A DNA stretch of 44,354 nucleotides. Origin: Vectrevirus LF31P3. Below, one piece after another: positions 1 through 44,354 of this stretch. The stretch's first letter is position 1. Each line of letters begins with the position of its first letter. The notes under the pieces were generated by a model that saw nothing but the letters and a program-made list of their open reading frames with translations, had not been told where the DNA came from and searched no databases. Position numbers and translations under genes: made by a program. The stretch is taken from the sequence record OZ035776.1. One strand, given 5' to 3'.

Positions 1-29
1 TAATAAGTTCAAGATTTGGAGGGAGAAGC

Positions 30-329
30 GTGAGCGTACACAATAAACATGCAGCTACAGAGGACGAGGTTGGCATTCTGCATGGTGCTATTACCAAAAT
101 CTTCAATAAGAAAGCACAGGCAATACTGGACACTATAGAAGAAGACCCTGATGCAGCATTACATTTAGTGTCTGGTAAGGATATTGGTGCGATGTGTAAG
201 TGGGTTCTTGATAACGGCATTACCGCCACACCTGCTGCACAGCAGGAAGAGTCCAAGTTATCTAAGCGCCTCAAGGCTATCCGAGAGGCATCCAGTGGTA
301 AGATAATTCAATTCACTAAGGAGGATTGA
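30..329 (+). CDS. putative terminase small subunit (T7 gp18-like position)
   Basis: 99-aa ORF with GTG start 5 nt after ggaggga; stop overlaps large terminase start; follows the holin-like ORF at window end in the permuted map. No motif recognised, assignment is positional. Confidence 0.5.
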   Translation: MSVHNKHAATEDEVGILHGAITKIFNKKAQAILDTIEEDPDAALHLVSGKDIGAMCKWVLDNGITATPAAQQEESKLSKRLKAIREASSGKIIQFTKED

Positions 330-2227
330 TGGCTAAGGCAAGAGAATCACAAGCGGAGGCTCTTGCCAGATGGGAGATGCTACAGGAGTTACAGCAGACC
401 TTTCCTTACACAGCGGAAGGTTTGCTTCTCTTTGCAGATACAGTTATTCATAACTTAATTGCAGGCAACCCTCATCTGATTCGTATGCAGGCGGATATCT
501 TGAAGTTCCTATTTTACGGACACAAGTACCGCCTCATCGAAGCGCCTCGTGGTATCGCTAAGACAACACTATCAGCAATCTATACGGTATTCCGTATTAT
601 TCATGAACCGCATAAGCGTATCATGGTTGTGTCCCAAAACGCCAAGCGAGCAGAGGAAATCGCAGGTTGGGTAGTTAAAATCTTCCGTGGCTTAGACTTT
701 CTTGAGTTTATGCTGCCGGATATCTACGCTGGGGACCGTGCATCCGTTAAGGCGTTTGAGATTCATTACACCCTACGTGGCAGTGATAAGTCTCCTTCTG
801 TATCATGTTACTCAATCGAAGCAGGTATGCAGGGTGCTCGTGCTGATATTATTCTAGCGGATGACGTAGAGTCGATGCAGAATGCTCGTACGGCAGCGGG
901 CCGTGCCTTGCTTGAGGAACTGACTAAGGAGTTTGAATCTATCAACCAGTTTGGGGATATCATTTACCTTGGTACACCTCAGAACGTAAACTCTATCTAC
1001 AACAACCTACCTGCTCGTGGTTACTCTGTTCGTATCTGGACTGCGCGTTACCCTTCAGTAGAGCAAGAGCAATGTTATGGCGACTTCCTTGCACCTATGA
1101 TTGTTCAAGATATGAAGGACAACCCAGCACTTCGCTCAGGGTACGGGTTGGATGGTAATAGTGGTGCACCTTGTGCCCCTGAAATGTATGATGATGAAGT
1201 CCTGATTGAGAAGGAAATCTCTCAGGGTGCTGCTAAGTTCCAGCTTCAGTTCATGCTTAACACTCGCATGATGGATGCTGACAGATACCCATTACGCCTG
1301 AACAATCTAATCTTCACCTCGTTTGGTACAGAGGAAGTCCCTGTGATGCCTACGTGGAGTAATGATTCCATAAACATCATTGGTGATGCACCTAAGTATG
1401 GTAACAAGCCTACGGATTTCATGTACAGACCTGTAGCTCGCCCATACGAATGGGGTGCTGTCTCCCGCAAGATTATGTATATTGACCCTGCGGGTGGTGG
1501 TAAGAACGGAGATGAGACGGGTGTAGCCATCGTATTCCTGCACGGCACATTCATTTATGTGTATCAGTGCTTTGGTGTACCTGGCGGATACCGAGAGTCG
1601 TCCCTGAATCGCATTGTGCAGGCCGCAAAGCAGGCGGGTGTTAAAGAGGTATTCATTGAGAAGAACTTTGGTCATGGCGCGTTTGAGGCGGTAATTAAGC
1701 CGTACTTTGAACGAGAGTGGCCTGTAACTCTGGAAGAGGATTACGCCACCGGACAGAAAGAGTTGCGTATCATTGAGACGCTGGAGCCGCTCATGGCAGC
1801 CCATAGGCTTATCTTCAATGCAGAGATGGTGAAGTCAGACTTTGAGTCGGTACAGCACTATCCGCTTGAACTACGCATGTCCTACAGTCTTTTCAATCAA
1901 ATGTCGAACATAACGATTGAGAAGAACAGCCTCCGGCATGATGACCGCCTAGACGCCCTGTATGGCGCTATACGGCAATTAACTTCTCAGATAGACTATG
2001 ACGAGGTTACACGGATTAATCGCCTCAGAGCGCAGGAGATGCGCGATTACATCCATGCTATGAACACACCTCATCTACGCAGGGCAATGCTATATGGAGA
2101 TTACGGTACTGAGAGAAGAGTGACCAACACTTCCGTAGCGATGCAGCAGCGAGTTTACGGGCAGAACTACCGAAATAAATCGGCAAGCAGAAATACACTT
2201 TCTGCAAGAATTTCAAGGACTTATTAA
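329..2227 (+). CDS. terminase large subunit (T7 gp19-like)
   Basis: About 630 aa; Walker A-like PRGIAKTT; ATG at 329 preceded by aaggagg (the ORF track begins 3 nt earlier at TTG 326); typical position and size. Confidence 0.9.
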   Translation: MAKARESQAEALARWEMLQELQQTFPYTAEGLLLFADTVIHNLIAGNPHLIRMQADILKFLFYGHKYRLIEAPRGIAKTTLSAIYTVFRIIHEPHKRIMVVSQNAKRAEEIAGWVVKIFRGLDFLEFMLPDIYAGDRASVKAFEIHYTLRGSDKSPSVSCYSIEAGMQGARADIILADDVESMQNARTAAGRALLEELTKEFESINQFGDIIYLGTPQNVNSIYNNLPARGYSVRIWTARYPSVEQEQCYGDFLAPMIVQDMKDNPALRSGYGLDGNSGAPCAPEMYDDEVLIEKEISQGAAKFQLQFMLNTRMMDADRYPLRLNNLIFTSFGTEEVPVMPTWSNDSINIIGDAPKYGNKPTDFMYRPVARPYEWGAVSRKIMYIDPAGGGKNGDETGVAIVFLHGTFIYVYQCFGVPGGYRESSLNRIVQAAKQAGVKEVFIEKNFGHGAFEAVIKPYFEREWPVTLEEDYATGQKELRIIETLEPLMAAHRLIFNAEMVKSDFESVQHYPLELRMSYSLFNQMSNITIEKNSLRHDDRLDALYGAIRQLTSQIDYDEVTRINRLRAQEMRDYIHAMNTPHLRRAMLYGDYGTERRVTNTSVAMQQRVYGQNYRNKSASRNTLSARISRTY

Positions 2228-2248
2228 TTACTGGACACTATAGAAGGG
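2226..2248 (+). promoter_or_regulatory. phage RNAP promoter (aattactggacactatagaaggg), +1 G at 2243
   Basis: Match to the recurring 23-bp motif with SP6-type core GACACTATAGAAG; directly after terminase stop (T7 phiOR-like position). Confidence 0.75.
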
Positions 2249-2383
2249 AGGCCCAGATAATAAGATAAATAATAGGTAATATATAGGTTAACCTAGGTTA
2301 TATAGGTATGCCTTAGTATGGGTGTACTCCTGTACACCCTATTCCTTACTACCTTACTATATTTACATAATAGGAGAGAGACA

Positions 2384-2662
2384 ATGGCTAATGATTATAG
2401 TAGTCAACCATTAACAGGTAAGTCTAAGAGAAAGCAGGTACAACCTGTAAGTGAAGAACTAATGCTTCCGGTAATCAAAAAAGAGGAAGCTAGTAAGAAA
2501 AGCAATGTTATTAATGATGCCACCAAATCAGGTAAACAGAAAGGGGCCATGGTGTGCCTTGAAGTGGACGGTGGTGTATTGAAGATTGCTATCGCGGTTG
2601 ATGGCAAAGAAGATTCAGAGTGGAAGTTAGTAACAGTGGAACCAACTGTTACCCCAGTTTAA
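2384..2662 (+). CDS. hypothetical protein, paralog A (SGKQKGAMV motif)
   Basis: ATG at 2384 preceded by aggagagaga; shares the motif block (L/M)PV.KKE...SGKQKGAMV.LE......IA.A with the next gene. Confidence 0.6.
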   Translation: MANDYSSQPLTGKSKRKQVQPVSEELMLPVIKKEEASKKSNVINDATKSGKQKGAMVCLEVDGGVLKIAIAVDGKEDSEWKLVTVEPTVTPV

Positions 2663-2680
2663 GAGAAGGAGGAAGATTAC

Positions 2681-2971
2681 ATGGCTAAATATGGTACTAC
2701 AGGTTCTGTTACTGGTCAGGCTTTTCGAGTAAAAGCAGTACAAACTATTGCAACGGCAATCCCGATGCCTGTTGTTAAAGAAGCAGACCTTAAGAGTAAA
2801 GACCACCCTATCAACATCAAACATTTATCAGGTAAACAGAAAGGTGCAATGGTTGCTCTTGAGAAAGGTGACACAACCCTGCATATTGCTGTTGCACGTG
2901 GCAGTGAACCAACAGACCCTTGGGATGTAACTGGTATGGAAGGGGAAGCTGTTACTCCAGCAGAGGTATAA
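2681..2971 (+). CDS. hypothetical protein, paralog B (SGKQKGAMV motif)
   Basis: ATG preceded by gaaggagg; tandem paralog of 2384..2662. Confidence 0.6.
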   Translation: MAKYGTTGSVTGQAFRVKAVQTIATAIPMPVVKEADLKSKDHPINIKHLSGKQKGAMVALEKGDTTLHIAVARGSEPTDPWDVTGMEGEAVTPAEV

Positions 2972-2973
2972 TA

Positions 2974-3318
2974 ATGCTTAATAAATACTTCAAGCGTAAA
3001 GAGTTTGCTTGCCGTTGTGGCTGCGGTATATCCACTGTTGATGCTGAATTACTACAGGTAGTAACAGATGTGCGTGAGCACTTTGGTTCTCCTGTAGTTA
3101 TCACTTCGGGGCATCGCTGTGCTAAGCACAATGCTAATGTAGGAGGAGCTAAGAACTCCATGCATCTTACTGGTAAGGCTGCTGACATTAAGGTACGAGG
3201 CATCTTACCTTCTGATGTACATAAGTATCTTACTGATAAGTACCAAGGCAAATATGGGATTGGTAAGTATAACTCCTTTACTCATATTGATGTACGTGAC
3301 GGGTGTGCACGATGGTAG
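2974..3318 (+). CDS. endolysin, peptidase M15-like (zinc D-Ala-D-Ala carboxypeptidase-type fold)
   Basis: Motif SGHRCxxHNxxVGGAxNSxHLxGxAADI typical of M15/VanY-like cell-wall peptidases; ATG at 2974 (internal Met of the longer track ORF) directly after the upstream stop. Confidence 0.75.
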   Translation: MLNKYFKRKEFACRCGCGISTVDAELLQVVTDVREHFGSPVVITSGHRCAKHNANVGGAKNSMHLTGKAADIKVRGILPSDVHKYLTDKYQGKYGIGKYNSFTHIDVRDGCARW

Positions 3319-3426
3319 GTTGTGTTGCATGGTGTGAACGCATGGTTGCTAAGGCTTCAGAGGAAGGCAACTATGAAGATTGGCAGAACTACTCAACTTT
3401 ATTATCTCAATGGAAAGGGAGATGCA

Positions 3427-3576
3427 ATGAAAAAGCTGTTCAAATCTAAGAAGGTTGTAGGTGCACTAGTTGCATTGGCAATTGCTCTTGTTTCTGTAGG
3501 TCTTGGTGTAGACCTTGGCTCTGGCACGGAATCCTCTGTGACAGACGTGGTCTGCCAAGTGATCACCTGTGAATAA
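3427..3576 (+). CDS. small membrane protein (lysis-associated?)
   Basis: 49 aa, MKKLFKSKK followed by a hydrophobic helix; aaggga 6 nt upstream of ATG; sits between endolysin and spanin-like genes. Confidence 0.4.
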   Translation: MKKLFKSKKVVGALVALAIALVSVGLGVDLGSGTESSVTDVVCQVITCE

Positions 3577-3790
3577 GTTTCTAGAAGTGCTGGCAGGTCT
3601 TATTGGCCTGCTTGTCTCTGCTAAGAAGAAACAAGAAGAGAAGGAGGCACAAAGTGAAGCGAATCATGTTAGTGACAATCCTGCTGATTGGTTCGCTGAC
3701 CACTTCCGGGTGTCAGCAGGCGTTACCAGAGAAAGCAATGGTGAAACCTCTGAGGCCGACGCTGACGGCAGTTTACGAGGTAGACGATAA
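3569..3790 (+). CDS. putative i-spanin (Rz-like)
   Basis: N-terminal transmembrane segment then charged region; GTG start overlapping upstream stop (coupling); contains an overlapping +1-frame lipoprotein gene. Confidence 0.5.
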   Translation: MNKFLEVLAGLIGLLVSAKKKQEEKEAQSEANHVSDNPADWFADHFRVSAGVTRESNGETSEADADGSLRGRR

Positions 3791-3863
3791 AGTCTGCTTC
3801 AGTAAGCCTGATGCTACAAAATTAGGTTTGTATATTCTTTCGCTAGAACGCGGATATAATTAA
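3654..3863 (+). CDS. putative o-spanin (Rz1-like outer-membrane lipoprotein)
   Basis: Overlaps the Rz-like gene in another frame; signal peptide with lipobox LTTSGC; GTG start 6 nt after aaggagg (ATG alternative at 3666). Confidence 0.55.
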   Translation: MKRIMLVTILLIGSLTTSGCQQALPEKAMVKPLRPTLTAVYEVDDKVCFSKPDATKLGLYILSLERGYN

Positions 3864-3892
3864 TACATAGCTTTATATATCAGTGTCTTACG

Positions 3893-3915
3893 ATTTACTG
3901 GACACTATAGAAGAG
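3893..3915 (+). promoter_or_regulatory. phage RNAP promoter (atttactggacactatagaagag), +1 G at 3910
   Basis: Full match to the most common promoter variant; upstream of the tailspike genes. Confidence 0.8.
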
Positions 3916-3994
3916 GTAAGATAGCGCCGTTCTTTTGAGCGGCCTATTACTAGCCAATCTTCATGGTGAGGGTTGGAAAGTAATAGGAGGTTTA

Positions 3995-5887
3995 ATGGCA
4001 AGATTAACTCGCCCTGTTAGTGTATTTAATAGTCTGATGGATATTACTTACCCATGCTCCACTGATGGTGGTAAAGCGGAACTACTACAGGTTATACCCG
4101 GACGTATGTCTGGTGGTGGTATCCTACTTTGGGACGCCAGTATGCCTCAGTCCAATCATAATGGTATTACCATCCTCAGCCCTGAAGCTAAATGGGATGG
4201 TACTCTAGAAGGTTTTAAGGCCTATAGGGAAAGTGGAGGGACTGGCAATGGTTGCTGGGTTCGACCACGCAAAGGTACTGATCTGATGGCATCTTGGGCT
4301 GGTGTTGACACAGACGGGGACTGGATTGCGGATGAGCCACTTATGGCGCTGTGTCAGATTGCACATACACAACGTCGTAATATACGCATAGACTCTGGTG
4401 CTGTCATTCGTTGCGGTTTCACAACTCCGATTTCTCAGCAAGACAAGCACAACATTCTATCTCAAACATCTTTTGTATTACGTGGTTTAAAGAACTTCTC
4501 CATATATGCTGAGCAAGATGCAGAGATAACCACAGACCACCCTGTACATCGTGAGCGTACAGTATTCTTCTTGGACGGTTGCGATAAGGTTACAATTTCT
4601 GGTCTTAAGTTTAATTCTGATTTCAGCGATTATTCTTTCGAACCTAATAGTCCCTATGAGCACCATATCAATGAACACTGGTTAGGTGTAGTTGCAGAGG
4701 CTTGTGGTACTGTTGAGGTTCGCAGATGTAGGTTCAATGCACCTCAGTTTGCTGTAAAGGCCGACTGTTTTAATAGAACAGACGGTAGGTGGAATGACAC
4801 AGTTGCAGTAAAAGATTGTTTCTTCCAGTATGCTACAAACTATTGCTTTTTATCACGTAAGTTACGACATTACATCTTCTCTGATAATGAAGTAAGATTT
4901 AATGGACGTAAGTGGCATACATATGGAGAGGCTTGTGCCCCTACTACCTATACTGAGAATCAGATTATCACTCGTAACCGTTTCATAGATCAGATTGCTG
5001 GTCAAAGCTGTATAACTCCTGGTTCTTATGCTAAGCAAGTACTTATTTCAGATAACTTCTGTCAACGTAGTAATGGTATCTTTGTTGAGATAGGCAGTGC
5101 TAGTAATATTAATATTCTTAACAACGTCTCCAAATCTACAGGTGAACGCATCGTCCACGGAAGTGATAAGTATGCAGGAACTACACACATCCTTCTAGTA
5201 TCTGGGGCAGTTGATGATGAACCTGCTGGTGGGCTAAGTAATATCTTGATTCAAGGTAATAACTTCCAAGGCGGTGGTTATGCTTTACAAGAGTACAATA
5301 CAGGCATTCCTATTCGTCGCGGGTTGGATATTCTTAATAACCACCTTGTAGACTGTATTCCACCAGCCTGTACTAACCAATCCTTTAAGTATATTAGGGT
5401 AGAAGGTAACTACATCCAAGCACCGGATGATTACCCAGATATGACTATTGGAGGTCAACACTCTATTATCAAGGATAATGTCCTTATCGGTGTGCGATTG
5501 AGGGCTAGAGATTTAGGTTATACTGTTGTAGGGTTAAAAGTAATAGGTAATACTTTTACTGCAAATAGTGTAGCATCTAAGTTCCCTGCACTGATAGACT
5601 ACACTGATCTAGAAGATCTTGAAGCTTATGACAACGCAGCAGGTATTCAGGCATCTTATGATAGCTTTATAGTAGCACCTGATAACTGTAATAAAATTAG
5701 CTTTATGAAAGTCGGTATGGTTGAAGGTTTTACACAGACACCAGCAGTGGTTTATGGTAGTAAGTTGCAAGGCCAGAAGGCAGGTGCGATTGTTGGCAAT
5801 AGTGCACCTGGGTCTGTACATGGTTGTGCTGCATTCGTGAGTACTTCTAGTGGTGGTTGGGGTTTTATAAACTACGTTCCCGCATAA
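3995..5887 (+). CDS. tailspike protein 1 (probable polysaccharide depolymerase, beta-helix type)
   Basis: 630 aa after terminase/lysis genes as in SP6-like phages; ATG at 3995 preceded by aggagg; Asn/Gly/Ser-rich repetitive sequence consistent with a parallel beta-helix. No named catalytic motif recognised. Confidence 0.55.
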   Translation: MARLTRPVSVFNSLMDITYPCSTDGGKAELLQVIPGRMSGGGILLWDASMPQSNHNGITILSPEAKWDGTLEGFKAYRESGGTGNGCWVRPRKGTDLMASWAGVDTDGDWIADEPLMALCQIAHTQRRNIRIDSGAVIRCGFTTPISQQDKHNILSQTSFVLRGLKNFSIYAEQDAEITTDHPVHRERTVFFLDGCDKVTISGLKFNSDFSDYSFEPNSPYEHHINEHWLGVVAEACGTVEVRRCRFNAPQFAVKADCFNRTDGRWNDTVAVKDCFFQYATNYCFLSRKLRHYIFSDNEVRFNGRKWHTYGEACAPTTYTENQIITRNRFIDQIAGQSCITPGSYAKQVLISDNFCQRSNGIFVEIGSASNINILNNVSKSTGERIVHGSDKYAGTTHILLVSGAVDDEPAGGLSNILIQGNNFQGGGYALQEYNTGIPIRRGLDILNNHLVDCIPPACTNQSFKYIRVEGNYIQAPDDYPDMTIGGQHSIIKDNVLIGVRLRARDLGYTVVGLKVIGNTFTANSVASKFPALIDYTDLEDLEAYDNAAGIQASYDSFIVAPDNCNKISFMKVGMVEGFTQTPAVVYGSKLQGQKAGAIVGNSAPGSVHGCAAFVSTSSGGWGFINYVPA

Positions 5888-5893
5888 TCACAA

Positions 5894-5916
5894 GGCAGTG
5901 CGTAAGCACTGCTTTT
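5894..5916 (+). terminator. hairpin with GNRA loop (GTAA) followed by TTTT between the two tailspike genes
   Basis: 8-bp stem, loop gtaa, then tttt; possible attenuator. Confidence 0.45.
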
Positions 5917-5972
5917 CACGTAACTTTTCTTAAAGGTTATCATGGTGGTAGCCTTTCAGAAAAGGAGGTTAC

Positions 5973-8156
5973 ATGCTTCAAAGATTAGGGGCAATGTTTG
6001 TTCGGTACAAAAATAAAGTAGGTAATGCTATCGAGCGTACACTACAAAGTAAATTACAGGATGTAGTAAGTGTAAAGGATTATGGCGCTATTGGTGATGG
6101 AGTATATCGTTCACTTGGTGCTAAATTTACCACGTTAAGTATGGCACAAGTAGTATACCCGCATGCGGAAAGTTTAACTCAATCGCAAGATTGGGCGGCT
6201 ATTCAGGCTGCACTTAATTCTCACTCAAAAGTGTACATTCCAGCAGGTAAGTACATGCTATCTGATACCATTGAGATGCGCGGCGGTCAAACTCTGCAAG
6301 GTGACGGTATTGATTCTTGGGTTGCAGGTTATGCTGGGTTTGTAAAAGATAATCAAGGCACTCACCTCATAATGGTGGGAGAGGGAAATAAGAAGTATAC
6401 ATTAGATCATGTATCTAACTTCGATGTAGAAGGTGGTGTCATAGACAACCCAGCTAAGGGTGACGCTTATACTGCCACTGCACCTTCCCCTAATTACTCA
6501 TTTACTGACTTCACTAATGCTAACGCCTCTGGTGCACAACGTGCTACATTGAAACATTTCAGTGTAGCATTACGTTGCACAGGTCACGGTGGTGTTTATC
6601 TTCGTGACTTCCGTATTGTGCCTAATCACAGAGGGCAAGAAGGTTATAAGGATGAGTTGTCAACTGCATTAGGGGACGCATGGGATGTAGGTATTTGGCT
6701 GGAGAATACATCTGACTCAGTGTTATCTTCTGTGCAAGCAGTAGGTTACTGGCGCATTGCAGGTGTTATGAAGACTTGTATACCACAAGAGGGTTCCTTT
6801 GTTGGTGGAGATCGTGATAGGGTATACAATTGCACATTACAAGGTTATCGTGGCTTCTTAGCACGTTCGCATGATACTTACCAAGTAGAAGAAGTATCAG
6901 GTAACACTGTATCGATTAAGTGGTCTGCATCTCACACTTTCGAACCTTCTGGTAAAGTTCGTATCCAAGGGAAAGACCGTAGTTATACTAGCCTGTCTGT
7001 ATCTGGTGACAAATTAGTTTTCAATGGTATTGACGATGTATCAGGTATTAATACCAATAGCTATGTGAGAGTTTCAGGGTCTTCATTCGGAATGTCTGCT
7101 ACTCAACTAAATAACACATACATCGCTGCATTAAACCATCATGCTCGCTTGCCAGCAACCTCTAACCTTTTAGATAATGGGTTTGTTACTTCGGCAGCTT
7201 GCTATGAAGTTGCAGGTGAACCAATTCGTGCCATAAAATTATCTAACTGTACTGTCATTACTTGGGATGACATCTTAGGTATGACTGGTGGTATTCGGGA
7301 CTTCCAGACGACAGATACTTACTTCGAGTCTCAGCCTTTCCGTACTTCTGTGCAAGGCTTGGCAAGCACCACACAACCTGCTGGTTCTCGCATGATTGCA
7401 CTTCGTGGACGTCAAGGTTCTAAAACTACAGGCTATCAAGCTATCGGTTGTACTTATGGGCCAGGTGTAGACCTAAGCCCTCGTTATGAAAGCGATGTAT
7501 CTCGTTACACAACTTCCGGTGGTATGTTCAATCCAAGAGAAGATTTGAACACAACTAAGCAGTTACCAATGAGGCAAGACGCTACTGAGCTATCTTCTAC
7601 TTCTGACTTATTCCTTACACATGCTGCAGGTGGGAAGGCCTATGTTGGCGCTACCTCTGGTGATGCAACGCTTCAATCTAGAACTGGATCATTGAATATC
7701 CAATCAGGACTTCGTGTACGCATTGGTGGCACTGATGGTAGTGGTTGGTACATTGCTGACAGTGCTAAGTTGACACCTACTGCTGACAATGCAAGGGCTT
7801 GTGGACAGCCTAATGGACGATGGACTGTTGTCTATGCTGTTAATGGTACAATCCAGACTTCTGATGGTAGATTCAAGGAAATCCTTGAGATTGAACAGGC
7901 AGAACTTGATGCTGGTCTTGAATTATCAGCAAACCTAATTAAGTATCGGTGGAATGGGGAAGATAAAATTCACTTTGGTTGCATAGCACAAGAAGTGATG
8001 TTAATACTGGAGAAACATGGCCTAGACCCATTACAATATGATATGGTTCAGTATGATGAGGAGGCAGACATCTTTGGGGTAAACTATGCTGAACTCAACA
8101 GCTTCTGTATTGCAGCATTATCGAGGAAGTTAAATGCCATTAATCAGATCAGTTAA
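5973..8156 (+). CDS. tailspike protein 2 with C-terminal intramolecular-chaperone (peptidase S74-like) domain
   Basis: N-terminal VKDYGAIGDG motif (pectate-lyase/beta-helix tailspike signature); C-terminal SDGRFKE ... GCIAQEV resembles the autoproteolytic chaperone domain of endosialidase-type spikes; aaggagg before ATG. Confidence 0.75.
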   Translation: MLQRLGAMFVRYKNKVGNAIERTLQSKLQDVVSVKDYGAIGDGVYRSLGAKFTTLSMAQVVYPHAESLTQSQDWAAIQAALNSHSKVYIPAGKYMLSDTIEMRGGQTLQGDGIDSWVAGYAGFVKDNQGTHLIMVGEGNKKYTLDHVSNFDVEGGVIDNPAKGDAYTATAPSPNYSFTDFTNANASGAQRATLKHFSVALRCTGHGGVYLRDFRIVPNHRGQEGYKDELSTALGDAWDVGIWLENTSDSVLSSVQAVGYWRIAGVMKTCIPQEGSFVGGDRDRVYNCTLQGYRGFLARSHDTYQVEEVSGNTVSIKWSASHTFEPSGKVRIQGKDRSYTSLSVSGDKLVFNGIDDVSGINTNSYVRVSGSSFGMSATQLNNTYIAALNHHARLPATSNLLDNGFVTSAACYEVAGEPIRAIKLSNCTVITWDDILGMTGGIRDFQTTDTYFESQPFRTSVQGLASTTQPAGSRMIALRGRQGSKTTGYQAIGCTYGPGVDLSPRYESDVSRYTTSGGMFNPREDLNTTKQLPMRQDATELSSTSDLFLTHAAGGKAYVGATSGDATLQSRTGSLNIQSGLRVRIGGTDGSGWYIADSAKLTPTADNARACGQPNGRWTVVYAVNGTIQTSDGRFKEILEIEQAELDAGLELSANLIKYRWNGEDKIHFGCIAQEVMLILEKHGLDPLQYDMVQYDEEADIFGVNYAELNSFCIAALSRKLNAINQIS

Positions 8157-8280
8157 GCAAAGTGCTGTACGCCAGAACACAGAAGAGCTTATTCAATCAG
8201 GACGTGACCCTAAGCAGGCTTATGCCATTGCCAAGGATATACAACGTCGTACCTTGAAGAAACCTTCTGCATCTTCTGCG
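8134..8280 (+). CDS. small basic ORF (48 aa), hypothetical
   Basis: gagg near ATG, overlaps tailspike 2 stop; weak evidence only. Confidence 0.25.
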
Positions 8281-9250
8281 TAAGCAGATTAATATCTTAG
8301 TGTACACAAGGGCAGACTTATGCTAGCTCACAGCACACCTATGAGTGCCGCTCTGGAGTCTATGACTTGTTCCCTGACTATCTAGGTTTGCTCTTAGTGT
8401 ATTCCAAAGGAGGTAACATGCAAGAGGAGAATTGGGATGTGTAATGTTGGATATGGAGAAGGTTGAACCTTAGTGTTGTACAAGGATTAACCAAAGTCAA
8501 AATTTTGATATAGGCGTGTGTCAGCTCTCTCGCCCTCGCCCTCGCCGGGTTGCCCCCATATGGGGTCGGTCGGCGGTTGACCTAGGAATTGGGCTGGGCG
8601 GGTCCGTCTTCAACCTGCTGCCGCAGGAAGCTCGACGGGTGGGCGAGGGCTTGCCTTGTACTCGCTTAGTGGTACACAAGGAGAGCGCCTAGGAAGCGCT
8701 AGGGCGCGCCTTAGTATTAGACAAGGTGATTGCCTTAGTTCAACCGCTTAGGGCTTACACGGGCCGTTTTAGGGCCACTCCTGAGCGTTTGACAGGGTGT
8801 GAGGGTGTGGGCTATCTGTTTGTTTCGTCGCTGGCGCTCCTCACTTCGTTTCGCTAGCGCTCCACTCACAAGCCTGACGTGTACCTTAGTTACTACCTTA
8901 TGCTATTACTTGATGGATAGCTTAGGTTAAACTTAGTGGACTACCTTAGTTAAAGCCTTAGTGCTTATCTTAGTAATAGCTTAGTAGTGTACCTTAGTAA
9001 GTCTTAGTGTCTTCTCTTAGTGATTGCACATGCAAGCATGTAAGATGCCATTAGGTCGCGGTCGGTAGACCGCTAAAGAGAGAGAATAGTAATAAGATGC
9101 AGTAGGAGGGACACCAGAAACCTAGCCAACCTAGCCTATCCTAGCTCTGTATCTATTGCTTTTCCTTAGTCTCACATGTTAGACAACCTAGGTTTACCTT
9201 AGTAGTTGTGACATGTATCACATAAATAATCTATCTTAGTGAAACTTAGT
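8280..9250. repeat. terminal-region short-repeat arrays (CTTAGT core, about 20 copies; densest 8880..9030)
   Basis: Repeated (c)cttagt(g/a) units in an ORF-free region between the last late gene and the first early promoter; analogous to repeat arrays near T7-group genome ends. Confidence 0.6.
8526..8650. repeat. GC-rich inverted-repeat element
   Basis: cgccctcgccctcgcc (8531..8546) is mirrored by gggcgagggc (8641..8650) about 100 nt away; internal palindrome ccccatatgggg; markedly more GC-rich than surrounding sequence. Confidence 0.5.
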
Positions 9251-9251
9251 G

Positions 9252-9280
9252 TTGACACCGACAATCAACAGGTATACATT
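9252..9280 (+). promoter_or_regulatory. host sigma70-type early promoter (TTGACA-N17-TACATT)
   Basis: Perfect -35 hexamer, 17-nt spacer, -10-like TACATT; upstream of first early ORFs. Confidence 0.55.
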
Positions 9281-9429
9281 AGCAATCACTGAGATGGACC
9301 TAGCAAGTTGTCTCAGGTTATAAGCAGGAGAATTGATGCGTAAGCCATAGCTAGTGGATGCAGTCGCATGAAGGCTTGAGTAAGGGGCCGTTTAATACCT
9401 TCTTCCTCTGGAGACAACGCTTATAACAC

Positions 9430-9445
9430 CGCTCTTTAACAATTT
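9430..9445 (+). promoter_or_regulatory. boxA-like antitermination element 1 (cgctctttaacaattt)
   Basis: Identical to the rrn-type boxA core GCTCTTTAACAATTT; in early leader. Confidence 0.6.
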
Positions 9446-9501
9446 GCTTAGTGTAACCTATGTATGCCGTGGTTAATTACTTATTGAATGAGGAATTAAC
9501 T

Positions 9502-9597
9502 ATGAATTACGAAGAAATGTACGAAGTTTACTTTAACTCGACTGATGAGGGCGAAGAAGTCTTGTCTTATGCTGAGTTTGTGGAGGCTTTATCATGA
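9502..9597 (+). CDS. small acidic early ORF (31 aa)
   Basis: gagga before ATG; ATGA overlap with next ORF. Confidence 0.3.
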   Translation: MNYEEMYEVYFNSTDEGEEVLSYAEFVEALS

Positions 9598-9759
9598 TTC
9601 TGAATAACCGTGAATTGTCCATTCTCTTCACTCTGTTATGCTACATGATTCGTAACAACGAATTACTTACAGATGACGAGTTGGCACTGTATCACCGCTT
9701 TATTAACGAAGGTTGGACCGATACAGTTAATCAATACCGTAACATGATAGATGAGTTGA

Positions 9760-9770
9760 GGGGGGGGGGG
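9760..9770. repeat. G11 homopolymer
   Basis: Eleven consecutive G read directly. Confidence 0.9.
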
Positions 9771-9772
9771 TT

Positions 9773-9982
<210 letters not shown>

Positions 9983-9987
9983 AAATA

Positions 9988-10212
9988 ATGTATCAACATG
10001 AGGTATTCTTTGAATCAGCTAGCGAAGCTATTCGCTTCCGTGATGATATGATGCAAGCTGGTGTAGGCGTTGATGTGTATCACTATTTGATAGATTACGA
10101 CACTGAATATCACCGAGTTACCTTAGTATCTGAGTATGACAACCAAGTCGTTACTGAGTATCTAGGCAGTGAAGATTACGATTACGATGAAGTAATCACG
10201 ACAAATCTCTAA
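9988..10212 (+). CDS. small acidic early protein (74 aa, D/E/Y-rich)
   Basis: ATG at 9988; intact copy of the duplicated unit. The track ORF 9790..10212 would prepend a polyproline stretch translated from the C tract. Confidence 0.5.
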   Translation: MYQHEVFFESASEAIRFRDDMMQAGVGVDVYHYLIDYDTEYHRVTLVSEYDNQVVTEYLGSEDYDYDEVITTNL

Positions 10213-10220
10213 ATTAACTG

Positions 10221-10249
10221 TTGACAGCCACGGCATACAAGGTTACATT
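10221..10249 (+). promoter_or_regulatory. host sigma70-type early promoter (TTGACA-N17-TACATT), second copy
   Basis: Same architecture as 9252..9280. Confidence 0.55.
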
Positions 10250-10281
10250 AAGCATCAAGACGGCGACGTCTTTAAACATCC

Positions 10282-10297
10282 CGCTCTTTAACAATAT
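10282..10297 (+). promoter_or_regulatory. boxA-like element 2 (cgctctttaacaatat)
   Basis: Preceded by hairpin aagacg-GCGA-cgtctt (10257..10272, GNRA loop), i.e. boxB-like stem-loop then boxA. Confidence 0.6.
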
Positions 10298-10340
10298 GGT
10301 TTGTGTCTTGATAGGCTAACTAACTAACTAAGGTAATTAT

Positions 10341-10451
10341 CATGAAAGGTTTAATTTGTGTAGAACGTATGGTCAATGGTAAACTTGAAATATTACCACT
10401 GGAAAACCAATCTAGCTTCAAAGAGTGGTATGGCTGTTTCTCACTGATTTA
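10341..10451 (+). CDS. small early ORF (36 aa)
   Basis: Weak SD (aagg); between boxA elements. Confidence 0.3.
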
Positions 10452-10494
10452 AGGTAAAGGCTGGCACTAGTCAGCCTATCAAGGCGCAAACCAG

Positions 10495-10510
10495 GCTCTT
10501 TAACAATTTG
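10495..10510 (+). promoter_or_regulatory. boxA-like element 3 (ggctctttaacaattt)
   Basis: Preceded by hairpin aggctg-gcactagt-cagcct (10458..10477). Confidence 0.6.
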
Positions 10511-10602
10511 GATAAAGCTTCTTAGTCTGGATAGGTTAAACCTAGGAGATTCTCTTGAGTCTCCTATAATGTAACCTAACTAACTAAATGAGGATTAATA
10601 AC

Positions 10603-10956
10603 ATGGCTATGTCTAATATGACTTACTCTCAGGTTTACAACACCGCTCATGCTGCATTAGTTGAACGTATCTGGAATGATGATATTGATTGTATCGATAA
10701 CGCACATGATGCAATCCATGAGGTAGCGGACAGTGCTGTACCAATCTATTATGCTGACATCTTCTCAGTGATGGCGAGTGAAGGTATTGATCACTTCTTC
10801 GAAGACTCCGACCTGATGCCAGATACTAAGGATGTAACGGTCGTACTACAAGCCCGTATTTATGAACAACTCACCATTGATTTATGGGAACGTGTTCAAG
10901 ATATGATTGTTGCGTACACCAATTACGCTGAGGATTCAGAAGAAGAGGAAGAATAA
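10603..10956 (+). CDS. ocr: Ocr-like DNA mimic (T7 gene 0.3 family), anti-restriction
   Basis: Begins MAMSNMTY and contains [19 protein letters not shown] ... LMPDTKDV ... [15 protein letters not shown], recalled as close to T7 Ocr; acidic C-terminal tail; gagga before ATG. Confidence 0.85.
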
Positions 10957-10957
10957 G

Positions 10958-11071
10958 ATGGAAAAGCTATACAACTTCATCTTTTCAGACGGTGTAACCC
11001 TGAAGTGTTCCCTGCGTTTCGCACAAATTCGTGAGGAAGTACTAGGCACTACATACAAACTATTTAGCTGA
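10958..11071 (+). CDS. small early ORF (37 aa)
   Basis: aggaag 7 nt upstream of ATG. Confidence 0.3.
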   Translation: MEKLYNFIFSDGVTLKCSLRFAQIREEVLGTTYKLFS

Positions 11072-11084
11072 CACTATAAGAGAA
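11062..11084 (+). promoter_or_regulatory. variant phage promoter-like site (atttagctgacactataAgag)
   Basis: Close match to the promoter motif but A instead of G at +1; possibly the first, weak phage promoter. Confidence 0.4.
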
Positions 11085-11147
11085 GGCTTAACAAGGCGTT
11101 ACTAAGGTAGCGCCTGATTAAACTTTCACTTACTAGGAGTTAAGACT

Positions 11148-11375
11148 ATGGATTTAGATAGCATCATTATGGCATTTGCTCTTATTGGCTTAAGCTGGTG
11201 CTCCTATCACCTTTACCGTGAGTTCTTATTTGATAAAGCTAAACGCAAACTAAGAAAGGAAGGCGGTAATTACCTTTGTGTAAGAGGTGGGCTTGTAGAA
11301 TACATTGCACCTAACGGCACGGAATGCGCCATTAGCAAAGATGCATTTATAGAAACGTGGCATTACATCAAGTAA
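11148..11375 (+). CDS. hypothetical small membrane protein (75 aa)
   Basis: taggag before ATG; N-terminal hydrophobic helix. Confidence 0.5.
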   Translation: MDLDSIIMAFALIGLSWCSYHLYREFLFDKAKRKLRKEGGNYLCVRGGLVEYIAPNGTECAISKDAFIETWHYIK

Positions 11376-11438
11376 CTAACCTATAGCCTACCTGAGTGGG
11401 CTATGTGATATTTACTTACACTATATAAGGTGATTACT

Positions 11439-12323
11439 ATGACTACTGAAAACACCCTCGTGTCTGTCCGTGAAGCTGCAACCGCTGAAATCAAGCAACA
11501 TTTAGACAATATCGGCACTTCTTACATCAAAGTAGGGGCTTGTCTGAATGAGTTACGCGGAGACTTTGAAGGTCAAAAAGAGTTTTTAGCCTATGTTGAA
11601 GCAGAGTTTGCCATTAAGAAGGCACAATGTTACAAGCTGATGAGTGTAGCCCGTGTCTTTGAAGGCGATGATCGCTTTAAAGGCGTGGCGATGCGTGTAA
11701 TGCTGGCGCTTGTTCCTTTCGCTGATGAAAATATAATCATGGAGAAGGCCGCAGAACTCGCCGCAAATGGCAAGCTGGACACTAATGCCGTAAACGCCCT
11801 GATTGAACCTAAGAAAGAGTCAAAGGCCGAAACGGTACAATCTAAGGCTGAGACAGTAAAACCGCAGGAGAACGCGACTGAGTCCGCAGAATTACAGGAA
11901 ATGCAAGCGACGCAGGTAGTGCCACCCGCGAGCGAGCAGGAGGCCGACGAATCAGCACCTTGGGAAGAGGAAAGCAAGCCGGAAGTGCCTAAGGCCGCGC
12001 CACTGGATAACACGGCTAACACCGAGAATGCCACTATTGCTGGTCTGCTGGCACAAATTAAAGCACTGACCGAGCAATTACAGGTAGCTAATGACCGCAT
12101 TGCCTCCTTAAGCAGCGCACGCGAAAGCAAGAAAGCAGCCGCACCTATGCTGCCGCAGTTCAAATCTTCCTGCTTCTACGCTCGCTTAGGCTTGAGCGCG
12201 GAGGAGGCAACGAAGAAAACAGCAGTTAACAAGGCACGCCGCGAACTGGTTAAGCTAGGCTACGGCGAAGGCCATGAAGCATGGCCCTTAATCTCTGAGG
12301 CAGTAGAAGAATTAACTAAGTAA
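11439..12323 (+). CDS. hypothetical early protein (two domains joined by a low-complexity acidic linker)
   Basis: About 295 aa in the position of T7 gene 0.7, but no kinase motifs recognised. Confidence 0.65.
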   Translation: MTTENTLVSVREAATAEIKQHLDNIGTSYIKVGACLNELRGDFEGQKEFLAYVEAEFAIKKAQCYKLMSVARVFEGDDRFKGVAMRVMLALVPFADENIIMEKAAELAANGKLDTNAVNALIEPKKESKAETVQSKAETVKPQENATESAELQEMQATQVVPPASEQEADESAPWEEESKPEVPKAAPLDNTANTENATIAGLLAQIKALTEQLQVANDRIASLSSARESKKAAAPMLPQFKSSCFYARLGLSAEEATKKTAVNKARRELVKLGYGEGHEAWPLISEAVEELTK

Positions 12324-12386
12324 CCTTATCGGTGGCATCTTCTTAGGTGTCACCTATTAAGGTTTCTTTCACTAGGAGTAAACAAG

Positions 12387-15014
12387 ATGCAAGACCTACA
12401 CGCTATTCAACTTCAACTTGAAGAAGAAATGTTTAACGGCGGTATCCGTCGCTTTGAAGCGGACCAACAACGCCAGATTGCATCCGGTAATGAATCAGAC
12501 ACGGCATGGAATCGCCGCTTATTGTCCGAGTTAATCGCGCCAATGGCTGAAGGTATTCAGGCATACAAGGAAGAATATGAAGGCAAGCGAGGCCGTGCAC
12601 CACGTGCATTGGCTTTCATTAACTGCGTAGAAAATGAAGTGGCAGCGTATATCACGATGAAGATCGTAATGGATATGCTTAACACTGATGTAACCTTGCA
12701 AGCTATCGCTATGAATGTAGCTGACCGCATTGAGGACCAAGTACGTTTTAGCAAGCTGGAAGGTCACGCCGCCAAATACTTTGAGAAAGTTAAGAAGTCA
12801 CTTAAGGCAAGTAAGACTAAATCATATCGCCATGCGCACAACGTAGCGGTCGTGGCTGAGAAGTCAGTAGCTGACCGTGACGCTGATTTCTCTCGCTGGG
12901 AGGCGTGGCCTAAAGATACCTTGCTACAAATTGGTATGACCTTGCTAGAAATACTGGAAAATAGTGTATTCTTCAATGGTCAGCCTGTCTTTCTTCGCAC
13001 CTTGCGCACTAATGGTGGCAAGCATGGCGTTTACTACTTACAGACTAGCGAACACGTGGGTGAATGGATAACTGCATTTAAAGAGCACGTAGCTCAGCTC
13101 AGTCCTGCCTATGCACCTTGCGTTATTCCTCCGCGTCCGTGGGTTTCTCCGTTTAATGGTGGCTTCCATACTGAGAAAGTAGCAAGCCGTATTCGTCTGG
13201 TAAAAGGCAACCGCGAGCACGTCCGTAAGCTGACCAAAAAGCAAATGCCAGCGGTTTACAAGGCTGTTAACGCCTTACAAGCTACTAAGTGGCAGGTTAA
13301 CAAGGAAGTATTGCAGGTAGTAGAAGATGTTATTCGTCTAGACCTCGGTTATGGTGTACCTTCCTTTAAGCCGCTCATTGACCGCGAGAACAAACCAGCT
13401 AACCCTGTACCTCTTGAGTTCCAACACCTGCGAGGCCGTGAACTGAAAGAGATGCTTACGCCAGAACAGTGGCAAGCCTTCATCAACTGGAAAGGTGAAT
13501 GTACCAAGCTGTATACCGCTGAAACTAAGCGCGGCAGCAAGTCGGCGGCAACCGTTCGCATGGTCGGGCAGGCCCGTAAATACAGCCAGTTTGACGCAAT
13601 ATACTTCGTGTATGCACTGGACAGCCGCTCACGCGTTTATGCGCAATCTAGCACACTCTCACCGCAATCAAATGACTTAGGCAAGGCGTTACTACGCTTT
13701 ACCGAAGGGCAGACCATAAACAGCACTGAGGCGCTTAAGTGGTTTTTGGTGAACGGGGCGAATAACTGGGGTTGGGATAAGAAAACTTTTGACGTGCGTA
13801 CCGCTAACGTGCTGGATGGCGAATTTCAAGACATGTGCCGCGACATTGCAGCCGACCCGCTGACCTTCACTCAATGGGTAAATGCCGACTCCCCTTATGG
13901 CTTCCTTGCATGGTGCTTTGAATATGCGCGTTATCTGGATGCACTGGATGAAGGCACGCAAGACCAATTCATGACGCACCTACCCGTCCATCAAGACGGC
14001 AGTTGCTCTGGTATCCAGCACTATAGCGCGATGTTACGCGATGAAGTAGGTGCGAAAGCAGTAAACCTTAAGCCTTCTGACTCCCCTCAAGATATTTATG
14101 GCGCGGTTGCGCAGGTTGTTATCCAGAAGAATTACGCCTACATGAATGCAGACGATGCAGAGACTTTCACATCTGGAAGCGTCACACTTACAGGTGCAGA
14201 ACTGCGTAGCATGGCTAGTGCGTGGGATATGATAGGAATCACTCGCGGATTGACCAAAAAGCCCGTAATGACACTACCTTATGGCAGCACACGTCTAACC
14301 TGCCGTGAATCAGTGATTGATTATATCGTTGATTTGGAAGAAAAAGAGGCCCAACGAGCTATTGCGGAAGGGCGTACCGCCAATCCTGTACATCCTTTTG
14401 ATAATGACCGTAAGGACAGCCTGACACCTAGCGCAGCTTATAACTATATGACAGCTTTAATCTGGCCTTCTATTTCGGAAGTGGTTAAAGCTCCTATAGT
14501 GGCAATGAAAATGATTCGTCAGCTTGCCCGTTTCGCAGCTAAAAGGAATGAAGGCTTAGAGTATACCTTGCCTACTGGCTTCATCTTGCAACAAAAGATA
14601 ATGGCGACAGATATGCTCCGCGTATCTACTTGCTTGATGGGAGAAATCAAGATGAGTCTACAGATTGAAACGGACGTAGTGGATGAAACGGCTATGATGG
14701 GCGCTGCTGCTCCTAACTTTGTGCATGGTCATGATGCCAGCCACCTTATCTTAACAGTCTGCGACCTTGTTGATAAAGGGATTACATCTATCGCAGTCAT
14801 TCATGATTCTTTCGGTACTCACGCAGGCCGTACAGCCGATCTACGTGATAGTCTAAGGGCAGAAATGGTGAAGATGTATCAAGGCCGTAATGCCCTGCAA
14901 AGCCTGTTAGATGAGCATGAAGAACGCTGGTTAGTAGACACCGGAATCCAAGTGCCAGAGCAAGGAGAGTTTGACCTTAACGAAATCTTAGTATCTGACT
15001 ATTGCTTCGCATAA
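12387..15014 (+). CDS. single-subunit DNA-dependent RNA polymerase (T7/SP6 type)
   Basis: 875 aa; recognisable phage RNAP motifs ([22 protein letters not shown]); N-terminus resembles SP6 RNAP as recalled. Confidence 0.95.
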
Positions 15015-15021
15015 TATTAAT

Positions 15022-15056
15022 AGGCCATTCCTTCGGGAGTGGCCTTTTCTTTTACC
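15022..15056 (+). terminator. rho-independent terminator (9-bp stem, UUCG tetraloop, U-run); early terminator
   Basis: ggccattcc-ttcg-ggagtggcc followed by ttttctttt immediately after the RNAP gene. Confidence 0.75.
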
Positions 15057-15077
15057 TACTACCGGTAACATTTCATT

Positions 15078-15093
15078 AACATAAAGTGTCTCA
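15078..15093. repeat. perfect 16-bp palindrome GTCTCACATGTGAGAC (copy 1)
   Basis: Exact palindrome immediately upstream of a phage promoter. Confidence 0.9.
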
Positions 15094-15095
15094 CA

Positions 15096-15118
15096 TGTGA
15101 GACTTATTTACCGGACAC
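15096..15118 (+). promoter_or_regulatory. phage RNAP promoter (atttaccggacactataggatag), +1 G at 15113
   Basis: CCGG variant of the promoter motif; first of two tandem promoters between RNAP and gene 1.1-like ORF. Confidence 0.7.
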
Positions 15119-15269
15119 TATAGGATAGCCGTCGGAGACGGGAAAGAAAGGGAAGATAAAGGATATAAAGGAAGTAATAGGTATTAAAGGTTATATAGGT
15201 TTACCTAGGAATACCTATTACCTTCTTCCTTCCTCTTATTTCTACTTAGAGGAAGGGCAGACCTAAGTT

Positions 15270-15285
15270 GTCTCACATGTGAGAC
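15270..15285. repeat. perfect 16-bp palindrome GTCTCACATGTGAGAC (copy 2)
   Basis: Exact palindrome immediately upstream of the second tandem promoter. Confidence 0.9.
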
Positions 15286-15290
15286 TTCGT

Positions 15291-15313
15291 ATTTACCGGA
15301 CAGTATAGATAAG
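15291..15313 (+). promoter_or_regulatory. variant phage promoter-like site (atttaccggacaGtatagataag)
   Basis: One mismatch in the conserved core (cagtatag); second tandem promoter. Confidence 0.5.
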
Positions 15314-15338
15314 ATTAACTCACTTTGGAGATTTAACC

Positions 15339-15467
15339 ATGCGCAACTTCGAAAAGATGGCCCGTAAAGCTAACCATTTTGACATGGAAGAAGGGCAGAA
15401 GAAAGGCAAGAAGCTGAATAAACCTGTCCGTGACCGTGCATCTAAACGCGCTGCGTGGGAGTTCTAA
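15339..15467 (+). CDS. T7 gene 1.1-like small basic protein (42 aa)
   Basis: Begins MRNFEKM and has KLNK..RDR..KR pattern like T7 gp1.1 as recalled; ggag before ATG; directly upstream of primase/helicase. Confidence 0.6.
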   Translation: MRNFEKMARKANHFDMEEGQKKGKKLNKPVRDRASKRAAWEF

Positions 15468-15470
15468 GTT

Positions 15471-17459
15471 ATGGCTATTATTCAGAATGTACCGTGTCCT
15501 GCCTGTCAAAAGAATGGACATGATATTACTGGTAACCATCTTATGATATTTGAGGATGGCGCTGGTTACTGTAACCGTGGTCACTTCCATGATAACGGTA
15601 AACCTTATTACCACAAGCCGGAAGGTGGCATCGAGATAACCGAGTTACCTATTACTGGCAATATCAAATATACACCTTCTCAATTCAAAGAAATGGAGAA
15701 GGAAGGGAAGATAAGTGACCCTAAGCTACGCGCCATCGCACTTGGTGGTATGCGTATGAAAGACCGTTGGGAGGTTATGAATGAGCAAGAAAGGGCAGAC
15801 CAAGAAGCAGAGTGGAAACTTGATGTTGAATGGTTCCTCACGCTTAAGCGTAAGAACCTTGTATCCCGTCACATTCGAGGTGACATCGCAGCAATGTACG
15901 ATGTGCGCGTTGGACACGATGAAGAGGGAAGAGTCAACCGTCACTATTATCCACGATATGAAAAGGGTGTGCTTGTTGGAGCAAAATGCCGGACGTTGCC
16001 GAAGGATTTTAAGTTCGGACACCTAGGTAAACTCTTTGGTATGCAAGATCTTTTCGGTATGAACACTTTGTCTCACGTGTTAGACAAGGGGAGACGAAAG
16101 GATTGCTTGCTTATTGTAGGCGGTGAACTTGATGCACTAGCAGCGCAGCAGATGCTCCTTGATTCTGCCAAAGGTACTAAGTGGGAGGGTCAGCCATACC
16201 ATGTATGGTCTGTCAACAAAGGCGAGTCTTGCCTTGAAGAGATAGTGCAGAACCGTGAGCATATCGCCCAATTCAAGAAGATTATTTGGGGCTTCGATGG
16301 GGATGAGGTAGGGCAGAAGCAGAACCAGCAAGCGGCTCGCCTGTTTCCTGGCAAATCCTATATCCTTGAGTACCCTTCTGGTTGCAAAGATGCCAACAAG
16401 GCATTGATGGCTGGCAAGGCTAAAGAGTTTGTTGATGCATGGTTTAATGCCAAGTCATCTGATGAAGTCTTTGGTAGCCAGATTAAATCTATCGCATCTC
16501 AAAGGGATAAGCTCAAGGCTGCACGTCCAGAGCAAGGACTATCATGGCCTTGGCCTAAGCTGAACAAGGTAACGCTAGGTATTCGTAAGAACCAACTTAT
16601 CATTGTAGGTGCAGGATCTGGTGTAGGTAAGACTGAGTTCCTTCGTGAAGTAGTTAAGCACCTCATTGAAGAACACGGTGAATCTGTAGGCATCATTTCT
16701 ACAGAAGACCCGATGGTCAAGGTTTCCCGTGCTTTTATCGGCAAGTGGATTGATAAGCGTATTGAGTTACCGCCAACCAACGACCCGAAAGAAGATGGAT
16801 ACCGTGAGGTGTTCGACTACACCGAGGAAGAAGCTAACGCCGCCATTGATTATGTAGCTGATACAGGTAAGCTGTTTGTAGCTGACCTAGAGGGTGACTA
16901 TTCGATGGAAAAGGTAGAGCAAACTTGCCTAGAGTTTGAGGCTATGGGCATTTCTAATATCATCATTGATAACTTAACGGGGATTAAATTAGATGAGCGT
17001 GCTTTTGGTGGGAAGGTTGGTGCACTTGATGAATGCGTCAAGCGGATTGGTACTATCAAAGACCGACACCCGGTTACTATATTCCTTGTATCACACCTTA
17101 CACGTCCTCCGGCAAACCGTACCCAACACGAAGAAGGTGGCGAGGTTATCCTTTCTGACTTCCGAGGCTCAGGCGCTATCGGATTCTGGGCATCTTACGC
17201 CTTGGGGATTGAGCGTAATACAAGAGCTGAAACGCTTGACGAAAGGACTACCACGTACATCTCATGTGTCAAAGACCGCGACCAAGGTATCTACACTGGA
17301 ACCAAGGTCATGCTTAAGGGTGACATTCAAACCGGACGTTTAATGGAACCACAAGCCCGTACTAAGTCATTTGATACAGGTGAAGCAAGGCAACAAGAAG
17401 TACCAGATTTACCGGACACTATAGAAGAGACTAACTTCGATGAAGAAAGTGAGTTCTGA
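15471..17459 (+). CDS. DNA primase/helicase (T7 gp4-like)
   Basis: N-terminal zinc ribbon CPACQ...CNRGH; Walker A GAGSGVGKT; 662 aa. Confidence 0.95.
   Translation: MAIIQNVPCPACQKNGHDITGNHLMIFEDGAGYCNRGHFHDNGKPYYHKPEGGIEITELPITGNIKYTPSQFKEMEKEGKISDPKLRAIALGGMRMKDRWEVMNEQERADQEAEWKLDVEWFLTLKRKNLVSRHIRGDIAAMYDVRVGHDEEGRVNRHYYPRYEKGVLVGAKCRTLPKDFKFGHLGKLFGMQDLFGMNTLSHVLDKGRRKDCLLIVGGELDALAAQQMLLDSAKGTKWEGQPYHVWSVNKGESCLEEIVQNREHIAQFKKIIWGFDGDEVGQKQNQQAARLFPGKSYILEYPSGCKDANKALMAGKAKEFVDAWFNAKSSDEVFGSQIKSIASQRDKLKAARPEQGLSWPWPKLNKVTLGIRKNQLIIVGAGSGVGKTEFLREVVKHLIEEHGESVGIISTEDPMVKVSRAFIGKWIDKRIELPPTNDPKEDGYREVFDYTEEEANAAIDYVADTGKLFVADLEGDYSMEKVEQTCLEFEAMGISNIIIDNLTGIKLDERAFGGKVGALDECVKRIGTIKDRHPVTIFLVSHLTRPPANRTQHEEGGEVILSDFRGSGAIGFWASYALGIERNTRAETLDERTTTYISCVKDRDQGIYTGTKVMLKGDIQTGRLMEPQARTKSFDTGEARQQEVPDLPDTIEETNFDEESEF
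17407..17429 (+). promoter_or_regulatory. phage RNAP promoter (atttaccggacactatagaagag), +1 G at 17424
   Basis: Lies inside the 3' end of the primase/helicase gene. Confidence 0.7.
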
Positions 17460-17480
17460 TTAGTGTATTTATCAGGGCTT

Positions 17481-17496
17481 GTCTCACATGTGAGAC
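17481..17496. repeat. perfect 16-bp palindrome GTCTCACATGTGAGAC (copy 3)
   Basis: Flanking bases extend the stem (gctt...aggc); followed by tctt. Confidence 0.9.
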
Positions 17497-17535
17497 AGGC
17501 TCTTATTAAGTACATTAAATAACTGGAGATTAACT

Positions 17536-18219
17536 ATGTGCAAATTAGTATTAAATGAAGGTGATAAAGTTCGTAATATTAATACACAATCTGAACGTAG
17601 AGGCTGGATTGGTTATGTAGGTGTCATTTCAGAGAACTATTATACTGTTATGTACACTAATGGTCATGCTCAAAGCTATCTTAAGCGATTAGCCCATAAA
17701 TATCTTGAGAAAATTGTAGAAGCAGACAACCAATGCAAGTGTATACATGATGAACTTTGTTATAAGTGTGCTCGCCAGATGCTTAAGAATTTCCTAGCTC
17801 CTCTTTATTATGGTGCTGGTCCTCAAACACTAGCAGAGTACATGGCAGAAAAGAAAACCACACTCAAGAAAGAGCGTCGCAATGTAATCACTGGTAAGAC
17901 TCAAAGTGAAATGATTAAGCAATGTGGCACTGCACTAGGTGTTACGCAGTTTAACACTCGTGCTCTTGGTAAATCCACAGGACAAGCTATGGTAAAGATT
18001 GGCGAAGCCATGATGCATCCAAATGTACCTGTACGAATCATGGATGTTGACCATGCAATCACAGAGCATGGCACACCACGGCGTGTAGCTAATAATCATT
18101 TCGCCGACACTATAGAAGGTATTATTCGTAAGCAAGGTTTGAAGGGTCTTCACATCTTAAATGGTGAAGAATTACTGTACCTACCTATCGTTACTGAAGA
18201 AACATACGTGAATATCTAA
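17536..18219 (+). CDS. hypothetical protein (227 aa, Cys-rich, visibly AT-rich codon usage)
   Basis: ggagat before ATG; Cys cluster CKCIHDELCYKC; no family recognised. Confidence 0.6.
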   Translation: MCKLVLNEGDKVRNINTQSERRGWIGYVGVISENYYTVMYTNGHAQSYLKRLAHKYLEKIVEADNQCKCIHDELCYKCARQMLKNFLAPLYYGAGPQTLAEYMAEKKTTLKKERRNVITGKTQSEMIKQCGTALGVTQFNTRALGKSTGQAMVKIGEAMMHPNVPVRIMDVDHAITEHGTPRRVANNHFADTIEGIIRKQGLKGLHILNGEELLYLPIVTEETYVNI

Positions 18220-18229
18220 GGAGTTAATC

Positions 18230-18448
18230 ATGACTAAGGTATTAATTTATATGCGTGGACCTCATAAATGCTATGCAGTTGTAGCACCAAATGGTGTTAA
18301 GCCCTATAGTACTTCAAAAGGATTGGCATTAATAGGTGCTAGTAGTAGTGCAAGTTTCCAAATGGAACTTTTTGGTCATTGGACTGAACGGCAATTCCGT
18401 GAGGATTTTAAAGTCATTGGCAGCTTCATGGTGAAACATGCAGAATAA
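18230..18448 (+). CDS. hypothetical protein (72 aa)
   Basis: taaggag before ATG. Confidence 0.5.
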   Translation: MTKVLIYMRGPHKCYAVVAPNGVKPYSTSKGLALIGASSSASFQMELFGHWTERQFREDFKVIGSFMVKHAE

Positions 18449-18614
18449 ACATAGTCTTAAAATGTTCGATGGTCATGAAGACCTGCAAGCCAAGATTACT
18501 AACCAAGCCTTCCTGTTCGCACAGTTAACTATGGCTGAGGCCAAGAAGAATAGCCTGACGCGTGAACAGGTTATCAAGGAAAGTGAAGTGAACCGTAAGA
18601 TTCGCAGTCGATAA
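18438..18614 (+). CDS. hypothetical small protein (58 aa)
   Basis: ATG overlapping upstream stop; weak. Confidence 0.3.
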   Translation: MQNKHSLKMFDGHEDLQAKITNQAFLFAQLTMAEAKKNSLTREQVIKESEVNRKIRSR

Positions 18615-18671
18615 GTCAAGGGTTGTCTCACACGTGAGACAGCCTTTCATCATATTGATTGGAGGTGCACT

Positions 18672-18779
18672 ATGCCACGTGATTATGATTCTGATTGGGA
18701 CTACTATGACTCAATGAATCCAAAACCCGAACGTTCAGATGATTACTACGAAACAGAGGCAATGTATGAAGATTATTGA
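18672..18779 (+). CDS. small highly acidic Tyr-rich ORF (35 aa)
   Basis: ggagg before ATG; overlaps DNAP start. Confidence 0.35.
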   Translation: MPRDYDSDWDYYDSMNPKPERSDDYYETEAMYEDY

Positions 18780-21312
18780 TTGGAAGAAGGAAGCGGAAGG
18801 GCGGATCCTAGTTATGGACGCCGAATCAAAAGGCTTGCTTGATGCCATACGCTATGGTCATCGTGAAGATGTGCACATCATTTGCTGCATGGATTTACTC
18901 ACCACTGAGGAGTTCCTATTCTTCGACCCATATGAGATGCGTGACCCTGAGGCAAGGGAACGCCTGAAGGAGTGGGAAGGCCATCAAGACGGAACCTTGG
19001 TTGATGGTGTTAACTTCCTGAAGCATTGTGAAGCTATTGTGTCACAGAACTTCCTAGGGTATGACGGTCTTCTCTTTGAGAAAGCATTCCCTGATATTTG
19101 GAAAGGCTTTAACTATACCGAGAAGCGCGGCAAGGGCAGACTCCGTGCTGATCTGTGTCCGGTGCGAGTCATGGATACGCTGGTGATGAGTCGCCTGTTA
19201 AACCCCGATAGACGCCTTCCTCCGCAAGCATATGCCAAAGGTATGGGTAACGTCGCCCCTCACTCAATTGAGGCGCACGGCATCCGTATAGGCCGCTATA
19301 AACCAGAGAACGAGGACTGGTCTAAACTAACTGATCACATGGTTCACCGTGTACGTGAGGATGTGGCGATTGGTCGTGACCTGTTCCTCTGGCTCTTTAA
19401 CGGGGAATGGATGGAGCACAAACGCCGTGGCGTGAACAAACGTACTGGCCTAGGGATTGAGACAGCCTTCCATATGGAGTCCATTGTGGCGCTGGAGATG
19501 AGCCGTCAGGCCGAGCGCGGGTTCCGTCTGGATATTGACAAAGCACTAGCGCGATGCGAAGAATTGGACGCTAAGATTGACGAGACAGTCGCAGCGTTCC
19601 GCCCTCACATGCCTATGCGTATCAAGTCTAAACCTTTTAAACCGGAAGAAAAGAATGAAGTATGCCAACGCGCAAATGAGTATGGAGCTAGCAACAATAT
19701 ACCTACTGTCCTTGACCCCTCACACTTTCTTCATGCCGAGAGACGAGGAGATCGCAAGACAGTATGGAGTGTCACTACTAAGTCTGGTGATTGGTCGGCT
19801 AGTGTCAAGAAAGACTTTCCTCACCTTAGAGGAAACCGTAATGACACGCCAAGTATCAAGTGGATTGGTGCTTACTCGCCTGTTACTTTCGAAGAGATTC
19901 CCTTGGGTAACAGGGATACAGTTAAGCAAGTGCTCTATGATTATGGATGGAAAGGTGTTGAATTTAACGATACCGAGCAAGCGCATCTCGATGAGTATGG
20001 CGTATTACCAAAACCTTGGAGTGGAAAGATAAATGAAAAGTCTCTTACTTTATGGCAAGAGAGAGCCGCACGTGAAGGTAAAACAGTACCCGATTGGTGC
20101 TTGGGTATCGCTGCATGGTACATACTCGTATCCCGTCGTGGTCAGATACTCAACCGTGGTGACGTTGAAGCCTTCAACGAGAAGGGAACGTGGCCCTCGC
20201 AGGCTGGTGTACGAAAGTGTCGCGGCCTTGTACCTGTAGCATTCAACAAGGAGCTAGGAATCAATGCGCAGCAATACTACGAAAGGTACGGATGCTGGCC
20301 TACGTCAGACAAGGATGACGGGGAGTGGCGTGTTCCAGCTGTTGCTATTAGCATTGGCACTTCTACGTTCCGTATGCGTCATCGTAACGTGGTTAATATT
20401 CCTGCCCGTGGCTTGTATCCTTTACGTGATCTATTCATAGCAGGTAAAGGCAAGCTAATCCTTGGTTGTGACGGTGCAGGTCTTGAACTGCGCGTCCTGT
20501 CTCACTTCATGAATGACCCTGAGTACCAAGAGATTGTATTGCATGGTGACATCCATACACATAACCAGATGAAGGCTGGTCTTCCTAAGCGTGACATGGC
20601 GAAGACGTTTATATACGCTTTCCTCTATGGCTCTGGTATAGCTAACCTTGCAGCAGTCTGCGGTGTTACTGAGGAAGAAATGAAGGAAGTTGTGGCAAGA
20701 TTCGAGATTGAACTACCGTCTCTTGCACGTCTTCGTGAGAATGTTATCGCACAAGGTAACAAGTTTGGCTACCTGCAAGCACCTGATGGGCATTGGGGTC
20801 GCATCCGCATGTCTGGTGGTGAACTTAAAGAGCACACGATGCTTAACGTATTACTCCAGATGACTGGCTCTTTGTGTATGAAATATGCATTAGTCAAGGC
20901 ATTTGCAGTAATGCGCAAGGAAGGTGTAGCCTTGGATGCTATGGGAAATCCTTGTGGTGTGGCTAACGTGCATGATGAAATCCAGATGGAAGTTCCTGAA
21001 GAGGAGGTCTTGTATCTTAACTACGACCTACCTTTCACCTTAGATGGGTTCGAAACAGAGAAGGCTGCTGTGAAAGCAGTGTTCGATGCAGAGGAGAAAC
21101 GTGTTCATGTGGATTCTGAAGGACGTATGTGGTCTGCTGCAAACCTCGTTAGCGTTGATGCTGATGCTGGTGTATTGCATTGCCAGCGCCGTTATCACCG
21201 TGCAGGTCATATCATTGCCGACGCCATGACTTGGGCAGGGCAGTATCTGAAGATGCGTTGCCCGATGGCAGGCGAATATAAGATTGGCGCAAGTTGGAAG
21301 GAAACACACTGA
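18766..21312 (+). CDS. DNA polymerase, family A (T7 gp5-like)
   Basis: Motifs DGAGLELRV (A), KTFIYAFLYGSG (B), VHDEIQ (C); ATG at 18766 chosen over the upstream track start. Confidence 0.95.
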   Translation: MKIIDWKKEAEGRILVMDAESKGLLDAIRYGHREDVHIICCMDLLTTEEFLFFDPYEMRDPEARERLKEWEGHQDGTLVDGVNFLKHCEAIVSQNFLGYDGLLFEKAFPDIWKGFNYTEKRGKGRLRADLCPVRVMDTLVMSRLLNPDRRLPPQAYAKGMGNVAPHSIEAHGIRIGRYKPENEDWSKLTDHMVHRVREDVAIGRDLFLWLFNGEWMEHKRRGVNKRTGLGIETAFHMESIVALEMSRQAERGFRLDIDKALARCEELDAKIDETVAAFRPHMPMRIKSKPFKPEEKNEVCQRANEYGASNNIPTVLDPSHFLHAERRGDRKTVWSVTTKSGDWSASVKKDFPHLRGNRNDTPSIKWIGAYSPVTFEEIPLGNRDTVKQVLYDYGWKGVEFNDTEQAHLDEYGVLPKPWSGKINEKSLTLWQERAAREGKTVPDWCLGIAAWYILVSRRGQILNRGDVEAFNEKGTWPSQAGVRKCRGLVPVAFNKELGINAQQYYERYGCWPTSDKDDGEWRVPAVAISIGTSTFRMRHRNVVNIPARGLYPLRDLFIAGKGKLILGCDGAGLELRVLSHFMNDPEYQEIVLHGDIHTHNQMKAGLPKRDMAKTFIYAFLYGSGIANLAAVCGVTEEEMKEVVARFEIELPSLARLRENVIAQGNKFGYLQAPDGHWGRIRMSGGELKEHTMLNVLLQMTGSLCMKYALVKAFAVMRKEGVALDAMGNPCGVANVHDEIQMEVPEEEVLYLNYDLPFTLDGFETEKAAVKAVFDAEEKRVHVDSEGRMWSAANLVSVDADAGVLHCQRRYHRAGHIIADAMTWAGQYLKMRCPMAGEYKIGASWKETH

Positions 21313-21428
21313 TGAATAGGCTTGACATTGTTTACCTATTCTTCACTTTCTTTCTTGTATTTCTTATGATTGCTTGTTACGGAAGTGTGCAGGTAAATAT
21401 ACCTGATGAAGAGGAAGGATACGACTGA
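21312..21428 (+). CDS. small hydrophobic ORF (38 aa)
   Basis: ATGA overlap with DNAP stop; one predicted helix; weak. Confidence 0.3.
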   Translation: MNRLDIVYLFFTFFLVFLMIACYGSVQVNIPDEEEGYD

Positions 21429-21486
21429 GTTATACTCAAGGTCACTTACGAGTGGCCTTTATGGATAACTTAACTAAGGAAATATT

Positions 21487-21747
21487 ATGATTAAATACAC
21501 TGCTTATCAGTTAACTAAAGACCGTAAGATAGGTATTGAGGTTAAGGCTTGGGAGCGAGGTCATATCTCTGGAGTAATAGAGGTGCGTTCCAATGAAGGT
21601 ATGATGATTAGAAGACACTTTAGTTTCGCTAAATCTACTTGTAAGCATTTAACAGAGGAACAATTCTTACATCATATTATTAATAATATTAAAGCTATCC
21701 AACCTTATGCCAAGCAAGTTGTAGGTAATGTCACAGTAGTGCATTGA
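21487..21747 (+). CDS. hypothetical protein (86 aa)
   Basis: taaggaa before ATG; AT-rich. Confidence 0.5.
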   Translation: MIKYTAYQLTKDRKIGIEVKAWERGHISGVIEVRSNEGMMIRRHFSFAKSTCKHLTEEQFLHHIINNIKAIQPYAKQVVGNVTVVH

Positions 21748-21769
21748 TTTACTGGACACTATAGAAGGA
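21747..21769 (+). promoter_or_regulatory. phage RNAP promoter (atttactggacactatagaagga), +1 G at 21764
   Basis: Full motif match. Confidence 0.8.
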
Positions 21770-21832
21770 AGCCTAGCCAATCTAGGTTTATAAGGTAGTA
21801 TAGGTAATTAAGTAAATATAGGAGATATAAAC

Positions 21833-22210
21833 ATGTCTATGGTAACTACTCTGGTATTTGTAGCTCAATACTTTCGTGGTCTGGCTAATAAGTTCAAGTC
21901 CAAGGCTATCAAAGCTATTGAGTCTCGCATCGAGGCAGTACAGGCAGAGCAAGTTAAAGTTGAAGAACATCGTAGTTCTCAAATGATTGACTGCCATAAC
22001 CGCTACTATGAATCTCGTGATGACCTTAATGCACGCCAAGTCAAAGAGGTTGAAGAGATGCTGGCACGTCACCAGCAAGAGCGCGACAGCCTGAAAGCTG
22101 AATTTGAAGAGAACAAGGCATCCATCGCCCTTGTACATCAAGCCGCATCTGACAGCCTGAAGAAAGAGATTGTTATGCTGGAAATTGAGTTAGACAACCT
22201 GACCAAATAA
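21833..22210 (+). CDS. hypothetical coiled-coil protein (125 aa)
   Basis: aggag before ATG. Confidence 0.55.
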   Translation: MSMVTTLVFVAQYFRGLANKFKSKAIKAIESRIEAVQAEQVKVEEHRSSQMIDCHNRYYESRDDLNARQVKEVEEMLARHQQERDSLKAEFEENKASIALVHQAASDSLKKEIVMLEIELDNLTK

Positions 22211-22231
22211 TTACTGGACACTATAGAACAA
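22209..22231 (+). promoter_or_regulatory. phage RNAP promoter (aattactggacactatagaacaa), +1 G at 22226
   Basis: Motif match; overlaps the stop of the preceding gene. Confidence 0.7.
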
Positions 22232-22287
22232 TAGGTCGGCTTAGTTCGGCCTATGATTGTGTAGTGTAACAATAGGAGACTAAATAA

Positions 22288-23094
22288 ATGGCACGTGGTG
22301 ATTTTGATTTTGGTGCTCAGGTTACTAAAGCTGAAGGTAAGGTTTTTAAGAACCCTGAAGTTGGTGATCATGAAGCAGTAATCTCTGGCATCATTCATGT
22401 GGGTTCCTTCCAAGATATCTTTAAGAAAGGTAATACCACTGAAGTTAAGAAGCCAGCAAACTTTGTTCTTGTTAAGATTGTACTGATGGGTGACGATGAC
22501 AAGAACGAAGATGATTCTCGCATGGAACAGTGGATGGCTGTGCCTCTGAAGTCTGGTGACAAGGCAATCTTGACTAAGTTCCTGAATGCAGTTGACCCTA
22601 AAGAGCTGCTTGGTGGTTTCGATGACTTCATTGGTGAATGCCTGACTGCAACTATGGTTGGCTCTGGCGACAAGAATGATGATGGTACTTTCAAGTATGT
22701 TAACTGGAAAGGCTTTGGCGGTATGCCTGATAAGTTGAAGAAGCTTGTACTGGCTCAGGTAGAAGAGGAAGGTCTGTCTATGACAGGTCATATCACCTTC
22801 GACAAGCTGACCAAAGAAATCCTTGATGACATCCCAGCTAACTTGGTGCGTCAATACTTTCTTAATGAAACACCTCGTGGTAAGAACCTGTCTGTTGCTG
22901 GTTCTCACGTAGAAGCAATCATTAAAGCTGCTCGTGAAGAAGACCCAGAGTGGAAGAAAGCCAAGAAGAAAGATGACGAGGATGCTACTCCAGCTAATCG
23001 TAAATCTCTGGATACTGGTGAGTCTGTTCCACAGGAAGTACCTGAAGCAGAAGATACACCTGCACCGGAGATGGATGAGGACGCAGAATATTAA
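22288..23094 (+). CDS. hypothetical protein with acidic C-terminal tail ending in Tyr; candidate ssDNA-binding protein (T7 gp2.5-like role)
   Basis: 268 aa; taggagac before ATG; C-terminus EMDEDAEY resembles the acidic tail with terminal aromatic of phage SSBs. Functional call is inference. Confidence 0.45.
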   Translation: MARGDFDFGAQVTKAEGKVFKNPEVGDHEAVISGIIHVGSFQDIFKKGNTTEVKKPANFVLVKIVLMGDDDKNEDDSRMEQWMAVPLKSGDKAILTKFLNAVDPKELLGGFDDFIGECLTATMVGSGDKNDDGTFKYVNWKGFGGMPDKLKKLVLAQVEEEGLSMTGHITFDKLTKEILDDIPANLVRQYFLNETPRGKNLSVAGSHVEAIIKAAREEDPEWKKAKKKDDEDATPANRKSLDTGESVPQEVPEAEDTPAPEMDEDAEY

Positions 23095-23103
23095 GGAGAA
23101 CTG

Positions 23104-23322
23104 ATGAAAGTACAAATCATAACTCTGCATTGCAAGAAAGGAATCACCACGCTTGGCGGCAATACTTTCCACTCCTTCTCCGAGGGGGAGGTTTATTCTG
23201 ACCTGCACTACATCTGGCGCGATGGACAGCACGTGGTGAACTACAGCGACCCAGCTACGGGGAAACGCCACGGCGTATCGCTTCCGGCGCATGACATTGC
23301 TCAGGTGAACACAGTTTTATAA
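23104..23322 (+). CDS. hypothetical protein (72 aa)
   Basis: taaggaga before ATG. Confidence 0.5.
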   Translation: MKVQIITLHCKKGITTLGGNTFHSFSEGEVYSDLHYIWRDGQHVVNYSDPATGKRHGVSLPAHDIAQVNTVL

Positions 23323-23323
23323 A

Positions 23324-23339
23324 GTCTCACATGTGAGAC
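23324..23339. repeat. perfect 16-bp palindrome GTCTCACATGTGAGAC (copy 4)
   Basis: Between gene stop and next promoter. Confidence 0.9.
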
Positions 23340-23354
23340 AAATCGGTGTCCGGT

Positions 23355-23377
23355 ATTTACTGGACACTATAGAAGAG
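23355..23377 (+). promoter_or_regulatory. phage RNAP promoter (atttactggacactatagaagag), +1 G at 23372
   Basis: Full motif match. Confidence 0.8.
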
Positions 23378-23426
23378 AAGAATTTTAATCGGCGATAATG
23401 CCACAACTAACAAAGGAGAATTTAAT

Positions 23427-23798
23427 ATGTTCAAGATTGAAACTATCGTAAACCGTGTTGTTAAAGGTGCTGCTCTGGTATCCGTTGAGTCTTTCATTAT
23501 CGTCGATGAAGCTGATCAACTGGTAGCTGGTACTAAGGCTTACGATACCCGTGAAGAAGCTCAGGCTAAGATTGACAGCATGGGTAACTTCGCTGCTGGT
23601 CTGGAGTTCGCTCGTGCTTGCTTCCCTGAGCAGGCTGACAAAGCTCAGATCGGTAAGGCTAACATCGTAGCTGAATATCTGGATTGGGTTGCTGCTGGTA
23701 AGCCAGTGAAAGAAGTTAAATCTACTGAAGAAGCTGAAGCAGTAGAAGACCTAGCTGCACCGGTAGATGTTCCGGTAAGCGAAGAAGAAGAGTTTTAA
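23427..23798 (+). CDS. hypothetical acidic protein (123 aa) ending EEEEF; likely highly expressed
   Basis: aaaggaga before ATG, own promoter and downstream hairpin; codons look like the highly expressed late genes. Confidence 0.65.
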   Translation: MFKIETIVNRVVKGAALVSVESFIIVDEADQLVAGTKAYDTREEAQAKIDSMGNFAAGLEFARACFPEQADKAQIGKANIVAEYLDWVAAGKPVKEVKSTEEAEAVEDLAAPVDVPVSEEEEF

Positions 23799-23804
23799 TT
23801 GATG

Positions 23805-23837
23805 CCCTGTCTGCCTTAGTGTAGGCAGGGTCTTTTG
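23805..23837 (+). terminator. terminator-like hairpin followed by tctttt
   Basis: ccctgtctgc ... gtaggcaggg stem with wobble pairs. Confidence 0.45.
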
Positions 23838-23862
23838 CGTAATAGTTATTGGAGAATGAATT

Positions 23863-24159
23863 ATGCCGACTATTGAATCTCGTTTACGCGCTGACTATAA
23901 TAGATACTTTAGCCGCTTACATAGGGATTATATGACACACGTTACAGTATGGTTAGATGGTGAGATATTCTTAGTGTATGAGTATTTACATGATACGGAT
24001 GACCGCTATGACCCTAGTTCCCTCCAAGTAGCAAAGTCTATTGTAGAGCACATCTTGAAGGAGTGGCCTACATGCGACCAAACTTCGACTTCGGAGCTAC
24101 AGTATCGGAAGACAATAACCTGTTGCTGTGGCCAACTGAAGGTAATAGAATCGCTTTAA
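23863..24159 (+). CDS. hypothetical protein (98 aa), overlaps exonuclease start by about 88 nt
   Basis: ggagaatga before ATG; long overlap makes the true 3' end uncertain. Confidence 0.4.
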   Translation: MPTIESRLRADYNRYFSRLHRDYMTHVTVWLDGEIFLVYEYLHDTDDRYDPSSLQVAKSIVEHILKEWPTCDQTSTSELQYRKTITCCCGQLKVIESL

Positions 24160-25100
24160 TAGATGCTGACATGTTACCCTACATCGTAGGTTATACAATC
24201 AGTGACATGACTTATGTACGAGCCACAACTCGTGTTAAGTCAGGACAAGTCCCATCAATCAAAGATACACCTGAGTGTAAGCAAGCGTGTGACCGTGTGA
24301 ACTCCTTGCTTAACTCTTGGGTGTATGCAGCAGAGTGTGATGCAGCTAAGTTATTCATGACGAAATCAGAAGCTAACTTCCGTGTTCGCCTAGCCTTCAC
24401 CAAGCCTTATAAGGGTCAACGTAAGACCGAGAAGCCTCCGTTCTTCTATGAATTGCGAGAGCATCTCTTAGAGGTTCATGGTGCAATCCTGGCAGATGGA
24501 GAAGAGGCTGATGACCTCATGAGTATTGCACAATGGGACAGCCACCGCCGCTTCCAGCAAGATACAGGTAACGAGTTCCCTATCGGTAGCCCAGAGCATA
24601 AAGCATTCTCTGATACTTGCATCGTTTCCTTGGATAAGGATTTGATGATTGTTCCCGGTTGGCACCTTCAGCCGGGACAAGAGAAGAAATGGGTAGAGCC
24701 TATGGGTTGGCTTGAGTTACGCCGTAAGGCTAATGGTCAGGTTAAAGACCTTAAAGGTGCTGGCCTCATGTTTCATTATGCACAGATGATTATCGGTGAT
24801 GATATTGATAACTATGCTGGCATACCTGGACGTGGTGCTAAATACGCCTATGATCTTCTCAAAGATTGTAAGACAGAGAAAGAGTTGTATATGGCAGTGC
24901 TTGGTGCTTACAAGGCTAAGTTCGGACATGGACAAGTTAAGATTAAGAATTACCGAGGTGGTTATCGTATCGGCAAGGCTTTTGACCTGATGCTCGAATG
25001 TGGTCGCCTAGCTCACATGGCAAGATTCAAAGGTGATATATGGCGAGCCGATAAGAACCCAATCTTGTGGGGAGATGATGCGGAATGGTTAGCAAATTAA
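24072..25100 (+). CDS. 5'-3' exonuclease (T7 gp6-like, FEN family)
   Basis: Motifs IALIDADMLPY, KPYKGQRK, GEEADDL, GIPGRGAKYAYDLL; aaggag 8 nt before ATG at 24072. Confidence 0.9.
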   Translation: MRPNFDFGATVSEDNNLLLWPTEGNRIALIDADMLPYIVGYTISDMTYVRATTRVKSGQVPSIKDTPECKQACDRVNSLLNSWVYAAECDAAKLFMTKSEANFRVRLAFTKPYKGQRKTEKPPFFYELREHLLEVHGAILADGEEADDLMSIAQWDSHRRFQQDTGNEFPIGSPEHKAFSDTCIVSLDKDLMIVPGWHLQPGQEKKWVEPMGWLELRRKANGQVKDLKGAGLMFHYAQMIIGDDIDNYAGIPGRGAKYAYDLLKDCKTEKELYMAVLGAYKAKFGHGQVKIKNYRGGYRIGKAFDLMLECGRLAHMARFKGDIWRADKNPILWGDDAEWLAN

Positions 25101-25495
25101 AATCATCGGAGGTAGCAGCTTATAAGAGGGAATTGCTAGAGAAGCAAGGATGGAAGTGCCCACTATGTGGCGGCAGTCTCAAGGCTGTTACTCCTATAAA
25201 CCGTGTACTTGACCATGACCATGAGACAGGATTCTGCCGTGCTGTTGTATGCCGAGGCTGCAATGGTGCAGAAGGAAAGATTAAGGGTGTTATCTCTGGT
25301 TACGGTAAGGCTGGTAACAACCGTTACTTCCAGCTTCAATGGTTAGAGCGACTATATGAATACTGGAAGTTACATAGTACGCCTCAGACAGATAAGTTAT
25401 ATCACAAACATCAAACGGAGGCAGAGAAGCGCGAGGCTAAGAACCGTAAGGCACGCCTTGCTTATGCAAGAAAGAAGGAGGTTAAAGTTGGGTAA
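25085..25495 (+). CDS. endonuclease VII-like Holliday-junction resolvase (HNH-type zinc site)
   Basis: CPLCGG ... LDHDHETG ... CRGCNGAEG pattern as in T4 endo VII-type resolvases. Confidence 0.75.
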   Translation: MVSKLKSSEVAAYKRELLEKQGWKCPLCGGSLKAVTPINRVLDHDHETGFCRAVVCRGCNGAEGKIKGVISGYGKAGNNRYFQLQWLERLYEYWKLHSTPQTDKLYHKHQTEAEKREAKNRKARLAYARKKEVKVG

Positions 25496-26495
25496 GCTTC
25501 GCAGCTTGTACAAAGACTCCGAGGTACTTGATGCAATCGAGCAAGCTACCGACGAGAAAGGTAATGTTAATTACAATGAGATGGCACGTGTATTATCGTG
25601 TCACCCTGTGGGTAAGAAGATTACCCGCCAGTTGGCTCGATACTGGCATGGTCAATTCAAGAAGACCAAGAAGAATGGTGATTATTACCAGACCCTTCTG
25701 CAAGAAGATAAGCGTATCAAAGAAGAGCGTAAGCTCAGGACTCCTGACCGCTACGAGGATTTGGCTATTGTACCATTGCCTGACTCGCCTCATCGAAGTG
25801 TACTGGTAATCCCTGATACTCATGCACCTTATGAGCATCCAGATACCTTAGAGTTCCTTGCAGCAGTCGCGGCACGTTACCGTCCAGATACAGTGGTTCA
25901 CTTAGGAGATGAGGCAGATAAACACGCCCTCTCCTTCCATGACTCTGACCCGAATCTGGATAGTGCTGGCATGGAGCTAGAGAAGGCTCGTGTCTTCATG
26001 CACAAGTTGCACAAGATGTTCCCTGTGATGCGCCTGTGTCATTCTAATCACGGCTCTATGCACTTCCGTAAGGCAAGCGCCAAGGGTATTCCAGTGCAAT
26101 ATCTTCGCACCTACCGTGAAGTCTTCTTCCCAAATGGAGGTGGCGACCAGTGGGATTGGCAACATACGCACGTCCTTGAGTTGCCGAATGGTGAACAAGT
26201 GGCATTCAAGCATCAACCTGCTGGCTCTGTCCTAGCAGATGCAGCGCATGAGCGTATGAACCTTGTGTGTGGTCACTTGCACGGTAAGATGTCTGTGGAG
26301 TACGCACGTAATACACATGAACAGTATTGGGCTGTGCAAGGTGGCTGCTTAATTGATGAGTCATCCCGTGCATTTGCCTATGGTCGTGAGTCTAAATACA
26401 AGCCAGCATTAGGTTGTGTGGTCATTCTGGAGGGTGTGCCTCACATCGTCCCGATGCAAACCAATAGCGACAACCGTTGGATTGGCAAGATTTAG
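25488..26495 (+). CDS. calcineurin-like metallophosphoesterase
   Basis: Motifs IPDTHAPY (DxH), LGDEAD (GDxxD), CHSNHG (NH); TTG start 6 nt after aaggagg preferred over in-frame ATG at 25464 which lacks an SD. Confidence 0.7.
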   Translation: MGKLRSLYKDSEVLDAIEQATDEKGNVNYNEMARVLSCHPVGKKITRQLARYWHGQFKKTKKNGDYYQTLLQEDKRIKEERKLRTPDRYEDLAIVPLPDSPHRSVLVIPDTHAPYEHPDTLEFLAAVAARYRPDTVVHLGDEADKHALSFHDSDPNLDSAGMELEKARVFMHKLHKMFPVMRLCHSNHGSMHFRKASAKGIPVQYLRTYREVFFPNGGGDQWDWQHTHVLELPNGEQVAFKHQPAGSVLADAAHERMNLVCGHLHGKMSVEYARNTHEQYWAVQGGCLIDESSRAFAYGRESKYKPALGCVVILEGVPHIVPMQTNSDNRWIGKI

Positions 26496-26512
26496 TTGAC
26501 ACTATAGAACAA
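26490..26512 (+). promoter_or_regulatory. phage RNAP promoter (atttagttgacactatagaacaa), +1 G at 26507
   Basis: Closest of all to the canonical SP6 promoter as recalled (atttagGtgacactatag). Confidence 0.7.
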
Positions 26513-26595
26513 AGGGCTAGGTAAGACTTTATCGGCTGGCGTATCCAAATGATATTGCACTAGCCCTTGATTGTATAGTGAATGGAGGATTCAAT

Positions 26596-27099
26596 ATGTC
26601 ACACTATGAATGTAAGAAGTGTCATAAGCGTTATGATTACTGTACTTGTGGTCAAGAGAAAACATCTTTTAAAATTGGAGACAAGGTATTTCGTAATGAA
26701 AAAGATTCGATTCCTTGGAATCAATACTGCAAAGAAGCTGGTATTGACCCTGATAGCCCTGTAACCATAGATGATATTGATGGCATTAACTTGTGCTTTC
26801 GTGAGGTGAGGGGTACAGGTTGGGATTCCAAAAAATTCAAACTTGCATCTGATAAGTTAGACAACAATATGGTAACTCAGCCTAAGCACTACGAGTTCTT
26901 TGATGGTGTAGAGGCAATCACTATCATTGCCCGCAGTATGACTGAAAAGCAATTCGCTGGGTACTGCATGGGTAATGCCCTTAAGTATCGCCTGCGTGCA
27001 GGTAAGAAGTTCAATACTGAAGAAGACTTGAAGAAGGCAGACTATTATAAAGAGTTATTCCAGAAGCATCGTCACGAATGTATTGATGAGGATATTTAA
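26596..27099 (+). CDS. hypothetical protein with N-terminal zinc-ribbon (CKKCH...CTCG)
   Basis: ggagga 6 nt before ATG; AT-rich; no family assigned with confidence. Confidence 0.55.
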   Translation: MSHYECKKCHKRYDYCTCGQEKTSFKIGDKVFRNEKDSIPWNQYCKEAGIDPDSPVTIDDIDGINLCFREVRGTGWDSKKFKLASDKLDNNMVTQPKHYEFFDGVEAITIIARSMTEKQFAGYCMGNALKYRLRAGKKFNTEEDLKKADYYKELFQKHRHECIDEDI

Positions 27100-27100
27100 T

Positions 27101-27274
27101 ATGGAAGGTAAACTGTATAGAGGGTACTTCGGTAACTTATATAAAGTAAGCTCTCGCGGTTTTGTATTGACCTCTGATGATGAAGGTGCAATGTGGCACC
27201 TAAGTGCATATGGTTCTAACTTAGCATACTTTAAAGAGGCAATAGTCAAAGGTGTGATGAAGGAGGTGAAATGA
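27101..27274 (+). CDS. hypothetical small protein (57 aa)
   Basis: gagga before ATG; overlaps upstream stop. Confidence 0.4.
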   Translation: MEGKLYRGYFGNLYKVSSRGFVLTSDDEGAMWHLSAYGSNLAYFKEAIVKGVMKEVK

Positions 27275-28218
27275 ATATCTTCCAATTCCTAGGCCTTCCA
27301 GAAGACCACCGCAACCACCCATTCATGCTGGTGAAGCATCGCGGTGAAGTACCTGAGAAGAAACTAACATTTCCATGTTATGCACAGGTGAAACGAGATG
27401 GTATCTTTTCTGCTGTTGTTATTCGCACTGATGGTGTCGTTGGCATTTTTGGTCGCACTGGTAAGAAACTGGCAAACACTGAAGGCCTCGAACAAACATT
27501 TGCTACCTTTCCGGTTGGCATTTATCTTGGTGAGCTTCAGTCTATGGCCATTGATATCTACCTTGAGGCAATCTCTGGGGTTGTGAACCCTAATCGCACT
27601 GAGCCACTTGATTTCATAGGCCAGCAGATTAAAGACAACCTGTATATCGACTTCTTCGATATGTTAACTATTAAGGCATTCCATGATGGATTCACTGATG
27701 TTTCTTATCTCAAACGTTACGATGCTTTACATCGCCGCATCGGCGCTCATCTTAGCGGGTACAACGCTATCCTTCCTATTACTCCTTGCCATAATGAGCG
27801 AGAAGTTGAAGCGTTTGCGCAAGAGCAGATAGACGCAGGCCGAGAAGGTGCTGTGTTTAAACTGGACTGTGATTATGAAGCAGGACATAAAGGTTATCGT
27901 CAGACTAAAGAAGTCCGTAAGGTAACTTATGACCTTACTTGTATTGGCTTTGAAGAAGGTAAAGGTAAGTACAAAGGTAAGGTAGCTAACCTCATTTTCA
28001 AATGGAAAGGAGGCAAGACAATCAAAGCTATGTTAGGTAAAGGGTGGACTCATGCAGATGCAGAACAGATGTTCCACGATATTAAACATGGTGGGCGATT
28101 GAATGTCATTGGTAAAATCTTTGAAGTCAAAGGTCTTCAGGATTCAAGCAAGGGCAACATTCGTCTGCCCAAAGCGGGAGAATTAAGACATGACAAAGAT
28201 GAACCAGATTTCTTTTGA
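27271..28218 (+). CDS. ATP-dependent ligase (nucleotidyltransferase superfamily; DNA ligase-like)
   Basis: Motif I KRDGIF (adenylation lysine), motif IV EGAVFK, lysine-rich motif V region; gaaggagg before ATG. Confidence 0.75.
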   Translation: MNIFQFLGLPEDHRNHPFMLVKHRGEVPEKKLTFPCYAQVKRDGIFSAVVIRTDGVVGIFGRTGKKLANTEGLEQTFATFPVGIYLGELQSMAIDIYLEAISGVVNPNRTEPLDFIGQQIKDNLYIDFFDMLTIKAFHDGFTDVSYLKRYDALHRRIGAHLSGYNAILPITPCHNEREVEAFAQEQIDAGREGAVFKLDCDYEAGHKGYRQTKEVRKVTYDLTCIGFEEGKGKYKGKVANLIFKWKGGKTIKAMLGKGWTHADAEQMFHDIKHGGRLNVIGKIFEVKGLQDSSKGNIRLPKAGELRHDKDEPDFF

Positions 28219-28402
28219 TAGCATGAAGGCAACTCGTGCAGTTGAGGTAGCAGAAGCTATCTTTGAAACTTTATCCTGTGGCATGGAAGTGCCATATACT
28301 TTACTTGCTGATGCAGAAGAACTTGGTCTTTCTGTAGAAGCTATCCAAGAGAAGGTTGACGAATTATATGGTACAGACGAAGAAACCGACGATTTCATTT
28401 GA
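28190..28402 (+). CDS. hypothetical acidic protein (70 aa)
   Basis: ggaga before ATG; overlaps ligase 3' end. Confidence 0.4.
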   Translation: MTKMNQISFDSMKATRAVEVAEAIFETLSCGMEVPYTLLADAEELGLSVEAIQEKVDELYGTDEETDDFI

Positions 28403-28406
28403 AGGA

Positions 28407-28535
28407 ATGGAGATGCTTGAGATAATTCTCAAGCCTTCTTCTCCGAAGGTGACTAAGACTCATGAAGAGTTAATCGTCGATGAAGTGAAGCGTTACATCA
28501 TGGATTGTGTCAGAGCACAACTGGTGGTCCAATGA
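28407..28535 (+). CDS. hypothetical small ORF (42 aa)
   Basis: gaagga before ATG; ATGA overlap with next gene. Confidence 0.3.
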   Translation: MEMLEIILKPSSPKVTKTHEELIVDEVKRYIMDCVRAQLVVQ

Positions 28536-28993
28536 TACGTCCAGCTTCCTTCCTAGATATTCCTGAGATTATAAACCTTGGGAATAAATATGTGGAAGAG
28601 GAAGTCAAGGTAGTGGCCCATCACTCAGCCTCATGGAATGCAGAACAAAGCGCACATAACCTTTGCGCATCTCTTAGTAGAGAAGATTTATTCCTATGGG
28701 TTGCTGTAGATGAAGGGCGGATTGTAGGGTTCCTGTGGGCTGGCTATCACGAGTTGGCCCCTTGGACACCTGTAAGGGTTGCCTCTGACATTCTCTTTTA
28801 TATTATACCAGAGAAGCGAGGAACCCTACTTGGTATGCGTCTCATCAAAGCCCTAAAGCAATGGGCTAGTGATAATGAATGCTCTGAGGTTCGCCTGTCT
28901 ATCGCCTCTGGTATTAATGAAGAACGTGTCGGACGTATGTATAAGCGACTTGGCTTTGAACCGTTTGGCACTGTGTACAACCTGAAGTTCTAA
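28532..28993 (+). CDS. putative GNAT-family N-acetyltransferase
   Basis: Motif-A-like EKRGTLLGMRLIKAL and C-terminal YKRLGFEP; start is the internal ATG at 28532. Confidence 0.5.
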   Translation: MIRPASFLDIPEIINLGNKYVEEEVKVVAHHSASWNAEQSAHNLCASLSREDLFLWVAVDEGRIVGFLWAGYHELAPWTPVRVASDILFYIIPEKRGTLLGMRLIKALKQWASDNECSEVRLSIASGINEERVGRMYKRLGFEPFGTVYNLKF

Positions 28994-29002
28994 GGAGATA
29001 AC

Positions 29003-29212
29003 ATGGGTGTTGTAAAGAAAGCATTTAAGGCTATCGGTCTTGCTCAAGATGCACCACGTATTGAAGCCAAAGTCCCAGCACAGCAGCTTGAGCGTAAGCC
29101 TGAGACTGAAGCTGAAGATATTCAAATTGGTGCAGGCGGTGATGATGCGACTGCATCTGCAAAAGGTAAGCGCGGCCTTGTCCGTCCGGTAGCTTCTAGC
29201 TTGAAGGTGTAA
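29003..29212 (+). CDS. small virion-associated protein candidate (T7 gp6.7-like position)
   Basis: taaggagata before ATG; directly upstream of portal. Confidence 0.45.
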   Translation: MGVVKKAFKAIGLAQDAPRIEAKVPAQQLERKPETEAEDIQIGAGGDDATASAKGKRGLVRPVASSLKV

Positions 29213-29213
29213 T

Positions 29214-30764
29214 ATGAAACAGAGCACAGATTTGGAGTATGGAGGTAAGCGGTCTAAGATACCTAAGCTATGGGAGAAGTTCTCCACTAAACGTAGCTCT
29301 TTCCTTGATAGGGCGAAGCATTACTCCAAATTAACCTTGCCCTATCTGATGAATGACAAAGGTGATAACGAGACTTCGCAGAATGGATGGCAAGGTGTAG
29401 GTGCTCAGGCAACTAATCATCTAGCCAACAAGCTAGCGCAAGTACTATTCCCTGCACAGCGTTCCTTCTTCCGTGTAGACTTAACTGCACAAGGTGAGAA
29501 GGTTCTTAATCAGCGTGGCCTGAAGAAGACAGAGCTAGCTACCATCTTCGCTCAAGTGGAAACACGGGCAATGAAAGAGTTAGAGCAACGTCAATTCCGG
29601 CCTGCTGTAGTGGAAGCATTCAAGCATCTTATTGTTGCTGGTAGCTGTATGCTATACAAGCCGAGCAAAGGTGCAATCAGTGCTATCCCAATGCATCACT
29701 ATGTAGTTAACCGTGATACCAATGGCGACCTGTTAGACATTATCTTACTGCAAGAGAAAGCCTTACGCACCTTTGACCCAGCTACACGTGCTGTAGTAGA
29801 GGTTGGCTTGAAAGGTAAGAAGTGCAAGGAAGATGACAGCGTTAAGCTGTACACACATGCTAAGTATCTTGGTGATGGATTTTGGGAACTCAAGCAATCT
29901 GCTGATGATATCCCTGTGGGTAAGGTGAGTAAAATCAAATCAGAAAAGCTACCTTTCATCCCATTAACTTGGAAGCGAAGCTATGGTGAGGATTGGGGTC
30001 GCCCTCTTGCAGAGGATTACTCCGGTGATTTATTCGTTATCCAATTCTTATCTGAAGCGGTTGCCCGTGGTGCTGCGCTGATGGCAGATATTAAGTACCT
30101 GATTCGTCCGGGTGCTCAAACTGATGTTGACCACTTTGTTAACTCTGGCACTGGTGAAGTTGTCACTGGTGTAGAAGAAGATATCCATATTGTACAGTTA
30201 GGTAAGTATGCAGACCTCACACCTATTAGCGCGGTTCTAGAGGTATACACTCGCCGTATCGGTGTTGTCTTCATGATGGAGACAATGACACGCCGTGACG
30301 CCGAACGTGTTACTGCTGTAGAAATCCAGCGAGATGCGTTAGAGATTGAGCAGAACATGGGTGGTGTATACTCCCTCTTTGCTACTACTATGCAATCGCC
30401 AGTAGCGATGTGGGGTCTGCTGGAGGCAGGGGAGTCCTTCACTAGTGACTTAGTGGACCCTGTGATTATCACAGGTATTGAAGCTTTAGGACGCATGGCT
30501 GAGTTGGATAAACTGGCTAACTTTGCTCAGTATATGTCACTGCCATTACAATGGCCTGAGCCTGTCCTAGCTGCTGTGAAATGGCCTGACTATATGGATT
30601 GGGTGCGTGGTCAAATCTCTGCTGAACTGCCGTTCCTTAAATCAGCTGAAGAGATGGCACAAGAACAGGAAGCACAGATGCAAGCACAGCAAGCACAGAT
30701 GCTTGAAGAAGGTGTGGCTAAGGCCGTGCCGGGTGTAATTCAACAAGAACTTAAGGAGGCGTAA
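29214..30764 (+). CDS. portal (head-to-tail connector) protein
   Basis: 516 aa; blocks WQGVGAQATNHLANKLAQVLFP and GGVYS resemble T7 gp8 as recalled; gaaggtg before ATG. Confidence 0.9.
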   Translation: MKQSTDLEYGGKRSKIPKLWEKFSTKRSSFLDRAKHYSKLTLPYLMNDKGDNETSQNGWQGVGAQATNHLANKLAQVLFPAQRSFFRVDLTAQGEKVLNQRGLKKTELATIFAQVETRAMKELEQRQFRPAVVEAFKHLIVAGSCMLYKPSKGAISAIPMHHYVVNRDTNGDLLDIILLQEKALRTFDPATRAVVEVGLKGKKCKEDDSVKLYTHAKYLGDGFWELKQSADDIPVGKVSKIKSEKLPFIPLTWKRSYGEDWGRPLAEDYSGDLFVIQFLSEAVARGAALMADIKYLIRPGAQTDVDHFVNSGTGEVVTGVEEDIHIVQLGKYADLTPISAVLEVYTRRIGVVFMMETMTRRDAERVTAVEIQRDALEIEQNMGGVYSLFATTMQSPVAMWGLLEAGESFTSDLVDPVIITGIEALGRMAELDKLANFAQYMSLPLQWPEPVLAAVKWPDYMDWVRGQISAELPFLKSAEEMAQEQEAQMQAQQAQMLEEGVAKAVPGVIQQELKEA

Positions 30765-31684
30765 TGTCTTTCTCATTTACTGAACCGTCAACCACTCACC
30801 CTACTACTGAAGAGGGTCCGGTAGAAACCAAGGAGGTAACAACTGATGCTGCTACTACTGATGCTACTGCTGACGCTGGCACTGCTGTACAAGATGACAA
30901 TGCTGGTGCACAACCTACTGAAGACACCGGAGGAGAAGCTTCTGGACAGCCTTCAGAAAAAGGAGACAATGACGGAGAGAATGGTGAATCTAAGCCAGAT
31001 GATACCGCGACCGACACTGAGGAAGTGCAATACTTCTTCGGAGAACATGAAGTAACAATAGACATCCCACAGGATGTAACTGACAGCCTTAAAGAGAAAG
31101 GCATTGATGCCAAGCAGGTTGCCAAGGAACTATATTCCAAAGGTGGCAAGTTTGAACTGTCAGATGCAACCAAGCAGAAATTGTATGATGCTTTTGGCAA
31201 GTTTGCGGTAGATGCTTACCTGTCAGGTCTTAAGGCTCAAAATGAAGCCTTCTTCCTGAAAGAAGCCAACGCAGCTAAAGAGTTGGAAGCAGCTAACACC
31301 CAACGCTTCTCTGATGTTTCTAAGGAAATTGGTGGCGAAGAAGGTTGGTCCCGTCTTGAGGAGTGGGCGCTTGAAACGCTATCCGATGACGAACTCACGG
31401 CATTCAATGCTGTGATGGAGTCTGGCAACCAGTACCTCCAGCAGTACGCTGTGCGTGAACTGGAGAGCCGCCGTAAGGCTGCACAGGGTGATGATAGGCC
31501 ATCCCTGATTGAGCCATCAGCACCTGCTAAGGCTAATGAAGAGAATGGCCCACTGACGCGAGATCAGTACGTTCAAGCAATCGCAACTCTTAGCCAGAAG
31601 TACGGCAATGACCGTAAAGCTATGGCAGAAGCTCAGGCTAAACTGGACGCCCGTCGCCGTGCTGGCATGGCTCGCGGTATCTAA
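30764..31684 (+). CDS. capsid assembly (scaffolding) protein
   Basis: 306 aa, very acidic and Ala/Glu-rich, between portal and capsid; aaggagg before ATG. Confidence 0.75.
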   Translation: MSFSFTEPSTTHPTTEEGPVETKEVTTDAATTDATADAGTAVQDDNAGAQPTEDTGGEASGQPSEKGDNDGENGESKPDDTATDTEEVQYFFGEHEVTIDIPQDVTDSLKEKGIDAKQVAKELYSKGGKFELSDATKQKLYDAFGKFAVDAYLSGLKAQNEAFFLKEANAAKELEAANTQRFSDVSKEIGGEEGWSRLEEWALETLSDDELTAFNAVMESGNQYLQQYAVRELESRRKAAQGDDRPSLIEPSAPAKANEENGPLTRDQYVQAIATLSQKYGNDRKAMAEAQAKLDARRRAGMARGI

Positions 31685-31690
31685 TTCAGT

Positions 31691-31713
31691 ATTTACTGGA
31701 CACTATAGAAGGG
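31691..31713 (+). promoter_or_regulatory. phage RNAP promoter (atttactggacactatagaaggg), +1 G at 31708
   Basis: Full motif, followed by gggaga; upstream of capsid gene. Confidence 0.85.
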
Positions 31714-31763
31714 AGAAAAGTTCTCCCTAGTTATCAATTTGATTTATAAGGAGATTATAATAC

Positions 31764-32972
31764 ATGTCTACACCGAATACTCTGACTAACGTTGCTGTAT
31801 CTGCATCCGGTGAGGTTGACAGCCTTCTCATTGAGAAGTTTAATGGTAAGGTCAATGAGCAGTACCTGAAAGGTGAGAACATTCTGTCCTACTTTGATGT
31901 ACAAACTGTTACTGGCACTAACACAGTGAGCAACAAATATTTGGGCGAAACTGAGTTGCAGGTGCTAGCACCGGGTCAGTCTCCTAATGCCACCCCTACT
32001 CAGGCGGATAAAAACCAATTGGTAATTGATACCACTGTCATTGCTCGTAACACTGTGGCTCACATCCACGATGTACAAGGTGACATCGATAGCCTGAAAC
32101 CAAAACTGGCTATGAACCAAGCCAAGCAACTGAAACGTCTGGAAGACCAGATGGCAATTCAGCAGATGCTGTTAGGCGGTATTGCTAACACCAAGGCCGA
32201 ACGTAACAAGCCGCGTGTTAAAGGGCATGGCTTCTCTATCAACGTTAACGTAACTGAGAGTGAAGCACTGGCTAACCCTCAGTATGTTATGGCTGCGGTA
32301 GAGTATGCTCTGGAGCAACAGCTTGAGCAGGAAGTGGACATCTCTGATGTAGCTATCATGATGCCGTGGAAGTTCTTCAATGCTCTGCGTGATGCAGACC
32401 GAATTGTAGATAAGACTTACACTATCAGCCAGTCTGGTGCAACCATTAATGGCTTCGTTCTCTCTTCTTATAACTGCCCTGTGATCCCGTCTAACCGATT
32501 CCCTACCTTCGCTCAGAATCAGGCTCACCACCTGTTGTCTAATGAAGATAACGGCTATCGTTATGACCCTATCGCAGAGATGAATGGTGCAGTTGCTGTT
32601 CTGTTCACTGCCGACGCACTGCTGGTGGGTCGTACCATTGAAGTGACTGGTGACATCTTCTATGAGAAGAAAGAGAAGACTTATTACATTGACACCTTCA
32701 TGGCTGAGGGTGCAATCCCTGACCGTTGGGAAGCAGTGTCTGTAGTTACCACTAAACGTAATGCAACTACTGGTGCTGCTGAAGATTCTGGTGATGATCA
32801 CGCAACCGTACTGGCTCGTGCACAGCGTAAGGCTGTATATGTCAAAACAGAAGGTGCTGCGGCTGCATTCTCTGCTGCCCCAGCAGGTATCCAAGCGGAA
32901 GACCTTGTAGCGGCGGTACGTGCTGTAATGGCAAATGACATCAAGCCGACTGCAATGAAACCTGCTGAGTAA
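31764..32972 (+). CDS. major capsid protein
   Basis: 402 aa, after scaffold, own strong promoter and downstream terminator. Confidence 0.85.
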   Translation: MSTPNTLTNVAVSASGEVDSLLIEKFNGKVNEQYLKGENILSYFDVQTVTGTNTVSNKYLGETELQVLAPGQSPNATPTQADKNQLVIDTTVIARNTVAHIHDVQGDIDSLKPKLAMNQAKQLKRLEDQMAIQQMLLGGIANTKAERNKPRVKGHGFSINVNVTESEALANPQYVMAAVEYALEQQLEQEVDISDVAIMMPWKFFNALRDADRIVDKTYTISQSGATINGFVLSSYNCPVIPSNRFPTFAQNQAHHLLSNEDNGYRYDPIAEMNGAVAVLFTADALLVGRTIEVTGDIFYEKKEKTYYIDTFMAEGAIPDRWEAVSVVTTKRNATTGAAEDSGDDHATVLARAQRKAVYVKTEGAAAAFSAAPAGIQAEDLVAAVRAVMANDIKPTAMKPAE

Positions 32973-32981
32973 TACCTATGC

Positions 32982-33017
32982 CCTATCTACCTTGCGTAGG
33001 TAGGGTTATTTTTGTTA
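32982..33017 (+). terminator. terminator after capsid gene (T7 Tphi-like position): 9-bp stem, 7-nt loop, U-run
   Basis: ccctatcta-ccttgcg-taggtaggg then ttatttttgtt. Confidence 0.7.
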
Positions 33018-33026
33018 GGAGGATTC

Positions 33027-33764
33027 ATGCCTGTAATTAGACAAACCAGTAAAGTAGGACACATGATGGAAGATGTGGCCTTCCAGATTATTGATAGTAA
33101 ACTTGAAGCGGTCAACCTGTGTATGCGAGCTATTGGTCGTGAGGGTGTGGATTCTCTCGACTCAGGGGACTTGGACGCAGAAGATGCAAGCAAGATGATC
33201 GACATCGTATCCCAGCGGTTCCAGTACAACAAAGGAGGTGGCTGGTGGTTCAATCGTGAACCAAATTGGCAGATTGCACCTGATACCAATGGTGAAGTCA
33301 ATTTACCTAACAACTGCCTAGCAGTATTGCAGTGTTACGCTTTAGGTGAAAAGAAAGTACCTATGACTATGCGAGCAGGTAAGCTCTACTCTACTTGGAG
33401 TCACACCTTTGATATGCGTAAGCATGTTAATGCTAATGGTATGATTCGTCTTACCTTACTCACCTTACTACCCTACGAGCATTTACCTACAAGTGTAATG
33501 CAGGCTATTGCCTATCAAGCTGCTGTAGAGTTTATTGTGTCTAAGGATGCAGATCAGACTAAGCTAGCCACTGCGCAGCAGATAGCCACTCAGCTTCTTA
33601 TGGATGTACAATCTGAGCAAATGTCACAGAAGCGATTAAACATGCTGGTACATAACCCCACTCAGCGTCAGTTTGGTATCATGGCTGGTGGCTCTCAGAA
33701 TGTACCTGCTTACTCTCATTCACCTTATGAGAGTTGGGCGCTCCGTCCGTGGGAGGATCGTTAA
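33027..33764 (+). CDS. tail tubular protein A (gp11-like)
   Basis: Position between capsid and tail tube B; aggagg before ATG at 33027. Confidence 0.65.
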   Translation: MPVIRQTSKVGHMMEDVAFQIIDSKLEAVNLCMRAIGREGVDSLDSGDLDAEDASKMIDIVSQRFQYNKGGGWWFNREPNWQIAPDTNGEVNLPNNCLAVLQCYALGEKKVPMTMRAGKLYSTWSHTFDMRKHVNANGMIRLTLLTLLPYEHLPTSVMQAIAYQAAVEFIVSKDADQTKLATAQQIATQLLMDVQSEQMSQKRLNMLVHNPTQRQFGIMAGGSQNVPAYSHSPYESWALRPWEDR

Positions 33765-36166
33765 TGGAAGTACAAGGTTCATTAGGTAGACAAATCCAAG
33801 GGATTAGCCAGCAGCCGCCAGCGGTACGCTTGGATGGTCAGTGCACAGCTATGGTTAATATGATACCTGATGTAGTGAATGGTACTCAATCACGCATGGG
33901 TACAACTCATATTGCAAAGATACTTGATGCGGGGACTGATGACATGGCTACTCATCATTATCGCAGAGGTGATGGTGATGAAGAGTATTTCTTCACGTTG
34001 AAGAAAGGACAAGTTCCTGAGATATTTGATAAGTATGGGCGCAAATGTAATGTGACTTCACAAGATGCACCTATGACTTACTTAACTGAAGTAGTCAACC
34101 CAAGGGAAGATGTGCAATTTATGACTATTGCAGATGTAACCTTTATGCTTAATCGAAGAAAGGTAGTTAAAGCTCGTACTGATAAATCACCAAAGGTTGG
34201 AAATAAGGCGATTGTCTTCTGCGCCTATGGCCAATATGGGACTACTTATAAAATTATAATTGATGGCAATGTAGCAGCTACACGTACCACCCCTGACGGT
34301 GGTGAAGCGGGTCAAGTTGTAAATATAAGAACAGAAGACATTACAAACCATCTTTATGATAGTTTACAGCAATGGAGTGGTATTAATGCCTACAACATCC
34401 AGAAAGATGGAACAAGTATCTTTATTGAAAAGAAAGATGGTAGCTCTTTTAATATTACTACAGAAGATGGTGCAAAAGGTAAGGACTTAGTAGCCATAAA
34501 GAACCGTGTAGCCTCTACCGACCTTCTACCCTCCCGTGCACCTGAAGGTTACAAAGTGCAAGTATGGCCTACTGGAAGTAAACCGGAGTCACGTTATTGG
34601 CTGGAAGCAGAACCAAAAGAGGGGAATTTAGTATCATGGCAAGAGACAGTAGCGGCGGATGTTTTACTTGGCTTTGATAAAGGGACCATGCCGTATATTA
34701 TTGAGCGTACAGGTATCATTGATGGTATTGCTCAATTTAAGATTAGGCAGGGTGACTGGGAAGACCGCAAGGTGGGGGATGACCTCACTAACCCTATGCC
34801 GTCTTTCATTGATGAAGAAGTTCCTCAGACAATTGGCGGAATGTTCATGGTGCAGAACCGTTTATGCTTTACAGCAGGTGAAGCTGTCATTGCATCACGC
34901 ACTTCCTACTTCTTTGATTTCTTTCGTTATACGGTTATCTCTGCATTGGCAACTGACCCATTTGATATTTTCTCAGATGCTAGTGAAGTCTACCAGTTAA
35001 AACATGCAGTGACCTTAGATGGCGCTACCGTGTTGTTCTCTGATAAGTCACAATTCATACTGCCAGGAGATAAGCCTTTAGAGAAGTCAAATGCATTGCT
35101 TAAGCCTGTTACAACATTTGAAGTGAACAATAAAGTGAAGCCAGTAGTAACTGGTGAATCGGTAATGTTTGCCACTAATGATGGTTCTTACTCTGGTGTA
35201 CGAGAGTTCTATACAGACTCTTATAGTGACACTAAGAAGGCACAAGCAATCACAAGTCATGTGAATAAACTCATCGAAGGTAACATTACCAACATGGCAG
35301 CAAGCACCAATGTCAACAGGTTACTTGTCACTACCGATAAGTATCGTAACATAATCTACTGCTACGATTGGTTATGGCAAGGAACAGACCGTGTACAATC
35401 AGCATGGCATGTATGGAAGTGGCCTATAGGTACAAAGGTGCGAGGTATGTTTTATTCTGGCGAATTACTTTACCTGCTCCTTGAGAGAGGCAATGGTGTC
35501 TATCTGGAGAAGATGGATATGGGTGATGCATTAACCTATGGTTTAAATGATCGCATCCGAATGGATAGACAGGCAGAGTTAATCTTCCAGCATTTCAAAG
35601 CAGAAGATGAATGGGTATCTGAACCGCTACCTTGGGTTCCTACTAACCCAGAACTTTTAGATTGCATCTTAATCGAGGGTTGGGATTCATATATTGGTGG
35701 TTCTTTCCTATTCAAATACAACCCCGGTGATAACACCTTGTCTACAACCTTTGATATGCATGATGATAGCCACGTAAAAGCGAAGGTTATTGTTGGTCAG
35801 ATTTACCCTCAAGAGTTTGAACCAACACCTGTAGTTATCAGAGATAGGCAAGACCGTGTATCTTATATTGATGTACCTGTTGTGGGATTAGTTCACCTTA
35901 ATCTTGATATGTATCCTGATTTCTCCGTGGAGGTTAAGAATGTGAAGAGTGGTAAAGTACGCAGGGTGCTAGCGTCAAACCGTATAGGTGGTGCTCTCAA
36001 CAATACAGTAGGTTATGTTGAACCAAGAGAAGGTGTCTTCAGATTCCCACTGAGAGCTAAGAGTACGGATGCTGTTTATCGTATTATTGTAGAATCACCT
36101 CACACATTCCAGCTTCGTGATATTGAGTGGGAAGGGAGCTACAATCCAACCAAAAGGAGGGTCTAA
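33764..36166 (+). CDS. tail tubular protein B (gp12-like)
   Basis: About 800 aa; N-terminal GISQQPP block like T7 gp12; TAATG overlap with upstream gene. Confidence 0.85.
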   Translation: MEVQGSLGRQIQGISQQPPAVRLDGQCTAMVNMIPDVVNGTQSRMGTTHIAKILDAGTDDMATHHYRRGDGDEEYFFTLKKGQVPEIFDKYGRKCNVTSQDAPMTYLTEVVNPREDVQFMTIADVTFMLNRRKVVKARTDKSPKVGNKAIVFCAYGQYGTTYKIIIDGNVAATRTTPDGGEAGQVVNIRTEDITNHLYDSLQQWSGINAYNIQKDGTSIFIEKKDGSSFNITTEDGAKGKDLVAIKNRVASTDLLPSRAPEGYKVQVWPTGSKPESRYWLEAEPKEGNLVSWQETVAADVLLGFDKGTMPYIIERTGIIDGIAQFKIRQGDWEDRKVGDDLTNPMPSFIDEEVPQTIGGMFMVQNRLCFTAGEAVIASRTSYFFDFFRYTVISALATDPFDIFSDASEVYQLKHAVTLDGATVLFSDKSQFILPGDKPLEKSNALLKPVTTFEVNNKVKPVVTGESVMFATNDGSYSGVREFYTDSYSDTKKAQAITSHVNKLIEGNITNMAASTNVNRLLVTTDKYRNIIYCYDWLWQGTDRVQSAWHVWKWPIGTKVRGMFYSGELLYLLLERGNGVYLEKMDMGDALTYGLNDRIRMDRQAELIFQHFKAEDEWVSEPLPWVPTNPELLDCILIEGWDSYIGGSFLFKYNPGDNTLSTTFDMHDDSHVKAKVIVGQIYPQEFEPTPVVIRDRQDRVSYIDVPVVGLVHLNLDMYPDFSVEVKNVKSGKVRRVLASNRIGGALNNTVGYVEPREGVFRFPLRAKSTDAVYRIIVESPHTFQLRDIEWEGSYNPTKRRV

Positions 36167-36912
36167 TGGCTATAGGTTCAGCCGTTATGGCTGGTATGTC
36201 TTCTATTGGTAGTATGTTTGCAGGTAGCGGTGCAGCAGCCGCTGCTGGGGGTACTGCCGCAGCAGCAGGAGGGACAGCCGCCGCAGGTGGCGGAGGTTTG
36301 CTTGGCTCCCTTGGTAGTTTCTTAGGAGGTTCTTCTGCTGGCTTCTCTAATGCAGGACTGCTTAGTGCAGGTATGCAAGGTCTTGGGCTTCTAGGCAATC
36401 TTTTTGGTGGAAGTGATGAAGCCAAAGCTATGAAGAAAGCTCAGGAGGAGCAATGGCGGCAGCAGTTAATTGCTACACAAGAAGCATATAAGACAGTAGC
36501 AGATGCAGAACGCTCTGCTGCTAAACAGTATCATGCGGATGCAATAAGCAATCAGGCTTCACTGCTACAGCAAAGAGCGCAGGTTGCACTACTTGCAGGT
36601 GCAACTGGCACTGGTGGTAACTCTGTATCTTCTATGCTGAATGACTTAGCAGCAGAGGGCGGGAGGAACCAGAGTACAATTATTGATAACTATGAGAATC
36701 AGAAGATTAACTTCACCAATCAGCTTAAGTCTATCCAGCGAGGTGGACAGATGCAGATGCGTGAGTTTAAGAAGCCTTCTGCCGTGAGCACCTTGGTGCA
36801 AGGTATACCGAGTCTGGCATCTGCCTATGTAACAGGCAGTAAGTCCGGCATGTCTTTAGGTAAAGCTTTAACTGATTCTCGTACATATTCATCTGGAACA
36901 AGAGGTATTTAA
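36166..36912 (+). CDS. internal virion protein (Gly/Ala-rich, gp13/14-like)
   Basis: 248 aa; aaggaggg before ATG; position. Confidence 0.6.
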   Translation: MAIGSAVMAGMSSIGSMFAGSGAAAAAGGTAAAAGGTAAAGGGGLLGSLGSFLGGSSAGFSNAGLLSAGMQGLGLLGNLFGGSDEAKAMKKAQEEQWRQQLIATQEAYKTVADAERSAAKQYHADAISNQASLLQQRAQVALLAGATGTGGNSVSSMLNDLAAEGGRNQSTIIDNYENQKINFTNQLKSIQRGGQMQMREFKKPSAVSTLVQGIPSLASAYVTGSKSGMSLGKALTDSRTYSSGTRGI

Positions 36913-39860
36913 TGGCAATTGAGCGACAAGCAGTACAAGGTCTGCCACAAGTGCAGGCCACTTCTCCTAATGTCATGACCTTTGCACCTCAGCGAGTTGG
37001 AGGTGTGGAGGCTGGCGTAGCTTCTACCTCCGGTAGTCGATTTATCGAAGACCTTATTCGAGCAGCCAGTAGTGTAGCTGATGTAACCACTGGTATCCTT
37101 AATCAAAAGATTGAGGAAGATAAGGTTGTTCAAATGGAACGGGCATATAACGGATTAATGCCTTCTGAGGATGCAACTCGTGGTGGCGCTCGTGCTAACA
37201 TGCTTGTCAAAGCTCAACTGCTAGCTAATGATGAAGCAGCACGAATGAAAGACATGGCTACTCGTTTCCAAGGAACGGATGACGAGTGGACACAACTTAT
37301 GGTTGACTCTCGTAATGAGATGCAGAATAAGCTGTTCCAGCAATACCCTGAGTTGCAAGGTGACAAAGATACTATGCGTATGGTCACTAATGTCTTCCAA
37401 GAACAGCAGCCTCAGATTTGGGCTACACGAACCCAGCATAAACTTGACCGTGAACAAGCAGACCGTGAGGATACCTTTGACGGGCGAGTGGCTTCTACTT
37501 GGGATTCTAATATTGACCCTGAAGCCTCTGGCTATGCTTTACAGGAACGAATCCGCGAAGGTCTTACTCAAGGATTACTACCTGAACAGATGCACAAGAA
37601 GTTAGTCCAGCGAGCAATTTCACTTGCACAAGGCGGTGATGTTAGCATGGCTGAAGCCCTGAAGTATGTGAAGGACGATAAGGGTGTTTCTGTTTATGCT
37701 AAGAATCCACAGCTTATCACAGCCATCACTAGTGGTAATGCAGTTTGGGCTAGGAATAATGTAGCTGATGTAACTCGTATGTCTTTCGAAGTTAAAGAAT
37801 CCTACCTTGCAGGTGATTTAACTGATGAAGAATTGTTGGAACGAGCACAGCACATTAATAATCTGACAGGTAACTCTGTCTTCTCTAATCCAGAGCTAGA
37901 GGCACTGATGCGCCAACGGGCTAAGCAGAATGCAGAGCTAGGTGCAATGCAGGATATGCGACGTGAGCTTTACTCCGACCGCCTGACTGGCTTCCAAGGT
38001 AAGACTGATAAAGAGAAGAAGGCTTACATTGATGTTATCAAACAGGATAGCCAACTTTATGCAGACCAGCAAATCAAACAACGTGGCTTGGACCCTTACA
38101 GTCAAGAGGCTGAAGCTATTCGTGGTGCAGTGGAAGTGCAGCGCCTGCAATTCATGAACTCCAAAGGCTTAGTGGATGATACCTTTGAGTCTCGTATCAA
38201 AGCCATGGAATCTATGCTATCGCCTGAGCACTTTGCCAAGGGCGAACCACAGGAGTTGATGACTATTCGCCAGTTGTGGGAACAGTTGCCAGAAGAGAGC
38301 CGAGGTGTCTTTGGTGACACGGTGAATGGCTACATGGATAACTACAACACTGCACTACAAATGGGAGAGACACCTTTGCAGGCTGCAAGGTTTGCGCGTG
38401 AAGCACAGCAGAAATTCTCTCGTACTGAGAAGGAAACCAAGAAGTTCAACTCAGCTATTGGAGATGCACTGGATGAGGTATCTGGTGCTGGCTGGTTTGA
38501 TGGTAAAACCGAAGTGTCAGACTTAGGTAAAGCTATTGCGGAAGAAGAGTTACGAGCTAAGGCCAATATGTTGTGGTCTAGTGGTATGCGTAACATGGAT
38601 TCTATCAAGAAGGCTTTAATTACTTGGGGCAATAAACGCTACACTCAATCAGAGGATGCAAAGACTTCCGGTGGCTATTTCATTAAAGGTGATTACACTT
38701 CTGCATCTGATATGCTTATGTCAGTTGGGAAAGGCGTAAACCCTACCGATGTACCTCTGGCGCTTGGTAGGTATGTAGAAACACAGATGCCAGAATTGAA
38801 GAAGGAGCTTCAAGAGTGGGAAACTAAAGATGATATATACATTGATTACAATGAACAGAAAGGTACTTTCGTGATTCGTGCTGGTGCAGCAGGTCGCCCT
38901 CTTTCTGGAGTAATCCCTGTAACCTCTTTAGATACCACTTCACTACTAGATTCTGCCTATCAGAAGAAAGTAGAGGAACGAGATAAAGGCGAGTATGTTC
39001 ACCCGTATCGTACAGATATTGGTGCACAAGAGCCTATGCCAGCTAAACCAACTGCCAAAGATATTGGTAAATTTGGACTAGCTAACTTCCTCATGTCTTC
39101 TGCTTTTGCTTCTGGCGAGAATCTGCCTTCTAACTTCGAGATTAACTACCGAGGTAATATGCAACAATTCTATGACAAGCTAGCTATGGATGAGAATAAA
39201 GATAAAGTTGGCTTTAATAAGGCAACTGGAACCTTTACTCCATATAAAGACGCTCACGGTGAGTCTATCGGTTACGGTCATTTCTTAACGGAAGAAGAGA
39301 AGCGAAACGGGTATATTAAGATTGGCGATGAACTAGTTCCCTATCGAGGGTCTATGTCTCAGCTTACAGAGAGCAAGGCTCGCGCTCTTATGGAGCAAGA
39401 TGCTAAGAAGCATGTGCCTCCTACTCGTGACTGGAAGATTCCGTTTGACCAGATGCACCCTGCACAGCAACGTGGCTTGATGGATTTAAGCTACAATTTA
39501 GGTAAAGGTGGAATCCAGAACTCACCGCGTGCTCTTGCTGCATTCAAAGCTGGTAAGCTTACGGAAGGCTTTATCGAAATGCTGGGCACTGCATCAAGTG
39601 AAGGTAAGCGTATTCCTGGTCTACTGAAGCGACGTGCTGAGGCATACAATATGGCATCTGCTGGTGGTGTGCCTAAGATTACCGAAGTGGAGACTCGTGA
39701 AGATGGCTCCATGTGGGTTAGGTTTGGTGGACCTATGCCAGCAGGTTCTGTCTCGGCCTGGACTCATAAACGTATTGGCGCGGATGGTTGGTATCAGGTT
39801 TATGAGTCTGCACCTACCAAGTTAGCTAAAGGTTCTAAGGTAGGTAAAGTTAAGTTGTAG
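36912..39860 (+). CDS. internal virion (ejection) protein with T4-lysozyme-like (GH24) domain
   Basis: C-terminal segment YKDAHGESIGYGHFLT ... GLLKRRAEAYNMA parallels the T4 lysozyme active-site region YKDTEGYYTIGIGHLLT. Confidence 0.75.
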   Translation: MAIERQAVQGLPQVQATSPNVMTFAPQRVGGVEAGVASTSGSRFIEDLIRAASSVADVTTGILNQKIEEDKVVQMERAYNGLMPSEDATRGGARANMLVKAQLLANDEAARMKDMATRFQGTDDEWTQLMVDSRNEMQNKLFQQYPELQGDKDTMRMVTNVFQEQQPQIWATRTQHKLDREQADREDTFDGRVASTWDSNIDPEASGYALQERIREGLTQGLLPEQMHKKLVQRAISLAQGGDVSMAEALKYVKDDKGVSVYAKNPQLITAITSGNAVWARNNVADVTRMSFEVKESYLAGDLTDEELLERAQHINNLTGNSVFSNPELEALMRQRAKQNAELGAMQDMRRELYSDRLTGFQGKTDKEKKAYIDVIKQDSQLYADQQIKQRGLDPYSQEAEAIRGAVEVQRLQFMNSKGLVDDTFESRIKAMESMLSPEHFAKGEPQELMTIRQLWEQLPEESRGVFGDTVNGYMDNYNTALQMGETPLQAARFAREAQQKFSRTEKETKKFNSAIGDALDEVSGAGWFDGKTEVSDLGKAIAEEELRAKANMLWSSGMRNMDSIKKALITWGNKRYTQSEDAKTSGGYFIKGDYTSASDMLMSVGKGVNPTDVPLALGRYVETQMPELKKELQEWETKDDIYIDYNEQKGTFVIRAGAAGRPLSGVIPVTSLDTTSLLDSAYQKKVEERDKGEYVHPYRTDIGAQEPMPAKPTAKDIGKFGLANFLMSSAFASGENLPSNFEINYRGNMQQFYDKLAMDENKDKVGFNKATGTFTPYKDAHGESIGYGHFLTEEEKRNGYIKIGDELVPYRGSMSQLTESKARALMEQDAKKHVPPTRDWKIPFDQMHPAQQRGLMDLSYNLGKGGIQNSPRALAAFKAGKLTEGFIEMLGTASSEGKRIPGLLKRRAEAYNMASAGGVPKITEVETREDGSMWVRFGGPMPAGSVSAWTHKRIGADGWYQVYESAPTKLAKGSKVGKVKL

Positions 39861-39877
39861 TACCTAACTCAAGGCTT

Positions 39878-39893
39878 GTCTCACATGTGAGAC
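39878..39893. repeat. perfect 16-bp palindrome GTCTCACATGTGAGAC (copy 5)
   Basis: Between the two large internal virion protein genes; flanks extend the stem. Confidence 0.9.
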
Positions 39894-39925
39894 AGGTCTT
39901 TATGATAGGCACTATGGAGGGAATT

Positions 39926-42900
39926 ATGGAACAAGACATTAAGACTAATTGGGCTGGATATGTCCAGTCTACTCCTGAGCCGTTTTCTATTGAGGCGGCT
40001 CCGGTATCGGCTCCTACGATACGCCAGCGTAATGAGTTACAAGAGCAAGTTCTTGAAGCTAAAGCTGACGCTGATATCTTAGGTGCTGTAGGTGCTGCCT
40101 TCCAGAATGAGTGGTTGGCATTCGGAGGCAAGAGGTGGTATGACCGTGCCACTGCTGATTTCACACCTCAACCAGACTTTGAGATACAACCTGAGCAACG
40201 TGAAGCACTGCGTTTCAAATATGGTACGGATATGATGCAGACAATCACTGAGGGTGTTCGTTCTGAGGATGAATTGAACTTCCGTATTCAGAATGCTGAT
40301 GAAGACCTTGAGCGCAATAAGCGCATTGCTCAGGCTGGCTGGGTTGGCTCTGTGGCGACGACTGGCGCTGCTGTGCTTGACCCTGTGGGATGGGTTGCCT
40401 CTATTCCAACCGGTGGTGCCGCTAAAGTTGGACTCGTAGGCCGTGCTGTGCGTGGCGCTATCGCCGCTGGCGTGAGTAATGCCGCTATTGAATCCGTATT
40501 GGTCCAAGGTGACATGACTCGTGATTTGGATGACATTATGGTAGCACTAGGTTCCGGTATGGCGATGGGTGGCGTTATTGGCGCTGTAGCGCGTGGTAGG
40601 GCCACTAAGCTCAGTGAGCAAGGGGATGACAGGGCTGCGAGCATTGTGCGCAGTGCAGACGCAGGGGACCGCTATGTGCGTGCTGTTGCTGATGATAGTA
40701 TCGGTGCGATGCGTGTTAAGGGTGAAGAGGTACTCACTGAGGGTGCATTTGATATCTCTAGCAAAGGTGAAGATTTGCTGAAAACCCTACAGCGGGAAGG
40801 TAATGCAATTGATATGACCCCTCGCCGCTGGGCCGGAACTCTGTCTGCCCTTGGTACTGTCGTACATTCCTCTCAGGATGCAAGTGTACGCGGCCTTGGT
40901 GCTCGCCTGTTTGAGTCCCCCCAAGGCTTAGGTATGCAGAAGGCATCTGCTAGTCTCATGCAGAATACTAACTTGAACCGTCTGAAATCTGCTGATATGA
41001 ATCGTTTCAACGATGGGTTCGATTTATGGCTCAAAGAGAATAATATCAACCCGGTTGCAGGTCATACTAACTCTCACTATGTGCAGCAATATAATGAGAA
41101 GGTATGGGAAGCTGTACGCATCGGTATGGATGAGTCTACGCCTAAGTCTATCCGTATGGCAGCAGAAGGGCAGCAAGCTATGTATCGTGAAGCATTAGCA
41201 TTACGTCAACGCTCTGGTGAAGCTGGGTTTGAAAAGGTTAAAGCAGATGATAAGTACATGCCTGATATTTTTGACAGTATGAAGGCTCGTCGTCAGTTCA
41301 GTATGCACGATAAAGAGGACATCATTGAGTTATTCTCTCGTGCATACCAGAATGGTTCTCGTAAGGTTCCAAAGGAAGTGGCTGATGATATTGCACGAGC
41401 ACAAGTAAACCGCGTTGCTGATGCCACCTTGACCGGACAGCTTAGCTTTGAAAAGGCTATGTCTGGTCAAACCAAAGCAGAATATGAAGCACTCATGCGC
41501 AAAGCAGGCTTTAGTGATGAAGAGATTGAAAAGATGGTAGAAGCTCTGGATAGTAAAGAAACCAGAGATAATATCTCTAACCGAGCTAAGATGAGTTTAG
41601 GCTTAGATGTTACTCAAGAGTACAATGGTATTCGTATTCGTGACTTTATGAACACTAACGTGGAAGAGTTAACAGATAACTACATGAAGGAAGCGGCAGG
41701 TGGTGCTGCCTTGGCTCGTCAAGGTTTCTCTACCTATCAGGCTGCACTTAATGCAATTGATCTTGTAGAGCGAAATGCACGAAATGCAGCTAAAGATACA
41801 AAAGCACACGCACAATTTGAAGCGGAGTCGGCTAAGATCCGTCAATCAGAGCCTGATTACAAGAAGGCACAAGAGAAGATTGAAGAGTTAAAGAAGCGAC
41901 TTAAATTGAAAGAGAAAGATGAAGCAGCAGGTCTGGCTATTGATGAAGAAATCCGTCAGATGCGAGAGGGGCTTCGCTTGATTATGGGTAAATCTATCGA
42001 TTCAAACCCACAAGATTTGTCTACTAAAATGCTGCGTCGTGGGCGTGACATTACAGGCGTACTTCGCTTAGGTCAGATGGGCTTCGCACAGCTAGGTGAA
42101 CTTGCTAACTTCATGGGTGAGTTTGGTATTGCTGCCACCACTATGGCTTTAGGTAAGCAATTCCGCTTCACCTCTAAGGCGTTGCGTAATGGCGATGGCT
42201 TCTTTCGAGATAAGAATTTAGCTGAGGTTGAGCGAATGGTAGGTTACATTGGTGAAGACAACTGGCTAACAACTAAGGGTGCGCGTCCAGATGAGTTTGG
42301 TGATGTAACCACAGTGCGAGGTATGATGGCCCATTTTGACCAGTCCATGAACTCTATACGACGTGCTCAGACAAACCTATCCCTCTTCCGCATGGCACAG
42401 GGTTCTCTGGAGCGAATGACCAATAGGCAAATAGCTTTGTCTTTCATTGACCACCTTGAAGGCAAGAAGATTATTCCTCAGAAGAAACTGGAGGAACTTG
42501 GTCTTACTCAGGAGTTCATGACTAACCTACAGAAGCACTATGATGCTAACTCTAAAGGTTCTGGCTTGCTTGGCTTTGATACAATGCCTTATGCCATGGG
42601 TGAAACTTTAGCTAATGCTATTCGTCGTAAGTCAGGTCTAATTATCCAACGTAACTTCATTGGTGATGAAGGTATCTGGATGAACAAAGCACTAGGTAAG
42701 ACATTTGCACAGCTTAAGTCATTCTCTCTTGTATCTGGTGAGAAGCAATTTGGTCGAGGGATTCGCCACGATAAGATTGGTCTAGCTAAGAAGACAGCCT
42801 TTGGCTTTGCTTTGGGTTCGATGGTGTATGCAGCGAAAGCCTATGTGAACTCTATTGGACGAGAAGACCAAGATGAATATCTGGAAGAGAAGTTATCGCC

Positions 42901-43234
42901 TAAAGGGTTGGCCTTTGGTGCAATGGGTATGATGAGTACAACTGCTGTATTTAGTCTAGGTGGAGATTTCTTAGGTGGCCTAGGTGTTCTGCCTTCTGAG
43001 TTAGTACAATCCCGTTATGAGGCTGGCTTTCAGACTAAGGGTTTGATAGACCAAATACCACTAGTAGGTGTTGGTCAAGATGCATATCGTTTAGCAGATT
43101 CTATAACTAAATACGCAGAGGGTGATACAGAAGGTGTAGATGTGGCACGTAGGGCTTTACGCTTAGTGCCTCTAGCTAATGTAATAGGAATCCAGAACGC
43201 ATTGCGTTATGGCTTAGATGAACTGGAGGATTAA
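39926..43234 (+). CDS. large internal virion protein (gp16-like core/ejection protein)
   Basis: About 1100 aa, Gly/Ala-rich hydrophobic stretch near N-terminus; ggagg before ATG at 39926. Confidence 0.75.
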   Translation: MEQDIKTNWAGYVQSTPEPFSIEAAPVSAPTIRQRNELQEQVLEAKADADILGAVGAAFQNEWLAFGGKRWYDRATADFTPQPDFEIQPEQREALRFKYGTDMMQTITEGVRSEDELNFRIQNADEDLERNKRIAQAGWVGSVATTGAAVLDPVGWVASIPTGGAAKVGLVGRAVRGAIAAGVSNAAIESVLVQGDMTRDLDDIMVALGSGMAMGGVIGAVARGRATKLSEQGDDRAASIVRSADAGDRYVRAVADDSIGAMRVKGEEVLTEGAFDISSKGEDLLKTLQREGNAIDMTPRRWAGTLSALGTVVHSSQDASVRGLGARLFESPQGLGMQKASASLMQNTNLNRLKSADMNRFNDGFDLWLKENNINPVAGHTNSHYVQQYNEKVWEAVRIGMDESTPKSIRMAAEGQQAMYREALALRQRSGEAGFEKVKADDKYMPDIFDSMKARRQFSMHDKEDIIELFSRAYQNGSRKVPKEVADDIARAQVNRVADATLTGQLSFEKAMSGQTKAEYEALMRKAGFSDEEIEKMVEALDSKETRDNISNRAKMSLGLDVTQEYNGIRIRDFMNTNVEELTDNYMKEAAGGAALARQGFSTYQAALNAIDLVERNARNAAKDTKAHAQFEAESAKIRQSEPDYKKAQEKIEELKKRLKLKEKDEAAGLAIDEEIRQMREGLRLIMGKSIDSNPQDLSTKMLRRGRDITGVLRLGQMGFAQLGELANFMGEFGIAATTMALGKQFRFTSKALRNGDGFFRDKNLAEVERMVGYIGEDNWLTTKGARPDEFGDVTTVRGMMAHFDQSMNSIRRAQTNLSLFRMAQGSLERMTNRQIALSFIDHLEGKKIIPQKKLEELGLTQEFMTNLQKHYDANSKGSGLLGFDTMPYAMGETLANAIRRKSGLIIQRNFIGDEGIWMNKALGKTFAQLKSFSLVSGEKQFGRGIRHDKIGLAKKTAFGFALGSMVYAAKAYVNSIGREDQDEYLEEKLSPKGLAFGAMGMMSTTAVFSLGGDFLGGLGVLPSELVQSRYEAGFQTKGLIDQIPLVGVGQDAYRLADSITKYAEGDTEGVDVARRALRLVPLANVIGIQNALRYGLDELED

Positions 43235-44196
43235 TGAGTTATACTTTCACAGAACATATAGCCAACGGTACGCAAGTAACCTATCCCTTTAGCTTTGCTG
43301 GTAGGGATAAAGGTTATCTTCGTGCCTCAGATGTGATAGTGGAGTCTCTTCAAGGTAACACTTGGATTGAGGTTACATCTGGCTGGCAACTAACTGGCAC
43401 GCACCAGATTACTTTTGATGTAGCACCAGTTGCAGGTTTGAAGTTCCGTATTCGAAGGGAAGTACAAAAGGAGTATCCATACGCTGAGTTTGACCGTGGT
43501 GTTACCTTGGATATGAAGTCTTTAAATGGTTCTTTCATTCATATACTGGAGATTACACAGGAGTTACTTGACGGGTTTTATCCAGAAGGATACTTCATTA
43601 AACAGAATGTAAGCTGGGGCGGCAATAAGATTACTGATTTGGCTGATGGCACAAATCCTGGAGATGCAGTAAATAAAGGGCAGCTTGATGCCATCGACAA
43701 GAAGCATACAGATTGGAACGCCAAACAGGACATTGAGATTGCTGGCCTTAAGGCTGGTATGACTTCTGATATTGCGCACAGAACTGTTCCTTGGTACACG
43801 ATAGCCAAAGGTGGTGAGATTTCCGTAAAACCACCTTATGAATTTCAAGATGCACTAGTTTTCCTTAATGGGGTATTGCAGCACCAAATTGTAGGCGCAT
43901 ACTCTATAAGCAACAACACTATCACTTTCGCAGAGCCGCTTGTGGCGGGTACAGAGGTGTATGTGCTGATTGGTAGTCGTGTGGCTACATCTGAACCTAA
44001 TATTCAGTTAGAGTTGAACTTTGACTTAGTAGAAGGTCAACAAGTAGTACAGATTGGCTCTGCATTTAAGTACATTGAGGTCTACCTTGATGGATTATTA
44101 CAACCTAAACTTGCTTATCAGGTAGACGGTGACATTGTTACTTTCTCAGAAAGAGTACCAGAATGCCGGATGACTGCTAAGATTATCACAGCATAA
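43234..44196 (+). CDS. tail fibre-like adaptor protein (T7 gp17 N-terminal-like)
   Basis: 320 aa; size and position fit the adaptor that anchors tailspikes in SP6/K1-5-type phages; TAATG overlap. Confidence 0.65.
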   Translation: MSYTFTEHIANGTQVTYPFSFAGRDKGYLRASDVIVESLQGNTWIEVTSGWQLTGTHQITFDVAPVAGLKFRIRREVQKEYPYAEFDRGVTLDMKSLNGSFIHILEITQELLDGFYPEGYFIKQNVSWGGNKITDLADGTNPGDAVNKGQLDAIDKKHTDWNAKQDIEIAGLKAGMTSDIAHRTVPWYTIAKGGEISVKPPYEFQDALVFLNGVLQHQIVGAYSISNNTITFAEPLVAGTEVYVLIGSRVATSEPNIQLELNFDLVEGQQVVQIGSAFKYIEVYLDGLLQPKLAYQVDGDIVTFSERVPECRMTAKIITA

Positions 44197-44205
44197 GGAG
44201 GTGGG

Positions 44206-44354
44206 ATGATTAACTCCGAACTGGTAGATAGTGGTGTGAAGCTTGCGCCACCTGCACTCGTATCAGGTGGGTACTTCCTCGGTATCAGTTGGGATAATTG
44301 GGTGTTAATAGCAACATTCATTTATACCGTGTTGCAAATTGGGGACTGGTTTTA
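44206..44354 (+). CDS. holin (T7 gp17.5-like), truncated at window end
   Basis: aaggaggtg before ATG; sequence GISWDNWVLIATFIYTVLQIGDW resembles the T7 class II holin as recalled. Confidence 0.6.
   Translation, partial: MINSELVDSGVKLAPPALVSGGYFLGISWDNWVLIATFIYTVLQIGDWF

Follow-up and report, generated by a model that had tools for sequence, protein, structure and literature searches.

The sequence analysed here, called the window below, is the whole 44,354-nucleotide stretch of Vectrevirus LF31P3 DNA (record OZ035776.1), a genome of the Vectrevirus (K1-5/K1E-like) class. The spacer of interest is flanked upstream by the RNA polymerase gene (12387–15014) and downstream by a 42-aa ORF on the plus strand (15339–15467), a gene 1.1 homologue that matches Pfam PF08200 (Phage_1_1; PHROG 2490) with an E-value of 8.3e-14 and a score of 52 bits against a cutoff of 21. 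A GGAG Shine–Dalgarno sequence serves this ORF at 15327–15330 on the same strand, and the next gene encodes a DnaB/Toprim primase-helicase according to Pfam. The order along the locus is thus RNA polymerase gene, early terminator, promoters A and B, Phage_1_1 gene and primase/helicase gene, and the region is the positional homologue of the T7 gene 1/gene 1.1 spacer. No initiator family is represented among the neighbouring genes (RNA polymerase, gp1.1-like and primase/helicase). Within the spacer, an ORF scan found none of at least 30 aa, only chance ORFs of 23–29 aa, and a sigma-70 promoter scan returned no match.

The spacer is 96–99% identical to those of K1-5, K1E and their relatives and ~70–72% identical to that of SP6; a 1-kb query made up mostly of the flanking genes gave a similar value, 74%, with SP6. 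The layout is common to nine Molineuxvirinae lineages (Vectrevirus, two of Zindervirus, L064, Klebsiella, L073, Proteus, Lelliottia and FBKp16). In all nine, the elements follow one another in the same order: terminator, palindrome, promoter, 5′ stem-loop, AGG array, pyrimidine arm and second promoter.

A terminator scan placed a Rho-independent terminator stem-loop at 15022–15045 (plus strand), at the end of the early RNA polymerase transcript. It has 10 pairs, a 4-nt loop and the tail TTTTCTTTT, with the T run continuing to ~15053. The stem shows compensatory changes among lineages, and the annotations of phages R4596 and PM116 list its counterpart as a terminator. Similarly, SP6 and UAB_Phi78 have been noted to carry a terminator 3′ of the RNA polymerase gene (PMC4837284). 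Between this terminator and the first palindrome lies an invariant non-coding 19-mer, CGGTAACATTTCATTAACA (15063–15081, plus strand), present as a single copy in the window. Its exact 14-mer core was found at 28 related loci, and the 19-mer is missing from the Proteus, Lelliottia, FBKp16 and Erwinia lineages.

Each of the two promoters is preceded by a copy of a 16-bp palindrome, as the initial annotation had reported. The motif scan located GTCTCACATGTGAGAC (GTCTCAC-AT-GTGAGAC) at 15088–15103 and GTCTCACATGTGAGAC again at 15270–15285, both on the plus strand. With up to three mismatches, the genome holds eight matches against 0.18 expected; the eight sites are syntenic with SP6, lie mostly just 3′ of stop codons, with one inside the primase gene, and change sequence in concert between lineages. 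A palindrome occupies the copy 1 position in every lineage examined, reading GTCCAAC..GTTGGAC in the SP6, Klebsiella, Proteus and Lelliottia phages, with compensatory differences. Copy 2 is restricted to the Vectrevirus, Zindervirus and Klebsiella lineages, having no counterpart in the Proteus, Lelliottia and FBKp16 lineages, and covariation is seen at its third and fourth pairs, with U-A, C-G and U·G variants. Judged as a terminator in the terminator scan, copy 2 has a hairpin of only 6–7 bp and a weak U tail. The SP6 palindromes show a consistent T/G asymmetry. The palindrome is a dispersed gene-end hairpin and so is not the origin-specific mark it had been taken for.

Promoter A, ATTTACCGGACACTATAG, spans 15106–15123 on the plus strand with no mismatches to the consensus; its +1 is at 15123, and not at 15113 as first annotated. 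Promoter B, ATTTACCGGACAGTATAG, spans 15291–15308 on the plus strand, with its +1 at 15308 as originally assigned, and carries a C>G variant at −5; in every lineage the second promoter has one off-consensus base between −5 and −1. The 18-nt promoter consensus has 12 matches in the window against 0.06 expected. The window's own 18-nt consensus is matched by both promoters with zero mismatches; both are conserved in relatives, promoter A in all lineages. Promoter A is the sole promoter in the window whose transcript starts with GGA, and the +1 of promoter B lies only 30 nt from the gene 1.1 ATG. The two together supply the rightward phage RNA polymerase promoters looked for at a T7-type origin.

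The promoter A transcript carries a 5′ stem-loop, CCGUC-GGA-GACGG, at 15129–15141 (plus strand; +7 to +19), whose five pairs were kept in 21 of 21 sequences in RNAalifold. Pair 3 covaries, being G-C in 19 sequences, A-U in one and U-A in one. Nearly all phage-promoter leaders in the window open with a stem-loop, and several contain hairpins of 17–21 bp.

The stem-loop runs into a C-free purine tract with seven AGG units (15140–15209, plus strand). The C-free run itself, from 15140 to 15203, is at 64 nt the longest in the genome, and the purine peak of 86% is also the genome's highest. The AGG units lie at 15149, 15160, 15169, 15179, 15188, 15197 and 15207, spaced by 11, 9, 10, 9, 9 and 10 nt, and Tandem Repeats Finder reports a period of 9. 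The periodicity seen in the initial annotation is real, but the phased TAGGT described there occurs exactly only at 15178 and 15196, and the repeating unit is AGG. No other chain of at least five such units exists on either strand of the genome, and seven units were reached in 0 of 200 local shuffles. The register of the array relative to +1 is the same in nine lineages, and conservation in the AGG columns is at least 90%, higher than in the sequence between the units.

A G-free pyrimidine tract of 39 nt follows (15210–15248, plus strand) and comprises the 3′ arm of a long hairpin and its extension. The AT-rich, purine-then-pyrimidine character of the tract had been correctly recognised: A+T content is 69% across 15142–15250 against 55% in the genome. 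The segment 15153–15213, which is downstream of promoter A and upstream of promoter B, reaches 74% A+T; the tract is not the genome's most AT-rich site and ranks fourth among its least stable windows in duplex stability. Two other leaders carry weaker copies of the AGG array, one downstream of the DNA polymerase gene (+1 at 21764) and one downstream of the terminase gene (+1 at 2243). The A+T content of these two leaders from +16 to +76 is 75% against 69% here, and their folding is not unusual. A promoter followed by an AT-rich leader, another suggested mark of the origin, is thus present at two other sites in the genome. In Erwinia phiEa100, the array is present without a complementary arm. 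Since the array can lack its arm, and the two other array leaders fold unremarkably, the AGG array is a feature separate from the hairpin and lies outside the reach of the main explanation given below.

The AGG units were also considered as primase sites and rejected: the SP6 primase site was reported by Tseng et al. (2000) to be 5′-GCA-3′, and this triplet occurs just once in the spacer, at 15257. Comparison by eye of the array and the 19-mer with CsrA, Hfq, IHF and DnaA motifs gave no consistent match.

A repeat search found the perfect 12-bp inverted repeat of the initial annotation at 15174–15185 (GTAATAGGTATT) and 15210–15221 (AATACCTATTAC), displaced from the 15165–15176 and 15201–15212 originally given; three coordinates in that annotation were off by 9–10 nt. 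It is the sole perfect 12-mer inverted repeat in the genome with a loop of up to 80 nt, and among 20 locally shuffled genomes nineteen contained none and one contained one. The repeat sits inside a long interrupted hairpin (15168–15227, plus strand), whose 18-nt arms (15168–15185 and 15210–15227) are 89% complementary and whose apex, TAGGTTTACCTAGG, occupies 15196–15209. The predicted fold has 17 pairs and, beyond an asymmetric loop, a 4-bp apical stem, for a total of ~21–23 bp. Of 1105 genome windows, the one starting at 15161 has the best composition-normalised structure, on z values that are rough owing to the few shuffles used. With dinucleotide-preserving shuffles, the long hairpin is just moderately unusual (z of −2.2 to −2.7).

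From 21 sequences aligned with MAFFT, RNAalifold detected the 5′ stem-loop and the palindrome; it missed the long hairpin, whose pyrimidine arms are out of register in the alignment. A per-lineage arm-shuffle test was used for this hairpin in place of column-wise covariation. For all nine lineages, the native sequence folds far better than versions in which the 3′ arm was shuffled (z of −2.6 to −7.7; equalled by 0–3 of 300 shuffles). Arm sequence varies from lineage to lineage, and complementarity beyond that due to composition is found in nine of nine. Furthermore, two stem positions have turned into G·U pairs in variant L020. Stem variation comprises 93 G·U pairs against 14 A·C mismatches, and the plus strand folds better than the minus strand in 25 of 29 sequences; both the count and the asymmetry are biased by purine/pyrimidine composition and energy minimisation. 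The apex motif TAGG-N3-4-CCTAGG is dyad-symmetric in most lineages, and variant L033 has lost it while retaining the stem. The anatomy of the spacer is conserved and its structure is constrained, and the inverted repeat behaves as the core of a predicted RNA hairpin stem in the ORF-free leader of promoter A.

RNA folds also contain a second hairpin of 9 bp, CCUUCCUCU/AGAGGAAGG, at 15228–15256 (plus strand), which is shorter in SP6 and not conserved in the Klebsiella lineage. A conserved GGGCAGAC at 15254–15261, 3′ of this hairpin, contains the sole GCA of the spacer. An Rfam search of the whole window gave no match at the gathering threshold; below it, only miRNA precursors appeared, which merely reflect the long hairpin.

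It is proposed that the region is the SP6-group counterpart of the T7 gene 1/gene 1.1 control region, containing an RNA hairpin site and possibly an origin, a reading to which we give about an even chance. Signals for transcription and at the RNA level are what the sequence supports directly. Early transcription by the host polymerase would end at the terminator (15022–15045), and the dispersed hairpin element at 15088 would come after it. Promoter A (+1 at 15123) would then produce an ORF-free leader, beginning with the covarying 5′ stem-loop and continuing into the C-free tract with AGG every 9–10 nt. This tract may pair with the pyrimidine tract behind it to form the interrupted hairpin of ~21–23 bp, with the 12-bp repeat at its core. 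Copy 2 of the dispersed hairpin would follow, and promoter B (+1 at 15308) would drive the gene 1.1–primase/helicase mRNA. In the origin model, the purine-only transcript of promoter A would stay hybridised to the C-free, AT-rich template and be extended by the phage DNA polymerase. Origin activity is plausible by homology with T7, although our confidence in it falls slightly short of even. The low duplex stability of the tract, its record C-free run and the unique seven-unit AGG array add to its plausibility.

Skew breakpoints in GC and AT content were rejected as an origin proxy, as the breakpoint in the T7 control fell at 1100 against the known ~5900 and that in SP6 was not significant. The best single GC-skew breakpoint in the present genome is at ~15112, with 8 of 200 block shuffles as good, in a test that misplaces the T7 control origin. 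This breakpoint also falls where host-transcribed genes give way to phage-transcribed ones. The literature searched contained no paper on the replication origin or RNA processing sites of SP6-like phages, and nothing relevant was found in that on phage transcriptomes.

The locus may alternatively be a gene-expression element only, which is unlikely but deserves serious weight. Its signals would then determine the ends and stability of the transcripts for gene 1.1 and the primase/helicase, and their dosage, and replication would start mainly elsewhere, for example at the AGG leaders with +1 at 21764 or 2243, or would have no fixed primary site. The structural evidence is consistent with this, as it lies wholly at the RNA level, and so is the presence of stem-loops in nearly every phage-promoter leader, several with hairpins of 17–21 bp. 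A+T content is higher in the other two AGG-array leaders, and promoter 2226 stands directly after the terminase large-subunit gene, like phiOR, a proven secondary origin of T7 (PMC8373140). However, the locus is positionally homologous to the mapped T7 primary origin, and the genome's longest AGG array and longest C-free run both occur here. An invariant DNA motif that occurs nowhere else in the window lies in the mostly untranscribed stretch 5′ of promoter A and also argues against a role in expression alone.

A more distant prospect is that the AGG leader, C-free and in register with the start site throughout the subfamily, represents a new kind of cis element, either a purine-only primer-RNA module or a protein-binding array. 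As a primer module, it could form a persistent hybrid in which the hairpin or RNase III sets the 3′ end for DNA polymerase. The genome would in that case have one primary and two secondary origins, the latter in the leaders after the DNA polymerase and terminase genes. As a binding array, it could provide phased sites for a small phage protein, for which the always-adjacent, basic gp1.1 is a candidate.

It is very unlikely that the locus is an origin specified at the DNA level, in which the AGG array would provide iteron-like sites for a phage or host protein on one face of the helix, and the repeat and palindromes would be cruciform, unwinding or protein-binding elements. The 9–10 bp period is near one helical turn and unique in the genome, and the better conservation of the AGG columns, the dyad-symmetric apex and the nearby invariant 19-mer would all suit such an origin. 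The palindromes, moreover, change in concert at eight syntenic sites as if following a recognition protein. Yet they lie mostly at gene ends genome-wide, one of them inside the primase gene, and RNA accounts better than duplex DNA for the G·U-compatible stem substitutions and for the consistent T/G asymmetry among the SP6 palindromes. A cruciform reading of the inverted repeat is disfavoured by its 24-nt asymmetric spacer, by the asymmetric interior loop and by the G·U substitutions, and variant L033 keeps the stem and not the apex. In addition, T7-like phages are not known to have an initiator protein.

Equally improbable is a self-contained non-coding RNA gene, in which promoter A would yield a ~165-nt structured RNA that ends near 15286 and functions in trans, one possible role being that of a sponge for a factor recognising Shine–Dalgarno-like AGG. 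The 5′ stem-loop with its covariation, the AGG array with its hairpin, the second hairpin and the palindrome hairpin, an element seen after many genes, would make up such an RNA from a promoter with no ORF; the unit ATAGG(T) resembles the phage's ribosome-binding context ATAGGAG, and the C-free composition would be expected to exclude Rho loading. Against this, termination by a T7-type polymerase is doubtful at a 6–7 bp hairpin with a weak U tail, the second palindrome is lacking in the Proteus, Lelliottia and FBKp16 lineages, the hairpin of most lineages ties up the AGG units, and the Rfam search found no match.

SP6/K1-5-type phages provide an RNA polymerase that is standard in the laboratory, and they find use against capsulated E. 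coli. If the region is an origin, then origin, promoters and gene 1.1 would have been coupled before the T7 and SP6 groups split, and a second, orthogonal transcription-primed origin would be available for synthetic replication systems like those built on T7. If it is a leader only, the result is ordinary annotation. The start-registered AGG array and the concertedly evolving hairpin offer leads on how transcripts are organised in phages with single-subunit polymerases.

Three types of known system bear comparison with the locus as a whole or in part. Iteron origins, such as lambda ori and those of theta plasmids, resemble it in having direct repeats of about one helical turn beside an AT-rich tract and replication genes. 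They consist of at least three direct repeats of ~17–22 bp with an initiator nearby, whereas the units here are 9–10 nt long with a core of 3–5 nt, AGG(T) alone is conserved, and no initiator gene was identified. The array in the window is also transcribed and pairs with a complementary arm, unlike iterons.

R-loop primer origins (ColE1 RNA II and mitochondrial LSP/CSBII, the latter using a T7-like RNA polymerase) likewise have a promoter followed by a G-containing, C-free non-template tract. To judge from its composition, the C-free tract would favour a persistent RNA–DNA hybrid that DNA polymerase could extend. The window tract differs in having no long G runs, just GG or GGG every 9–10 nt, and formation of the RNA hairpin would compete with an R-loop.

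The third comparison is with T7, first in its RNase III sites. The long hairpin may be an RNA processing or stability site equivalent to T7 R1.1, with roughly equal chances for and against, and cleavage by RNase III is suggested by its position and shape. T7 R1.1 is likewise an interrupted hairpin between tandem promoters 5′ of gene 1.1, and the window has, downstream of promoter A, a transcribed hairpin of about two turns (~21–23 bp) with an asymmetric interior loop, maintained in nine lineages with G·U variants. The 3′ arm ends in ACCUUCUUCC in both phages, and the T7 inter-promoter RNA has a similar fold z score (−2.2 to −2.7). The sequences are otherwise unrelated; the stem in the window is longer and far more AU-rich, and its 5′ arm belongs to a periodic AGG array, which is not so in T7. 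An early terminator lies upstream of the hairpin, unlike the setting of R1.1, and the hairpin is therefore not needed for splitting the gene 1 message from the gene 1.1 message. Both the window and SP6 also have long interrupted hairpins just 5′ of the ocr gene (Pfam ocr, E-value 9e-42) and just 5′ of the RNA polymerase gene, and T7 RNA is predicted to form hairpins at the same two places. These are the positions of R0.3 and R1, which like R1.1 are reported in work by Dunn and Studier (1983) and the Nicholson laboratory. No Rfam family exists for comparison with RNase III sites of this kind. The inverted repeat, read initially as part of the origin, behaves like a hairpin in RNA, in the place of T7 R1.1 and not of the T7 AT-rich segment.

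The T7 AT-rich origin segment (61 bp; 79% A+T) comes after phi1.1B, whereas the AT-rich tract of the window lies between its promoters; with only 30 nt from the start of promoter B to the ATG, there is no room for a T7-type AT-rich element after both. Promoter spacing is 185 bp against 75 bp in T7, and the A+T content of the tract is 69–74% against a measured 71% over the first 100 nt in T7, where the region compared was nt ~5840–6000. The C-free, AGG-periodic array and the long hairpin are present in the window and absent from T7, and the primase/helicase gene follows immediately, unlike in the T7 origin region. The parallel originally drawn with the T7 origin nevertheless holds for the slot after the RNA polymerase gene and before the gene 1.1 homologue, for the two tandem phage promoters on the same strand with an AT-rich promoter-proximal tract, and for the gp1.1 homologue itself, if not for the placement of the AT-rich segment. 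In T7, the interval separating gene 1 from gene 1.1 contains phi1.1A (5848) and phi1.1B (5923). These promoters constitute the primary origin, and replication starts there with the phage promoter as an essential element (PMC8373140; PMC12796468). A second likeness to T7 is found elsewhere in the genome: promoter 2226 and its AT-rich leader lie directly after the terminase large-subunit gene, as does phiOR.

For the non-coding spacer between the RNA polymerase gene and the gene 1.1 homologue of Vectrevirus LF31P3, the most fitting description is a variant T7 gene 1/1.1 control region. It would combine tandem middle promoters with an R1.1-like RNA hairpin leader that has dispersed gene-end hairpins at its borders, and by analogy the region may double as a transcription-primed origin. 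The window is a K1-5-like genome, circularly permuted, of the Molineuxvirinae (Autographiviridae): K1-5, K1E, ACG-C91 and many Vectrevirus records share 96–97% identity over 531 nt around the locus. By itself the spacer reaches up to 98.8% identity; coverage of 80% or more was seen in 93 phage records. To its left lies a T7-type RNA polymerase gene (12387–15014); to its right, a 42-aa ORF homologous to gene 1.1 (15339–15467; Pfam Phage_1_1, T7 gp1.1, E 8e-14) precedes a Toprim/DnaB primase-helicase gene (15471–17459). In the GenBank records examined, no spacer feature is annotated except a terminator in two phages.

Promoter A occupies 15106–15123 (+1 at 15123) and promoter B 15291–15308 (+1 at 15308). 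The initial annotation recognised both and located the second start correctly, but set the first at 15113; its mid-region coordinates were shifted by 9–10 nt. The 16-bp palindrome GTCTCACATGTGAGAC that it placed before each promoter is present at 15088–15103 and 15270–15285, and its perfect 12-bp inverted repeat exists with arms at 15174–15185 and 15210–15221. The observation is real once these coordinates are corrected, and the matches are not due to chance: the genome contains 12 promoter matches (0.06 expected) and eight palindrome matches (0.18 expected), and among perfect 12-mer inverted repeats whose loops are no longer than 80 nt this one is unique (~0.05 expected from shuffles).

Comparison of 32 distinct versions of the region, drawn from annotated phages, IMG/VR and metagenomes, resolved nine lineages: Vectrevirus, two Zindervirus groups, the locus version L064, a Klebsiella group, the metagenomic variant L073, Proteus Acadevirus, Lelliottia Tuodvirus and Klebsiella FBKp16. 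All nine share one order: RNA polymerase stop codon, rho-independent terminator, palindrome, promoter A, 5′ stem-loop CCNUC-GRA-GANGG, AGG array, pyrimidine arm, promoter B, Shine–Dalgarno sequence and gene 1.1 homologue. The terminator stem carries compensatory changes among lineages. Spacer identity to SP6 (~72%) is close to the 74% obtained with a 1-kb query that consists mostly of the flanking genes, and the entire spacer is therefore under constraint. Between the early terminator and the first palindrome lies a single-copy 19-mer, CGGTAACATTTCATTAACA (15063–15081); its 14-mer core is unchanged across 28 related loci, with flanks only ~70% conserved. The Proteus, Lelliottia, FBKp16 and Erwinia lineages lack the 19-mer, in which no known binding motif was recognised.

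Several variations accompany this layout. Some relatives have an HNH endonuclease gene inserted at the gene 1.1 homologue; this homing-endonuclease gene, between the tandem promoters and the primase-helicase gene, lies immediately 3′ of promoter B in UAB_Phi78 and PM116 and 3′ of a small ORF at the gene 1.1 position in BP12B and phD2B. In L073 an additional, third promoter copy separates the hairpin from the second palindrome. Comparison of 15291–15308 with its equivalents in locus versions L003, L004, L066 and L068 showed that the second promoter of every lineage departs once from the lineage consensus within −5 to −1: Vectrevirus and Proteus have G at −5, SP6 and Klebsiella T at −1, and Lelliottia G at −1. 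A GGA transcript start occurs only at promoter A; other promoters have GAA.

The promoter A transcript contains no ORF within the spacer, and its inverted repeat is very probably an RNA structure. The perfect arms extend to 18 nt with 89% complementarity, and all 21 sequences aligned retain the 5′ stem-loop, whose third pair is G-C, A-U or U-A. Pairing of the purine and pyrimidine arms outperformed a shuffled 3′ arm in all nine lineages (z −2.6 to −7.7); only the 3′ arm was shuffled, purine/pyrimidine segregation was preserved, and 0–3 of 300 shuffles folded equally well. Dinucleotide shuffles gave more modest values (z −2.2 to −2.7), with the T7 R1.1 region in the same range. Paired arms are lineage-specific: UAAUAGGUAUU/AAUACCUAUUA in the window, UAAUAGGAAG/CUUCCUAUUA in SP6 and GGAGAGGUAA/UUACCUCUCC in L073. 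Two stem positions are changed into G·U pairs in the close variant L020. Two measures biased by composition and energy minimisation point the same way: G·U pairs outnumber A·C mismatches (93 vs 14), and the + strand out-folds the − strand in 25 of 29 sequences. Composition-normalised, the 80-nt window from 15161 was the most structured of 1105 genome windows, a rough rank from few shuffles.

The ocr-like gene (Pfam ocr, E 9e-42) and the RNA polymerase gene are each immediately preceded by a long interrupted hairpin as well, at 10518–10593 and 12322–12364 in the window and at 1560–1630 and 3324–3366 in SP6, with structure rather than sequence conserved between the two genomes. These hairpins occupy the positions of the T7 RNase III sites R0.3 and R1.

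The purine-then-pyrimidine tract was correctly described as AT-rich (A+T 69% vs 55% for the genome), but two other promoter leaders exceed it, and it ranks only fourth among the least stable duplex windows. It comprises the genome's longest C-free run (64 nt), with the highest purine content, followed by a 39-nt G-free run. The phased repeats assigned to it are likewise present, with AGG rather than TAGGT as the unit (15149, 15160, 15169, 15179, 15188, 15197 and 15207). This is the sole chain of at least five units on either strand, and seven were reached in 0 of 200 local shuffles. Period and register are kept in all lineages, with 9 or 10 nt for 45 of 69 short spacings and the first unit at +27 to +30; Erwinia phiEa100 has the array without a complementary arm. 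The unit ATAGG(T) resembles the phage ribosome-binding context ATAGGAG. Shorter AGG(T) arrays with 9–10 nt spacing occur in the genome's two most AT-rich leaders, 2243–2383 (promoter 2226, 3′ of the terminase large-subunit gene) and 21764–21832 (promoter 21747, 3′ of the DNA polymerase gene), both conserved in SP6 (37790–37900 and 12559–12630); unusual folding was not found in either. ATATAGGTTAACCTAGG in the leader at 2243 recurs in the hairpin apex with one base changed. The AGG array, explained by neither the hairpin nor the origin model, is the most novel part of the locus.

The palindrome does not mark an origin, being dispersed at eight sites (9169, 15088, 15270, 16070, 17481, 18625, 23324 and 39878), mostly immediately 3′ of stop codons. 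Stems at 17479, 18622 and 39875 lengthen to 11–13 bp before a U-rich tail, like a terminator or 3′-end stabiliser. SP6 carries palindromes at syntenic sites (copies at 493, 6093, 6264, 7071, 8547, 9383, 14255, 17752 and 30569) as GTCYAAC-NN-GTTGGAC, a concerted, base-pair-preserving difference from GTCTCAC..GTGAGAC in the window: both partners of two stem pairs are replaced (U-A to C-G, C-G to A-U), and U·G intermediates are always oriented to pair in + strand RNA. The K1-5 type also occurs in Erwinia phiEa100. Within the primase-helicase gene, both the window and SP6 have one copy at nucleotide offset 599, translated as S-H-V-L-D (window) or S-N-V-L-D (SP6). Given the gene-end positions, syntenic copies, two-sided changes and RNA-pairing U·G, the palindrome is a dispersed element that probably acts as RNA and evolves in concert; the sequence pattern suggests a co-evolving recognition factor or gene conversion. 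Of the two spacer copies, one simply marks where the early unit ends and the other where the promoter A leader ends.

Elsewhere in the window, CTTAGT motifs are repeated at 8950–9200, near the physical genome end expected at ~9087 by offset from K1-5, followed by a degenerate palindrome copy and AACCTAGGTTTACCTTAG, which has the 11-mer TAGGTTTACCT in common with the hairpin apex (15196–15206). Two diverged copies of one ~110-nt segment are flanked by a G12 run (9763–9774) and a ~98-nt poly-C tract (9886–9983); this stretch, 648 nt here vs 433 nt in K1-5 and other relatives, has the look of a sequencing or assembly artefact, or of two variants joined into a chimera.

In T7, replication begins at phi1.1A/phi1.1B, with a phage promoter as the essential element, phiOR and phi6.5 being among the promoters that serve as secondary origins (PMC8373140; PMC12796468). 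That the present region is an origin, which the initial annotation took to be the primary one, we consider possible, at a little under an even chance. The homology argument, from position relative to T7 anchored by gene 1.1, is reasonable; the features credited were the wrong ones. Also consistent with an origin are promoter A followed by an easily melted, C-free tract, the unique length of the AGG array, the single-copy invariant 19-mer slightly upstream in a little-transcribed stretch, and the purine-only promoter A transcript, which from its composition should form an unusually stable RNA–DNA hybrid. However, similar AGG-rich, AT-rich leaders follow promoters 21747 and 2226, with the same three in SP6. 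With the genome rotated to its physical ends, GC skew rises from ~0.02–0.07 over the early region and RNA polymerase gene to ~0.1–0.17 from ~15.1 kb onward. This step is uninformative on replication because it falls where host-transcribed genes give way to phage-transcribed ones, and the breakpoint at ~15112 is untrustworthy for that reason and because the method missed the known T7 origin.

The likeness to T7 noted initially holds for the slot and the tandem promoters; the AT-rich element in T7 follows both promoters, whereas only 30 nt follow promoter B here. Promoter 2226 also resembles phiOR in lying 3′ of the terminase gene. The T7 order is gene 1, phi1.1A (5848), hairpin, phi1.1B (5923), AT-rich leader and gene 1.1 (6007). 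Its inter-promoter hairpin corresponds to RNase III site R1.1 (Dunn & Studier 1983; Saito et al. 1980). Exactly this slot is taken by the window hairpin, whose 3′ arm ends in ACCUUCUUCC, as in T7. Cleavage of the promoter A leader hairpin by RNase III would, on this analogy, be about an even prospect. Because the hairpin shares the T7 slot and has companions at the ocr and RNA polymerase genes, an R1.1-like processing or stability site is the most economical reading of the inverted repeat.

Follow-up and report, generated by a model that had tools for sequence, protein, structure and literature searches.

A GNAT-family acetyltransferase gene, gp27, between the DNA-metabolism and structural genes of the K1E/K1-5-like phage Vectrevirus LF31P3

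The gp27 gene and its transcription unit

The window examined here is the whole 44,354-nucleotide stretch of Vectrevirus LF31P3 DNA deposited as OZ035776.1, which opens with the large terminase gene (326-2227) and is therefore circularly permuted relative to the K1-5 reference record. A GNAT N-acetyltransferase gene, equivalent to gp27 of phages K1E and K1-5 and to gp28 of SP6, is located on the plus strand at 28532..28993 and comprises 153 codons plus stop. The open reading frame closes with TAA at 28993, and its longest version in the ORF listing, from TTG 28505, has 162 residues. Initiation at ATG 28532 gives a 153-residue protein (MIRPASFLDIPEII...YNLKF) with a mass of 17.4 kDa and a pI of 6.1, and this start matches the N-terminus of the family, since MIRPA or a near variant begins all 22 of 22 aligned homologues. 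The annotation of phage vB-Eco-KMB14 places the start at the equivalent ATG, which in the window is preceded by a Shine-Dalgarno-like GGTGG and shares bases with the TGA codon of the 42-residue gp26 ORF (caATGAta). An ATGA start/stop overlap is the usual mark of translational coupling, and the arrangement suggests that translation of the GNAT gene may be coupled to that of gp26. Comparison of the window gene with SP6 gp28 returned a dN/dS of 0.13, with dS near saturation, indicating at the sequence level that the gene is under purifying selection. A wrongly set start or a chance ORF was rejected on the basis of the homologue starts, the ATGA overlap and the dN/dS value; the Pfam and PHROG 1249 matches and the tblastn distribution described below likewise argue against a chance ORF.

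The genes on either side, all on the plus strand, were assigned as follows. An ATP-dependent DNA ligase gene at 27271..28218 (Pfam DNA_ligase_A_M and DNA_ligase_OB_2), annotated as a ligase in near-identical phages, is the last recognisable DNA-metabolism gene of the unit. It is followed by two small ORFs, namely gp25 (28190..28402, 70 residues; PHROG 5860, E 2e-40), which is annotated in K1-5 and KMB14, and gp26 (28407..28535, 42 residues; PHROG 6507, E 1e-26), which KMB14 annotates from 28413. Downstream of the GNAT gene is gp28 (29003..29212, 69 residues), which belongs to the T7 gp7.3 family by virtue of a match to PHROG 1320 (E 1.9e-11); T7 gp7.3 itself matches the same family, described as virion assembly or 'host range and adsorption', at E 1e-29. 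No match between gp28 and Pfam VirionAssem_T7 was obtained at E<=0.1, and the gene is mostly labelled hypothetical in near-identical genomes. The portal (head-to-tail connector) gene is next, at 29214..30764 (Pfam Head-tail_con, E 8e-88), and its product is 32% identical to gp30 of phage LUZ19. A preliminary description of the window, prepared from the sequence alone, had placed the acetyltransferase immediately upstream of the structural module. One small gene, gp28, does intervene before the portal, and the placement is accurate if the structural or assembly genes are taken to begin with gp28.

Sites with no more than three mismatches to the SP6 promoter consensus were found at eight positions, all on the plus strand (3893, 11062, 17407, 18098, 21747, 23355, 26490 and 31691), where none would be expected by chance; four of the eight are identical in sequence (ATTTACTGGACACTATAGAAG). 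The nearest upstream of the GNAT gene is the SP6-type phage RNA polymerase promoter at 26490..26510 (ATTTAGTTGACACTATAGAAC, two mismatches), whereas the next downstream, at 31691, precedes the ORF at 31764-32972 that occupies the position of the major capsid gene, and a strong terminator-like hairpin is present 3' of this ORF at 32980-33006. Given the positions of these two promoters, the GNAT gene is predicted to lie within a phage-polymerase transcription unit that comprises the 'nucleotide kinase', ligase, gp25, gp26, GNAT, gp28, portal and scaffold genes. The window counterpart of the K1-5 'nucleotide kinase' corresponds to Pfam DUF3310. A further hairpin, with an 8-bp stem (GCTTGAGATAATTCTCAAGC), is located at 28415-28434 inside the gp26 ORF, approximately 100 nt before the GNAT start; it precedes a pyrimidine-rich tail and was picked up by the terminator scan, although its T-run is weak.

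The order of ligase, small ORFs, GNAT, gp7.3-like, portal and scaffold genes is common to K1-5, KMB14 and SP6, and a matching order is present in the Colwellvirinae phages Vibrio phi-A318 and Pseudomonas uligo. HNH homing endonuclease genes were observed at the GNAT-portal junction in two unrelated lineages, those of Pseudomonas phage phi-2 (locus L009, 2874-3371), where the insert separates the GNAT gene from the small virion gene, and of T7 (locus L019, 19848-20240), where gene 7.7 is located between gene 7.3 and the portal gene. The replication/structural boundary thus appears to be a recurrent insertion site.

Fold, motifs and relatives of the gp27 protein

The product of 28532..28993 is almost certainly a single-domain GNAT acyl-CoA N-acyltransferase, the gp27 of K1E/K1-5-like Vectrevirus. 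The preliminary description had proposed a GNAT-like protein and quoted two motifs, both of which are present in a genuine ORF (residues 94-108 and 137-144), and the profile searches and structure prediction conducted here each confirmed the identification, so that neither outcome named in that description as refuting it (no predicted acetyl-CoA-binding fold, or no homologue in any GNAT profile) was observed. The Pfam Acetyltransf_1 profile was matched over positions 14-116 of 116 with an E value of 1.2e-9 and 38.9 bits (cut-off 20.7), and the Acetyltransf_7 (36.3 bits, cut-off 27) and Acetyltransf_10 (25.6 bits, cut-off 23.6) thresholds were also passed. Residues 1-151 match PHROG 1249, 'acetyltransferase', at E 1.1e-53. 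The AlphaFold2 model (pLDDT 88.3) has the order b1-a1-a2-b2-b3-b4-a3-b5-a4-b6-b7, and contains the b1-a1-a2-b2-b3-b4-a3-b5-a4-b6 arrangement by which the GNAT alpha/beta fold is recognised.

Conservation within the family was counted from an alignment of 72 members, extending down to approximately 26% identity. The beta4-alpha3 region (28811..28855, plus strand; residues 94-108, EKRGTLLGMRLIKAL) includes the predicted acetyl-CoA pyrophosphate-binding loop R96-G97-T98-L99-L100-G101, in which R96 is invariant (72/72), G97 is present in 64 of the 72 members (89%) and position 101 is G or A in 66 (92%). The loop therefore reads R-G-x-x-x-G/A as opposed to the canonical Q/R-x-x-G-x-G/A, the position of the central glycine being variable in the family. 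The loop of GNAT proteins contacts the cofactor via backbone amides, so that a loop lacking the central glycine may still bind. The alpha4 motif YKRLGFEP (28940..28963, plus strand; residues 137-144) has Tyr137 at the usual position of the GNAT general-acid tyrosine, and in the HMM alignment the tyrosine of MYKRLGF aligns with that of LYEKMGF in the DpA polyamine acetyltransferase (8a9o). This position is occupied by Tyr in 50 of the 72 members (69%) and by Phe in 13 (18%), and a related structure entry, 8a9n, also has Phe here; the alpha4 general-acid tyrosine is a feature of many, though not all, GNATs. The cofactor-loop residues R96, G97 and G101 are conserved, and gp27 is a putative active enzyme.

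The novelty implied by the preliminary description did not survive comparison with deposited genomes, since the window is of the K1E/K1-5/SP6 type and the gene has long been annotated, as K1E gp27, K1-5 'acetyltransferase' and SP6 gp28. The K1E/K1-5-like podoviruses form part of the SP6 group (Autographiviridae, Molineuxvirinae), which is distinct from T7. The 1 kb surrounding the gene is 97-99% identical to the corresponding DNA of ULINTec7, vB-Eco-KMB14, AAPEc6, K1E, K1-5 and other Vectrevirus, and the gene call is itself not new, identical proteins having been deposited and annotated as GNAT acetyltransferases in KMB14 (WPK27895.1) and ULINTec7 ('GNAT family N-acetyltransferase' or 'putative acetyltransferase'; 100% identity). 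Other Vectrevirus copies, including K1E gp27 (96%) and K1-5 YP_654128, are 95-100% identical and have the same neighbouring genes, as does SP6 gp28, which is 76% identical and belongs to PHROG 1249; K1E gp27 and SP6 gp28 both carry the label 'acetyltransferase'. The K1-5 reference copy (3346-3873) differs in having 175 as opposed to 153 residues. A 66-nt imperfect tandem duplication, absent from the window, adds 22 residues (HHSASWNAEQSAITFVHLLIET) in the a1-a2 region, equivalent to approximately 28625-28645 in the window, and the repeat is partly read in a shifted frame. This insertion may be an artefact of sequencing; if it is instead a change particular to the strain, it hints that phage growth in culture does not require the gene.

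Homologues were detected by tblastn in 248 phage records, from hosts that include Escherichia, Salmonella, Klebsiella, Proteus, Erwinia, Pectobacterium, Vibrio, Aeromonas, Pseudomonas syringae and Marinomonas, with Roseobacter SIO1 as a more distant relative. A profile search of 1.84 billion cluster representatives returned 1,226 at E<=1e-10, nearly all of approximately 150 residues. Four genomic contexts were sampled; one metagenomic contig has the GNAT gene, a 53-residue ORF and the portal gene in a matching arrangement, and two of the four have no recognisable portal gene, but these contigs are short. A scan of six longer distant relatives for domain fusions gave no functional hint: five (277-385 residues) contain either another GNAT-type region or additional unassigned sequence, no informative partner domain reached its Pfam cut-off, and P0188 (203 residues) has one GNAT domain and an N-terminal extension. 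The fourth sampled context is that of a 371-residue tandem GNAT, P0064 (profile E 2e-26), which is encoded on a JGI metagenome contig (locus L011, 6001-7116; also L012 and L013) within a bacterial operon alongside a cadherin-repeat protein of more than 2,213 residues, a C39-peptidase ABC exporter, a membrane fusion protein and an HlyC-type acyltransferase. This locus is of the type I secretion or RTX-like kind, which suggests a protein-acylating role for P0064; transfer of function from this protein to gp27 was considered and dropped, the two being too distant.

Assignment to a functional GNAT subfamily was attempted with NCBIfam and rejected. The equivalogs for AAC(6'), ArsN1, RimI and MshD all scored far below their cut-offs, the best scores being 27.9 bits against 124, 27.5 against 170, 24.2 against 140 and 22.6 against 86.4. 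Similarly, the window protein falls into none of the groups of small cellular GNATs with solved structures (Hpa2, Ard1/Naa, DpA, SSAT, AAC(6') and PAT/BAR/ArsN).

Comparison with Rac and with T7 gene 7

The one characterised occupant of this genomic slot is Rac, the gp28 protein of phage LUZ19. According to Ceyssens et al. 2020 (PMC7552054), Rac is a predicted GNAT, and expressing it is sufficient for the alpha subunit of P. aeruginosa RNA polymerase to be cut in its linker, at Gln244-Glu245, so that the C-terminal domain is released and host transcription falls. Alanine substitutions in the predicted acetyl-CoA pocket restored the wild-type phenotype, no protease activity was associated with Rac in vitro, and cellular protein acetylation increased upon its expression (PMC7552054). 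The effect is limited to the genus Phikmvvirus, alpha remaining intact with LKA1, which has a GNAT in the same place (PMC7552054), and a later study reported that growth of P. putida is unaffected by Rac (PMC11794488).

In LUZ19 (Krylovirinae) the genes for gp27 (83 residues), Rac (gp28), the small virion protein gp29 and the portal gp30 are consecutive, so that Rac occupies the slot that the GNAT gene at 28532 occupies in the window, followed there by the genes at 29003 and 29214. Both proteins are single-domain GNATs of approximately 155 residues, in both phages the next two genes downstream are a small virion or assembly gene and the portal gene, and the two portals are homologous, with the 32% identity given above. 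The arrangements differ in that the GNAT gene follows the phage RNA polymerase gene in LUZ19 and the ligase gene in the window. Direct orthology was not supported by BLASTP, which gave no alignment between the window protein and Rac (E 18), and the window protein did not match PHROG 3986, the Rac family, at E<=0.01; the link is one of profile-level similarity and synteny. Conversely, Rac matches PHROG 1249 at E 4.9e-4, and profile-profile comparison of the SP6-type proteins with the Rac family gave a Prob value of 94.8-94.9% (E 4-5e-8) over 115-124 columns, with the alignment in register over the cofactor loop and the YxRL motif. However, since Rac also matches the generic Pfam Acetyltransf_1 profile (23 bits), the profile match taken alone establishes no more than common GNAT ancestry, and the specific argument for common descent depends on the conserved slot. 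The window protein was classed as a functional analogue, and possibly a distant ortholog, of Rac, outside the Rac family itself.

The preliminary description also considered that the gene is foreign to the core T7 set. This is correct insofar as T7 has no sequence-detectable GNAT, the best value in an hmmsearch of all six-frame T7 ORFs with the SP6-type profile, run to look for a T7 GNAT overlooked by annotation, being no better than E 0.1. The slot itself is not foreign to the T7 plan, because T7 gene 7 shares its position, a predicted GNAT fold and a sequence link through the Rac-type family. The T7 order is gene 7, 7.3, 7.7 (the HNH endonuclease) and 8, and gene 7, which encodes a 133-residue 'host range' protein (PHROG 2746), is in the slot held by a GNAT elsewhere, namely in gh-1-like Studiervirinae, Krylovirinae and the SP6 group. 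In the gh-1-like phage Henninger, gp06 is followed by a gp7.3-like gene and then the portal gene, and the Henninger protein belongs to the Rac family (PHROG 3986, E 6e-47) while also matching PHROG 2746, that of T7 gp7, at E 1.4e-5. Profile-profile comparison of the Rac/gh-1-type family (11 sequences) with gp7 (12 sequences) gave a Prob value of 48% and E 1.8e-4 over 78 columns. The AlphaFold2 model of a 98%-identical gp7 homologue (pLDDT 90.6) has the order b1-a1-a2-b2-b3-b4-a3-b5-b6.

By comparison with the window protein, T7 gp7 lacks the invariant cofactor-loop arginine (INPEADSKGL versus IIPEKRGTLLG), as well as helix a4 and its tyrosine, and no Pfam GNAT match to gp7 was found. Because these features are missing, T7 gp7 is probably not an active acetyltransferase. 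A direct relationship between the SP6-type proteins and T7 gp7 was not supported, the profile comparison being non-significant (Prob 3%, E 0.015); the gp7 profile gave E 2.5 at best against the window ORFs, and the window protein was not placed in PHROG 2746. The link between the two is therefore indirect, via the Rac/gh-1-type family, together with the common slot and fold. The evidence from fold and position is strong, and the sequence link, which runs via a single intermediate family, ranges from marginal to significant. It is therefore probable, with moderate support, that T7 gene 7 derives from a GNAT that has degenerated in the same ancestral slot. No paper stating that T7 gene 7 derives from a GNAT was found, within incomplete coverage of the literature.

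Possible functions of gp27

The literature search returned no paper on the function of K1E gp27, K1-5 gp27 or SP6 gp28, and the host-takeover or anti-defence role suggested in the preliminary description would be supported only by analogy with the positional homologue Rac (PMC7552054). The promoter at 26490 is predicted to drive gp27 transcription by the phage RNA polymerase, and the translational start is probably coupled to gp26. In the mechanism preferred here, which is advanced tentatively and with somewhat less than even confidence, the protein would bind acetyl-CoA through the R96-G97...G101 loop and acetylate an amino group on one protein, or a few, of the infected cell, with Tyr137 serving as general acid. 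The activity or stability of the target would be altered as a result when the infection turns from DNA metabolism to assembling particles, between middle and late expression, amounting to a host-takeover role such as that of Rac in the same slot of phiKMV-like phages. The observations that Rac alone causes cleavage of the alpha C-terminal domain, the common slot and the profile-level link all count in favour of this mechanism. Counting against it are the genus-specific nature of the Rac phenotype, the lack of pairwise similarity, the occurrence of Phe at the Tyr137 position in 18% of the family, the absent central glycine and the 22-residue insertion in K1-5, which hints at dispensability in the laboratory. 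A connection with O-acetylation of the K1 capsule was also considered and dropped, since conservation of the gene is just as high among phages whose hosts are not K1 strains.

The structural neighbours of gp27 span protein, polyamine and antibiotic acetyltransferases, too broad a range to point to one substrate. As an alternative, gp27 could be a small-molecule N-acetyltransferase whose substrate is a polyamine, an amino sugar, an analogue of an amino acid or an amine resembling an antibiotic, and serving to adjust a metabolite pool or to detoxify. Among solved structures, DpA polyamine acetyltransferase (E 2e-5) and SSAT2 match best by sequence, and the top fold matches include structures of phosphinothricin/BAR, AAC and SSAT enzymes. 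Weak NCBIfam matches to ArsN1, AAC(6') and MshD, under their cut-offs as described, point the same way, and the mildly acidic protein (pI 6.1) would suit cationic substrates; this reading is nevertheless considered rather doubtful. That gp27 instead acetylates a structural or assembly protein of the phage itself, for example the scaffold, the portal, an internal core protein or the gp7.3-like protein encoded next to it, with consequences for infectivity or host range, is decidedly unlikely. In its favour, the gp7.3-like, portal and scaffold genes come immediately after the gene for gp27 and are predicted to be co-transcribed with it, an adjacency that is kept across subfamilies, and the T7 gene in the same slot, with its predicted GNAT fold, has by tradition the label 'host range'. 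When genes are expressed is mostly what their adjacency mirrors in these phages, though, and Rac functions without other phage proteins (PMC7552054); T7 gp7 is devoid of the cofactor-loop arginine and helix a4, so its phenotype need not depend on acetylation; a search for virion acetylation data found none.

A counter-defence function, in which gp27 would acetylate a defence protein in the manner of AcrVA5 on Cas12a, or else act on aminoacyl-tRNA or nucleic acid, is very unlikely. The gene is accessory, being absent by sequence from T7, and a counter-defence precedent among phage-borne GNATs is cited in PMC7552054, but its conservation at one position in phages that infect Escherichia, Salmonella, Klebsiella, Proteus, Erwinia, Vibrio, Pseudomonas and Marinomonas is unlike the fast turnover typical of anti-defence cargo, and neither a tRNA-acetylating toxin nor AcrVA5 was among the top 50-60 structural neighbours. 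Finally, it is highly improbable that gp27 is a catalytically inactive GNAT-fold protein that works solely by binding a partner. Departure of the loop from the canonical Q/R-x-x-G-x-G/A, the replacement of Tyr137 by Phe in some relatives and the apparently degenerate GNAT fold in the T7 slot would be consistent with such a protein, although R96 is invariant, G97 and G/A101 are conserved at approximately 90%, Tyr137 and helix a4 are both retained in gp27, and the Acetyltransf_1 match is full-length and above threshold.

Returning to acetylation of infected-cell proteins, the preferred reading, a broader proposal can be formulated, according to which the SP6-type GNAT, the Rac/gh-1-type proteins and T7 gene 7 would all derive from one ancestral acetyltransferase fixed at the replication/structural boundary of Autographiviridae. 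The SP6/K1-5 version would still acetylate protein and thereby knock out some function of the host, possibly transcription as with Rac, as late gene expression sets in, and gene 7 would be a catalytically dead remnant retained for binding. Taken jointly, these elements are rather unlikely all to be correct, but if they were, a widespread and unstudied acetylation-based step in host takeover would become testable in E. coli.

Hundreds of phages that infect many different Gammaproteobacteria, therapeutic K1 and Klebsiella phages among them, have the GNAT gene conserved at a fixed position, and Rac, as its characterised counterpart in the slot, shuts off host transcription in an acetylation-dependent manner. 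E. coli phages with gp27 are accordingly tractable subjects in which to ask whether acetylation-based takeover is general, and the signs of a degenerate GNAT in T7 gene 7 provide a structural handle on an old and poorly understood gene. Together, the comparisons suggest that throughout the phage family the boundary between replication and structural genes is marked by one gene of GNAT derivation.
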